The notes beneath the pieces were generated by a model that was given only the letters and a program-made list of their open reading frames with translations, did no database searches and was not told where the DNA came from. This document shows, one piece after another, positions 1 to 64,000 of a DNA stretch of 64,000 nt. Origin of the DNA: Octopus vulgaris (taxonomy: Eukaryota); the NCBI GenBank assembly GCA_951406725.2, contig OX597833.1:31620001-31684000 (forward strand), written 5' to 3'. Within the stretch, counting starts at the first letter, position 1. Each line of letters begins with the position of its first letter. The translations under genes were made by a program, and so were the position numbers.

Positions 1-1359
1 AGAGACGATTGCGCTGGTATGGTCATGTGGTGAGAATGGATGAAGATAGGTGTGTGAAAAAGTGCCACACCCTGGCAGTTGAGGGGACCTGTGGAAGAGG
101 TAGACCCAGGAAAACCTGGGTCGAGGTGGTGAAGCACGACCTTCGAACTCTAGGTCTCACCAAGGAAATGACCAGAGACCGAGACCTATGGAAGTATGCT
201 GTGCGTGAGAAGACCCGGCAAGACCAGTGAGAACAATCAAAATCAAATCATATATCAGAAAGCAGGGGTTAAGTGACCCATCTGTTCGTGTCCGCTGTCA
301 GCCTCGTCTGGCACCCGTGCCGGTGATATGTAAAAGCACCATTCGCTCATGGCCGTTTGCCAGCTCTGCCTGGCCCCGTGTCGGTGGCACGTAAAAGCAC
401 CATCCGTTCGTGTTCGTTGCCAGCCTCGCCTGGCCCCGTGCCGGTGACACGTAAAAGCACCGTCCGTTCGTGGCCGTTGGCCAGCTCTGTCTGGCCCCGT
501 GTCGGTGGCACGTAAAAGCACCATCCGTTCGTGGCCGTTTGCCAGCTCTGTCTGGCCCCGTGTCGGTGGCACGTAAAAGCACCATCCGTCCGTGTCCGTT
601 GCCAGCCTCGGCTGGCCCCCTGCCGGTGACACAAAGCACCGTCCGCTCGTGGCCGTTGCCAGCTCTGTCTGGCCCGTGTCGGTGGCACGTAAAAGCACCA
701 TCCGTCCGTGTCCGTTGCCAGCCGCGGCTGGCCCCCGTGCCGGTGACACGTAAAAGCACCATCCGTTAGTGGCCGTTTGCCAGCTCTGTCTGGCCCCGTG
801 TCGGTGGCACGTAAAAGCACCATCCGTCCGTGTCCGTTGCCAGCCTCGGCTGGCCCCCGTGCCGGTGACACGTAAAAGCACCGTCCGCTCGTGGCCGTTT
901 GCCAGCTCTGTCTGGCAACCGTGTCGGTGGCACGTAAAAGCACCATCCGTCCGCGTCCGTTGCCAGCCTCGGCTGGCCCCCGTGCCGGTGACACGTAAAA
1001 GCACCGTCCGTTCGTGGCCGGTTACCAGCTCTGTCTGGCCCCGTGTCGGTGGCACGTAAAAGCACCATCCGTTCGTGTCCGTTGCCAGCATCGCCTGGCC
1101 CCGTGCCGGTGACACGTAAAAGCACCATCCGTTCGTGGCCGTTCGCCAGCTCTGTCTGGCACCTGTGCAGGTGGCACGTAAAAACACCCACTACACTCGC
1201 GGAGTGGTTGGCGTTAGGAAGGGCATCCAGCCGTAGAAACACTGCCAGATCTGACTGGGCCTGACGAAGCCTTCCAGCTTCACAGACCCCAGTTGACCCG
1301 TCCAACCCATGCTAGCATGGAAAACGGACGCTAAACGATGATGATGATGATGATGATGA
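1..1359 (+). mobile_element. 3' end of RTE-clade LINE: C-terminal ORF (9-230) plus 3' UTR with tandem array and (GAT)n tail
   Basis: RWYGHV.RM...G...RGRPRKTW motif typical of the RTE ORF C-terminus; ends ...GGACGCTAAAC(GAT)n. Confidence 0.9.
280..1190 (+). repeat. ~15 tandem copies of a ~59-61 bp unit in the RTE 3' UTR, largely alternating A/B variants
   Basis: Recurring GCCAG..CTGGC CCCGTG(T/C)CGGTG(G/A)CACGTAAAAGCACC(A/G)TCCG. Confidence 0.95.
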
Positions 1360-1434
1360 TATTTATATATAGAAAACACACACACACATATATAAATTTA
1401 CCCAATAAATATCTGATTCATAATATATATTTGT

Positions 1435-1892
1435 TCTCATGATTGTGTGGTAGTGGTGGCGATGATAATTCTCTCTATGAATGCAGACAGACAGCGCTGT
1501 CGAAAGCGGCGGAGGAAGATAGTAGACTTTCCCTCGCTTCCTTTTACTCTCTATCTTTCTCTATCTATCTCTCTCCCATTTATAAACAACAAAAGATCTT
1601 GAGTGAGTTGAGAAAGAAAATATTTTTACACTTTTTAAACCCTTCGTTGTTATTCTCATTCACTCATTATTACTTTCTCCCTTCCTTTCACTTTCTCTCT
1701 GGGAGGAAAGAGAGAGATGGAGGAAGACAGGCAGATAATAGAAGCGATGGCGGCGGGGGAAAGATAATAGACGCTGTGAAACAACGTTATAGAGAGGTGA
1801 AAGGAAGGGAGGAAAGAGAGAGAGATGGAGAAAGACAGACACATAAAAGAATGAGAGTAGACTTTTTGCATTTCAGAATTATAATATAGAGA
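1435..1892. repeat. GA-rich interspersed repeat, second copy at ~6312-6840; possibly a non-autonomous Helitron/Helentron-like family
   Basis: Shared blocks (TTCTCATGATTGTGTGG; GGGAGGAAAGAGAGAGATGG...GAGAGTAGACTT; CATTTCAGAATTATAATAT); family assignment is inference. Confidence 0.55.
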
Positions 1893-1959
1893 CTAGCTGA
1901 AGGTGACCCGCTCTACGCACGGCTAAGAGTGTGGTTGTTACTTTCCATTGCTTCCTTTC

Positions 1960-2210
1960 GGCACGTAAAAAGCACCATCCGAACGTGGCCGATGGCAGCG
2001 CCGCCTTGACTGGCTTCTGTGCCGGTGGCACGTAAAAAGCACCCACTACACTCACGGAGTGGTTGGCGTTAGGAAGGGCATCCAGCTGTAGAAACACTGC
2101 CAGATCAGACTGGAACCTGGTGCATCCTCCTGGCTTCCCAGACCCCGGTCAAACCGTCCAACCCGTGCTAGCACGGAAAACGGACGTTAAACGATGATGA
2201 TGATGATGAT
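1960..2210 (+). mobile_element. RTE 3'-tail fragment (5'-truncated)
   Basis: GGCACGTAAAAAGCACC...TTAGGAAGGGCATCCAGCTGTAGAAA...GGACGTTAAAC(GAT)n. Confidence 0.85.
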
Positions 2211-3058
2211 TCTCCCTCTTTGTTTCTCTCTACTTTCTCTCTTACTTTCCCACTCTCTTACTCTTCCTTTCTCTCGGACTCTCCCTCGCTTTCTCTTTCT
2301 TTTATCTGCCTGTCTTCTTCCATCTCTACTCCCTGGAGCAAAAACACTGGGTGATGTTTTGGTTGTTGGACCAATGTATTAATGTAGCATTGTTTAATTG
2401 TTTGAAAACAAAAGAGGCAATGCATTTATTTCTAAAAAAAAAAAAAAAAACGTCCGCCAATGAGAAGACAGTTCATATTCGATTAGAGCACTCTGGGTAT
2501 AATCATAAAATTGAAAAATGGAATTTCAGTGGCGAATATTGTCGAGGTCTCTAAAAAAAAAAGTTTTTTTAACCTGCAGGAAGATAGTTTAAACCAAAAA
2601 AGGCAGACTGTAAACTCACATCTGCAATAGTGTATGAAATTAGAATTCACACCCAATCCAGTTTTGTAGAAAGAGTATCGCGATGTGAACACATGAGTTG
2701 GGAGTTTGACTGACAGAGGTTATATGGTAACACATGCCAGTCCTTTCGACACCACCTAAACATTAGAACAGTGTATAAAATGTAATTAACAACTCATTCA
2801 CTTTATGAATGTTTTATGTTGGCGAAGAAACAATAACTTGACAAAACCGTTCAATGGAGACGTAGAAGGAATCGGAAAATGAGGAAGAAAGAGACGAATG
2901 AGTTGGATCAAATGTTTGCAAATATCTTAACCCAATCTTCTTTATGAAACATGTTGTTTTTAATGTCTTTATTTTCAAGAATGAAGAGATAATCAAGACA
3001 TGCAGAAGAAACGACAATCATACAGTGAAAAGGATGGTGGAAGAAAGAGTAACAGACG

Positions 3059-4034
<976 letters not shown>

Positions 4035-4063
4035 ATTTTAATCCAAACGGGAAACAAAAAAAC

Positions 4064-4830
4064 AACAACAATGGAACAATTACAGTATTATTATTAATAG
4101 GCGCTCAGGAAATGGAAGCAGGGAGGTATGACGTTTCGAGCGGAGCTCTTCGTCGGAAACATAAAGAAGGAAGAGAGAGGAAAGAAAGATCCCGGAGCGG
4201 GCAACGGAGATAGAGAAAAAAACGACTGGTGTTAGGAGTAGCACATGGTGAAAGGCGGATGTTTACGATAACAAGAGCAAAGTGGGTTTTTAAAGGCAAA
4301 AGAGTGGAGACAAGGTTGGTAACGCAACAGATGTGTGTGTATGTGTGAGTGTGTGCGTGTGCGTGTGTGTATGTGTGTGTGTGAGGCGAGGTAAAAAAAC
4401 AAAAAATATATGTATGTGTTAGTGTGTGCGTCTGTGTGTAGGCGTGTGAGGTAGGGCGAGACGGTGGTCAGCATAGCAGCAGCATAGCAGACAAAGGTCA
4501 GTAGTGAGAAAAGGGAGGAAGGAGGAAGGGAGGGAGGGGAAGGGGTGGGGGCGTATGTAGCGTGCCAGCGTGTGTGGAGTAGTAGTGTGTGTGTGTGTCC
4601 AGTGTCGTGGTAGTATTAGTGGCGAGTAGATTGAATGTGTGTAAGAGTAATGTATATGTTTAAGCAATGTGTGTATATGTGTGCGCGTGTGTGTAACGAA
4701 AAAAAAGGGGGGGGTAGGAAAAAGACTCCAGCGGAGGGGAAGATGGAAGAGTGGTCCCGCGGAGACGGGCGTGGGAAAACCCAACGACAAGCGACATCCC
4801 AGGAACGGGCGGGAGGTCTCGTCGGGTCCA
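4064..4830 (-). mobile_element. Probable Penelope-like element terminal-repeat remnant with a degenerate minimal hammerhead (4128-4160)
   Basis: Minus strand CCGACGAA-GAGC-TCC-GCTC-GAAACGTCA resembles PLE minimal hammerheads, with a U4-to-C change. Confidence 0.5.
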
Positions 4831-4970
4831 AGGGCGAGGTGCATGCGGCGCGCATGCGTGCGCGAACCGGCGCAAGCGCGTGTGTGCGCGCGCCTGCGAG
4901 TGTGCGCGTACGTATGTGTGTGTGTGGATGTGTGAGTGTGTCTGTGTGTATGTCTGACATATATATATAC

Positions 4971-5001
<31 letters not shown>

Positions 5002-5002
5002 C

Positions 5003-5517
5003 AAATCAAATCAAATCAAATCAAAACAAATCAAAATAGATGAACATCAATGGAATTTGTATCTTTGTGGTACCAGTGCCGGTGGCACACAAGAAAATCA
5101 TCCGAACGTGGCCGTAGCCAGTACCGCATAGACTGGCCTCCGTGCTTTGGGGACGTAACAAACACCATCCGATCGTGGCCGTCCGCCAGCCTCATCTGGC
5201 ACCTGTGTCGGTGGCACATAAAAACACCATCCGAGCGTGGCCGTCTGCCAGCCTCGTCTGGCACCTGTGTCGGTGGCACATAAAAACACCATCCGAGCGT
5301 GGCCGTTCGCCAGCCTCGTCTGGCACCTGTGTCGGTGGCACATAAAATCACCCACTACACTCTCGGAGTGGTTGGCGTTAGGAAGGGCATCCAGCTGTAG
5401 AAACACTGCCAGATCTGACTGGCCTGGTGCAGCCTTCGGGCTCCCCAGACCCCAGTTGAACCGTCCAACCCATGCTAGCATGGAAAGCGGACGTTAAACG
5501 ATGATGATGATGATGAT
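5003..5517 (+). mobile_element. RTE 3'-UTR/tail fragment with ~5 repeat units
   Basis: (CAAAT)n spacer, 60-bp units, common tail and (GAT)n. Confidence 0.85.
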
Positions 5518-5540
5518 ATATATATATATACATATATACA

Positions 5541-5636
<96 letters not shown>

Positions 5637-5831
5637 TATACATATATATATACATATATATACATATATATATACATATATATACATATATATATACATA
5701 TATATACATATATATACACATATATATACATATATATACATATATATATACATATATATACATATATATATATATACATATATATATACATATACATATA
5801 TATACATATACATATATATACATATATATAT

Positions 5832-5862
<31 letters not shown>
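5517..5862. repeat. (TA)n/(TACA) microsatellite
   Basis: Direct reading. Confidence 0.95.
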
Positions 5863-6839
5863 AATAGTTAAGAAGTACATATTTCAAACCTGGAAAATTT
5901 TTCAAATTTACCGACAAATTTTTGTTAACGACGGTCGCCTTGAGCATACAAATAAATTCTTTAAATCTTTTATCCACGCAAAATAATAACAAATCTTCTG
6001 ATAAATAATATCTGTTATAATTGTGCGGTGGTGGTGGGAGATAATAATTCACCTTTCTGAAAGACCTGTGGTGGGAATATTTAAACTTTTGTGGCTGTCA
6101 TGTTTCGTCTATATAGATACAAACAGAAATACATTGAGAGACGCGTTGGAGAAGAAAGAGAGACGGCGGAGGTGTCAAACGTCGTTATATAGAGAGAAAT
6201 GGAGGGAAGGGGGAAAAGAGAGAGATTGGGGAAGAAAAGGTGATATATGAAAGAGAGGACTGAAAAATGAAATATTTTGAAACCTAAAGATGATTTGTTT
6301 TAAGAGAAAGATTCTCATGATTGTGTGGTGGTGGTGGTGGTGGTGGTGGCAATGATAATTCTCTCTATGAATGCAGACAGACGTAGAGAGAGAGAGAGAG
6401 AGAGAGTGACAGCGCTGGTGAAGGCGGCGGAGGAAAGATAGTAGACGCTATCAAGCGACATTATAGAGAGAATGTGAAAGGGAGGAAAGAGAGAGATGGA
6501 GGAAGACAGGCAGATAACAGAAGCGATGGCGGCAGGGGAAAGATAATAGACGCTGTGAAACGACGTTATAGAGAGGTGAAAGGAAGGGAGGAAAGAGAGA
6601 GAGATGGAGAAAGACAGACACATAAAAGAATGAGAGTAGACTTATCAAAGTGTGCTTTTTTGGCCCTAGCAATGATACCTTTTAAGATGGGGACTTCTAA
6701 CCTAGCCCACTTGCATCCTCACCTCATTTTACATGTCCCTGTCAATTTTGGAGTCAATCCAACAGGATCTAGTGGCCTTTAACCCGTTCTCAATGCCAAA
6801 ATCAGACAAACAAACTTTTGGCATTTCAGAATTATAATA

Positions 6840-7059
6840 TTTCCCTTCTTTCTCTCTCTGTCTCCCTCTTTTACGCTGTCTGCCATCCCCCCTCTTCCTT
6901 TGCTAAGAGCATTTTTAAGCCAGTGTCAGGCCGAAGAACGAAATGTTCCCAAGATAAGAGAGTCTTTCTAATCTAATGTTGTGGTTGAGCTGTTATTATT
7001 TATTTATTATTATTACTATTAGTGTTGTCCCTTTGATCCTCGGTCGAAAATTTGCTTAT

Positions 7060-7091
<32 letters not shown>

Positions 7092-7428
7092 CTATTTTCA
7101 GCTTCGCCTCGTATTGCATATTATTTCTCCATACAGGAGTTTTTTTTTTTTTTTTTTTTTTCAATGGCGGCCCATTTCCGCGGGGTTCCGCTATTTCCCT
7201 TCTTTCTCTCTCTGTCTCTCTCTTTTACGCTGTCTGCCATCCCCCCTCTTCCTTTGCTAAGAGCATTTTTAAGCCAGCCCGTCATATTCCCGTGTCAGGC
7301 CGAAGAACGAAATGTTCCCAAGATAAGAGAGTCTTTCTAATCTAATGTTGTGGTTGAGCTGTTATTATTTATTTATTATTATTACTATTAGTGTTGTCCC
7401 TTTGATCCACGGTCGAAAATTTGCTTAT

Positions 7429-7460
<32 letters not shown>

Positions 7461-7506
7461 CTATTTTCAGCTTCGCCTCGTATTGCATATTATTTCTCCA
7501 TACAGG

Positions 7507-7537
<31 letters not shown>

Positions 7538-7804
7538 CAATGGCGGCCCATTTCCGCGGGGTTCCGCTATTTCCCTTCTTTCTCTCTCTGTCTCCCTCTT
7601 TTACGCTGTCTGCCATCCCCCCTCTTCCTTTGCTAAGAGCATTTTTAAGCCAGCCCGTCATATTCCCGTGTCAGGCCGAAGAACGAAATGTTCCCAAGAT
7701 AAGAGAGTCTTTCTAATCTAATGTTGTGGTTGAGCTGTTATTATTTATTTATTATTATTACTATTAGTGTTGTCCCTTTGATCCTCGGTCGAAAATTTGC
7801 TTAT

Positions 7805-7836
<32 letters not shown>

Positions 7837-8021
7837 CTATTTTCAGCTTCGCCTCGTATTGCATATTATTTCTCCATACAGGGGTTTTTTTTTTTTCAAT
7901 GGCGGCCCATTTCCGCGGGGTTCCGCTATTTCCCTTCTTTCTCTCTCTGTCTCCCTCTTTTACGCTGTCTGCCATCCCCCCCTCTTCCTTTGCTAAGAGC
8001 ATTTTTAAGCCAGCCCGTCAT
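6840..8021. repeat. Tandem array of a ~355-375 bp unit (~3.2 copies)
   Basis: TTCCCTTCTTTCTCTCTCTGTCTC recurs at ~6841, 7195, 7571, 7930; units differ mainly in poly-T length. Confidence 0.95.
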
Positions 8022-8280
8022 TCCCGGTGCACCCGCCCTTTCCCACCCCCACCACCAATACCGGATATCTCTATATTTTTGCTCCATCTATACCGGATGT
8101 CGCTTCTCCCACCACCATTATAGGTGTCTACTCTTCGAACCCCCCTCTTCAATACGCTATTTCACCATGCATTACCCCTCTCTTGATATCCTACGTTCTA
8201 CTTGCCTAGAACCTGTCATCATTTCTCTGAACCACCCCTCCCCACTGGTGCTCCCCTATATTTCTGCCCCCCCCCCCCCC

Positions 8281-8512
8281 CATAAAAAGCACCATCCGGA
8301 CGTGGCCGATGCCAGACCCCTCTGGCACCTGTGCAGGTGGCACGTAAAAAACACCCACTACACTCGCGGAGTGGTTGGCGTTAGGAAGGGCATCCAGCTG
8401 TAGAAACACTGCCAGACTAGACTGGAGCCTGGGGCAGTCCCTAGCTCCCCAGACCCCGGTCGAAACCGTCCAACCCGTGCTAGCGCGGAAAACGGACGTT
8501 AAACGACGATGA

Positions 8513-8515
<3 letters not shown>
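8281..8515 (+). mobile_element. RTE 3'-tail fragment
   Basis: Same tail motif and (GAT)n end. Confidence 0.85.
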
Positions 8516-8549
<34 letters not shown>

Positions 8550-8689
8550 CATACATACACACATATATATATATATATATACATACACATATATAGATAT
8601 ACACATATATATACACATATATACATACATATACACATGTATACATACATATACACATATATACATACATATACGATCACCACCACCAC

Positions 8690-10902
8690 AACAACCCTCT
8701 TCTTTTCAGGCGCTGAATTGCACCCCTCCTCCCCACATCTTCCCAGTTTTCAGAGTTGGCACTGTCAATGTTGGTACACTGAAAGGTAGGTCTAGTGAGA
8801 TTATAGAGATGCTTGAAAGAAGACAGGTTGATGTATGCTGCATACAAGAGAGGTGCGTCAGCTAGGGTCCTCACAGGCAAGGCACATAGGTATAAAGTCT
8901 TCTGGCAAGGTAACATGGATGGGGTAGGGGGTGTAGGCATTCTCCTTGCAGAGAAATGGGTGGATAAAGTCATAGAGGTTGTCAGGGTTTGCGACAGAGT
9001 GCTTAAGCTCAGGTTAGTCCTACAGAGTGGCACAGCTACGATTATCTCCGCCTATGCCCCACATGCGGGGCTACCAAATGATCAGAAGGACCACTTTTAT
9101 GATACCCTTCTACAGGCTACCTCATCTTTGTGGGTAGAGACTTTAATGGGCATGTTGGGCGGGAATCGGGTATCTTCACTGGGGTACACAGTGGCCATGG
9201 TATTGGCACCAGAAATGATGAGGGAACTAGACTACTGGAATTCTGTGATGCATGTAACCTTTTAATCTGCAACAATAACTTCAGGAAACCTGACTGCCAC
9301 CTTATAACCTATCAGTCAGGAGACTCCGCTAGCCAAATAGACTTCATCCTCACCAGACAGCAGGATGCAGGGTCGCTCTTAAATACAAAGACCCTCCCGG
9401 GTGAAGAGTGTATCCCTCAGCATAGGCTAATCATTAGTGACTTTAGGCTTGAGGCCAGAAGGACTCCAAGAAACAGACCAATCCAGAAAAGAAGGATTTG
9501 GAAGCTAAAGAACCCTTCACATGGTCAGAGATTTAGGGACATCCTCATCAAGAAATTTGATGAGAGGGAAGAGGAGCTACAGACGTCGGACATAGAAGGT
9601 AGCTGGAAATTCCTACGGGACAGCTTGCTGAGTGCCACAGACCAAGTCTGTGGATGGTGCAAAGTCCCTTCCAGACCTAGAGTTATGTGGTGGTGGAATA
9701 GTGCAGTAGACAAAGCCATTAGTGCAAAGAAACAGGCCTGGAGAGCCTGGAGGGATGAGGGTAGCAGGGAACTGTACCAAGTAGCCAAAAGGGAGGCCGG
9801 GCGGCAGGTATACATAGCCAAAGATGTAGCAGAAAAGAAGAAGTTTGCCAATGCAAGGGGAGAAACTAGAAGTAGTTGATAGTTTCCGCTACCTGGGTGA
9901 CCAAGTTAGTAGTGGAGGTGGATGCTCAGAGAGTGTCACCACTAGAATACGAATAGCCTGGGCAAAGTTTAGAAAGCTCCTACCCCTACTGACGACAAAG
10001 GGTCTCTCACTCAGAGTGAAAGGTAGATTATATGATGCATGTGTGCGAACTGCCATGCTTCACGGCAGTGAAACATGGGTCGTGACTGCAGGGGACATGC
10101 GTAGACTTGAAAGAAATGAAGCTAGCATGATCCGCTGGATGTGTAATGTCAGTGTGAATGCACGACAGAGTGTAAGCACCCTGAGAGAAATGCTAGACAT
10201 AAAGAGCATCAGATGCGGTGTGCAAGAGCGACGCTTGCGATGGTATGGTCATGTACTGCGGATGGATGAGGAGAGATGTGTGAAGTGCCACTCCCAAACA
10301 GTTGAAGGAATCAGGGGGAGAGGTAGACCCAGGAAGACATGGGATGAGGTAGTCAAGCATGATGTCAGAGCGTTGGGCCTCACTGAGGCAATGGCGAAGG
10401 ACCGAGATCTCTGGAGATGTGCTGTGACTACAAAGACCTGGGCTGCTTCCGGCACCAGTTCCGCATAGCCCTTGCCCATTCAAAGTACCTTGGATCCCGG
10501 AACATCTCGCTGTGCTTGAGGAGACCTGTTGAGTCAAGTGCATGTACATGAACATCGAAACAAATATCAATGGAAATAGTAGTTGTGATACCTGTGCCGG
10601 TGGCACATAAAAAACACCATCCGAACGTGGCTGATGCCAGCTGGCTGGCTTCCGTGCCGGTGGCACGTTAAAAGCACCAACCGATCATGGCCGATGCCAG
10701 ACTCCCCCTGGCACCTGTGCAGGTGGCACGTAAAAAGCACCCACTACACTCGCGGAGTGGTTGGCGTTAGGAAGGGCATCCAACTGTAGAAACACTGCCA
10801 GATCAGACTGGAGCCTGGTGCAGCCCTGGCTTCCCAGACCGCGGTCGAACCGTCCAACCCGTGCTAGCGCGGAAAACGGACGTTAAAAGATGATGATGAT
10901 GA
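8690..10902 (+). mobile_element. RTE LINE with AP endonuclease and C-terminus but reverse transcriptase deleted
   Basis: [45 protein letters not shown]; jumps from KKKFAN to QGEKLEVVDSFRYLG at ~9852; tail with (GAT)n. Confidence 0.9.
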
Positions 10903-11143
10903 TATACACATATATACATACATATACACATGTATACATATATATATATATATATATATATAGAAAGAGAGAGAGAGAGAGTGGTTATATACTGTCAACA
11001 TAATGTGACAGTCCCATAAAGGGAATTACACCATCGCTATTTAGCCCTAGGAAGCATCGACGCTTCCCGTTGGCTTTGATGCATTTCCTGTGTCCTCATA
11101 TTTGCGAAGGGGAGGCACGCATCCGCACCAGCTAGGGCTAGCA

Positions 11144-11191
11144 CCTACAGACATGCATGTTTCTGAGTACATTGCTTGTCATCAGTCTAGG
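11144..11191 (-). ncRNA. Type I hammerhead ribozyme, copy 1 (one stem I mismatch)
   Basis: Minus: CCTAGA-CTGATGA-caagcaatgtactca-GAAA-CATGCATG-TC/TGTAGG; GUC triplet at 11152-11150. Confidence 0.75.
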
Positions 11192-11210
11192 GTAGCCAGT
11201 CCTGCTAGTT

Positions 11211-12869
11211 AAAATCTTTATTATAGGCCCGAATGAAGAGGGGACATAACAATACAATACAGGAATGGGGTACATATAACAAAAATACAGAAAGGAAGAT
11301 ATGAAATGAAATATTGATAATGAATTAACAGAAATGGCTTACGAGCCCCCCAAAGCTCAAAGTTTCATTTACAATTACAGTTGTACTATCTGGGGTGTTC
11401 GTCAGTAATGTAAACGAGTAATTCATCCTGTTCTATAACGCTGGGCAAACTGTCATATCGAACGTAGTGTGCTATGCACACAGCTTTTTTTTAAAACAAA
11501 TTTATTATTTTATTTACCGTCTCTTCATCCACAATTGCAGCCTTTATTTGGTTATCGTATATCCTCCGATTCAATTTCACTCGCGTTAGATTTTTCATTA
11601 TCGTTAATTTTTTCTCAATTTCTTTACCTTTTGTGTACAATATTACAGCTTTGAGATTTCTTCCTTTTGGTCTTCCTCCTTCCTTGCATACTTTCAGACA
11701 TTCTTCCACTTTTGTTGACCATTTTTCCCATTCTTCCCACCTTGAACCTCCACTCACTTTAGTTGCTGCATCTCTCCCTTCGTGTGTTCGATCCTCTGTC
11801 TCGTCAGCATGCTTCTTTTTAGTTTTTTTCTTTTTTTGGTCTTTGGGTGGTGATTCCACCTGTGTTCGCTTTCTATCCTCTTTTTCTTTAGTTCTTTCCT
11901 TTTCTTTCTCCTTCACTAACTCGTCCACATTATCTGTTGTCACGATTTCCTCTTCCGCTTGCAATTCCACATTCTCCTTTTCTAACTCCTCTGTCAAAGC
12001 CTCCATTCCTTCCTCCAGTGTTATCGTCTTCTCTTGTATTTTTCTTTGAGGACACACATCCTTCATGTGCCCTCTGCTCTTACATTTATAACACACTGGA
12101 GGTCTCTCCTCCACCACGACTCTCAGTCATGTCTCGTCGGGGAACATCAACTCCTCTGGGATGTTATACAAATCTGGCATGGCTATGTGGACTGAAGCTT
12201 GCACTGCATAACCTCACCAGTTTATTTCATTCGACTTTTCCACCTTAAGTATGTCCACGCTCTCTTTGCAGTTGTAGATTATTGCAGCTACTATTCTTTC
12301 GGTATCAAGTTCTGGTGGGATTTTGCTTATTCGTATCCTCACTGCTCTTTTTCCACAATAACTAGGAAGTAAAACCCATTTTTCCAATCTCAACACTGTC
12401 GTTGCATTTCTCTTCACTTTGTCTTCATTTTCAAAACGAACGTCTGCCGTAGCGTATTTTCTACCTCTATTGTAGAAGGTAGTTCTTCCTTTAATTTCCT
12501 GTAGACATTTCTCAATCTCTTCCACCACTGCTACTTCTATTCTCTTTGAGACCACATTCCATGTTCTGTATGTTATGATTTTTTTCTCCGCTTCTTTCAC
12601 TTCGTCTTCAGGTGGTGTAACCCTCAGACAGTCTCCTTCCTTCTTGAAGCTGTCGTAGTATTTCCTCAAATTTTCCTTCTCGACACTTATTTCTTCCAAC
12701 TGTAATTCGTTCGCAGCCAGGCCTTTGCCTGCTGCTCCCGCATAAGTTTGGGCTTGCATACCCAACAAAGAATCCAACAATTCAACACGACGCAACAGCT
12801 CTCAACAACAACAACCAACAAATCCAACTCACAACTGCAAAATTGAAAAACCGACACAAACACTTCCAA
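11211..12869 (-). mobile_element. ORF1-only (HAL1/Tx1-like) non-autonomous retroelement with 19-bp TSD
   Basis: TSD GTAGC(C/G)AGTCCTGCTAGTT at 11192-11210 and 12870-12888; AATAAA near 3' end; no RT ORF. Confidence 0.75.
11491..12759 (-). pseudogene. ORF1p/gag-like nucleic-acid-binding protein (~422 codons) with CCHC knuckle and two in-frame TGA stops
   Basis: ORFs 12214-12795 and 11491-12117 share one frame; linker reads INW*GYAVQASVHIAMPDLYNIPEELMFPDET*LRVVVEERPPVCYKCKSRGHMKDVC; VRIRISKIPPE resembles Tx1/L1 ORF1 RRM. Confidence 0.75.
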
Positions 12870-13025
12870 GTAGCGAGTCCTGCTAGTTGAGATACTTGAC
12901 AAGCCTTCGCAAAATATATATTTACAGTGAAATCTATTCACTGGTCACCGTAATTAGAAATATTGAATTTCTAAATGTCTCAGAGAGACATGAGCGGTGG
13001 TGGAGTGATAGAGTGGTTGTATACC

Positions 13026-13259
13026 TATTTCTTTACTACCCACAAGGGGCTAAACACAGAGGGGACAAACAAGGACAAACAAATGGATTTAGTTGATTAC
13101 ATCGACCCCAGTGCATAACTGGTACTTAATTTATCGACCCCGAAAGGATGAAAGGCAAAGTCGACCTCGGCAGAATTTGAACTCAGAACGTAATAGTAGA
13201 CGAAATACGGCTACACATTTCGCCCGGTGTGCTAACGTTTCTGCCAGTTCGCCACCTTA
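13026..13259 (-). mobile_element. tRNA-derived SINE with 14-bp TSD AGTGGTTGTATACC
   Basis: Minus GGCGAACTGGCAGAAACGTTAGCAC head, B-box-like GAGTTCAAATTC, CATCCTTTCGGGGTCGATAAATTAAGTACC core; TSD at 13012-13025 and 13260-13273. Confidence 0.9.
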
Positions 13260-13260
13260 A

Positions 13261-13540
13261 GTGGTTGTATACCGTCAACATAATGTGACAGTCCCGTAAA
13301 GGGAATTACACCACTGCTATTTAGCCCTAGGAAGCATCGATGCTTCCTGTCAGCTTTGACACATTTCCTGTGTCCTTATATTTGCGAAGGGGAGGCAAGC
13401 ATCCCCACCAGCTAGGGCTAGCACCTAGAGACATGCATGTTTCTGAGTACATTGGTCGTCATCAGTCTAGGGTAGCCAGTCCTGCTAGTTGAGATACTTG
13501 CCAAGTCTTCGCAAAATATATATTTACAGAATTTCTAAAT
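13261..13540 (-). repeat. Hammerhead-bearing structured repeat, copy 2
   Basis: Direct repeat of copy 1; its uninterrupted CCTGCTAGTT-GAGATACTTG shows the empty insertion site. Confidence 0.85.
13424..13471 (-). ncRNA. Type I hammerhead ribozyme, copy 2 (perfect 6-bp stem I, palindromic stem III)
   Basis: Minus: CCTAGA-CTGATGA-cgaccaatgtactca-GAAA-CATGCATG-TC/TCTAGG. Confidence 0.8.
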
Positions 13541-13551
13541 GTGTGTGTGTG

Positions 13552-13582
<31 letters not shown>

Positions 13583-13604
13583 ACACATATTTTTATAAAG
13601 CAAC

Positions 13605-13810
13605 CTAAGTGGCAAGCTGCAAAATTGTTAGCACACCAGTCAAAATGCTTTGCAGTATTTCATCTGTCTTTTCATTCTGAGTTCAAATTCCACTGGGGTT
13701 GACTTTGTCTTTCATCTTTTTGAAGTTGATAAAATAAGTACCAGTTGGTGTCATCAGCTTCTCCCCTCTCCATAATTACTGGCATAGTATGAAAATTTGA
13801 AAGCAATATT
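13605..13810 (+). mobile_element. Degenerate SINE of the same family as 13026-13259
   Basis: GGCAAGCTGCAAAATTGTTAGCAC...TTCTGAGTTCAAATTC...GATAAAATAAGTACCAG. Confidence 0.65.
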
Positions 13811-15174
13811 TAATATAATTATCAAAATTTCTTTTGAATCATACGAGACCTGGTGTGAGTCATAAATTTCAAGTCAAAGAATATTTAAATCAAAAATTAT
13901 GACATTAAGCTGAGGAGACAGCAAAAAGACCAAGCGGTATAACAAACGTCTTGTTTGCAAGGTCTCTCATAGAGTATGTGACCTGTAACACTACTTCCTC
14001 CAGTGGCTAACTGATATCTTTATCAGACTCAGGCTTTCTGGCTTGACACAGATGATCACAAAGAAATGAATCAACAGCTCTGATAGTTTTCTTTCCAAAA
14101 TTTTAGTAGTGGGGAATAAATGGGAGGAGGAGAGCCTGCCAAATGTTGACTCAGTTGAGGGGACCAGCTACCCAAATCGATAGTACCCTGGTAGATAAAG
14201 CAATTAAGGATATGAAGTTAGGGAAAGCCCCCAGCCCATTAAGAATCACTGCTGAGATGCTTAAAATATCTGGTGTGGGTCATAGTCTAGTCACCTTTAT
14301 TGTAAATCAGGTAGTTCACAAAGAAGTCGTACACAATGATTGATGTAGCAGCACCATAGTCAACTGCTACAAAGGTAAAGGTGATGCTTTAGATAGACTA
14401 CAGGGGTATCAAACTGCTGGCTCAGGTGATGAAGGTCATAGCCCAACTAATTAGGAAGAGAGTTAGTCAAGATGAGATGCAGTTTGGTTTTGTGCCAGGT
14501 AGAAACACCACCGATGCTATATTTCTGGTAAGGCAACTGCAGGAGAAATATTTAGCCAAAGATAAATCTCTGCACTTGGCTTTTGTTGACTTGGAGAAAG
14601 CCTTTGACAGGGTCCCCTTTATCTGGTAGGAAATGCAGAAACTAAGGATAGACAAGTGGTTAGTAAGAACTGAACAGGCATGCTTTCAGTAAGATGAGTG
14701 TCAGCAACGAGTATAGTGAAGAATTCCAGGTAGAAGTAGGGGTTCACAAAGGATCAGTCCTCAGCCCTCTCTTATGCATCATAGTCCTCCTGGCAATAAT
14801 AAAGGAATTCAAGACAAGATGCCTCTGGGAGCTCCTCTATGCTGATGACCTTGCTCTCATAGCTGAATCACTCTCAGAACTAGAGGAGAAATTTCGGGTG
14901 TTGAAGCAAGGTCTAGAATTGAAGGGCATTAGAGTCAATGTAGCAAAAACCAAAGTCCTAGTAAGTACAAAGGTGAACAAATCACAATCCCCTTCAGGTA
15001 GATGGCTCTACTTGATCTGTAGAAAAGGTGAAGGTACCCAGTGTAAGCTATGGATACGTAAGAGGTGCTGCAATATCAAAGGAAGGTTAACCAGGATGAT
15101 AGTTTTGGGGCGCAGCAGATAGACAAGGGCAAAAAACACCAAAGATGTTCAGAAAACAGATTCCATTACATGCC

Positions 15175-15540
15175 TTCAAATCGGACCAGATCGGTAATAG
15201 CTGGATGACGCGACCGGGCGGGATATCTGAGGAATGCTACTTGGGGATACTCAAGATGCGGACCAATACGTTTCCCACCCACGAATGCCTCACTCGGGGA
15301 GGCCGAGGCGACAACATCTGCAGGAAGTGCAATAGCGCGTCAGAGACGATCTCCCACATCAGTGGCCAGTGCTCACGCCTCAAAACGCAGAGGCTGGCCA
15401 GGCACAATCGAATATGCCGGCTGGTGGCTAGAGAGGCCGAACGGTATGGATGGATGACCGGCTGGGAACCGGTCTATAGATTATCGGGATGCAGATTAAT
15501 CCCAGATCTGGTATTCCGCAACTCGAGCGAAGTAGTCGTT
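15175..15540 (+). mobile_element. Fragment of an R2/NeSL-type (RLE) non-LTR element: CCHC knuckle plus PD motif
   Basis: CRKCNSASETISHISGQC...RHNRIC...EP...LIPDLVF; GC-richer than host. Confidence 0.85.
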
Positions 15541-15676
15541 ATGCTACTTAGGTGACCAAGTCTATAGTGGGGGTGGATGCTCTGAAAGCGTTGCCACTAG
15601 AATAAGAATAGCCAGGGAAAAGTTTGGAAAGCTCCTACCTAACAAAAAGCCTCTCTCTCAGAGTGAAAGATAGACT

Positions 15677-16728
15677 TGTAGGATTAAACAACCATACGTA
15701 AGGAGTTGGTGACAAATGTCTCCTTTTGAACGCTGCACAGTCGCTCCTAACATAATAAGAAAGCCAAATACATATTATAACATACAGTGCCAAAGGAATG
15801 AATGAGGACAACAAACCGTTCTACTGTTTGAGAGAGAAGAAGTCTTTATTTACAATGTGAACAAAGAGAGTGTGTGAGTGCTAGCAAAGTGTTGTGTCTG
15901 AATGCGTGTGACAAGTATTTGTGCCCGTGTGTTTGTGTGTGCGACAGAAGGTGTAAGCACATAAAACAGAAAATACAGAATACAGAGCATAAGATAGGTT
16001 CTTAGCATATTGAGTTAAGATAGAGTTAGTTTACCAGTTCATGAGGTACACAATAGTAAGTTCTATAACAAGATGTTGTGGGTCATGTGGCAGAGCCAGT
16101 TACTACACGTATAGAAGTTGTGGCTATCATGTCATGCTGAGTTTCTTGATATAGATAGTTCTTTAGGTAGACTGTTTTCCTTGGTGAAAGATTCACACAA
16201 ACAAGCATGAGTTAAACCTGGTCGTTGTTGTTCATGTGTACATGCTGAATTCGATGGAGATGGAGACGACGATGGTGGAGACGATGTAAAGTTGAAGTAC
16301 GACGATGATGGAGACAATGGCGGAGATGGAGATCGTCCTGCATAGCGGGTGTACAATAGCGTCTTCATAGCTGGCGCAGTAGCATGGTTGGCTGCCTAGT
16401 CGTCTGTCACTGGAACTGGAACATGGCTGAGTAGCTCTGTAGTCAGTGACTAGACCTTAAAAGGTCTAAAGCCAAAAGACAAAGAATAGTGTAAACTAGC
16501 ACATTATAAAGCCTGTGGTAGACTCAAATGAAGCAGGCCTTATCTGAAGGCCGTGATTGGTTGGCTTTACACTCTGGCGTGAAATAAGTCGAGAAACAGA
16601 CCGCACCAGATGCTAACCAATCAGATCAGTGGACACAACAGGGTCAGACTAGCCAAAGATGGTTGTAATCTCAAACGAGATCATTCTTACTGTGTCTCTC
16701 AAAGAGTGAGGATATCAATATCACTATA
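15677..16728 (-). mobile_element. Solo LTR (1052 bp) with 4-bp TSD GACT
   Basis: TGTAG...CTATA termini; interrupts RTE sequence TAGACT|GTACGAT; AATAAA on minus at ~15845-15850; CCAAT boxes. Confidence 0.75.
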
Positions 16729-17413
16729 GACTGTACGATATATGTGTGCGAACAGCCATGCTACATGGCAGTGAAACATGGACCATGACTGTTGAGGACA
16801 TACATAGGCTTGAAAGAAATGAAGCTAGTATGATCTGGATGTGTAATGTCAGTGTGCACACACAATAGAATAAGTGCCCTGAGAGAAAAGTTGGACATAA
16901 GAAGCATCAGCTGTGGTGTACAAGAGAGATGACTGTGCTGGTATGGTCATGTGCTGCATATGAATGAGGAGAGCTGTGTGAAGAAGTGTTACACCCTAAC
17001 ATTGGAAGGAACCAGTGGAAGAGGGAGACCCAGGAAGACATGGGATGAGGTGGTGAACAAAAATCTAAATCAAAAGCAAATCAAGATCAAAATCAAAATG
17101 GAAATTGTAGTCGTGGCCGATGCCAGTTCCTCTTGACTGGCACCCATGCTGGTGACACATAATATGCATCATTCAAATGTAGGTCGACGCCAGTGCCTCC
17201 TAACTGGCTCCCTGTGCCGGTGGCACGTAAAAAGCACCATCCGAACGTGGTCGATGCTAGTGCCGCCTAACTGGCTCCCGTGCTGGTGGCATGTAAAAAG
17301 CACCCACTACACTCTCGGAGTGGTTGGTGTTAGGAAGGGTATCCAGCTGTAGAAAACCTGCCAGATCAGATTAGAGCCTGGCGCAGTCTACAGGCTTGCC
17401 AGTTCCTCGTCAA

Positions 17414-18133
17414 GGTACTACTCGCGCATCCACGCTAGCTAGACGTAAGTAGTCGATCCTACAACGACTTGCGCGTATGTTTCTATTTCAAGGCTGAATA
17501 CATCAAAGAAAATTAAATAATATTTTTCGAACAAAGTAAATAATTTTTTTAAACTAAGTAAATAAATTATTTTTATAAACAGACTAAGGCAATCTTTCGT
17601 CTCTAGTAGACCTTTCCGTCGATTTCCGTAAAAATTTTTTTTTCTTTTACATATGGGTTTGCGGGAACTTTTGAAGTAATGAGAGCAATAATGTAAACAC
17701 TGAATCGGCCATACATACATACATACACACACACACATGCATATACACATACACCAAGTAAAAAATTTCAGTTATCTCTCTCTTTCACACATTACTCTCT
17801 CTGTCTCTTCGCACACACTAACAGAAGCACTTCACTTACACAACATACTGTCTGTCTCCCACACCCCATCAAACACACACACGGGGACTTCAAAAAGAAA
17901 TTCCCTCGTCATAAAATCGCTTCCTCTTAGTCTCTTTCGCTCTCATTACTTCAAATATTCCCGCAAAGCCATATGTAAAAAAATAAAAGTTTTTTACGGA
18001 AATCATCGACGGAAACGTGTGCTACTACAAACGAAACATTGCCAAAAAGTCGTTGTGGGATCGACTACTTACGTCTAGCTAGCGCGGATGCGGCGAGTCC
18101 ACGCACCGGGACCACTGTTCACTAGCAGTACCC
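17414..18133. mobile_element. TIR element (MITE) with (G)GGTACT termini, inserted in RTE tail
   Basis: GCTAGCTAGACGTAAGTAGTCGATCC(T/C)ACAACGACTT inverted at both ends; degenerate ~9-bp TSD. Confidence 0.75.
17588..18043. mobile_element. Internally deleted derivative of the foldback element (GGCAAT...ATTGCC)
   Basis: Left ~100 bp matches 19897 arm; remainder matches 21956-22415. Confidence 0.8.
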
Positions 18134-19599
18134 CCAGTCAAACTGTCGAACCCATGCCAGCATGGAAAGCCGACGTTAAATGATGCCGAAAATCTTTAAT
18201 GCCTTTAAATGCCACTTATAAGTTTAAATGATTCTACAAAAAATATATTTAATGTCAACGGCTAAAGTTTATATAAGCAGAACTAAAGAGAAATCAAGAA
18301 TTGAATGAATTATCAAAATTACTAGTGAAATAATATTAATTATTTCCAAAAGAATTTTTGAGTTAATTTATCATTAAACGTGACAATAACTTTATTTTCA
18401 CCTATATCGTGTATCTAGGAACTACTACAATATTCTGCGCTAGTTTTGAGATCCTATTTGGGCAATATATGTTTATCAAACAAGTTTCAAACATTTCAGA
18501 ACAGGTGAGAATGTTGTTTGAAGCAATATTGCCACACAATAAACATATTTAAAATAATTCATCCAAATTGTAGAAGAATATTTTCAAAATTTGCCAATAT
18601 TTACCGATGTTAAATGGGAAGGTAGCCAAAGATCACTTCACACGTATCTTCATTATCATCATCATGGTGGAGACATCTCTAAAAGAATAATCTCCCGCTG
18701 TCTAGAATATTCGTGTCGCCCACAACACAGAGATAAAAAATGAATATATAGTCAACCCAGCCAAAATATTAATACGATTATCATTAGTCCCCGAACTTAG
18801 GAGGCCTGCAGATTGCTTTTGCGGTTAGTTATACATACAGATATTCAAACACACGTGCGTGGATGGGGGGGAAGATGCGTGTACATGTGTGTGTGCGAAT
18901 GTTTTATGCATGTGTATGTACGTGTGTGATTTCTGTGCGCGTGAGCGTACGTTTCTTTTTTTTTTTTTGATATGTGTATGTGTGTCGGTGTTTGCGTCCG
19001 TTGGCTTTGAGTGTGTGTGTGTGTACACGCGCGTCAAATTTGATGTAAGGGACATAACTCTAATGTAATAAATATCGATAAATATTAGGTTGTTTCACAT
19101 GAAATGTCGTATTTGAAAGGTAACAATAAAATATTTCAGGAGTGTTAGAGAACTGAGTTATTTAATCAAAGTGTGAACCATGTTCATTTATGACGTTTAC
19201 CCAAGGTTTCCATCTTTAAAAAAAAATTCGGTCCAGTTGGAGGATATGTAAACGGAACCTTTCCTCCCTTCATTTTTTTTTTTTTTTTACGGATTCCCAT
19301 GTTTTAGGCTATGGAGATTCCGATTCTGAAAAATTTCAAAAATCGCAATTTTCAAATTTCAATCTCCCTCCCCATTTCTTCATATTTCCCTTTTTCCAGA
19401 AATTTTATTTGGCGAAATACGTACAAAAATACGGAGATTATGATTCGGAAAAAAATATTGTTTGTAAAATTTCAATTTAAAAAAAAAATAAATAAATAAA
19501 AAAAAAATTAACCTCCCCCCCCCACTCAAGTAGGCTATTTACATGCTAGAAATAACAGCCAAATCTCACAAAACTGCGATAACATAATGAAAGAAAAGC

Positions 19600-19896
19600 G
19601 TATTTTCGTTTGTAGTAGCACGTTTCCGTCGATGATTTCCGTAAAAAACTTTTATTTTTTTACACATGGGCTTGCGGTAACTTCTGAAGTAATGAGAGCG
19701 AAAGAGACTAAGAGAAAGCGATTTTATGACGAGGGAAGTTTCTTTTGATTTGAAGTTACCGTGTACATGTGTGTGTGTGTGTGTTTGATGGGGTGTGCGA
19801 GACAGAAAGTATGTTGTGTAAGTGAAGTGCTTCTGTTAGTGTGTGTGAAGAGACAGAGAGAGTAATGTGTGAAAGAGAAAGATAACTGAAATTTTT
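19600..19896. mobile_element. Truncated arm of the same foldback family
   Basis: Tandem near-copy of 19897-20205; inverse of 17760-18040. Confidence 0.75.
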
Positions 19897-22415
19897 GGCG
19901 ATCTTTCGTCTCTAGTAGACCTTTCCGTCGATTTCCGTAAAAAACTTTTATTTTTTTACATATGGGCTTGCGGGAACTTTTGAAGTAATGAGAGCGAAAG
20001 AGACTAAGAGAAAGCGATTTTATGACGAGGGAAGTTCTTTTGAAGTTACCGTGCATGGGACGCATTGATGTACATGTGTGTGTGTGTGTGTTTGATGGGG
20101 TGTGGGAGACAGAAAGTATGTTGTGTAAGTGAAGTGCTTCTGTTAGTGTGTGTGAAGAGACAGAGAGAGTAATGTGTGAAAGAGAGAGATAACTGAAATT
20201 TTTTACTCGGTGTATATGTATATGTATGTATGCATGTATGTGTGTGTGTGTATGTATCTATGTATGTGTGTGTGTGTATGTATCTATGTATGTGTGTGTG
20301 CGTATGTATGTGTGTGTGTACTTATGTGTGTGTGTGTGTATGTATGTATGGCCGATTCAGTGTTTACATTATTTCGAGTTAAAACGAAAGATTACCTTTG
20401 CCTGTTTATGTAACGGTCTGCTATGTAGAAAATAATGAGGTTGACTCAATGGAATAATGACAGTGATCAAAGATATAGACAAAATTTTTTTATTTAATCG
20501 TTATACATGCCTTGTCGACTGCTACTGTGCAGCCTTAATGTCTCTGTTGATGTGACGATGGTGAAATGGTAAGAAAAAGACGGGAGAGTTATAAAATGAG
20601 GAGGAGATATTCTTCTCATGAGAAAAGAGTTGCATGCAAAGGAAAAGGTTTTGAGCAAAAGGCTTCGTTTCACGTTACTACGATCGACACAGTTTTAAAT
20701 GGGCAACCCCACCCGTCTAGCCTCAGGGTGGCATCACTCAGAATCTACAACAATGCGAGGAAGCGCATTGTGACCAGCGATATGTAGCAACATCCGACAG
20801 TCTAGTCGGTACAGTGATTTGTGTTGTTTTGAGACAAAGGGACAGTTCCGAAATGCCAAATTCCTCTTCTCCCCATGGCACACGAACTCATCCAAACTTA
20901 AGAATCAACATGGTTTTGCTAAGTCAATTGATGTGTTTTCCGTTTGACTTAAAACTTTTCCGCATCTACACAGACACCACACGAAAACAATAGGTGTCAC
21001 AGTGATATACCTCTTTTTCTACAGTCGGCCGAAATGAAGTGACAATGCCACATTCACATTCTCTATTGTCAGCATCGAGCATCGACAATTGGTGACAGAC
21101 CGACGTTATTAGAATACATCAACCACAACGATACAACAGGTTACCCACAACGTGATTCGAACACAACAACCCTGCCACAATTGCTGACCCCCGAGCCACA
21201 GAACTGCAGTTTTCGTTACTTTATCCATTACATTTGGTGAGCTCGACTTCAAAGACTTACTGCTTTAGCATCGCATGAACTCTTGCAAACAATTACAGTC
21301 CGTGCCAGTCGCATCAACAAGAATTATAGGACACAAACTTTCACGACACATAGTTTTCAGTTCCATCGTCACATGCCCAACACAACACGAAAGGAATGAA
21401 GTCACTGACTCAATGGACACACACCAATTATATTCCACATGTACTGCAACCCGATGCACAGATCCACGAGGGAAACAGTTGCCATACATAAATGCAACAC
21501 TTAGGACAGCTACCCAACCAAGAGAACTAACCTTTTCTCACATTACCAATCGGATTTTGTCACTTTTCGATACACATTTTGTACTGTTCGTTCCTTTTGC
21601 TGCACAACACAATGTTTACACATGCATATATATGCATGCTTGCACCCAGTTTCTGTGCACATCTATAGACTATTAACTTTTTTTTTCCTTTGCATGCAAC
21701 TCTTTTCTCATGAGAATATCTCCTCCTCATTTTATAACTCTCCCGTCTTTTTCTTACCATTTCACCATCGTCACATCAACAGAGACATTAAGGCTGCACA
21801 GTAACAGTCGACAAGGCATGTATAACGATTAAATAAAAAAAAATTTTGTCTATATCTTTGATCACTGTCATTATTCCATTGAGTCAACCTCATTATTTTC
21901 TACATAGCAGACCGTTACATAAACAGGCAAAGGTAATCTTTCGTTTTAACTCGAAATAATGTAAACACTGAATCGGCCATACATACATACATACACACAC
22001 ACACACATACATACACACACACACATACATACACACACACACATACATAGATACATACACACACACACACACATACATGCATACATACATATACACATAC
22101 ACCGAGTAAAAAATTTCAGTTATCTCTCTCTTTCACACATTACTCTCTCTGTCTCTTAACACACACTAACAGAAGCACTTCACTTACACAACATACTGTC
22201 TGTCTCCCACACCCCATCAAACACACACACACACACATGTACATCAATGCGTCCCATGCACGGTAACTTCAAAAGAACTTCCCTCATCATAAAATCGCTT
22301 TCTCTTAGTCTCTTTCGCTCTCATTACTTCAAAAGTTCCCGCAAGCTCATATGTAAAAAAATAAAAGTTTTTTACGGAAATCGACGGAAAGGTCTACTAG
22401 AGACAAAAGATTGCC
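19897..22415. mobile_element. Foldback DNA transposon with ~740-bp inverted arms and ~1-kb unique loop
   Basis: 19897-20646 is the reverse complement of ~21683-22415; termini GGCGATCTTTCG / CAAAAGATTGCC. Confidence 0.9.
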
Positions 22416-22840
22416 TCATTGTCCTGTTCTCCTGTTGTTGTCAAAGAGTATCCATTTCTCATCACAAGTAATGATTTGATGCAAAAGTGGGGTTTTTTTC
22501 TAGTCGATAAAGCAATAAGGAGCACACTTCGAGGCATCCGTTGTTTTTTTTAATCACGTTCAGTTGATGTAGAACAAACCTGTTTTCTTGACTTTTCTAA
22601 TTTTTTTACAGGTGTCCAAAAATAGTTGTGCGAGATGTTTGGACTTCTGATGAAAGTTTTCGAACCTCTGTTCTCGGGTTTTGTTCAACCAAAGTTAATC
22701 CATCATGCCGAATAACTAATTTTGGCCTACCCTTTGGTTTATTTTCAAGGCCATCATCTCCTGAGCGAGAGCTTTGGAACCATCTCTGAACAGTTCTGCG
22801 ACAGAGTGACCCAGTTTGTATTCATACAAGAAAATTACTC
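22416..22840 (-). pseudogene. mariner transposase N-terminal relic, truncated at the foldback end
   Basis: Minus: LYEYKLGH, RTVQRWFQ..RSGD..LE..PKGRP, IITCDEKWILFDN. Confidence 0.8.
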
Positions 22841-24282
22841 AACATAGTTTGGTTGTTATCATTTTCATAAGGTCTGTGTGTACGAATTTTGTATACCAAT
22901 ATTGTTGGGAAAGAAAAGGAGTCAAGATTAAATGCAAGGTATACATAAATGAGTTTTTAAATGACTGAAATAACAAGTAATTAAAGATGCGACATTTCAT
23001 GTGAAACAACTTAATATTAACCATTTCCTGTAGCCGGCAGAACCAAATGGTTAGCGGGATTTTTTCCAGTTTTACTTTGCCTTTATTTCTTTCAGGGTCG
23101 ATAAAATATATACTAGTCAAGTACTAAGATCAATATAATCGACTAGCTCCCATCTCTCACAATTTCAGGAGTTGTGCCTGTGGTAGAAAGAATCTTCTGC
23201 AGTAAAATGTTTTTGCTTCTGCAACGGGAAGTGTAGCTTCCGTTGCAGAAGTTGTTGATGTAGCAGGTAAAGATAAGTGTGGTGACGACATCAAAGAAAA
23301 ACAACGAGGAAAGTGCAACAGGATCTGGTATCGGTATCACTGAAAGGGTGTCGATCCGATCCCGTCACATACAATTTAGTTAGATATAACAGACGAAGTC
23401 AGGTTATCGGTGAAAGACAGCAGTTTGTTTATTAATCGCGATGGTGTACGTATATCTGATGGGAAAACGACAGCCGAATCTGTTGTACAGCTTCTTGTTC
23501 GTTGGTTGAAGTGGTTCGATGTCGTCCACGGCTAAGTCGGTGTGGTTATCAGAGACTACTAATGCACGTCTGTTCACGATGGCTGAAATGTCCAGAGAGA
23601 ATGAAGGAGTCTAGTGGGCCTTAGGGATCAGTTTCCCGCTCATGCGCATGGGGAAGACCTCTGGTGGCCACCCGGAAGTAGTCCCATTCTGCACATGCGC
23701 GCTGAACCCTACACAGTAGCATCACTACATGGCTCCCCCTCGAGTGCGGAAGTACGACAACAAGAAAATTTGTAGTGGTGCTGCAGAAAAACAGATGGCT
23801 TGTCGATCCCCCAGAAGATTTGGTACATAATATCATACAAAACAAGAAATTTGAAAGAAAGTTAAATATAGATTGTCTTTGAAAGTTTCTTGGGCCAATG
23901 CACTGTTCTGCCCGATCTTGTAACATACGGTGTGCTCGGGGCACCCGTTGACGGCGAGGGTGGTGTTGTAGGAGCCGGTGAAGGCAAAGGCGTCTGTGCA
24001 GGTGAAGGTGTTTGTGCAGGTGAAGGTGTTGTTAAAGGTGCATAGGTGGGTGTGGCAAGGCTGTCATCAAAAGATGAAGACGTCTCAAAATGTGCTTTCT
24101 TTAATCGGTCCACGGAAACGGTCTCCGAATGACCATTTATCTCAATAGTGAAAACCTTTGGCATGTGAGAAAGCACACGGAAAGGTCCTTTATAGGGAGA
24201 AACAAGTGGCCCCTTGACAGTCGTCCCGAACAAAAACATGCGACCAAGTGTCCATATCCGGTGGGAGATGGGATGGTGGAGA

Positions 24283-27063
24283 TTACTTCCTGGGAACCAT
24301 GGGTGGAAGGTTCGAGAAATATGCATGCAGTCTGGTGACATAGGTCGCCGGATCATGGGGCTGGGAAGTGTCTGGCACCAACATCGTACCAGGCAATGCC
24401 AGTGTGGTACCATACAGCAGCTCTGCAGAAGAAAACCCCAGGTCTGCCTTGACAGCAGTCCGACAACTGAGAAGCACAATGGGCAGAAATTCAATCCAGG
24501 ACTGTGGATCTGAAGAGGCACGAAGAGCGGCCTTGAGCTGTCTATGGAACCGTTCAACTAATCCATTAGATGCTGGATGGTAGCTAGTAGTGTGGATATG
24601 ATGCACACCTAAAATGCGCGACAATTCGCGAAATAGCGAGGCTTCAAACTGACGTCCACAATCAGTAGTCAATCGGGACGGGACTCCGAAGCAGGAAATC
24701 CAGTTTGAAACGAAAGCTCGCGCAACAGTCTCAGCAGATATGTCTGCTATCGGAATGGCTTCTGGCCAGCGGGAGAAGCGATCGACACAAGTTAACAGAT
24801 AAGAAAACCCGTGACTCACCGGCCATGGTCCAACCAGATCGATGTGGACATGGCGAAAACGGGCCTCCGTGGGGGGAAAACGTCCAAGCGGGGCACGAAC
24901 GTGCCGTTGAATCTTGGACCGTTGACACTTGGAGCAGGTGCGTGTCCATGAAGTAATAGTGCGACGCATATTCGGCCAGAAAAACCGAGCAGTGATTAGT
25001 TTAAGGGTGGCAGCGATGCCAGGATGTGATAAGGAGTGCAGTGCTTCAAACACTGAGCGTTGATGATTCTCAGGCACGAGTGGTCTGAGAGAACCAGTGG
25101 AAGTATCACAAAGAATGGTGCCTTCGGCTGACAGAAGCGGAAGGTAGGAAAACTGGCAACAGGAGAACTTGGGAGAAGTTAAGTCTAACGACGCCAAAGG
25201 TGGCTGCTCCTGCAAGATAGCAGCAGGAGACGAAAGGGCACAGACTGGAAGGCGAGAGAGAGCATCAGCAGGAACGTTCTCTTTTCCAGGTATGTGTCGA
25301 ATGTTACTAGTGAATTGAGAGATAAAATCCAGGTGCCGGAAAGCACGAGGTGAGAGTTTGTCCATTTTTGAACACAGGGCAAACGTAAGGGGCTTGTGAT
25401 CCGTATAGATCACAAAATCTCGCCCTTCAAGTTGATGCTGGAAATGACGAACCGATAGATAGATCGCTAGGAGCTCATGATCAAAGGTGCTGTATCGTCG
25501 TTCAGCTGGTTGCAGTTGGCGGGAAAAGAAAGCCAGAGGTCGAATATGATCATCCACTGTGTGTTGTAACACAGCGCCATTCGCAGTGTCCGATGCGTCT
25601 ACAGTCAAAGAGAGAGAAGCACCAGGAACTGGATGTGCAAGCAAAGAAACAGAAGCCAGCTCCTTCTTAATGGACGCAAAGGCTGTCACTGCCTCAACTG
25701 AGAGGGTGACTTGACCGTCCTTTCTAGGAGTGTCCTTTAATAGCCTGGTGAGAGGTAGTAGCTTATCTGCACAACCGGGAATAAAACGTCTGTAGAAATT
25801 GATCATCCCTAGATAATGCCTGAGCTGGCGCAAGGAAGTGGGGGGTGCGATGCGTTGAATGGCATCGACCTTCGACGAGAGAGGGCTGATTCCACTCGAA
25901 TCAATATGATGGCCTAGAAAATCTAGGGAAGAGCGTCTGAAAACACACTTGTCGGGATTTATACGTATACTATAAGCGCGAAGACGCTGAAAAAGCTGAG
26001 AAAGGTGCTGGAGATGATTTTCACGTGTATCGCTCGCAATGAGTATATCATCGACATAGGCAAACACAAAATCAAGACCGCGGACAACCTCATCAATGAA
26101 ACGCTGGAAAGTGCTAGTAGCATTCCGCAAACCGAAACTCATATACAAAAACTCAAAACACCCAAAAGGGGTAGTGATCGCAGTTTTCGGAACGTCGGCT
26201 GGGTTGACCGGTATTTGATGGTACGCGCGTATAAGGTCGACCTTCGAAAAAAAGGTACAACCATGGAGATTTGCCGTCAAGTACTGTAGATTTCTGATTG
26301 GATATCTGTTGGCTATTGTTACGGCATTGAGGCGTCGATAGTCTCCAACTGGGCGAAAATCAGACTCGCCCTTTCGCACCAAATGAAGGGGAGACGCCCA
26401 TGGGCTGGTGGAGGGGCATATAAGGCCAAGTTGAAGCATGTGCTCAAACTCGGCCCTAGCCGTTTTTAGTCGGTCAGGCGCAAGGCGCCGTGGGCGCGAA
26501 AATACAGGCGGCCCACTGGTGGTGATAAAATGGAGGGTCGAGTGGGTAGGCTTTTCCGGTTGAAAGGCAATGTCCACTAGCTCCGGAAATGAAGCCAAAA
26601 GAGAGTGAAAAGTGTCTCCAGAGGTGGCAACAAAGAATGTCAGGCTAAGGACCGCATTGGTGGAACTCCCAGTCGTTGTAGAGAGCGACGTCATGCTATC
26701 AAGAAGCCTCCAACGCCTGACATCCACCAATAGATTAAACCTATCCAAGAAATCAGCGCCGAGAATAGGATGCGGGATGTCAGCGATGACGAAAACCCAT
26801 TGAAAATCTCGACGAAGGTTGATGTCGAGGCGCAGCGAAATCTGACCGAAGGTTGTTATGGGAGACGAGTCAATGGCATGCAAGACAATTGAAGAGCGCT
26901 TGGGCTTGTCTGCAGCCAGACGAAGGGGCCAGATGCTGCAACAAGAGCCGGTGTCCACCATGAAGAATTTCTTCGACACCAGATCTTTTACGAAGAACGC
27001 ACGATTTTTGGGAAACGAGAAGGAAGAAGGTGACGTGCTCACCTCCTCCGGATTTAGTTTCCC
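24283..27063 (-). CDS. pol: Gypsy pol (protease, RT, RNase H, integrase); GPY/F tail continues frameshifted to 23862
   Basis: [49 protein letters not shown]; PYKGPF..VSVDRLK in the next frame. Confidence 0.92.
27022..27063 (-). other. -1 programmed ribosomal frameshift signal
   Basis: G GGA AAC heptamer directly before gag TAA, 7-nt spacer, hairpin GGAGGAGGTGA-GCACG-TCACCTTCTTCC; -1 frame is pol. Confidence 0.8.
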
Positions 27064-27383
27064 GAGGGCTGGAAAGTGCACGGCTGGGTACACCGTTCTG
27101 CCTTTTCGGCATACTTTGAATGGTACCAGCACCAGCCGGAACGAGAAACAGAGTCACTCCGACTACGGGAAACAGAGCCACTGCAACTACGACTGCGAAG
27201 TTGGCGCCCGATCGCACGGCACAGATCATCGATTCGCTGCATAAGCGCATCGATCTTCTTGGCTAATGAATTGTTCGTCGGAGAAGGTGTCGGAGGGGAC
27301 TCTGTACATGCGTACAGGCCCCGCGATGGAGATGGTCGCGAAAACTCTAATATTTGTGAATGAGGCAAACCTGATGCAGCCAT
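27054..27383 (-). CDS. gag: Internally deleted gag (109 aa)
   Basis: RSRS-rich segment plus WCWYH..Y..KA..C..PC C-terminus; capsid core absent. Confidence 0.7.
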
Positions 27384-28183
27384 GTTTGTCGGAAGGATCG
27401 TCTGTCAGGAGGGGCAGAAGGTATGAACGAGAAATGGAGAGAGAACACGTGGAACCGACAAAACAAATCAAAATGGTTTTTTTGTGTACTGGTGTGTGTG
27501 TGAGTGCACCTCGTGGGTAGTAAAAAATAAGTGTGTGTGTGTACAAAGGAAAACAAGGTACAGAAAAGAAAAAATATAATGTGTGTGTGTTTTCTTTTTT
27601 TTTTTTCAGTGTACTGAGTCCGATGAATAAAGCTTTTGTTTGTACCCACCTCGCTGTCCTGAAAAGAAAAGAAAAATGAAAATGAAACTGAGTGTTCAGT
27701 GCTCTATCTGGCAAAACCTGTTCGCTGCGTCTTCTGTTCTTTTTTTTTTCTACTTGGGGTCACCAATTGTAACAGGATCTGGTATCGGTATCACTGAAAG
27801 GGTGTCGATCCGATCCCGTCACATACAATTTAGTTAGATATAACAGACGAAGTCAGGTTATCGGTGAAAGACAGCAGTTTGTTTATTAATCGCGATGGTG
27901 TACGTATATCTGATGGGAAAACGACAGCCGAATCTGTTGTACAGCTTCTTGTTCGTTGGTTGAAGTGGTTCAATGTCGTCCGCGGCTAAGTCGGTGTGGT
28001 TATCAGAGACTACCAATGCACGTCTGTTCACAATGGCTGAAATGCCCAGAGCAAATGAAGGAGTCTAGTGGGCCTTAGGGATCAGTTTCCCGCTCATGCG
28101 CATGGGGAAGACTTCCGGTGGCCACCCGGAAGTAGTCCCATTCTGCGCATGCGCGCTGAACCCTACACAGTAGCATCACTACA

Positions 28184-28747
28184 AAAGTATCGAATTGTAG
28201 TTTAAATAATTTATTTGATCAACATTTACATTTACGTGTTGAATACAAAAGGAAAGCCGCTACATGACGTTACCAACTTGCTTCGAGTTGGCGAAGTAAA
28301 AATGAACAGGAGAAATATTGTGTCGATGTGATGAGGTAGAACCGGGCATGTTTTGTGCTTGTGTGTACGTTAGTCATTCGGTCATGTCTGTCTATGTTCT
28401 GCAACTGCTACTGTGCTGTTTCGTTCATGCTAAATATGTGGTTCTGTGTTGGCTGCTTGACTGGTGCAAGTTAACTGCTGTCTGTCAACGTTTGCCTCTT
28501 GCTGGCTATCTGGTTATCTGTTGTGTGTCTGACTGTATTTATAATCGTCATCCTAACTAGAAGAACAGACATACCATAGGAATAATTTCTACCTATGTAG
28601 GTAACCTGCTGTCCACTTGAACCTTCAATGACACAGCTCAGGTCGGAGGTCGAATGGAAATCCATCTATTCCTTTTTGACAGGACAAAGAAATTTCATTC
28701 ACGCCTGTTTGGCCAGTGGTGGATCAGGCAGGCGAGAATCCTTAGAT
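28184..28747. repeat. Old repeat split by the Gypsy insertion (with ~23250-23313); paralog at ~37980-38510
   Basis: Shared TGTAGTTTAAATAATTTATTTGATCAACA, TTCTGCAACTGCTACTGTG, GACACAGCTCAG.TCGGAGGT, TTTTTGACAGGACAA. Confidence 0.8.
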
Positions 28748-30310
28748 TAGTTTTCGAAAAAGGAAGTGTTAGTTTTTACACTACCCTGCTTCTAGTGAGA
28801 AAGCTAAAGGGATCGAAAGATACAGATGCGTGTGATATTGGAAATGTATGATTTGGTGTGTAATGCAGAAAATGGATACAGTGTCATTTACAAACAAATG
28901 AATACATGTCAAAAACATTTGAAATGAAAAAAATGTAAAGCAAAAAAACAAAAAAAATCAATGTTCAACGTTGGTGTGTGCAATATATGTTAAGCCATGT
29001 GTATATGCCTAGGCAGAAGCATAAATGTAATATGCTGGTGCATTGAAAGAGATATGCAACTCTATTGATTAGGCAACCCACTGAAGGTCTAATAGAGGTA
29101 AGTTATCTTGCAGTGGTGTGGAGAGCAAGTGATAGCACACATGAAAATATGAGTGTGTAAGCATACAGGTGGGATGTAGAGAGCAAAAAAATTTTAAACA
29201 AAACAAAACATATGTGCATGCAAGAAAATGTAATTTTACAGAAAAATGAAAATGTCCATGCAAAAATTTCATTGGTGAAATGTTCAGTCAATTCAATTAG
29301 AAGAACAATGTTTGGCGCACATAGCAGAGCTGTAACCCAACCCCTCTCAAATGTAAAAAAAATTTTTTTTACGGAAACACGTTTTCGGCTATGAAGATTC
29401 CGATTCTGAAAAAAAAATTGGCAAAAATCTCAACTTCAAAATTTGAATTCCACTCCCACACACCAACACACACACACACACACAGACACTGTCTGTTGAT
29501 TGGCTAAAATTACCCAAATTTCCCAACTTTAATTCCAAATAACATCAGATTCTGTAATTTACAAGATAAAGTAATTGGTTGGGTGTATTCAAAATTCAGA
29601 GTTGCATCGACAGCAAAATTGAAAGCAATCTGAGCAAAATTAAGGGGGGACTCATTTTGCGAATGAGAAAGACTAGATCCTTGGGGGATCAATCCAAGTA
29701 TTCTGGATTATTTTTTTATATTTTTATTACCTTACATACCTTTCACATAGTTCTCTTGTACACGCACACACATACACAGTTTCAGCGTTGAACATTATCA
29801 TCCCATTTCCATTGTACACACACACACACACACACATACAAGCATGAAAACATACCTCTCTTTTATACACACATATACTCAAACTTCAAATATGGTTTAT
29901 TGGTTTTTTCACTCCTTCCTTCATTATTCATCTATCACCCCTTCCTTTCTCATTCATATGACGCTCTCTTTGTCATTTATCTCCTCTACCTTCACCCCTC
30001 ACTCTGGCTCCGTTTTATATATATTCTCGTATATTCCATTTTCCGTCTTTCATTTGCCATATATATATATATATATATATATATTTCCGTGAGAGTTAGA
30101 GGTTGGAAAGCTAACCACCTGGACAAAATAACATGAATTTTGGAAGGCAACACTTGAAGTCTATGACTTATTCTCTTTCCTTTACCTAATCCATTTTACT
30201 AAATGTTACTCCTCTCACAGTCTTGCTCCTATTCTTCTTATGCACTCTTCAATGAGAGAAATATACTGTATCTGTTAGTAACTGACTCTTGTATGTATCG
30301 GCTCTCCTAA

Positions 30311-30449
30311 CCAGTTAGACCCGCTGATGAAGCCTAGAGGCACACCCAGCATCCAAACTCTATCTACCCATCCCTACAGAACACTGAAGAGATGGAACTA
30401 GCATGGAGGATATCGTGGCCTCTTGGCAGAAATGGCTATAAGGAACTGA
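30311..30449 (+). ncRNA. Hammerhead-like motif with greatly extended stem II (probable PLE repeat relic)
   Basis: CTGATGA-A-GCCTAGAGG[78 nt]CCTCTTGGC-A-GAAA-TGGCTA-TA-AGG; CAGTT/AACTG distal stem I. Confidence 0.55.
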
Positions 30450-32059
30450 TTTTTTAATCTTTTACTCTTTTATGTTTTACTATTATTACTATTACTAGTA
30501 TATATTTGTGCAGCATACAGTCTTTGCATGTGTATCTATTCTTATAATATTCCCTTTTGTTTTGGAATAAACTGACACAATCAAATGTCTACCAGCTGAT
30601 GTATGTCATTTTAGTTTCCCCTCCATTTTCTTTGATCACTGCTATTTGCGATAACAGCATGTCCTTTATCGCAAATACCTGTTCAGTGGTAGCAGGAATT
30701 GTTAAAAATACCAGCCTAAATGGTTCATAACAATGTTTCACTTAGTTTGTTCCAATTTTAATTCAAATTTACACATTTACCATTCAATGACCAGTTCATA
30801 ATTATCGCACCTGTTACAATGTTGGAAGTTATTTACATTTGCAGTTTCATATTAACACTTTAATTAACATGACATTGAAATGACGTGCAAATGGCTCCTT
30901 TCCACAGAAAATGAAAGATTTGACAGCTATTTCTAGCATGAGCTGCTACCAAGTAACAGCTATTTGCAAATATCTGTTCTGTGTTAGCAGGACGTGCTAG
31001 AAATACCAGCCAAATCAGTTAATGTTTACAAGTACACCTGCATGTCAACCCCCACCACTTTTCTTTCTTTCTTTTCTAGCAGATTCCCATGTTTTTGATG
31101 ACGGACATTCCAATTATGCAAAAAAAAAATCTTTCATTTCCAATTCGCTGTCCCTACCCCAAACTTTTACATTTTCATTTTTTTCAAAACAATTTCTTAC
31201 TTCTTGCCTAATGTGGGTGCCGAGCAATCTTTTACATTGGTTCAGTCAATTTTTTACATTTTAACTTCTTCTCCATTTCTTTTCTTCAGTTTACTTCAAA
31301 ACATACTGAGATTAAGAATAGAGGAACAGGGTACTTGATTCCAAGCAAAAAAAAATTCGAGTTTTTTGTTTTTCTTAGTAAAACATGTACAGGTACACTT
31401 ATCAAAATTTACTAATAATTTTTCATTTCTTGATTAATGCAGGTCTGCAGACCTACCAGCTTACCTATTACCATTCGTAGACTTAGATGCAGCATAAATG
31501 GGAGCTTCTGCCCCATGAGCACCAAAAAACAAAACTAGGCAATTCATCCAATTGCTCTTTCATTAACCCTTTCCTTATCCAATCCCAGGCTACGATGGTG
31601 CTCATGGCTAATGTAAACCACAAGCATCCAGAATTTAATTTGCTGATGAGTTATTAGTTTTTAAAAAATTTACACATGCCTTACTTACGGTCCATGGAGT
31701 GTCAAGGACCAAAACAATTTCTAACTTCTTGCCTAATGCGGGTGCGGAGCAATCTTTTACACTGGTTCACTATTATGTGCCAAAAGTGAGAGAATAGCAT
31801 CTGTATTGTAATGTCATATAGAATTGCTTCAGTTTTATTGTTATACTTTCCAATCTAATGTGATAAGACTATAATATTGTTTCACTTTTATTGTTTCCAT
31901 TTTCATGTTAATGTCTTAACGCTAACATCATCTTATTTTACACATTTACCATTCAACTACCTGTTAATTATTACTGCAGCAGTTGCAAGTTATTTACAGT
32001 TACATAGTAACTTTTCAATCAATATTTAATACTTAACTGTGTATCTGAGTGCATTTCCT

Positions 32060-35000
32060 TCTGCTTATTTTCGGTCACACCAAAGGAAGAGTTATTCAAT
32101 TGGCTGAAAAACTGTGAAAGCAGCAAGATCATCAGCAAAGAGGGCAAATGAATCGTCACTGGAAACTTCTATTAGACAATCACAAAATGCTGAACGTACA
32201 GCCACTACAAGAGCACTCCAAACAGATGACTAGCATACAGTTCGACAAACCACTGATGCTACCTTAACTGCTACTACACAAGCTGCAGAGACACCAGTGT
32301 AAAGTTCAACAAACTGTTGATGCTGCATGAGCTGCAGACACTGAACACCAGCATAAGGTTCAACAAACTGCTGATGCTACCTCAACTGCTGCTGCATGAG
32401 CTGCAGAGACTGAACACTAGCGTAAACTTCGATGAACTGCTGATGCTGCATCAGATGCGGAGACTGAACACCACTGTGAAGTTCAACGAACAGTTGATGC
32501 TGCATCAGCTGCAGAGAACAAAGACCAGCACATTACACGCCTGATCAGGAATTCTGCCAACATGGCTGCTGCATGAGCTTCCCACACCTTACAACAGAAA
32601 TTTACTATGCTGCAGACTTCCATTCAACAAAGAGCTAATAGACGGGGCTTTTCAATGCCATGCAGCTCATGATGGTCGTTAAAAGCTTTCAACTACAACC
32701 CTAAGCTTCATTATGATTGCCACCAACATATGAACATTGGAAATATGTCCATCACTTGCTCTTTCTGCAACGCTAAGAAGTGGTCAAGAAAATTCTGCTA
32801 TGTGTTGTGTAAATGGAAAAGTGAACCCCACTCCAATGGAGGATCCACCACAACCTTTGAAGTCACTTTACGCTGGCACAACTACAGAATCTAAACATTT
32901 CCTCAGTAACATCTGGAAGTACAATTGTGCATTCCAAATGACATCTTTTGGTGCGAATGTTGTTCAGGATGGCGGGTTTATGCCTACTTTTAAAATGCAG
33001 AGACAGATATGCCATATGATAGGATCGCTCGAACCTGCTGAAAATCAAGATCCTTAATTCCTTCAACTGTACTTTGTGGGCAATTTATATAAACAAGCCA
33101 CCCGATGAAACTCCATTTTGACTGGCACTAACTTTCACCTGACGATGCAACTCCAAGACCTTTTGCCCCAGAAAAACAGCTACGTATGCAGCTTCAAATA
33201 TGCCTTGGAAATAGAAGCTTGATCAAATTTTAATGTTGTCATTAATGCTCAGAAAAGACTATCTTGGGAACATGCAAGCCGTTACAATGCACCCACCTGC
33301 AATGAAATAGCTGTACTCCATCACAGTGAACAGCACAATCCCAGAGACATTGTCCTCAGGCAACATGACACTACCCTCCAACGAATTAGTGAAACACACC
33401 AATCCTACGATACGCTTCAATATCCACTTCTGTTTGTTAATGGTGAGGATGGCTACCACATCAGTATACTACAGCAAGATCCCCAAAATCCTAATGAACA
33501 TCTCAAGAAGCCAGTATCCTGCAAGAACTTCTACGCATACTGGTTTATGATTTGAAACAACTGCTGTAATCACCTCCACCAGTCTCAAGAGCTGTTTCAT
33601 CAATTTGCAGTCGATATCTGCACAAAAATGGAATTGGAGAGATTGTTTCATCAGGTCACACCAAGCAAATTGCGCTCTGCGAGCTACATCCATCTCTGAG
33701 ATGTCATCAACAATGATGCTGCTCCAATAAGTCGAGAAAAAGTTTGCATCTTGTTCACTGGAAGTCCCTGATATATGCATGAAAAACGCAGGATGCAATG
33801 ACCTTTGTGTGCCATTATGGCAGGTCTAACCTGTTCATAACTTTCACATGCAATCCCAAGTGGAAGGAGACTGAGGCTGAACTCTTCATGGGTCAAAAGC
33901 CTAAAGACCTCCTTGCCTGAATTTTCCATCTGAAGTTAATCACTCTCATAGAGCACATAAAAAAAGGGCAAGTCTTTGAACCTGTACACAATCCACATGC
34001 TCATATCCTGCTTTGGCTCTCAATGATGATCAAATTCATTGGCATCAACAAGATAATCTCTGCAGAGCATCCTGATCTATCTGTAGAGAAAGTACTGTAC
34101 AACATAGTTAAGGCAAACATGGTGCATGGTCCATGTGGGCATGGCTTCAACATAAACTCACCATGCTTGAAAGACAGCGTATGTTCCAAAAGGTTTCCAA
34201 GGAGGTTCCTACAAGAAACTCAGACAGGTACTGATGGTTACCCATCAAATAGACAGAGAAAAACCAGAAGACGGCAGTTTCACAGCAACTATCGGACAGC
34301 ACGAGGTTGATAACACATGGATTGTTCCCTACTGCCCATTCCTGTCAAAGACTTTCAATGCCCACATCAATGTTAAGTTTTGCAACACAGATAAGTCCAT
34401 AAAGTATGTTTGTAAGTATGTGAACAAGGGTCCCTACACTGCAATGTTTGGACTTCAACAAGAACACTGCCAGGATGAGGTGATGCAGTATCAGGTGGGG
34501 CAGTACATAAGTAGCAACGAGGTTTTCTGGTGCATCTTTGGCTTTCCACTTCACCAACAACACCCCGCCATTCAACAGCTTGCAGTTAACCTGGAAAATG
34601 GTCAAAGGGTGTACTTCACCAATGCTAATGCTTCTCTGTAGGCAGAGGAACCAAGGGCACAATGCTCACTGCATTTTTCAAGCTTTGCCAAGTTGATCTA
34701 TTCACAGATTCCATCGTATTACACTTGGAATGGAAAAAAATGGGCCCAAAGGAAGGCAGGTCAAAATGTTCATGGATACCCTGGCATTAAAGGTATCGAC
34801 ACTTGCCTTGGGTAGTTTACACAGTGCATCCCAGTCAACACAAATGCTACTACCTCCTACTACTGCATGAGATCAGAGGACCAATGTGTTTCCAGGTCCT
34901 AAAAACCGTTCATGGACATGTCTGTGCAACATACAGAGAAGCCTGCTATCGACAATGTCTGTTAGAAGACAGTGCACAATGGGATGCAACTTTGGGAGAG

Positions 35001-36950
35001 GCTACTGTATCGGAATCACCTAAAAGTCTCAGGTCACTATTTGCAGTATTACTACAGACATGCAAACTGTGATCCTGCCTCTGTATGACTCAAATACAGA
35101 GACAACCTGACTGAAGACTTTAAGTGGAAAGCTCAACTGCTCTATCCTGACATGGAGGGTATCAGTGATGAAGCCTACAACAGAGCTCTGATTGACATTG
35201 AAGACTGAATTGCTACACTGGGTGGAAATGAATTGCCCACATATGGCCTGCAACAAAAACATTCAGGTCAGGCTCAAATAGCCTTCCTACTGCTGTCCTT
35301 CATGAAACATCCTATGACACTGAAGCGCTTTTCAAGTACATTGTTGAAAACAAGCCAAAATTACTTCCGGACCAGCTGCATGCCAACAGAACTATTCTTA
35401 ACAAGGTATGCCAATGCAAGGAAAGCATCTTCTTCCCAGATGCTCCTGGAGGGACAGGAAAAACATTTGTTATGAAGCTTCTCCTTGAAGAAGTTAGGCA
35501 GCACCAGGATATCACAGTAGTTGTGGCTTCCTCTGGGCTTGCAGCTACTTTGTTACTCTGGGAGAACAGCGCACTCGACTTTTAAACTTCCTCTGAATTT
35601 ACCAGCATCCAAGATGCCTTCATGCAACATCAGCAAAAGCTCAGATCAGGGGCAGCTCCTTAAAAGATGTCATCTAATTGTCTGGGATGAGTGCATCATG
35701 GCTCACAAGGGAGCTTTGGAATCATTAGATAGAACCCTGAAAGACATTCCAGACTGTCAGGCTCCAATAGGAGATGTAACACTTCTGTTGTCAGGTGATT
35801 TCAGGCAAACTTTTCCTGTCATTCCGAAAGGCACTAGAGCAGATGAGGTCTAAGTGTGCCTAAAGTCCTCTACCTTGTGGCATCATGGCGAGCTGGCAGA
35901 AACGTTAGCATGCTGGGCGAAATGCGTAGCCGTATTTTGTCTGCCGTAACGTTCTGAGTTAAAATTCCGTTGAGGTCGACTTTGCCTTTCATCCTTTCGG
36001 GGTCGATAAATTAAGCACCAGTTACGCACTGGGGTCGATATAATCAGCTTGATCCATCTGTCTGTCCTTGTTTGTCATCTCTGTGTTTAGCCCCTTGTGG
36101 GTAGTAAAGAAATAGGCATCATGTTACAATCCTGAGTTTTACCACTAATATGAGAGCTCAACTACACGGTGACCAAATGTCCGCAAAGTTTGCACAGGAC
36201 ATTTTGACACTTGCCGATGGCAAGGTGCCTCTCGACACTGCAGGAGAAATGGAAGTGTGGCCATTTTCTTCTATTGTTAATTCTCAAACACAAAGTCTTT
36301 CCCAACTTCACAGAAAATTACAAAAACCACAATTGGCTATGTGAAGGAGCAATAATGGCTCCAAAAAACATCACTGTTATTTAAATAAACCAACAACTTA
36401 GGCATTCTCTTCCCAGCAGTCTTCACACTCACAAGTCTTTTTGAAACAATTCCAGATGAAAATGAAGTGGTGAACTATCTTCCAGAATTTCTCAATTCAT
36501 TGGAGCCTCCTGGACTACCTCCCCACATATTAGCACTTAGAGTTGGAACTCCTGTAATGCTACTCCGCAATCTGGAACTGCCAAAACTTTGCAGTGGGAC
36601 ACAACTGGTGGTAAAGAAAATGATGTCACATGTTATCAAGGCTATCATTCTTTCTGGATGAGGAAAAGGTGATGACATCTTCATTCCAAGAGTTCCTCTT
36701 ACTCCATCAAGAGCAGAAATTCCATTTTCGTTTGGAAGACTGCAATTCCCCCTTCATGCCAGTTTTGCAATGTCCATTAACAAATCCCAGAGTCAAACCC
36801 TGTCTGTGGCTGGTCTTTTCTTAGAAGAGCCCTGCTTCTCACACGGACAATTGTGTTGGCTGCTCAAGAGTAGGAGGCAAAAGAAACCTCTTTGCTTACA
36901 CTCCAGAAGGAAAAACAAGGAACATCGTTTACAACAAGGTGTTATAATCA
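32060..36950 (+). pseudogene. Decayed Helitron Rep/PIF1 helicase; element probably starts near 30495
   Basis: CCVNGKV..PP, YNCAFQMTSFG, PHAHILLW, HGPCG, WIVPY, FNAHINV, KYVNKG, PGGTGKTF, GRTAHSTFKLP, IVWDE, GDFRQ, PPGLPPH, INKSQSQT, FSHGQL; many stops and frameshifts. Confidence 0.92.
35887..36114 (+). mobile_element. SINE inserted in Helitron helicase, TSD GGCATCAT
   Basis: Same family as 13026-13259; TSD at 35879-35886 and 36115-36122. Confidence 0.9.
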
Positions 36951-37055
36951 CAACTGCCAGGAGGTAGGTACACAATCACCTTTCTTACCAAACTTCATGT
37001 ACTTTTATGTACGTATATTTATATACATATATGTGTGTGTATATGTATATATATA

Positions 37056-37096
<41 letters not shown>

Positions 37097-37100
<4 letters not shown>

Positions 37101-37237
37101 GGAAGACGAACACAGGTAGACAACAAACAGATGTATTAGTATAACGCTTGGGAAGTGAAAAAGTCTTTAATGTTTCTAGCCTGCGCTCTTCCACAGAAAG
37201 AAACAAAGAGAGAAAATAAAGAATGTGTAGTGGCTAG
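37097..37237 (-). mobile_element. PLE-type repeat relic with degenerate hammerhead
   Basis: Minus CTGTGGAA-GAGC-GCAG-GCTA-GAAACATT, similar to the 4128-4160 motif. Confidence 0.4.
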
Positions 37238-38499
37238 TGTGCTTGACAACTGATGTTAGTACATTTACATCCCTGTAAATTAGCAACTTCACAAAAGAGA
37301 CTGATAGAATGAGTATTTGGAGTTGATTTGTTCGACTGAAGGTGGTGCTCCAGTAACGCCACAGTCAAATGTTTCAAACAAGTAAAATATAAGAGTGAAA
37401 AAGTATGTCGTTTCAATCCTGAGAAATGCCAGGTATCTCTGCTAGGATATATATATATATATAGTATACTGTTCCATGATGGTAAGATCAGCAAAAAAAA
37501 AAACTTCATCTGGTGAGAGATAAATTTTATTTAATAAATACAATATATATTTTTATCAGCTACTATTATATTAGCTTCATGTAATAAAAGCAGCTCAGAC
37601 AGCCTTTTTTAACATATCTGGTGTTTTAGCGCAATCCTCAGGCTTGTGCCCACATGGCATAACATGCTAAAAACAAGATAATAGTATGAAAGAAAAGAAT
37701 GAAAAAAGGTGAGAAAGAAGTAGATGTAAAAGGTAGAAGGTTGAAAAACTGGAAAACAAAAAAGGAAACAAAAAAAATAAGAGTGGAGGGAGAATTCAAG
37801 TTATATTCCCTTTGACCGAAAGGTCATAAAGTGGAAAAGATAGTAGCCTAGAGTCTGAGGTACAGCTGCTTAATTTGGAAAGGGTGGTATTTTCCAATTC
37901 ACTAACAGGAACTTATCCATATATATATATATGTAGTGGGATGTGTAGCAAAAGGTGTTGTGGATGGTTCAATGTACGTTGTCAGGTGTAGCAGATGAAG
38001 ATAGGCATGTTGGATGACATCAAGGGAAAACAATGAGGAAAGCATCAGAATGTAGTTTAAATAATTTATTTGATCAACAATTGCATCTTCTTGTTGGATA
38101 CACAAAACTTGATTTACAATATAAGTGAAGGCTGCTACATGAAGTTACCAACAGCTTTGAGTTGGAAAAGTAAAAAAACAACAGGTGAAGTAGAATGTTG
38201 ATTTGTTGAGATAGTGATAGAACATGGCATATTTGGTGTCTGAGTGTGCATTGGTCGGGTCATGTTGCTTTTCTGTCCTATTTGTTTGTGTTCTGCAACT
38301 GCTACTGTGTTGTGCCACTGGTAACTGCTTGCTCAATGGCTTGCCATCTGGCACTGAAGTAGGTCGCCTGCTATCCAGTTGAACCTTCAGTGACACAGCT
38401 CAGATCGGAGGTTGAAAAGGAAATCTATCTATCACTTTTTGACAGGACAAGGAAATTTCTTTTGCACCTGTTTGGCCAGGTTTGGTCAGGTGAGTGAGA

Positions 38500-38672
38500 A
38501 TGCTTAGTGGTATTTTGTCTGTCTTTACGTTCTGAGTTCAAATTCTGCTGAGGTCGACTTTGCCATTCATCCTTTCGGGGTCAATAAATTAAATACCAGT
38601 TGCATACTAAGGTTGATCGAATGGACTAGCCCCCTCCCCCCAAATTTCGGGCCTTGTGGCTAGAGTAGAAAA
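38500..38672 (+). mobile_element. SINE fragment
   Basis: TTCTGAGTTCAAATTC...CATCCTTTCGGGGTCAATAAATTAAATACC. Confidence 0.7.
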
Positions 38673-40254
38673 AATTCGTTCAGTTTAGGGATATTAAAAT
38701 AGTAAATAAAAATTAAGGGGGAGATAACTAGTAAATGGACCAGAATGGCATGTGGAAGACCGGCAGGACAGCAATTCATCATTCCTGAAATTGAAATCCA
38801 CAACCGTGAATCAATCTTGGAATCACGAGACAAGATTCTTCAGTAGTCAACTAATTATGAATTTATACACGTGCGAAAATTGTAATTCGCCATGTTACCT
38901 TACTACAAGTATTTGTTGTTTAACAGTAAGTTGACTTATTTATGTCCCTTTACTAGTTATCTTCCCCTTAATTTTATTTACTTTTTTAATATCTCTAAAC
39001 AGAACAATTACCTTTCCTTTTTACAACCAGAAAAATATTTGTAGAAAATTTCATTAAAAAATGCCTATTTTTCTTAAGGTTGTGAGGAAACAAAGCTGAC
39101 ACATATGAATTTTTCTCACTCACAGAAAGTTTTTGTCATAACAAATTCCGACACAATCAGAATATACACCATCTGAAACATATTTGGAGAAAATATCCAT
39201 TTTTTTTTTTTTTTTTAAAGTAATGAGAAAACAGAATCTAGGGCCGCAAACGTGTCAGTATGCCCCACAAATGCATACACGCGACGGGCAAAATGCTTCG
39301 CAGTATTTCGTCCGTCTTTACGTTCTGGGTTCAAATTCCGCTGAGATCTGCTTAACCTTTCATCCTTCGGAGATCAATAAAATAAGTACCAATTGAGGAC
39401 TGAGATCGACGTAAATTGGCGATCTTTTTTACATGAACACACTATATTGAGTACAATCTGCAAAACAATCCTCCCCGCAATTTCTTAAATTTCACTTTAA
39501 AAAAAAAATGGGGGGAGGGGCGAAATATGTAAAAAAAATAGATTATGATTCTGGAAAAAAATCATTGTAAAATTTCAATTTTCCCAAAAAATAAATAAAT
39601 AACCCCTTCTCTCGTCCCTATGACAGAAAGTGAAATTTCCTCCACCCACTTTTTTTCTTTGCCAGTGGTGCAAAGAATGAAAACGTGTTTTGGTGGTTTT
39701 CAAAATCTTCAATTTTTAAGTACACACCAACCGGAAATCTGACAAGCTAGAAACAACAGTCAAACCGAGGATCAACTTCCTAAATGCGAATTATCAAAAA
39801 AAAAAATTTTTTTATGTCATTTTGTTGTGTGTGTGTGTGTGCAAAAAATCTAATTTTTACATAACTCTTAATTCCAAAAGACCCTCAACCACACTTCTTG
39901 TCACGGGATGGAGGGTGTTTATTTATCTTCTTTTTCTTTTGAAAAATTGAAATTTTACAAAATTTTTTTTTTCAACATCATAATCTCCGTATTTCGCGAA
40001 AAAAATTTTTTTGAAGTGAAAATTTAAAAAATTGTGGGGAGGTGGAATTTAAATTTTGAAATGCAGATTTTTATTTTCAGATTCGAAATCTAAATTTGTA
40101 AAAACAAAATCCCAAAGGAGGTGCGGTCCATAATCTTTATCTCCGCCTCTTAACTTTCTCCCTCCTGTTAACTTACTGGGCTTGCGACAAAGAAAGAGAG
40201 AGTGAGAGTCTTGCATAGTAAAAGATCGTGTTAGTTACATGCAGTTTGTTGAGG

Positions 40255-40330
40255 GCGACCGAAGTGCCCCAGAAGTCATGCGCATATCAACTTCCTGTTA
40301 TATCCGGAAACGAGGCGGGAATGTGTGCAA
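40255..40330 (+). promoter_or_regulatory. Probable NAA50 proximal promoter
   Basis: CpG-containing patch with CATGCGCAT (NRF1-like), ACTTCCTG and CCGGAAA (ETS-like), GGCGGGAA (E2F-like), ~90-150 bp upstream of the ATG. Confidence 0.55.
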
Positions 40331-40411
40331 AATCTTTCTAGTAGTGTCTTTCGAGCTAGGTAGCGGAATTTCAGCTTTACTTTATAAAATATACGTACCA
40401 AGGCCCCAGTC

Positions 40412-40419
40412 ATGACAAG
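40412..40419 (+). CDS. NAA50: NAA50 coding exon 1 (ATG ACA AG|gt)
   Basis: 8-nt phase-2 coding segment joins exon 2 to give MTRGRIELGD; as recalled, human NAA50 exon 1 also has 8 coding nt; promoter-like context. Confidence 0.7.
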
Positions 40420-41574
40420 GTTGGATATAGTTCTGTTTCATTTATCTTATATACTTTTGAAATATTTTATTTATGTCTTAAAATGTTTAACTTCTCCAGA
40501 ATTCACCTGTTTTGTATGTTTGAAGTATTCCTTTTTTTTTCGTGGGGTTTTCGGTTGGATAATTCTATTTTTATATATATGAGAAAGAATGTCTTCTAAC
40601 GATTCATAACTTTTTCTCGTGTCTAAGAGTGCTAGCATGATTTACATGATATAAATTATTCAGTTCCGATTGGGACATAAAACTATGCCTTCCAACGCAT
40701 AATGATTTTCTGTTATTTAACTGGGAATAACTTAACCTCCTCTAGGTAAATATAGAAAGTGAAATGCGAAAGTTTATTCTTTTTCCCTATAATAGAAATA
40801 GTGTAAAGGAAACAAGACGGGACCGTGTCGTAGACAGATGCAACAATAGTTTTAGAGTGTATCACCTAACGAAAGTATTAAAGGAAGTGAAACAGCTGGC
40901 ACTTCACACAATGTCTTCGTATTCTTGGCTAATAAAACTTTGGATATAATTTATTAGCTAAAATACGATGAACGTGAATTAAAAATAAATCCTGACATTC
41001 AAGCGTGCTAAAACTGAAATGGCCAAATTCAAACATTTGTTTTCGGACCAGTTTTAGTCTTCGACGTGAAGGACTGATGAACAAGAGAAAGTTGTGTGCG
41101 TGTTCACCAGCCACTGCAATCCCCTCTTCCTACTTGAACCTTCTTGGCAATACTCGACCACGTATATTACGACCTTCGTACCTCTCTCTTCCATCACATC
41201 TATGCTCTGATCCTTGTTACTTGTGAGTATGCTCTGGCACTTCACCATCTCTCTCCTACACTTTTGCTGTTTCCTACTCTCTCTCTTTCCCCTGCTCGGG
41301 TAGCCATGTATCTCTACAGCAGCACTCTTTTTTCCTCTCTTCCTAGCTCTCAATAACCATGTACCTCCTCTATAGCAAGACACCTATTCCTGCCCCTCTC
41401 TTCCTGTCACAATCTAATCTTTCATCATATAATACTGGATCGCCTCCTCCAATACCCCCTCTGTTATAGCAAGACACCTGTTTCTGTCTCTGTCACATTC
41501 TAACCTTTAATCCTCAGACACAAATTCCTCTCCTCAAATGCCCCTGCCCCTCTCAAAATTCTTTGTTTTGGAAC

Positions 41575-41776
41575 TTGGTGACCCTGCCATTGCTGGTGCC
41601 ATGTAAAAAGCATCCAGTCCACACTGTGAAATAGTTAACATTTGGAAGGGCATCCAGCTGTAAAAATCATGCCAAAATAGACACAGTAACCTAGGGTAGT
41701 TTTCTACCTGACCAGCTCCTGTGAACCGTCCTACCCATGCATGCATGGAAGATGGACATTAAGCAATGATGATGAT
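41575..41776 (+). mobile_element. Diverged RTE-tail fragment
   Basis: GCTGGTGCCATGTAAAAAGCA...GGAAGGGCATCCAGCTGTA...GGACATTAAGCAATGATGATGA. Confidence 0.7.
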
Positions 41777-41999
41777 TGAGTGTGTGTATCTTTATATGTT
41801 TAATGCACAATATATGGATTTATTTGATCCAGTGGTACTCACAAAAAAGCTCCTTTAGTAGACCAGGCTACAAACAGCATAGTAAACCTAATCTTAGGGG
41901 TGTGATTATTTCATTAGGAGCATATAGAATATAAACAAAGTCAGGAGTAATGAGATAACTATATTTCTTTCATTGGTTATGCATTCATATATATGATTT

Positions 42000-43760
42000 G
42001 GTCTCACAAGTGTTTGATGCAACCAAAGTATCTCGGACAGACTGGATTGTGGCCAATGCAACAACACTAATGCCACTGATTAAGGAAAACGAGCTGCACT
42101 ACTGGCATATGACAAGACCCCATCACATTGCACCTTGAACAAGCTACAAAATTTACACTTCAAAGGGAGGCATGAAACTGCTAACAACTACTGGGAAAAT
42201 CTTTGTGCTGACATTTAGAGGGCTTCTGAAACTGGTGAAATGAGGAGGTATGAGAAGATCCTAATTGCTCTTGCACCAACAGATCAACAAAGTAGCAATG
42301 CCTAAACCCTTATCAAGGGAACAAATCACAGACAAACACCAGCAGAAGGAGAAATGGATTGAACATTACTCTTGCCTCCACTCACAAGACCAATCAGTGG
42401 GTGAAATCCTGCAGGAAATAATTCCCCAACTTCCATAGATGATAGAACTTGACAAAGTCTCCACCCAGGAGGAACAGGTGAAAGCCATTAATGAGCTTGC
42501 TAGTGGAAAGTCTCCCAGCAATGACAATATACCAGCAGAAATACTGAAAGAGAACAAGAACAGTGTTCTCCTTCGTATGTTCAAGCTCTTGATTCTCTGT
42601 TGGAAGCATGGAGAGGTCCCACAAGACATGAGAGATGCCAATATAATGACCTTGTATAAGGACAAGAGAAATTTCAACAACTACAGAGGTGCTTCATTAC
42701 TGTGTATTATAGGAAAGGTACCTACAGAAGTTAGCAGAGTTCTTCCAGAAAATCAGTGCTGCTTCAGATCAGAATGTTCAACAATGGACATATTTCCTCT
42801 TTGACAGCTCCGAGAAAAGTGTCACAAAGAAAGTCAACTCCTACATGTGACATTTGTAGACCTAAGGCATTTGATACAGTTTGTAGATCGGGATTGTACA
42901 TGTTTCTTCACAAGATTAGATGACCACCAACTCATGTCTTTCCATGAAGGTATGAAAGCCACAGTTCATTTCAATGGTTCTACATCAGACTTTTTTCAGT
43001 ATCTTCTTTGCCGTGCTGTTGCAGGTTGCCTTCAAGGAATCTCCTGCAGATGTCTACCTTCCTTGGAGAACTGATAGGTTCCTTTTCAATCTTGCACACC
43101 TTGGAGCAAAAACTAAGGCCCAGTCAACCTTGATCAGAGACCTCCTCTTAGCAGATGATGCAGCACTGGTTGCTCACAGTGTGTCAGCTTTTCCTATCCT
43201 GACATTCATTGGAATGTCAGGATAGGAAAAGCTACTACAACCTTTGGTTAACTTAGCAGAAGAGCATGGGATAACAAGATGCTCACAGTAAAAACCAAAA
43301 TAAGGGTTTATGGAGCATACATACTGAGCACCCTCCTATGTGGATCACAGACTGTACACTATACGCTGGACAAGAGAAGAGACTCAATGTCTTTCATCAG
43401 AGATGCCTGTGATCCTTGGCATCACCTGGCAAGACATAGTAACCAACACAGAAGTCTTGAAACAGGCAGCACTTCTGAGCATGGTAGCTATTCTGTGCCA
43501 AAGGAGACTAAGATGGCTGGACATGTGAAGAAAATGGATACAACAGAATTCCCAAACAGTTGGTATATGGTGAATTGGCTCAGGGTAGCAGATCCAGATG
43601 ATGACCAAAGCTAAGATTTTAGGAGAAATGTAAGGGCAGTCTCACCAAATACCACATTGATGCAAAGACTTGGGGACAGAACAGCATGGAAAACCTCAGT
43701 GTGCAAAGGAGCCAAACAGCTTGAGGAAGAAAACATTCTGGCCCTCAAAGCAAAATGCCA
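42000..43760 (+). mobile_element. Degenerate RTE/BovB-like LINE
   Basis: GKSP..DNIPAEILK, DANIMTLYK, NNYRG.SLL, LLADDAAL, ILSTLLCG, RRLRWL. Confidence 0.8.
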
Positions 43761-43854
43761 AAAAAAAAGGAAAGACAACACAACTTTGCTTGCAGATTTT
43801 GCAGCAGAACTTGCTCATCAAACATAGGAAGGAGCAGCTGCAGGAAGAAAATTG

Positions 43855-44460
43855 AGTACTTAAGATATTCTCCACTGCTTAGACAGTGTTGTGGCAGCAG
43901 ATGTCAATGATGAATACCTCAACGAAATCATTGAACTTCAGTAGAGCCGGCTTCAACAGCAACTCTTCAGAACAGCAAAATTCTCAATGTTTTGGTGTCA
44001 CCAAATTGTGCCATACCCTCTTATTGCTAAGAAAGTCCTTGAGATACTCACATCATTTGTTACAACGTATATTTGTGAGCAATCCTTTTCAAGGATGGTA
44101 GACATGCAAACTAAGAAAAAGAATAGACTTCGTTGTGAAAATGATATGAGAGTGGCACTTGCCATGGTGAAGCCATGCATTTCTGAACTTGTATCTGAAA
44201 GGCAACAGCAAAAGTCACATTTATTTGTTGTAAATATTCATTGAGTTATGCTTTAGTGTGAAATTCATGTTTTGTTGGTTTTGTTCTTTGAACACAGTGA
44301 TTTTGTGTGCGACTGATGCATGGTTCATTTTGTGCACTAATAAAATATATACCTGTGTTTTAAAGAAATCAGATTTTATTTTTCCATTTACAAAGGGTTC
44401 GGTGAATGTACTGATGAAGCTTGCAGGGTTCAGTACCTCCATTAAGGTTAAGAGCCACTT
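43855..44460 (+). mobile_element. hAT (Charlie/Buster-type) 3' relic
   Basis: TTYICEQSFSRM...KKNRL..ENDMRVAL...KP dimerization domain; TIR-like AGGTTAAGAGCCACT end. Confidence 0.8.
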
Positions 44461-46823
44461 GTCTAATTCTTCACCATGTTTTATCATAGCAAAAGGTACC
44501 ATTCTTTTTGGTTTTAACACTGGTATTGCGTTTTCCTTAATTTGGAAACGTGTGTTGGTCTTAACACACAAACCTAATTTATCCGACAACATTTCAGGAA
44601 AAGCATTTTTTAATTTTGTCTTCAATTCATCTGATGCCTTATTCTTCCTGGCGGAACAATCATTTATATTTTTACAGAACAGATTTATGGGAAGGTCCCA
44701 TCCCATAAATCAAACAACTCGATCCAGTCAGTACCGAACAAGTTTGTTGCATCTTTTAACACAGACACTTTTGTTTTACAGGTTTTACCATGAAACGTAA
44801 TGTCACTTACCATTTCACCTAAGAAGTGTAATCTTTCACTTGTGACACCTCGTGCACTTTTTGATGTTTTCTTTAATGTAGGTTTCCCAATTTCACATGT
44901 TAGTATCAATAATTGTAATGTTGCTACATGTATCTAGTTGTAGTTTCACGTTCGCGTCATTTATTTTTACTTACACATACTTTCTTTTTTGGGTGTCATC
45001 ACAACTATCTGTAGAGCACACCTTTTTAGAATTTTTATTTTCCTGACCTTTTTTGCTTATCTTTGCAGTGCAAGCTTTTATGTCCTATTTTTTGACAACT
45101 AAAACATTTCCGAATTTTAAATGGACAGTCTTTCTTAAAATGCAGACCTCCATACCCATAGCATGGATTAGGTCGTAACATACTTTTTTCTTTATTTATT
45201 CCCAGTTGACATGTCTGTACTTGACAGAAGTTTTTTCTTATTTTCTTTACATCCTGTTGCAGGTTGATAATTCTTTGGCATTCCTCTGCTACTGTCTGCA
45301 GGGTTAAATTCTGGCCCTCCTCTTCTAGTTTTGTAAAAATCCATGCATTTATTTCTGCATCTTTGTTGTCAAACCTTGCACAAGGATGAAGCATTTAACA
45401 TGTCCAGAGATAATTCCTTCAGTTTAAATTTTTCACACATTTTATTTACAATTCTGGCATAACTGACAAAATCTTCGTCCTCTTTTACTAATTTCAAACA
45501 TTCCTAGCGAGTGTTAAACAGGGAACTCTATCACTGAACATTTTGGATAGCAATTCAATTGTTTCCTCAAATTCACTTGTTTTTTTAGGCAAGATAAAAT
45601 TGCAGTATTTTTCATATTCCGAAAGACCTAGTTTCAGTAACAGTAGTCTCGCTTTTTCATCATCTGTCCAATACTTGCATTCTTCCTTGAAGATTTCTTC
45701 ATATCTTCTGAAGTACACCAAAAAAGTTATACCCTCTTCTGGGTTATAACTAAATTCAGTTATAGCACTTACTACACTGTCTGGCAAAAACAAACTTGTA
45801 GTGCTTCCCAACTTCAACATCAGTTCCTGCAACTGATTGTGTTATAGTTGTTGGTGCAACTGCTGTTGCTTTTGCAACTGTAATATGTCAGCTAATAAGT
45901 CTTCCATAATTAATGAGTTTCTTCATCACCATCATCATCGTTTAACGTCCGCTTTCTATACTAGCATGGGTTGGATGATTTGACTGAGGTCTGGCGAACC
46001 AGATGGCTGCACCAGACTCCAATCTGATCTGGCAGATTGGAGTTTCTACTGCTTGATGTCCTTCCTAATGCCAACCACTCCAAGAGTGTAGTGGGTGATT
46101 TTTACGTGCCACTGGCACGAGGGCCAGTCAGGCAGTACTGGCAATGGCCACACTCAGATGGTGCTTTTTATGTGCCTCCTGCACAGGAGCTAGTCCAGCG
46201 GCACTGGCAACAGCCTCGCTTCGAATGTTTTTCACGTGCCACCAGCACAGATGCTAGTAAGGCGATGCAGGTAACGATCACACATCGGCATGGAGGCCAG
46301 CTTGTTGCTTTGGCAACAATCTCACTCGTATAGTACTCTTAGCGCTCCACTAGCACTGGTGCCAGTCATCGAATTTGATTTTGATTCCAATTCACTTGCC
46401 TCAACAAGTCTTCGCAAGCAGAGTTTAGTGTCCAATGGAGGAAAGGCACGCATAAGTAGACTGGTTACAAAAATCATCAATGACCAATGTAAGCTTCAAA
46501 TCACTCATCGCCACTTTTATAACGTGGTTTCTGTATATGTCATCTTAGTGTTTTACACTAATGCAGTGAGATATATAGTACCACGGAACAAGGTAGACAC
46601 CAACCGTCTCCACTTGATGTTTTCCCAAATATTCTGCCAACAACTATAACCAATCCAAATCAACTCTCAACAGATTATAACAACTTCTCAACAATTTCCT
46701 GTGACTCCACAATCTCGCAAATGACCTCTTTCGACTTCCTGTAATTTCTCATCTCTTGCTCTCTGTCTAACACGCTGCTACTTATACAAGTTCAGCTAGT
46801 CCATTCTCACAGGGGGTGTCATG
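44461..46823 (-). mobile_element. Mag-type Gypsy relic (LTR ~46518-46823, PBS, gag, protease, start of RT), split by an RTE tail at 45926-46480
   Basis: MEDLLADILQLQKQQQ, F.Y.PEEGITF..YFRRYE, two knuckles (CFSCQKIGHKSLHC), LQLDT, KPKRMVPFA; PBS TGGCGATGAG at 46504-46513. Confidence 0.8.
45926..46480 (-). mobile_element. RTE 3'-UTR/tail fragment
   Basis: (ATC)n-CGTTTAACGTCCGCTTT..., diverged 60-bp units. Confidence 0.8.
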
Positions 46824-46949
46824 ATTTTTGCCATAACACTCACCAAAGGAGATCTTGTCTCCACTAATGAAGAAATGCAATCTACAGGAGTATACGACCC
46901 CTGTCATTATTTAGGCCAAAATGACAAGATTTACTAATTGTACTAGGGT

Positions 46950-48615
46950 GCAAGCCCCCTCCAGTTGGAGCTTAAAAGGCTCAGATTTTCCAAGTTATAT
47001 GGAAATTACATGAATATTCTAGAAGTAGTTAATCACAAAATAGTGCAAAAAGATGAGAAAGAGTGCACCCAATTGGGAAAATGTCAGCTAATCACAACAT
47101 CAGCATGGCAAAATGAGAGCAATATTGCATGTGGTGGTGTAGGAATCTTCCTTGATAAGAATGCTAAAATAGCACTCGGCAGCATCATGTGTCAGTAACA
47201 GAATTTTGGCTGCAAACTTAGGTGGAAACCCTGCTATGTCCCAGTTGAAGACTTACATAATGCAGAACACTACAACAGTTACTGTTTAATACCACCTCTC
47301 AATATGAATTTCTTGCTTGATGATTGTAACGCACACATAATAACAAAAGACAGTGCTTTCACATTTCGTAAACATACAAACAAGTGGCTACATATTCCTT
47401 GATCTTGCATTAGAAACCAATAAGGTTATTACAAATACTTGGTTCTAAAAGAAATAGAGCAAGCTATGGACTTGTGTCTCAGACATGAATGGAAAAAGTT
47501 GCAAGTTGATTACATCTTGATCAACCAAAAGTGGAGGAATTACACAGGGAAAGCAGCAAAGTTGGGCATCATCATAGGAAACAATAAGGCAGAATGTGTC
47601 CAAAAGTGGTATCAACACTTTGGTCAATTGCTTAAAAAGTCTACTCTTGTAAGCAATAAAGATGAGATTCAACCTATTTTCAACAATCTCACATATAAAA
47701 CCAGACCCTTTGATCTGGAAGAACTTCAGAGTGTCAAGAATAGACTTAGGAGGGAAAAGATGCTGGCCCTGATGGAATTCCCCCTGAAGTTATCAAGAGA
47801 TGCAATCTGGATTAAATAATATTAGATTTTGTGAATAAGTTCTTGCAGAACCAAGAAAGTCTAGATCAATAATCTAAGATTGACTTGATACCAATCCCAA
47901 AGTCAGGAAACCTCAGCAATGAAACTAACTACAGAGGAATTACATTGTCCAATATCTCACTCAAAGTCATCAACTGAATGATCCTCAACAAGATTCAACA
48001 GATACTTGATAGCCATCAGAGACCAAATTAAAATGTATTTAGACCAGGGAGATTCACAATGTCTCAGATGTTAGCCCTGAGGCATATCATAGGAGTTAAA
48101 TCAATGCAGCTACCTGCCATTATAACCTTTGTAGACTTCAGCAAAGTGTTTGATAACATCCATTGTTACAAAATGTTGAAGATCTTTCAGGCATATGGCA
48201 TTCCAGATGAACTAGTTTTTGCCATTGTAAAGAACTACAGGAAGACCAGAGATCATGTATTGTCACCTAAAGGGAAATGGAATTCTTTCAAATACTAGCT
48301 GGGATGCTACAAGGAGATACATTTGCAATTGTATTGGATTATGCTATACAGCAAGCTGTAGACAATAGTGATGAAGACCTTGGTCTCGTCATACACCAGC
48401 AAAGATCATGGAGAGTACCAGCAGTAACCATCACAGACCTGGACTTCACAGCTGAAATAGATTAAGCGCAACAGTTACTCAGCAGGGTAGATCAGCTGCT
48501 AAAATTGGACTGCACACAAATGTCAAGAAAACGGAATACGTCTTTCAATCAATCAAGTGATAATGAACTATTTGTTTTGGCGGTTCTAAATTGAATGTTA
48601 CTGAAGACATCAAGT
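46950..48615 (+). mobile_element. Degenerate RTE/RTEX-like LINE (APE plus RT)
   Basis: GGVGIFL, DYILINQKW, NYRGITL, FVDFSKVFD, GMLQGDT, TDLDF. Confidence 0.75.
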
Positions 48616-48705
48616 ATGTGTGTGTGAGTGTATTTATATATGTATATATATAAATATATGCATGTGCCTGTATGTGTGTGTGTATTATATACATCTGTAT
48701 GTGTA

Positions 48706-48742
<37 letters not shown>

Positions 48743-49614
48743 GCCTGTGTGTATATGTGTTTGTGTATGTCTATATATGTATATACATAGATACGGATAT
48801 ACAAGCATAGGCTCGTCAAAATACTCTCATGGAATATAACCAAATGAGGTTTATTTTTCAACATAGTCCCCCTTGTGGTCCTCACACTTCTCTTATCAGT
48901 GTTGCAGTGCTTGGATTACACTGGTAAAGAAGCCTTCATACATACCATATGTGTATGCATACATGTGTTTATATACGTATATGCAAGTATATGTACATGT
49001 ATCTGTATCACCCCACCACTTGACAACCAGTGTTGGTTTGTTTGCATCCCCATAGCTTAGCTGTTTAGCAAAAGACACTGACACAAGTACCTGACTTTAA
49101 AAAATAAGTACTGGGGTTGATTCATTCATCACTAACTTTTTAAGCCAGGATCCCAGCATGGTCAAAGTCCAGTGACTTAACCAAGTAAAAGATAATAAGT
49201 CAATAGTTTATACCTCAAAGGAAATCTTTCCTTATTTTTAAAGAAAACAAATTAGAGCAGTAAAGAAAGGAATGTGTGTCACAGTGAATGGTAGAGGTTT
49301 CATGATTGCTTCAGTCTTAAATCTCAAATAACAAAGCACTCGAAAACCTCATTTTGATACAAACAGAAATATATTAAAATTTGAATGTGTAAGAAGTTTC
49401 TATACATTGTGGTCTTAGCAAAAATTACACAATTAATAAGCAGTTGATTTAAGCTTCCCATACCAATTGCCTTGAGTAGTTTAAATCACCTTCATACTTT
49501 GTCCATGTCTGTGGACAATTTTAGTGTTACTTGCATGACTCCAATCTTCTAACACACTTATATTTTCACACACATAAACATGTGCCCCTCACTCTCTCTC
49601 TCTCTCTCACACAC

Positions 49615-50110
49615 ACACAGTCTTCAGGCTAAATTTTACGGTTTGCATAAATAGAAAAGGAAATACAATATTCCATCCTAAAGTAAAAGTATTTTTGAAA
49701 AATCAGAAAATATCAACTTGATTAGGGCTAGGAGATAAGTTTGCTCATAGTAGCCACCTTCAATTTAAACCACTTCCTTAAAGTGGCTCTGGAACCTGGT
49801 GCATATGTTCCTCACTGTGTCCCTGAGAAGATCTTAGAACACCTTGATCTTGGCCACCAGCCCAGCCTTGGTGTTGCAGGCAGAGTGGTTGGTGTCTTTT
49901 TCAACTATTCTCAGGGGGATTAGGAAGCTAGAAATTGGGGCTGGTGAAGTTGTAGAAGTTCCCCAACAATCACTTCTCAGTCTTTCTGGAAGTATGGCAA
50001 GAAGCTGAATCCTGCTGCTGTACATGTGGCCTTTCAGCAGCTTCACATAGCCATCTGAATCGAGCCTATGACTCTGTTCAAAGATGTGGGGATGAATTCC
50101 AACATGTGGA
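49615..50110 (-). mobile_element. Tc1/mariner C-terminal relic
   Basis: Minus PHIFEQ..RL.SDGYV, QQDSA..HT motifs. Confidence 0.55.
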
Positions 50111-50744
50111 TGCAATCAGAATACCTGTTGTATCTTTTCCTCTTGGCCATGACTTTGTAGTCTACATTGCAGTTGTTTGTATCACCATATCACATCTTAT
50201 ATCTTTCAGTGTTCAGAGAGCATTCAGCAGCATGATACAGTTAACTCTTTTCCAATATGCAAATGACTTCCTGTACTCCTTGTCAGCTAACTTTTTCTCA
50301 AATACTAATTTAATATTTATGCTCTCCAATGGCAATAACTGTTCACTAATATATTGAACTGTTCCTGAAAAAATAGGTGAGATAAAGCGTTGTCAAATTT
50401 AGCCTGAACATTATGTGTGTTTGTACACATGCACACTATATCTTATTTCAATCATTGGTCAGCGGCCATACTAGAACTCCACCTTGGAGGGTTTAGTCAA
50501 ACAAATTAACCCCAGTGTTTATTTAAGTCTAGTACTTATTCGATCTGCCCCATCTGCTGACTTGGTCAGTTACAGGGGACATAACCAACCAGCACTAGTT
50601 GTCAGGTAGTGCTACACATTTACATATGCACAACTGGCTTTCGGTTTCCATCTACCAAATCCACTTAAAGCTTTGGCCTGAACTCAAGATCACATGGTTA
50701 GGAAGTAAGCTTCTTACCCATGCTGTCATGTCTGCACCTATATA

Positions 50745-52303
50745 TTGGTTTGGTCAAAAAGTCCCATTAAGTTTTTTTTTTTCTTTTGTCAAGTGAAAAT
50801 ATGACACAAGTTTTAAACAGTTACTTATTCGATCAATGATATAATTACCATTTCATTACAGTTTCTTCTGCTATCCTGTGGGCTGATCTGTTATTCCCTG
50901 CTCAAAGAATTTCCTGTCTTCACTGGTGAAAAATTTTTCCAGGTGAATTTTTACATCCTCTTCAGCGTTGGAGTTCTGTCCATTCAATGAATTTTGAGAA
51001 CAAATCAGGTGGAAATCTGAAGGTGCAAGGTTGAATATGAAGGATACGGCAAAATTTTCCAGCCAAGACCCAGTAAATTATGCCACATCTGCGAAGTATG
51101 CAGTCTGACATTCTGTAATGATAGACAATGCCCTTGCAATTAGCAAGTATTGGATGCTTCTGATGGATCGCTTCATTTAATTTGTCCAGCTGGTCACAAT
51201 ATATATCTGAATTAATGGTCCTGTCTGTAGGAAGAAACTCATAAAAGACAACACTTCCAATCCCACCAAATTGTAAGCATAACCTTCTTTGGGTGAAAAC
51301 TTACTTTGAAGGTCATTTGTGGCGGTTCACCATGCTTTCCCATGATTGTTTGCACTTCACATTTTTACAGATGATCTATTTTTCTGTCCATCAAGATTCT
51401 CCTCAAATAAGGCTTATTTTCTTCATGTATCTTCAATGAATTACAGATGGAAATTTGTTGAGTAAGGTTAGCTTCATTCAGCTGATGTGGGACTCCAACA
51501 CTAAACCTACTGGTGTTATCGAGGCAGATGGTTTTCATCACTCAATTTGGATATTCGGAGAATATCTGCAATCATCCTGGTCCTGTAATGAGGGTTGGTG
51601 TTGACTAACTCTTTCATTTTGTTGCTATTAACCCTTTCGTTACCGTATTTATTTTGAGATGTTCTGTGTTTCTTTCTATTATTTTATATGTAACAAAGAA
51701 TTTAATAAAATAACTTGGTTATCATTAAGCTAGTGTTAGGAACATAAATTGTGACTAAGGTTTGGTGGAAGATTTTAATTCAAAACTTATGAAAACAAAA
51801 CATTTGTACTACAGAGCCAGTGGAGCATGCTAGCTTTGTTTCTTTCAAATCTTCACATGCCCTCTACATTCACAGCCCACGAAACACTACAGAGCCGGTT
51901 TCAGTCGGGTTGGTAATGAAAAGGTTAATCTCAGTTGACTGGCACTAGCTTGGTGCATCATGAATGGAAAAATTTCCTGATCAAAATCTTGAAAATCACT
52001 TCTGGCTTACATATTCTGTAACAGCATCCTTGCCATACACAACATGTCTTCTTACAGTTTTTCTGCCACTTACTTGCCTTATTGTAAAATAAAACATGAG
52101 GTGTCGATAATGTTTGTTTCAACTCTCATTTTCAATATGATCCCAAGCACACAAAATACATTTCTCATTACAAGCTTGCTTTGATCTATATTGTATTTAA
52201 TATGTTCATATAGACAAAGAACAGGCTGAAGTTAGCTACTTTATATTAAAGTGCTTGAAGTTAAATGCTGACGAAAAACTAATGAACTTTTTTACTAACC
52301 ATA
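50745..52303 (-). mobile_element. Decayed full-length mariner element
   Basis: Imperfect TIRs TTGGTTTGGTCAAAAAGT / ACTTTTTTACTAACCA next to TA; VPHQL and YS..LAPSDFHL motifs. Confidence 0.75.
51632..51924. mobile_element. piggyBac-like MITE with TTAA TSD, inside mariner
   Basis: TTAA-CCCTTTCGTTACC ... GGTAATGAAAAGG-TTAA. Confidence 0.75.
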
Positions 52304-52304
52304 T

Positions 52305-55300
52305 CTTCATCGTTTAGCATCCGCTTTCCATGCTAGCATGGGTTGGACGGTTCAACTGGGGCCTGGGAAGCCAGAAGGCTGCACCAGGCCCAATCTGATC
52401 TGGCAATGTTTCTACGGCTGGATGCCCTTCCTAACACCAACCACTCTGTGAGTGTAGTGCGTGCTTTTTACGTCCCACTGGCACAGGTACCAGACAAGGC
52501 TGGCAAACGGCCATGATCAGATGGTGCTTTTTACATGCCACCGGCACGGAGGCCAGGCGTGGCTAGCAACGGCCACAATTGGATGGTGCTTTTTATGTGC
52601 CACCGGCATAGAGGACAGTCAGGGTGGCGCTGGCAACGGCCATGTTCGGATGGTTCTCTTATGTGCCACCGGCACTGGTATCACAGCTACAATTTCCATT
52701 GATGTTGATCGATTTTGATTTTGATTTTCACTTGCCTCAACAGTTCTTCACAAGTAGAGTTTTGTGTCCCAAAAAGGAAAGGTATGCATAAGTGGACTGG
52801 CTACATCCCAGGTAGAGGCCACAGATTATGGTCTCACTTGTCCTGCCGGGTCTTCTCATGTACAGCATACTTCCAAAGGTCTTGGTCTGTAGTCATTTCC
52901 TCGGTGAAACCTAAAGTTCGAAGGTCATGCTTCACCACCACGTCCCAGGTTTTCCTGGGTCTACCTCTTCCACAGGTTCCCTCAACCGCTAGGGTGTGGC
53001 ACTTTTTCACACAACTATCTTCATCCATTCTCGCCACATGACCATACCAGCGCAAACGTCTCTCTTGCATACCACAACTGATGTTTCTTAGGTCCAACTT
53101 TTCTCTCAGGGTACTTACACTCTGTCGAGTATGAACACTGACGTTACACATCCATCGGAGCATACTGGCTTCATTTCTTGCGAGCTTACGCATGTCCTCA
53201 GCAGTCACGGCCCATGTTTCACTGCCATGTAGCATGGCTGTTCGTACACATGCGTCATACAGTCTGCCTTTTACTCTGAGCAAGAGGCCTTTTGTCACCA
53301 GCAGAGGTAAGAGCTCTCTGAACTTTGCCCAGGCTATTCTTACTCTAGCAGTTACACTTTCAACACACTCGCCCCCACCACTGACTTGGTCACCTAGATA
53401 ACGGAAGCTATCAACTATTTCTAGTTTTTCTCCCTGGAATGTGGCGGAAGTTGGTCTCTTTGCATTTTCAGTGTTTATTGCTCCTGAGCATCTGCCACAT
53501 ACAAAAACCATCTTCCTAGTTAGCCTTCCTTTGACTTTGCTGCACCTCTTATGTGTCCATAGCTTACACTTGGTGCATCTTATAGAGTTTCTACCTATGC
53601 CTTTTCTACAGATCGAGCAGGGCCATCTACCTGAAGGCGTTTGTGACTTGTCTACCTTCCTACTTATTAGGACTTTGGTTTTAGCTAGGTTTTACTCTAA
53701 GGCCCTTTGATTCTAATCCTTGCTTCCACACCTGAAACTTCTCCTCCAGTTCTGATAGTAACTCAGCAATTAAAGCAAGGTCATCAGTGTAGAGGAGCTC
53801 CCAGGGGCATCTTGTCTTGAATTCCTCCGTTATTGCCTGGAGGACTATGATAAATAGGAGGGGGCTGATGACTGAACCTTGGTGGACTCCTACCTCTACC
53901 CAGAATTCTTCACTGTACTTGTTGCCAACCTTCACCTTACTAGCGGCGTCCCTGTACATGGCTCGCACAACTCTCACTAACCATTCATCTATCCCTAGTT
54001 TCCTCATTGACCACCAGATAAGTGATCGGGGGACCCTGTCGAAGGCTTTCTCCATGTCAACGAAAGCCAGGTACAGGGGCTTATCTTTGGCTAGGTATTT
54101 CTCCTGCAGCTGTCTTACCAAGAATATGGCATCAGTGGTACTTTTCCCTGGCACGAACCCAAACTGCATCTCAACTAAACTAACTCTCTCTAATTAGTTG
54201 GGCTATGACCCTCTCCGTAACCTTCATTACCTGATCCCACAGCTTGATACCTCTAATTATTTGTATCTAGGGCGTCACTTTTACCTTTGTAGCAGTTGAC
54301 TATTATGCTGCTACACCAGTCATTGGGTATGACTCCTTCGATATCACCTGGTTAACTATAGCCGACACTACCAGATATTTTGAGCATCTCTGCAGTTATT
54401 CCTGATGGGCCTGGGGCTTTCCCTGTCTTCATGCTTCTAATTGCCTTAACTACCAAGGAACTGTCAGCTCGGATAGCTGGTCCCTCTGTTTGGTCGACAT
54501 TCAGCAGACTCTCTTTATCCCATTCATTTTCCTTATTCAGCAACCTTTCATAGTGGCATCTCCAAACCTCTCTCTTTGCATCCTCATTTAGCGCAAGTGA
54601 ACCATCATCCATGCGAACACATTTCTCTCCTACTACATCACGATTCTCTCTCACACAGTCTTGCAACACGAAATACCTCAAGTCTTTGGTCCTCACGGCA
54701 CAGAACATTGGCAAATTTCTTCTTATCTGCTTCCCTTCTGGCTAGCTGTCTCCCAGCTTCTCTTTTGGCAGTCTGATACAATTCCCTGCTACCACCATTC
54801 TTCCAGTCCTTCCAAGCCTGTCTCTTTTCTCTAATAGCCCTGTCTACAACATTGTTCCACCACCACGTTATTTTAGGTCGAGAGGGGACTTTGCACCAAC
54901 CACAGATCTGGTCAGTGGCTCTCAGCAGGTTGTCCCTTAGAGACCTCCAGTTGTCTTCTACCCCATGTGAAGCTATATCCCCTTCTACTTCGTCAAAAGC
55001 TTCAAGTAATATGTCCCTAAATCTCTGTCCATTCGCAGGATCTTTAAGCTTCCAGATCCTACTTCTCCATGTTGGTCATCCTCTTAGTCCTGATCCTAAA
55101 GTCACTAACTACCAGTCTATGTTGTGGGGTACATTCTTCGCCTGGGAAGGTTTTGGCATTTATAAGCAGCCATCTTTCCCTTTTCCTGGCAAGGATGTAG
55201 TCAATTTGGCTAGTATGGCAGCCCGATTGGTAGGTGACTAGGTGGCTGGTAGGTTTCCTGAAGTTAGTGTTGCAAACCATAAGATCATTTGCATCGCAGA

Positions 55301-55900
55301 ACTCCAGCAGCCTGGTTCCCTCCTTGTTGCGGGAACCATAACCATAGCCTCCATGTACACCATGGAAGCCCCCAGCATGTTGTCCAACATGCCCATTGAA
55401 GTCACCAGCCACAAAGAGAAGGTCTCTGTCGTTCGTCAACGAGGTAGTCTGCAGTAGGGTGTCATAGAATCGGTCTTTCTGTCCATCGGGTAGCCCCGGC
55501 TGAGGGGCATAGGCCGATATAATGGTTGCTAATCCATGATGAAGCACTAATCTAATCTTAAGTATTCTGTCACATACTCTGATTACCTTATCTACCCATT
55601 TTTCAGCGAGAAGTATACCCACGCCTCAGCCCCATTAGTGCTCCCTGCCCAGAAAATCTTGTACCTGTGTCCTTTGCCTGTGAGGAACCTAGCAGAACCT
55701 CCTCTCCACCTTACTTCTTGGATGCAGCACATATCGACACCTCTCCGTTCAAGCATCTCAACAATCTCACCAGACCTACCTTTGAGTGTGCCAACCCTGA
55801 GGGTGTGGGAGGTATGGGCCCTAGAGACCCGGGGACGGGGGACAGTGGCATCATGTACCTGAAAAGAGAGCTCGCATTTGGCAGAATTCATAAGCAAACA
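52305..55900 (-). mobile_element. Near full-length RTE LINE (APE, RT, C-terminus, tail), frameshifted
   Basis: RVGTLKG, CIQE, GDFNGHVG, SQIDYIL, QFGFVPG, DMEKAFDRV, GVHQGS, LLYTDD, GRGRPRKTW. Confidence 0.95.
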
Positions 55901-56129
55901 ATGATCTTAAGTTCAACCTGCTTACAAGTGTGATCGTGTGATAAGTTTTCATGAGTGAAAGAATATGTTGTGAGGAAATGCGTGAGCTAGGGTTTAAGAC
56001 GAAAAGACATCGACAGTAAAAAGGAGAAAATAATAAGGGTTTATGTTGATAATACTCAATGAAAGGAGGAGCAAGCTTAGCTGCTATTTTCCATCCTGAG
56101 GTTCGTGTTTATATATATATATATATATT

Positions 56130-57012
56130 AGCCCTATTTAATGTCTGTTTTTCATGCTGGTATGGCTAAGACAGTTTGACAGGAGCTTGCAAGCCAGGGG
56201 ACTGCACCAAACTCTACTGTCTGCTTTGGCATGGTTTCTATGGTTAAATGCCACTTTCTAGTGGCACCACCAGTGTCAACAAGTAACGTGAGGAAGGTAG
56301 CTTTGTGCCAAGTGATGAGAGGTTAAAGTATGATACAGGGGACTGAAATAGATGTTTTGCTGTAGAGAAGAAGGAAAGATAGTAGCAAAGATGTTGAGAC
56401 ATACGCTTAAGCTAGAGGGAGGTGTATACAAGTAAATATTGGAAAGAGTGCTTGGGTAGGTAAGTTCATGAAAGTGAAAAAGAACGGGAGATAAAGGAGA
56501 TGCAATGCAGTGAATGGTGAACACGGGTGAAAGGGGAGTGTTAGGAAGATAAGTTATTGGGGAGAGGTTCATCAAACTATGTGCTGAGACATAGATGACA
56601 TGCCTTTAGGACCTTGCTTTTGCATAGATGTACCGGTCTTCTCATGCACAGTAAATCACCAATCGTCCTGGTCCTTTGTCATCGCTGTAAGGCTCAACAT
56701 CTTTTTACCAACATTTTTTACCACTTCTTCCTGGATCTTCCTCCTCCAAAGTTCCAGGCATGTTCAGCAATTAGTACTTCTTTATGTAGCTTTCCTCATC
56801 CATCTACATCTTATGACCATACCAGCATAGTTTTCTTTCTTGTACTCTATATCTGATCAGTTTTTCTCTCAACATATTTATACATTGTCACACATGCACA
56901 TTGACTTTGCACATCCAGTGGAGCATGCTAGCTTTGTTTCTTTCAAACCTTCACATGCCCTCTACATTCACAGCCCATGAAACACTACTATGTAGCCTTG
57001 CTGTTCATACAC
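56130..57012 (-). mobile_element. Older degenerate RTE 3' fragment
   Basis: Decayed WYGH / GRSRK / tail motifs. Confidence 0.6.
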
Positions 57013-57019
57013 AAGTATC

Positions 57020-57420
57020 AGTGTAATTTGTTTGTTTTGTATTTTGTCGCCTCTTTGTGTATAGTAAGAAGTGTTTTCTTGTGTTGCTTTATTACATGTA
57101 GTAGTCTTCCACTTTTTATTCCTAAGTACTTTTCTAGTCAAACTGTTATTTTTATAATAGTTCTCTGTCTGTATCAGACCACAGTTTCTTCTGAGCAGTG
57201 TATTATTATTATTGGGTATGTAGTCTCAGTTACCTAATATGGGAGTGATAGCAGTGTCAAATACAAGTTGTGTGTATAATACAGATTATATGGTAGACTG
57301 GGGGGAGGGTGAGTGGAAGCCGTTACTTACCAGGGGAGTGAATCGGATAGATTTCTGGTATTTGGTGGGAAGTACATTACAAGGAAGTCAATGCTCATGG
57401 CGTTATACAGTGGACAAAAT
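57020..57420 (-). mobile_element. Possible Penelope GIY-YIG endonuclease relic
   Basis: Minus reads ICIIHTTCI*HCYHSHIR, resembling VIY.ITC..C...YIG. Confidence 0.3.
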
Positions 57421-58076
57421 TCAAATGGTCAAGATTAGCAAGGAAATAGGAACATAATGGTAGAGCAAAATAGTATATAGAACAGTTGAAAGTAATTAAG
57501 GATATTTTAGTTTCTCTGAATACCTGGCCTTCATTTGAGTAGTCTTATGAATTTCAATAGCTGAGCATTATAAGTGGGCAAGAAGATGAAGGAAATGAAA
57601 AAGAAAGTTTGTGTTGTATATTAGGTTTAAAAATATAAGCATAATATAAAGGACTTGGAGTGTATACAATATATGATTTTGTTACTTTATAGTATATAGT
57701 CTATCCAGAATGTTGTGTAATTGTAGACAAGCTTTGATCAAGCAAGCTATGGTGGAAAGCATTCTAGCCACCTGACTTGTCTTATTTGAGGATTGCATTA
57801 TGTAAGGTTTTTTTTTCTTAATGGTAGGCAGTGATTTAAAGGTTTTGGCTAGTATTTCTATCTTGAGCAGCCACATGGGATCTCCTTCATTGATTTATAT
57901 GTCTTGTATGTATTTATAATGGTAGACTGAATGTATTCAACATAGGTTTGTCTTAACAACTTGCTACTCTGGATTTAACTCAGGTTTACCTCAGACAGGC
58001 AAACCTCAGCTGAAGTGTTGGGAATTGTCTAGGGGTGCCAGAAATACTCCCACCTTTTTTTTTGTAACTCTAAAGT

Positions 58077-58462
58077 CATAGGCATGGCTGTGTGGTTAAG
58101 AAGTTTGCTTCTCAACTATATGATTTTGGGTTTAGCATGGCACCTTGGGCAAGTATCTTCAACTATAGCTTTGGGCTAACCAAAGCCTTGTGAGTTAATT
58201 TGGTAGGCAAAAACTGAAAGAAGTCCATTGTACATCTATCTCCTTCTCTTGACATCACGTGATAGTTGTAAACGAGTGTCACCATCATATAAGTGATGAT
58301 CTTCATTTCCAGTCTTACAAGAAAACCTGTCTGGCCATGGATAAATTTTTCCTTATTTGAAAACTGAAGGTTGGGTACAGAAAAAGCATCCAACCATAGA
58401 AAATCTGCCTCAGTCAAACCCATGCAAGCATGGAGAAATGGATGTTAAATTGAGGATGATAG
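58077..58462 (+). mobile_element. tRNA-headed CORE-like SINE with RTE-type tail
   Basis: GGCATGGCTGTGTGGTTAAG head, CCTTGGGCAAGT core, AAAGCCTTGTGAG, tail ...GGATGTTAAATTGAGGATGAT. Confidence 0.7.
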
Positions 58463-59649
58463 TGATTAAAAGAATCCAAAAGTTAGTTCTCTTGTAATTC
58501 AATTTGCATTTTTAAACAGTTAAATATTTGCACTTTGGGTTGAGGTTCAGCCAGAATAGATAAATGTGGTGTAAAGAACTTGTGATTCACTGGTGACAAT
58601 AAAAATTCGGTATTGTCAGATTGTATACATCAATAAATGATCCTTGTGACTTAATGAATGAGAATAACATAATGTCAACCAAGCTTAATGGTACCAAGAG
58701 CTTGATAAAATGCACATAAGTTTCTGAAAACTAGTTACTCTCATTTGGTGGGAAAGCCTGTTGATTACTTGAAGGGGCTCATGGATCTTAATCTTAAAAA
58801 GCAAGTGTTCTATTTAAACTAAGGAAGGCAAGGGTTTAGAAAGGGCTCTAGTAGCAAACTTTGTTGCTTCAGAACATTGCAAATGAGGCCCACATCATTA
58901 AGTTGATCGAGCCTGTTTTGTAAAGATATACTGCAAGTTATATTTGAGAATGAGGTGGCCAATGAAATTGATAAGATACAACTCTGAATGATGCAATATG
59001 TAGCTATGTTGAGATGTCAATAGATATAGATGAAAGAATTATGAGAGATTGTAAGAATTTTATATGCCCTTCAAGTTGGTATGACAATGCATATAATTGG
59101 GAAAGGTTACTTTCCAGTACAAATGAAGTTCTGTCATGTATGACAATTCAAAAAAGTTCTCAATTTCCTGGCTTTATGAACATGGATTGTCAGCCTTAAC
59201 AAATATAACAAAAAATAAGATAAAACTGGTATCCAGCAAAGTGGAGGATTACATAAGAGTGTCAAGCTTATGGCCTTGGGTTGTAAAAACTAAGAAACTT
59301 TTTCTCTTTTATGCTCATAATTGTGATAAAAATATGCATGTGCATCTGTGTAGTAAGAAGTTTGCTTCCCAACCACATGGTTCCGTTTTCAGTCCCACTG
59401 TTTGGCACAAGTACTAGGCTTAAAAATAAATAAATGCTGGGATTGATTCATTTGACTAAAATTCTTCAAGGCTACAGTGTAATGGCTGAAACAAGAAAAA
59501 AGTGGGAGGATTCCTTGGAATTTCAGCAAAGCTAGGAAGTGGCTGGTGGGAGTGGGGGTAAAAATAAAATATGTAACTGGTGTACTGCAAAACAACAATT
59601 GGTTGAGTACCTCTGATCGATGACAAAATATACCAGAAAATATGTTTAA

Positions 59650-59870
59650 CCCTTTAGTGTTCACATTATTCTGCCAAAATTAATGCTTCTTCATCCACAT
59701 TGTTTTGAACTAATCATTCATTATCTTGTAGCCATGAGATTTTGATGAGGTAGCTGTTAATTTTTAAAACAATATTGTAGGGTTGGTGTGAGAGACCAGA
59801 TAGGGCTAGTTTGAACATAAAACAGGTAGAATATTTTTGGCCGGATATGGCCGGTTTAAATGCTAAAGGG
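59650..59870. mobile_element. piggyBac-like MITE with TTAA TSD
   Basis: TTAA-CCCTTTAG ... CTAAAGGG-TTAA. Confidence 0.8.
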
Positions 59871-59876
59871 TTAATA

Positions 59877-60510
59877 CAGTACCATACAAAAGTCTTCAGC
59901 CACTTTAAACTATTGTAAATTTCTACTAATTGCCAACTTATAAGTGGATGTTTTGCATTGTTTTTTGTTTTTTTTGCAGATGAAACATTGGCCCTGTTGG
60001 AGTTATTTCCATACCTAATCATTATATTTTGTAGTAGGGGTTCCAAATGAGAGGGTAAGATGAGAGATGATCACCAAAAATGGCCGTGCAAAAGTTTTCA
60101 GCCACCTGACATAAACCAATCGAGATTACAGTGTTTTAAAACAGAAAAATATCTGTAATGAAAATTTATTACATAATGTTCATTTCAAGAAGTACATTGT
60201 TAATATTTCGTGTGGCTTCCCTTAGTTTGAATAATTGCTTTAATGTGTTTGGGAAGAGATGCATACAAATCCTTCACCATCTTCAAGATTGTATGGGTTC
60301 TTCTGACAAACTCTTCAGTTCTGTCCACATTTGCTTGATGTTATTTAAGTCAGGGCTCTGAGCTGGCCAGTCTTTCAATACAGTAACACCTTCATCATCC
60401 AGACTCTGTTGATGAAAGTGTTACTGCAATGCGAAACATCCACTTATAAGTTGGCAATTAGTAGAAATGTACAATAGTTTAAAGTGGCCAAAGACTTTTG
60501 CACGGGACTG
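59877..60510 (-). mobile_element. Tc1-type deletion derivative with ~84-bp TIRs and TA TSD
   Basis: TA-CAGT...ACTG-TA; internal DWPAQSPDLNNIKQMW on minus; internal copy of the TIR motif at ~60082. Confidence 0.85.
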
Positions 60511-60955
60511 TATATTAATGTGGCCTTGAGGGGAAAAATGAATTAGTGACTAAAGTAATGCTTTTGTGTTGCTGATTTGGTTTTAATAAAATACTAGAGA
60601 CACTTCTTGATCCTCAATGGAAAATTGCTTTAGTGCATGTTATGTATTAATGCTGCTAATTCCAGACATAAAGTATTTTAAGCATGCAGTGTAAGTATGG
60701 CTACAGAATGTAAAGAAAGTGTACAAACTATACAAACAATAGATTTTACATGATTCCTCCATATACATGTATTGGGTTATTTTAAATTTTTGTGCATAAA
60801 ATCACATTCATACACCGATAAACAAGTAGATATGAATTAGCTTTTCTGTTATTGTCAGCTTCTCTCTCTCTCTACAGTTTGATAAACTTCTTTTTTGATC
60901 ATCACTACCACAGGTGGAACTAATGAGACTTGTGTTTTTCTCTGTTTGGTTACAG

Positions 60956-61092
60956 GGGACGTATTGAGTTAGGAGACATTACTGCCCATAACATCAAGCA
61001 GCTGAAACGCCTTAATCAGTATGTTTTTCCTGTAACATATAATGATAAATTCTACAAAGATGTCTTGGAAGTGGGTGAATTGGCAAAACTTG
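60956..61092 (+). CDS. NAA50: NAA50 (N-alpha-acetyltransferase 50, NatE) exon 2
   Basis: GRIELGDITAHNIKQLKRLNQYVFPVTYNDKFYKDVLEVGELAKL; tacag| acceptor and |gtgagt donor. Confidence 0.96.
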
Positions 61093-63810
61093 GTGAGTTT
61101 CTCCTTATAATTTCTGTTCTTATGAATAGCAATACACATGGCTTTGTCAAAGTTGTGATAAGGATTGGACAGTCTCTCTCTTCTTTGTGCTTTAAAAACT
61201 TTCCATTCTCTTGTTCCTTTGGACATGGCACTTAATTTAGATTGATTGCCTCATTCAACTTGATTTACAAAAGATTCCATTTCACAGTTGAATGGTTACT
61301 TTAGAGTTATTAGGTGTAGGTATAGTTGTGTGATTGCAAACTTCACTTTGTAATTATGTGATTTCACCTTGTAACACCTTGGAAAAGTGCCTTCTATATA
61401 ACTGAAGCTGACTTGTTTACTGAATGAAATTAGTAGATAAAAACCATGTGAAGGCTCATTGTGTGTGCACAAACATTTATTTTCTGCATGTCTTACTTAG
61501 CACTGACAATGTTTGGGCAATATTGGTTTTATGTTTACATCTCCAGTAATGAGTCCTGTACCTCAATATGTGAAGATGAGTAAAAATACAAGAAAAAGAA
61601 GGGTTTGTGACAGGGAGGGTATCAGGTTGTAGAATACTGTCTCAGTAAATCTTATCTAAACCATGCCAGGATGTAAAAGATAGAGAAGTTCAAACATTTT
61701 TTTTTTGTTTGTGTTTAGGTAAAGTAAACTTTTTGACAGCAACTTGATTTTGAATAGAAACTAAACAATTGAAAATGAGCAGAAAGAATATGATCAACAG
61801 TCTGAGAATGTTTTCATTGATATTTAATGTTTATTACTTAACAAAAATGGGTGTAGGCATGACTGATTTACAACCATGAATCCAGGCTTGATCTCATTGA
61901 GCAGCACTTTGGAGCAAGAGTTTTCTTTCATACCCTTATGTCCATCAATGCCTTGTGGGTGGAATTTCATATCTAGGTACTATACTGAAACCAGTTGTAT
62001 TTATGTGTGTATGTATATCTTTTAGTAAGAAAATTGAAACCTAGTGTTTTTAAATAAAATTACTTTGATCACTCTTGGGATTGAAAATACAGTGAAGCAG
62101 TATAAAGTAACTGGATAGGATACTTGAGAGATAAGACCCTCTTATTTCTAAAGTTTTAAGTAAAAGTTGAGCGATGAAAACTGTATAGAAGCCCCCCAAA
62201 TAGACTATCCCTGTTTTGGAATGGTGAACTTAAAAATCACCATTTGGCCTTTGGCTGATTTTAGCAGTACAAGCATATGGGTCTAGTCCCCAGTCTGAGG
62301 ATCATTTCCCATCTGTCTCAGAGAACCTTAAGCAAAAATGTAGGACACTGCCCCTCTAAATAAGCTATGCACACACACACACACACGTGTGCAAAATAGT
62401 TTGGTAACTGTTCTGAGTTTAACATGCCTTTTACCTGCCCAGAGCCAAGTATATACCAATATGATGCAAAGTATTGGGTACTGCAGAGCAATTGACAAAC
62501 CAAGTTTACAGTTTGGAATTCTTTTATTCTTGGTTTCAATTGATCTATTTTCTATGAGAGCATTACTCATTATGTGACACTTTACTGGATGAGATATCCA
62601 GTGGGATTCAGCACAGTTTCTGTCCACCTAGTGTATGATATAAATTGAAAAACCAGTGCTTTTAAATACAATTGCTTTGTGGATTTTGTTTCACTTTGAG
62701 TTGCACAAACAGTATCACTCATGACTGAAACTTATTCAGTGAGATTGAACCAAGAATTGTGTAATTACAATACAAACTTCTTAGTCTCAAGGCTTCTATT
62801 TGTGGCCATTTCAATTCAGTTGTGTCACTAACATAAAAAACTTGATCATATTACATAAAAAATATTTCCAGTCGGTTGTGAGTTAGTGAGCTTATGTTTG
62901 ACTAAATAATTTACAATATCTAGTTTTACCCCTTTTTTTATGCAAATTCAAATACTGCTATGGTCAGTATTGACCTTCATCCATTTGGGATTATAGAAAT
63001 ATATTGGGTGAATTCAACTGTTTACTTTTTGTTTGTACCTCCTTAGTAAAGAATTTGCATTATCATTATATCACTGATATAATGGTTTCTGATTATGCAC
63101 AAGGCCAGCAATTTTGAAGGGTAGAGGTTGATACTATTGGCTTCAGTGCTTGACTCATACTTTATTTTATCAATCCCGATAGGAGGAAAAGCAGAATTGA
63201 TCATAGCAGGACCTGAATTCACAATGTAAAGAACCAGAACAAATACTATTAGGAATTTTTCTAAAGCTCTAATGGTTCTGCTGTCTTGCCACCTATTCAT
63301 CATCATCATTCATATGTCCATGTTCCATGATAGCATGGGTGGGACGGTACCACAAGTCAGCCAGGCCGAAGCCTGCATCAGACTTCTGTGACTGTTTTGG
63401 CTGGATTTTTACAGCTGGATGCTCTTCCTAACACCAACCACTCAGCAGAGTGGACTTGGTGCTTTTTATGTGGTGCAAGCACAGGTGAGGTGAGTAGTGC
63501 TTTTTATGTGGATATCATTGAAATAATGAACATTGAATCTAAGAGGCCAATATTGCAGGTTATGTTCCTTGAATATTGATTACCTCTTCTTAGATATATG
63601 CTTACTGCCCAATGGGGAATTTGAACTAAAGAGGGTGAAACTGATTATCCAGTATCCATCCACTAGGCTTTGTCACATAGTAATATATTATATATTGATA
63701 TTTAAACTTGCCTTGTATAATTTACTTACATGTTGTAGAACTTTTGTCAATTGATAATGTAATTCAATGCTAAAGTTTCTTTTTTTTTTTTTTTTTGTCT
63801 CATTTTCCAG

Positions 63811-63930
63811 CCTATTTCAATGACATTGTTGTTGGTGCTGTGTGTTGCCGAGTGGATAACTCTGCAACACAGCGCAGATTGTACATAATGACTTTAGGCT
63901 GCTTATTTCCATACAGACGGCTGGGAATTG
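63811..63930 (+). CDS. NAA50: NAA50 exon 3; gene continues beyond the window
   Basis: AYFNDIVVGAVCCRVD...RLYIMTLGCL.PYRRLGIG (acetyl-CoA motif); ccag| and |gtaagt; phase matches exon 2. Confidence 0.96.
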
Positions 63931-64000
63931 GTAAGTTGTTTGTACATTCTACTGAACACCATTCAATTAGAATATTGGCTTAAGACTGGTGTGGCTTATC

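Follow-up and report, generated by a model that had tools for sequence, protein, structure and literature searches.

A broken ORF1-only LINE derivative within a hammerhead retrozyme dimer of Octopus vulgaris, and the probable insertion of its family at Pol II start sites

The hammerhead-flanked unit described here lies in a 64,000-nucleotide stretch of the Octopus vulgaris genome (contig OX597833.1, positions 31,620,001 to 31,684,000; the window) and is composed of two elements, namely a broken ORF1-only LINE derivative, which is HAL1-like and belongs to the L1/Tx1 group, and a retrozyme dimer within which it is nested. The nesting of this LINE family in hammerhead repeats is targeted and far from chance. 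The explanation we prefer, and which we consider probable, is that Pol II start sites are the insertion targets of an L1/Tx1-type family, which uses target-primed reverse transcription and would likely borrow the promoter located upstream. The features of the unit are compiled in Table 1.

Table 1. Features of the composite unit, in window coordinates and in the order of the minus strand
Feature	Position	Strand	Remarks
Retrozyme monomer 1, promoter side via hammerhead to SINE insertion point	13260..13542	-	5'-truncated start adjoining (TA)n/(CA)n run
TATA-like box, monomer 1	13512..13526	-	about 30 nt upstream of extended helix I base; putative promoter
Extended helix I, upstream hammerhead	about 13490-13407	-	from folding
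Upstream type I hammerhead	13424..13471	-	predicted cleavage 13430/13429; stem II mismatch at 13455
SINE in monomer 1	13026..13259	-	14-bp duplication 13273-13260 and 13025-13012
Monomer 1 remainder and monomer 2 promoter side	12889..13011	-	two fixed 3' termini at about 13012 and 12953
TATA-like box, likely borrowed promoter	12912..12924	-	24-36 nt upstream of 5' target-site duplication
5' target-site duplication	12870..12888	-	13 bp exact, or 19 bp allowing one mismatch; identical with 5' arm of extended helix I
ORF1-only LINE derivative	11211..12869	-	1659 nt; 110-nt leader; poly(A)-signal-like 3' end without poly(A) tail
ORF1	11392..12759	-	predicted tandem RRM-like domains and CCHC knuckle; stops at 12213, 12129, 11493
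CCHC zinc knuckle	12049..12090	-	zf-CCHC match, E 6e-4, just under cut-off
3' target-site duplication, monomer 2 resumes	11192..11210	-	match to 5' duplication
Downstream type I hammerhead	11144..11191	-	predicted cleavage 11150/11149; mismatches in stem II (11177) and stem I (11148)
Monomer 2 after insertion	10980..11210	-	ends at first fixed 3' terminus, in (CT)n(TA)n run

The two minus-strand type I hammerhead motifs of the original prediction are present on either side of the CCHC ORF, with cleavage sites 2280 nt apart; their cores begin at 13465 and 11185, with 13430 and 11150 as the last positions of the GUC triplets. The 231-nt repeats bearing them are 92.6% identical between the two copies of the window. 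Neither hammerhead was scored by Rfam, at the gathering threshold or at E<=5. The fold is supported by family variation, since the 3-8 core pair, which was left unfiltered, is kept as C-G in 94 and as U-A in 26 of 125 motifs from the fetched loci and is mismatched in 5; this set was filtered for pairing of stems I and II, and some of its members are chance matches. Extended helix I folds in both hammerhead regions (z -2.8 and -2.9). Relative to their closest relatives the window hammerheads are damaged, with one or two stem mismatches per copy. The SINE and its duplication account for 248 nt, so that the 2.28-kb unit shrinks to 2032 nt without them, as had been anticipated, and no RT is found inside it. 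Elsewhere in the repeats of the genome, hammerhead variants occur that include a U3-A8 core pair, a U4C core and long stem II forms (loci L129, L167, L216-L225; L028, L136; L096, L236, L238, L242); Rfam gave no match in L236, L238 and L242, and nothing in seven short target loci.

The reading frame of the window copy contains three stops, the one at 11493 being premature as well, where two had been counted originally, and intact relatives encode 433-463 amino acids instead of the ~422 expected. The genome search with 11211-12869 that had been proposed returned 48 matches, many of them full length at 80-92% (40 scored of 269 candidates); with an intact copy as query, 98 matches were obtained, about 35 of which, as counted from the table of matches, are near full length and without stops. 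Downstream of the ORF, 15 loci read and 20 mapped show a short UTR and no ORF2. For the N-terminal part of ORF1, the pairs that allow an estimate yield dN/dS values of 0.08-0.22, apart from one close pair with 0.51, and saturation affects several pairs; by this measure, ORF1 evolves under purifying selection. Most copies stop a few bases past a poly(A)-signal-like motif and lack a poly(A) tail. Mammalian L1 has such a tail; the tail-less end presumably fits a Tx1-type end. A protein search with ORF1 found one relative, a CCHC protein of Octopus bimaculoides (52%). The structure model is of low confidence (mean pLDDT 51), and both its weak tandem-RRM matches (best E 7e-4) and the Atlas matches to ZCCHC3-type RBD/CCHC clusters (scores 0.88-0.92) are to be taken as leads only.

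Two-ORF elements reached via a zf-RVT search (L211, L212) contain the domains Exo_endo_phos, RVT_1 and zf-RVT, and the best solved relative of their ORF2 is human L1 ORF2 (E 5e-66). Their ORF1 is homologous to that of the ORF1-only families (28-35%, E 1e-30 to 1e-45; window ORF1 versus L211 ORF1, 27%, E 4e-22); they have the same kind of 3' end, and they likewise occupy hammerhead repeats. The 3' tail of L211 is also similar to that of the window SINE. With an APE, an RT and a C-terminal zinc domain, and with L1 as its closest relative, the partner ORF2 places the family in the L1/Tx1 group. The family prefers multicopy sequence as target, which is a trait of the Tx1 clade; judged from these features, membership in this clade is likely, a named Tx1 reference being absent from the partner matches. 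Since its sole ORF is homologous to the ORF1 of the autonomous two-ORF partners, and an ORF2 is lacking, the ORF1-only element fits the definition of HAL1 (half-L1), a non-autonomous element with ORF1p as sole product that is described from mammals in the accessible text of PMC5753468. Target-site duplications, 5' truncation and a fixed 3' end are further marks in common with HAL1-type target-primed reverse transcription. The octopus family differs from HAL1 in the missing poly(A) tail, in its strong site preference and in its nesting in hammerhead repeats. Two other assignments of the ORF were rejected: it is not the gag of an LTR or DIRS element, given that there is no LTR and no recombinase and that ORF1 matches LINE ORF1, and it is not the upstream CCHC ORF of a Chlamys-2-like Penelope-like element (PLE), given its own duplications and its LINE partners.

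The host repeat is a high-copy, short non-coding tandem monomer of 354 nt with one type I hammerhead (2642 first-look candidates, 40 of them scored). It is classed here as a non-LTR retrozyme, in keeping with the ~350-nt tandem monomers with type I hammerheads, described as non-coding in the portion of PMC7229834 available, of molluscs and other metazoans; some copies in the octopus differ in that they harbour an ORF1 element or an entire LINE. In all 28 non-window repeat loci fetched, an ORF element is absent within 1.5 kb of the repeat. Copies are partial tandems, 5'-truncated, often with an inverted 5' copy, and they stop at two fixed 3' termini ~60 nt apart, often in (TA)n. The 5' truncation, the inverted 5' copy, the two 3' termini and the AT-rich sites agree with non-autonomous PLEs, for which 5' truncation, inverted copies, an optional tail and (TA)n sites are reported (PMC8557442; marks also in PMC11167929, both in the sections available), although the tail in these papers measures 30-40 bp. 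A PLE origin of retrozymes has been proposed in a 2026 preprint (bioRxiv 10.64898/2026.07.22.740005), the accessible text of which makes no mention of a promoter or an ORF. Judged from its sequence alone, the host repeat would be a Penelope-type retrozyme with a Penelope-like RT as its motor. PLE-like RT fragments are present in the fetched loci, none of them joined to the repeat, and no autonomous Penelope element was found linked to it in these loci. Several such fragments, with what we take to be a Penelope RT motif, lie near ORF1 elements (L122:4541-9637, L137:5229-5954, L062, L124, L165), none being joined to the window repeat.

Some minor observations concern the same repeats. In the same retrozyme family, the SINEs of the window and of L009 have both inserted close to the first fixed terminus, one in each orientation, in a sample that is biased toward the host repeat. 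The upstream monomer of the window opens with ~12 nt from near the distal terminus of the repeat (13531-13542), to which the promoter side is attached with a loss of about 37 nt. At 6771-7815, the window contains a ~370-nt unit three times, two of the units being 99% alike, in which a scan found no hammerhead core.

Evidence for targeting comes from 58 distinct 3' junctions with at least 80% identity to the window element, taken from top-scoring loci that are not all independent and do not cover the whole genome. From 43 of these the sequence enters a hammerhead repeat directly, from 3 it runs into another copy, and the remaining 12 are unassigned, although 4 of these open, as judged by eye, with a retrozyme-type duplication. 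The chance nested insertion that the original prediction had named as its refuting case is contradicted by these numbers, though some copies do lie in unrelated flanks. The hammerhead targets are several unrelated repeat families, junction offsets differ, and the target type switches repeatedly along the element tree (66 rows). Target-site duplications of 13-21 bp are found at many junctions, including those of 5'-truncated copies, one of which (L043) has its own duplication at the same repeat site, while two others (L032, L047) lie in unrelated DNA; the element thus also inserts, with duplications, at sites without a hammerhead. Repeated insertion builds arrays, one of them of 13 copies. It is because of the unrelated target families, the differing offsets, the target switching, the duplication of L043 and the arrays that the nesting is regarded as targeted. 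That one or a few chance insertions were merely amplified by hitch-hiking, with no target preference, would account for dispersed loci with common junctions (L015/L016, L002/L004, L216-L225), but is already largely refuted by the same features, by tandem re-insertion at one site and by the U1 site described below, and has hardly any probability left. The 13-copy array (G000:C2:138770720-138793276; L193-L201, L210), apparently derived from repeated insertion at one site, is made up of a young ORF1-only sister family with ORFs 95-96% alike. Five loci of a two-ORF family share one 17-bp duplication, which is compatible with independent insertion as well as with unit copying.

The upstream monomer of the window is 93.0-94.4% identical to empty copies and 92.6% to its own downstream monomer, and the window element has no close sister in the element tree. 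Because the flanks are similar to empty copies within their subfamily and a close sister is missing, the window copy would most likely represent an independent insertion into a pre-existing dimer, which was later struck by the SINE and decayed, and is now dead.

No sequence common to the target sites was found; what they appear to have in common is position. In the retrozyme, each monomer has a TATA-like box some 30 nt upstream of the base of extended helix I, which may be the promoter that marks the start site. Of 21 target clusters, 16 have a TATA-like motif whose start lies 20-45 nt upstream of the duplication, compared with 1 of 12 SINE sites (Fisher p 2e-4; the 12 were taken from 32 SINE copies, as those with a usable duplication), with a mean of 6.0 and a maximum of 12 in 2000 shuffled controls. 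Six other intervals contain the motif in 2-11 of 20 or 21 clusters. When the seven hammerhead clusters are left out, the box is retained in 9 of 14 (shuffle p 0.004). These values are to be read with the definition of the test: the interval of -45 to -20 was picked after the sites had been seen, and the motif allows up to one mismatch in AT-rich DNA, the match being exact in 5 of the 21 clusters. The clusters derive from 55 sites, 14 of which were anchored by hand, with tandem copies, weak duplications and L010 omitted. Five of the 21 have no TATA-like box, and spacing between box and duplication ranges from 20 to 43 nt. Copies L002, L004 and L022 have short 5' tags taken from retrozyme targets, all starting close to one and the same point. 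It is on the grounds of position and tags that the boxes are put forward as putative promoters.

A U1 gene provides an anchor for this position that does not depend on the boxes. On G000:C18 at 49.049-49.052 Mb (L273, L268), a 5'-truncated two-ORF element has U1 upstream sequence on one side and, on the other, an intact U1 that begins at +1. This element is 92.6% identical to a family occupying a retrozyme site (L212, L216-L225). The insertion is a single event, without a duplication and with ~10 nt deleted upstream. In L010, the 5' tag corresponds to the first ~22 nt of U1; Rfam gave no U1 match on the 22-nt tag alone. At L244 (G000:C4:15761720-15762080), the 5' end of a LINE consists of several stacked short tags, one of them U1-like, which could possibly be a record of successive donor start sites.

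In hammerhead repeats the duplication is at the same time the 5' arm of extended helix I, a long hairpin, so that structure and start site coincide. Targeting might then depend on DNA structure or on RNA pairing, either through a nick at the base of the extended helix I hairpin or through annealing of target bases contained in read-through RNA. Since the 3' end is a poly(A)-signal-like motif without a tail, transcripts of the element would run on into the target, and a co-transcribed target can strengthen targeting (Kojima, PMC4494074, in the part accessible); L032 and L047, moreover, open with a few bases that match retrozyme targets. This alternative is nevertheless judged unlikely, considering that the U1 insertion is at +1, that the TATA-like box is found in most of the non-hammerhead clusters, that the targets are without a common sequence, and that SINEs with similar tails do not follow the pattern.

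Insertion at start sites, as the preferred explanation, would proceed as follows. The hammerhead repeat multiplies in the form of partial tandems that are 5'-truncated and often inverted, presumably driven by a Penelope-like RT, and the TATA-like box of each monomer would set a start site near the base of extended helix I. The two-ORF APE-RT elements would supply the RT for the ORF1-only element. The first nick would fall close to +1 and the second 13-21 nt further on, in line with the observed duplications. The element would then end up immediately downstream of the start site, and new copies would keep a short stretch of the donor target at their 5' end, as is observed in the tags. Repeated insertions at such a site yield the tandem arrays seen. 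By analogy to TRE5-A, ORF1p would dock on the initiation complex and thus plausibly mediate start-site insertion. Eventually, read-through RNA including the downstream repeat would be copied by the repeat's own machinery; the products are found in the genome, the enzyme being the putative Penelope-like RT.

Such products bear on the idea of a protein-coding retrozyme, one part of which stood. Intact ORFs do occur beside or between hammerhead repeats (L025, L028). In 7 of 8 hand-picked loci the sequence begins inside the ORF element, without an upstream repeat, and stops at one of the two termini of the repeat; these seven have no duplication at the ends of the ORF element itself, and L034 and L039 also carry inverted 5' copies. 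Because they are truncated inside the ORF element and yet end at the fixed termini of the repeat, these composites appear to have been copied as units via the Penelope-type route of the repeat, which indicates that the "coding retrozyme" is a hitch-hiking product. Contrary to what had been suggested, the ribozymes do not set the ends of the element: these are defined by its own target-site duplication, its start lying 312 nt past the upstream cleavage site when the SINE is discounted, and its end 61 nt short of the downstream site.

In its full form, a protein-coding retrozyme would require that a ~2.0-kb RNA is freed by two hammerhead cuts, circularised and reverse-transcribed, which we hold to be improbable. 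Metazoan retrozymes do form circles (PMC7229834, as far as its accessible text goes), and the composites with intact ORFs are in keeping with such a route. A circle predicts that the tail of the ORF element precedes the upstream hammerhead. Among nine loci with an intact upstream hammerhead, this tail is missing in five, the window included, where promoter-side or microsatellite sequence is found instead. In the four others, two tails belong to a different or separately inserted copy and two to one ~4-kb composite tandem (L121/L122), which is 96% identical between its units and compatible with circle-derived copying. The window copy, having promoter-side sequence of the repeat in place of an ORF tail before its upstream hammerhead, was not made from a 2-kb circle; both its ribozymes carry mismatches, and uncleaved RNA was the main substrate of a Penelope RT in vitro (PMC11167929, same sections). 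Composite 5' ends were not seen to accumulate at the cleavage site, in a comparison limited by microsatellite noise. Contigs from four presumed-RNA runs cover parts of the ORF and repeat of L136, an intact composite; by their nature, contigs cannot show ends, strand or level, and they count on neither side. Taken at the level of sequence, the 2-kb circle is unsupported. A wider version of the preferred explanation would combine several of these features: Pol II start sites would be found by position through contact of ORF1p with the initiation complex, the element having no promoter of its own, and retrozyme hosts would be made protein-coding, up to a whole LINE, and propagated by a second, Penelope-type RT, possibly via a ~2-kb circular RNA, with one element thus served by two reverse transcriptases and two sets of ends. 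As a whole, this version is possible but rather doubtful.

Target choice of APE-type LINEs is usually attributed to an endonuclease reading one sequence. Within the Tx1 clade, APE-RT LINEs are found in multicopy targets, such as Tx1 in Tx1D, Keno in U2 and Tx1-Mar with SINEU, and SINEU shows recurrent U1/U2 5' additions, possibly due to transcription from the flanking target (PMC4494074, same part). The octopus family is likewise of the APE-RT type and inserts in transposons and in an snRNA gene. The known families, as covered there, are tied to one sequence in an endonuclease-determined manner, whereas here a single lineage enters sequences unrelated to one another at a position they have in common, close to putative start sites, its chief target being a ribozyme retroelement by which the guest is copied anew. 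The closest parallel for position is TRE5-A of Dictyostelium, a position-specific non-LTR element whose ORF1p binds TFIIIB subunits in vitro and whose ORF1-only derivative, TRE5-A.2, is mobilised in trans (PMC3159450, in the text accessible). Both systems combine position-specific insertion with an ORF1-only derivative; TRE5-A, however, inserts ~50 bp upstream of Pol III genes and has its own promoter, while the octopus family is found at or just after +1 of Pol II-type starts, with a promoter that is apparently borrowed.

If this explanation is true, a lineage landing at one position in unrelated sequences would be the Pol II counterpart of TRE5-A, and there would be a reason for the retention of ORF1 in ORF1-only elements. 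Since the insertions appear to mark them, the promoter and start site of an animal retrozyme become directly testable; retrozymes are seen to carry coding cargo, and the LINE could serve as a start-site-directed insertion tool. No description of LINEs targeted to hammerhead repeats or start sites was found in the literature listings consulted; Repbase may already list these families. The accessible part of PMC5786205 contains nothing on such LINE-retrozyme nesting, and in that of PMC13282606, which covers Octopus vulgaris repeats including 13 recently active L1-Tx1 families, the word ribozyme is absent.

Three other features of the window were recorded. A LINE-RT-like fragment at 9851-10468 (plus strand), with an 81% inverted relative at 53006-53441, adjoins the downstream flank and is unrelated to the unit. 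A 438-nt inverted repeat, 95% complementary, is located at 19897-20334 and 21978-22415, the copies being 1643 nt apart, and may represent the termini of a DNA transposon. Finally, a dispersed repeat with internal tandem units of 61-62 bp is found at 278-1371, 1955-2227, 5073-5534, 8267-8539, 10591-10923 and 17143-17413.
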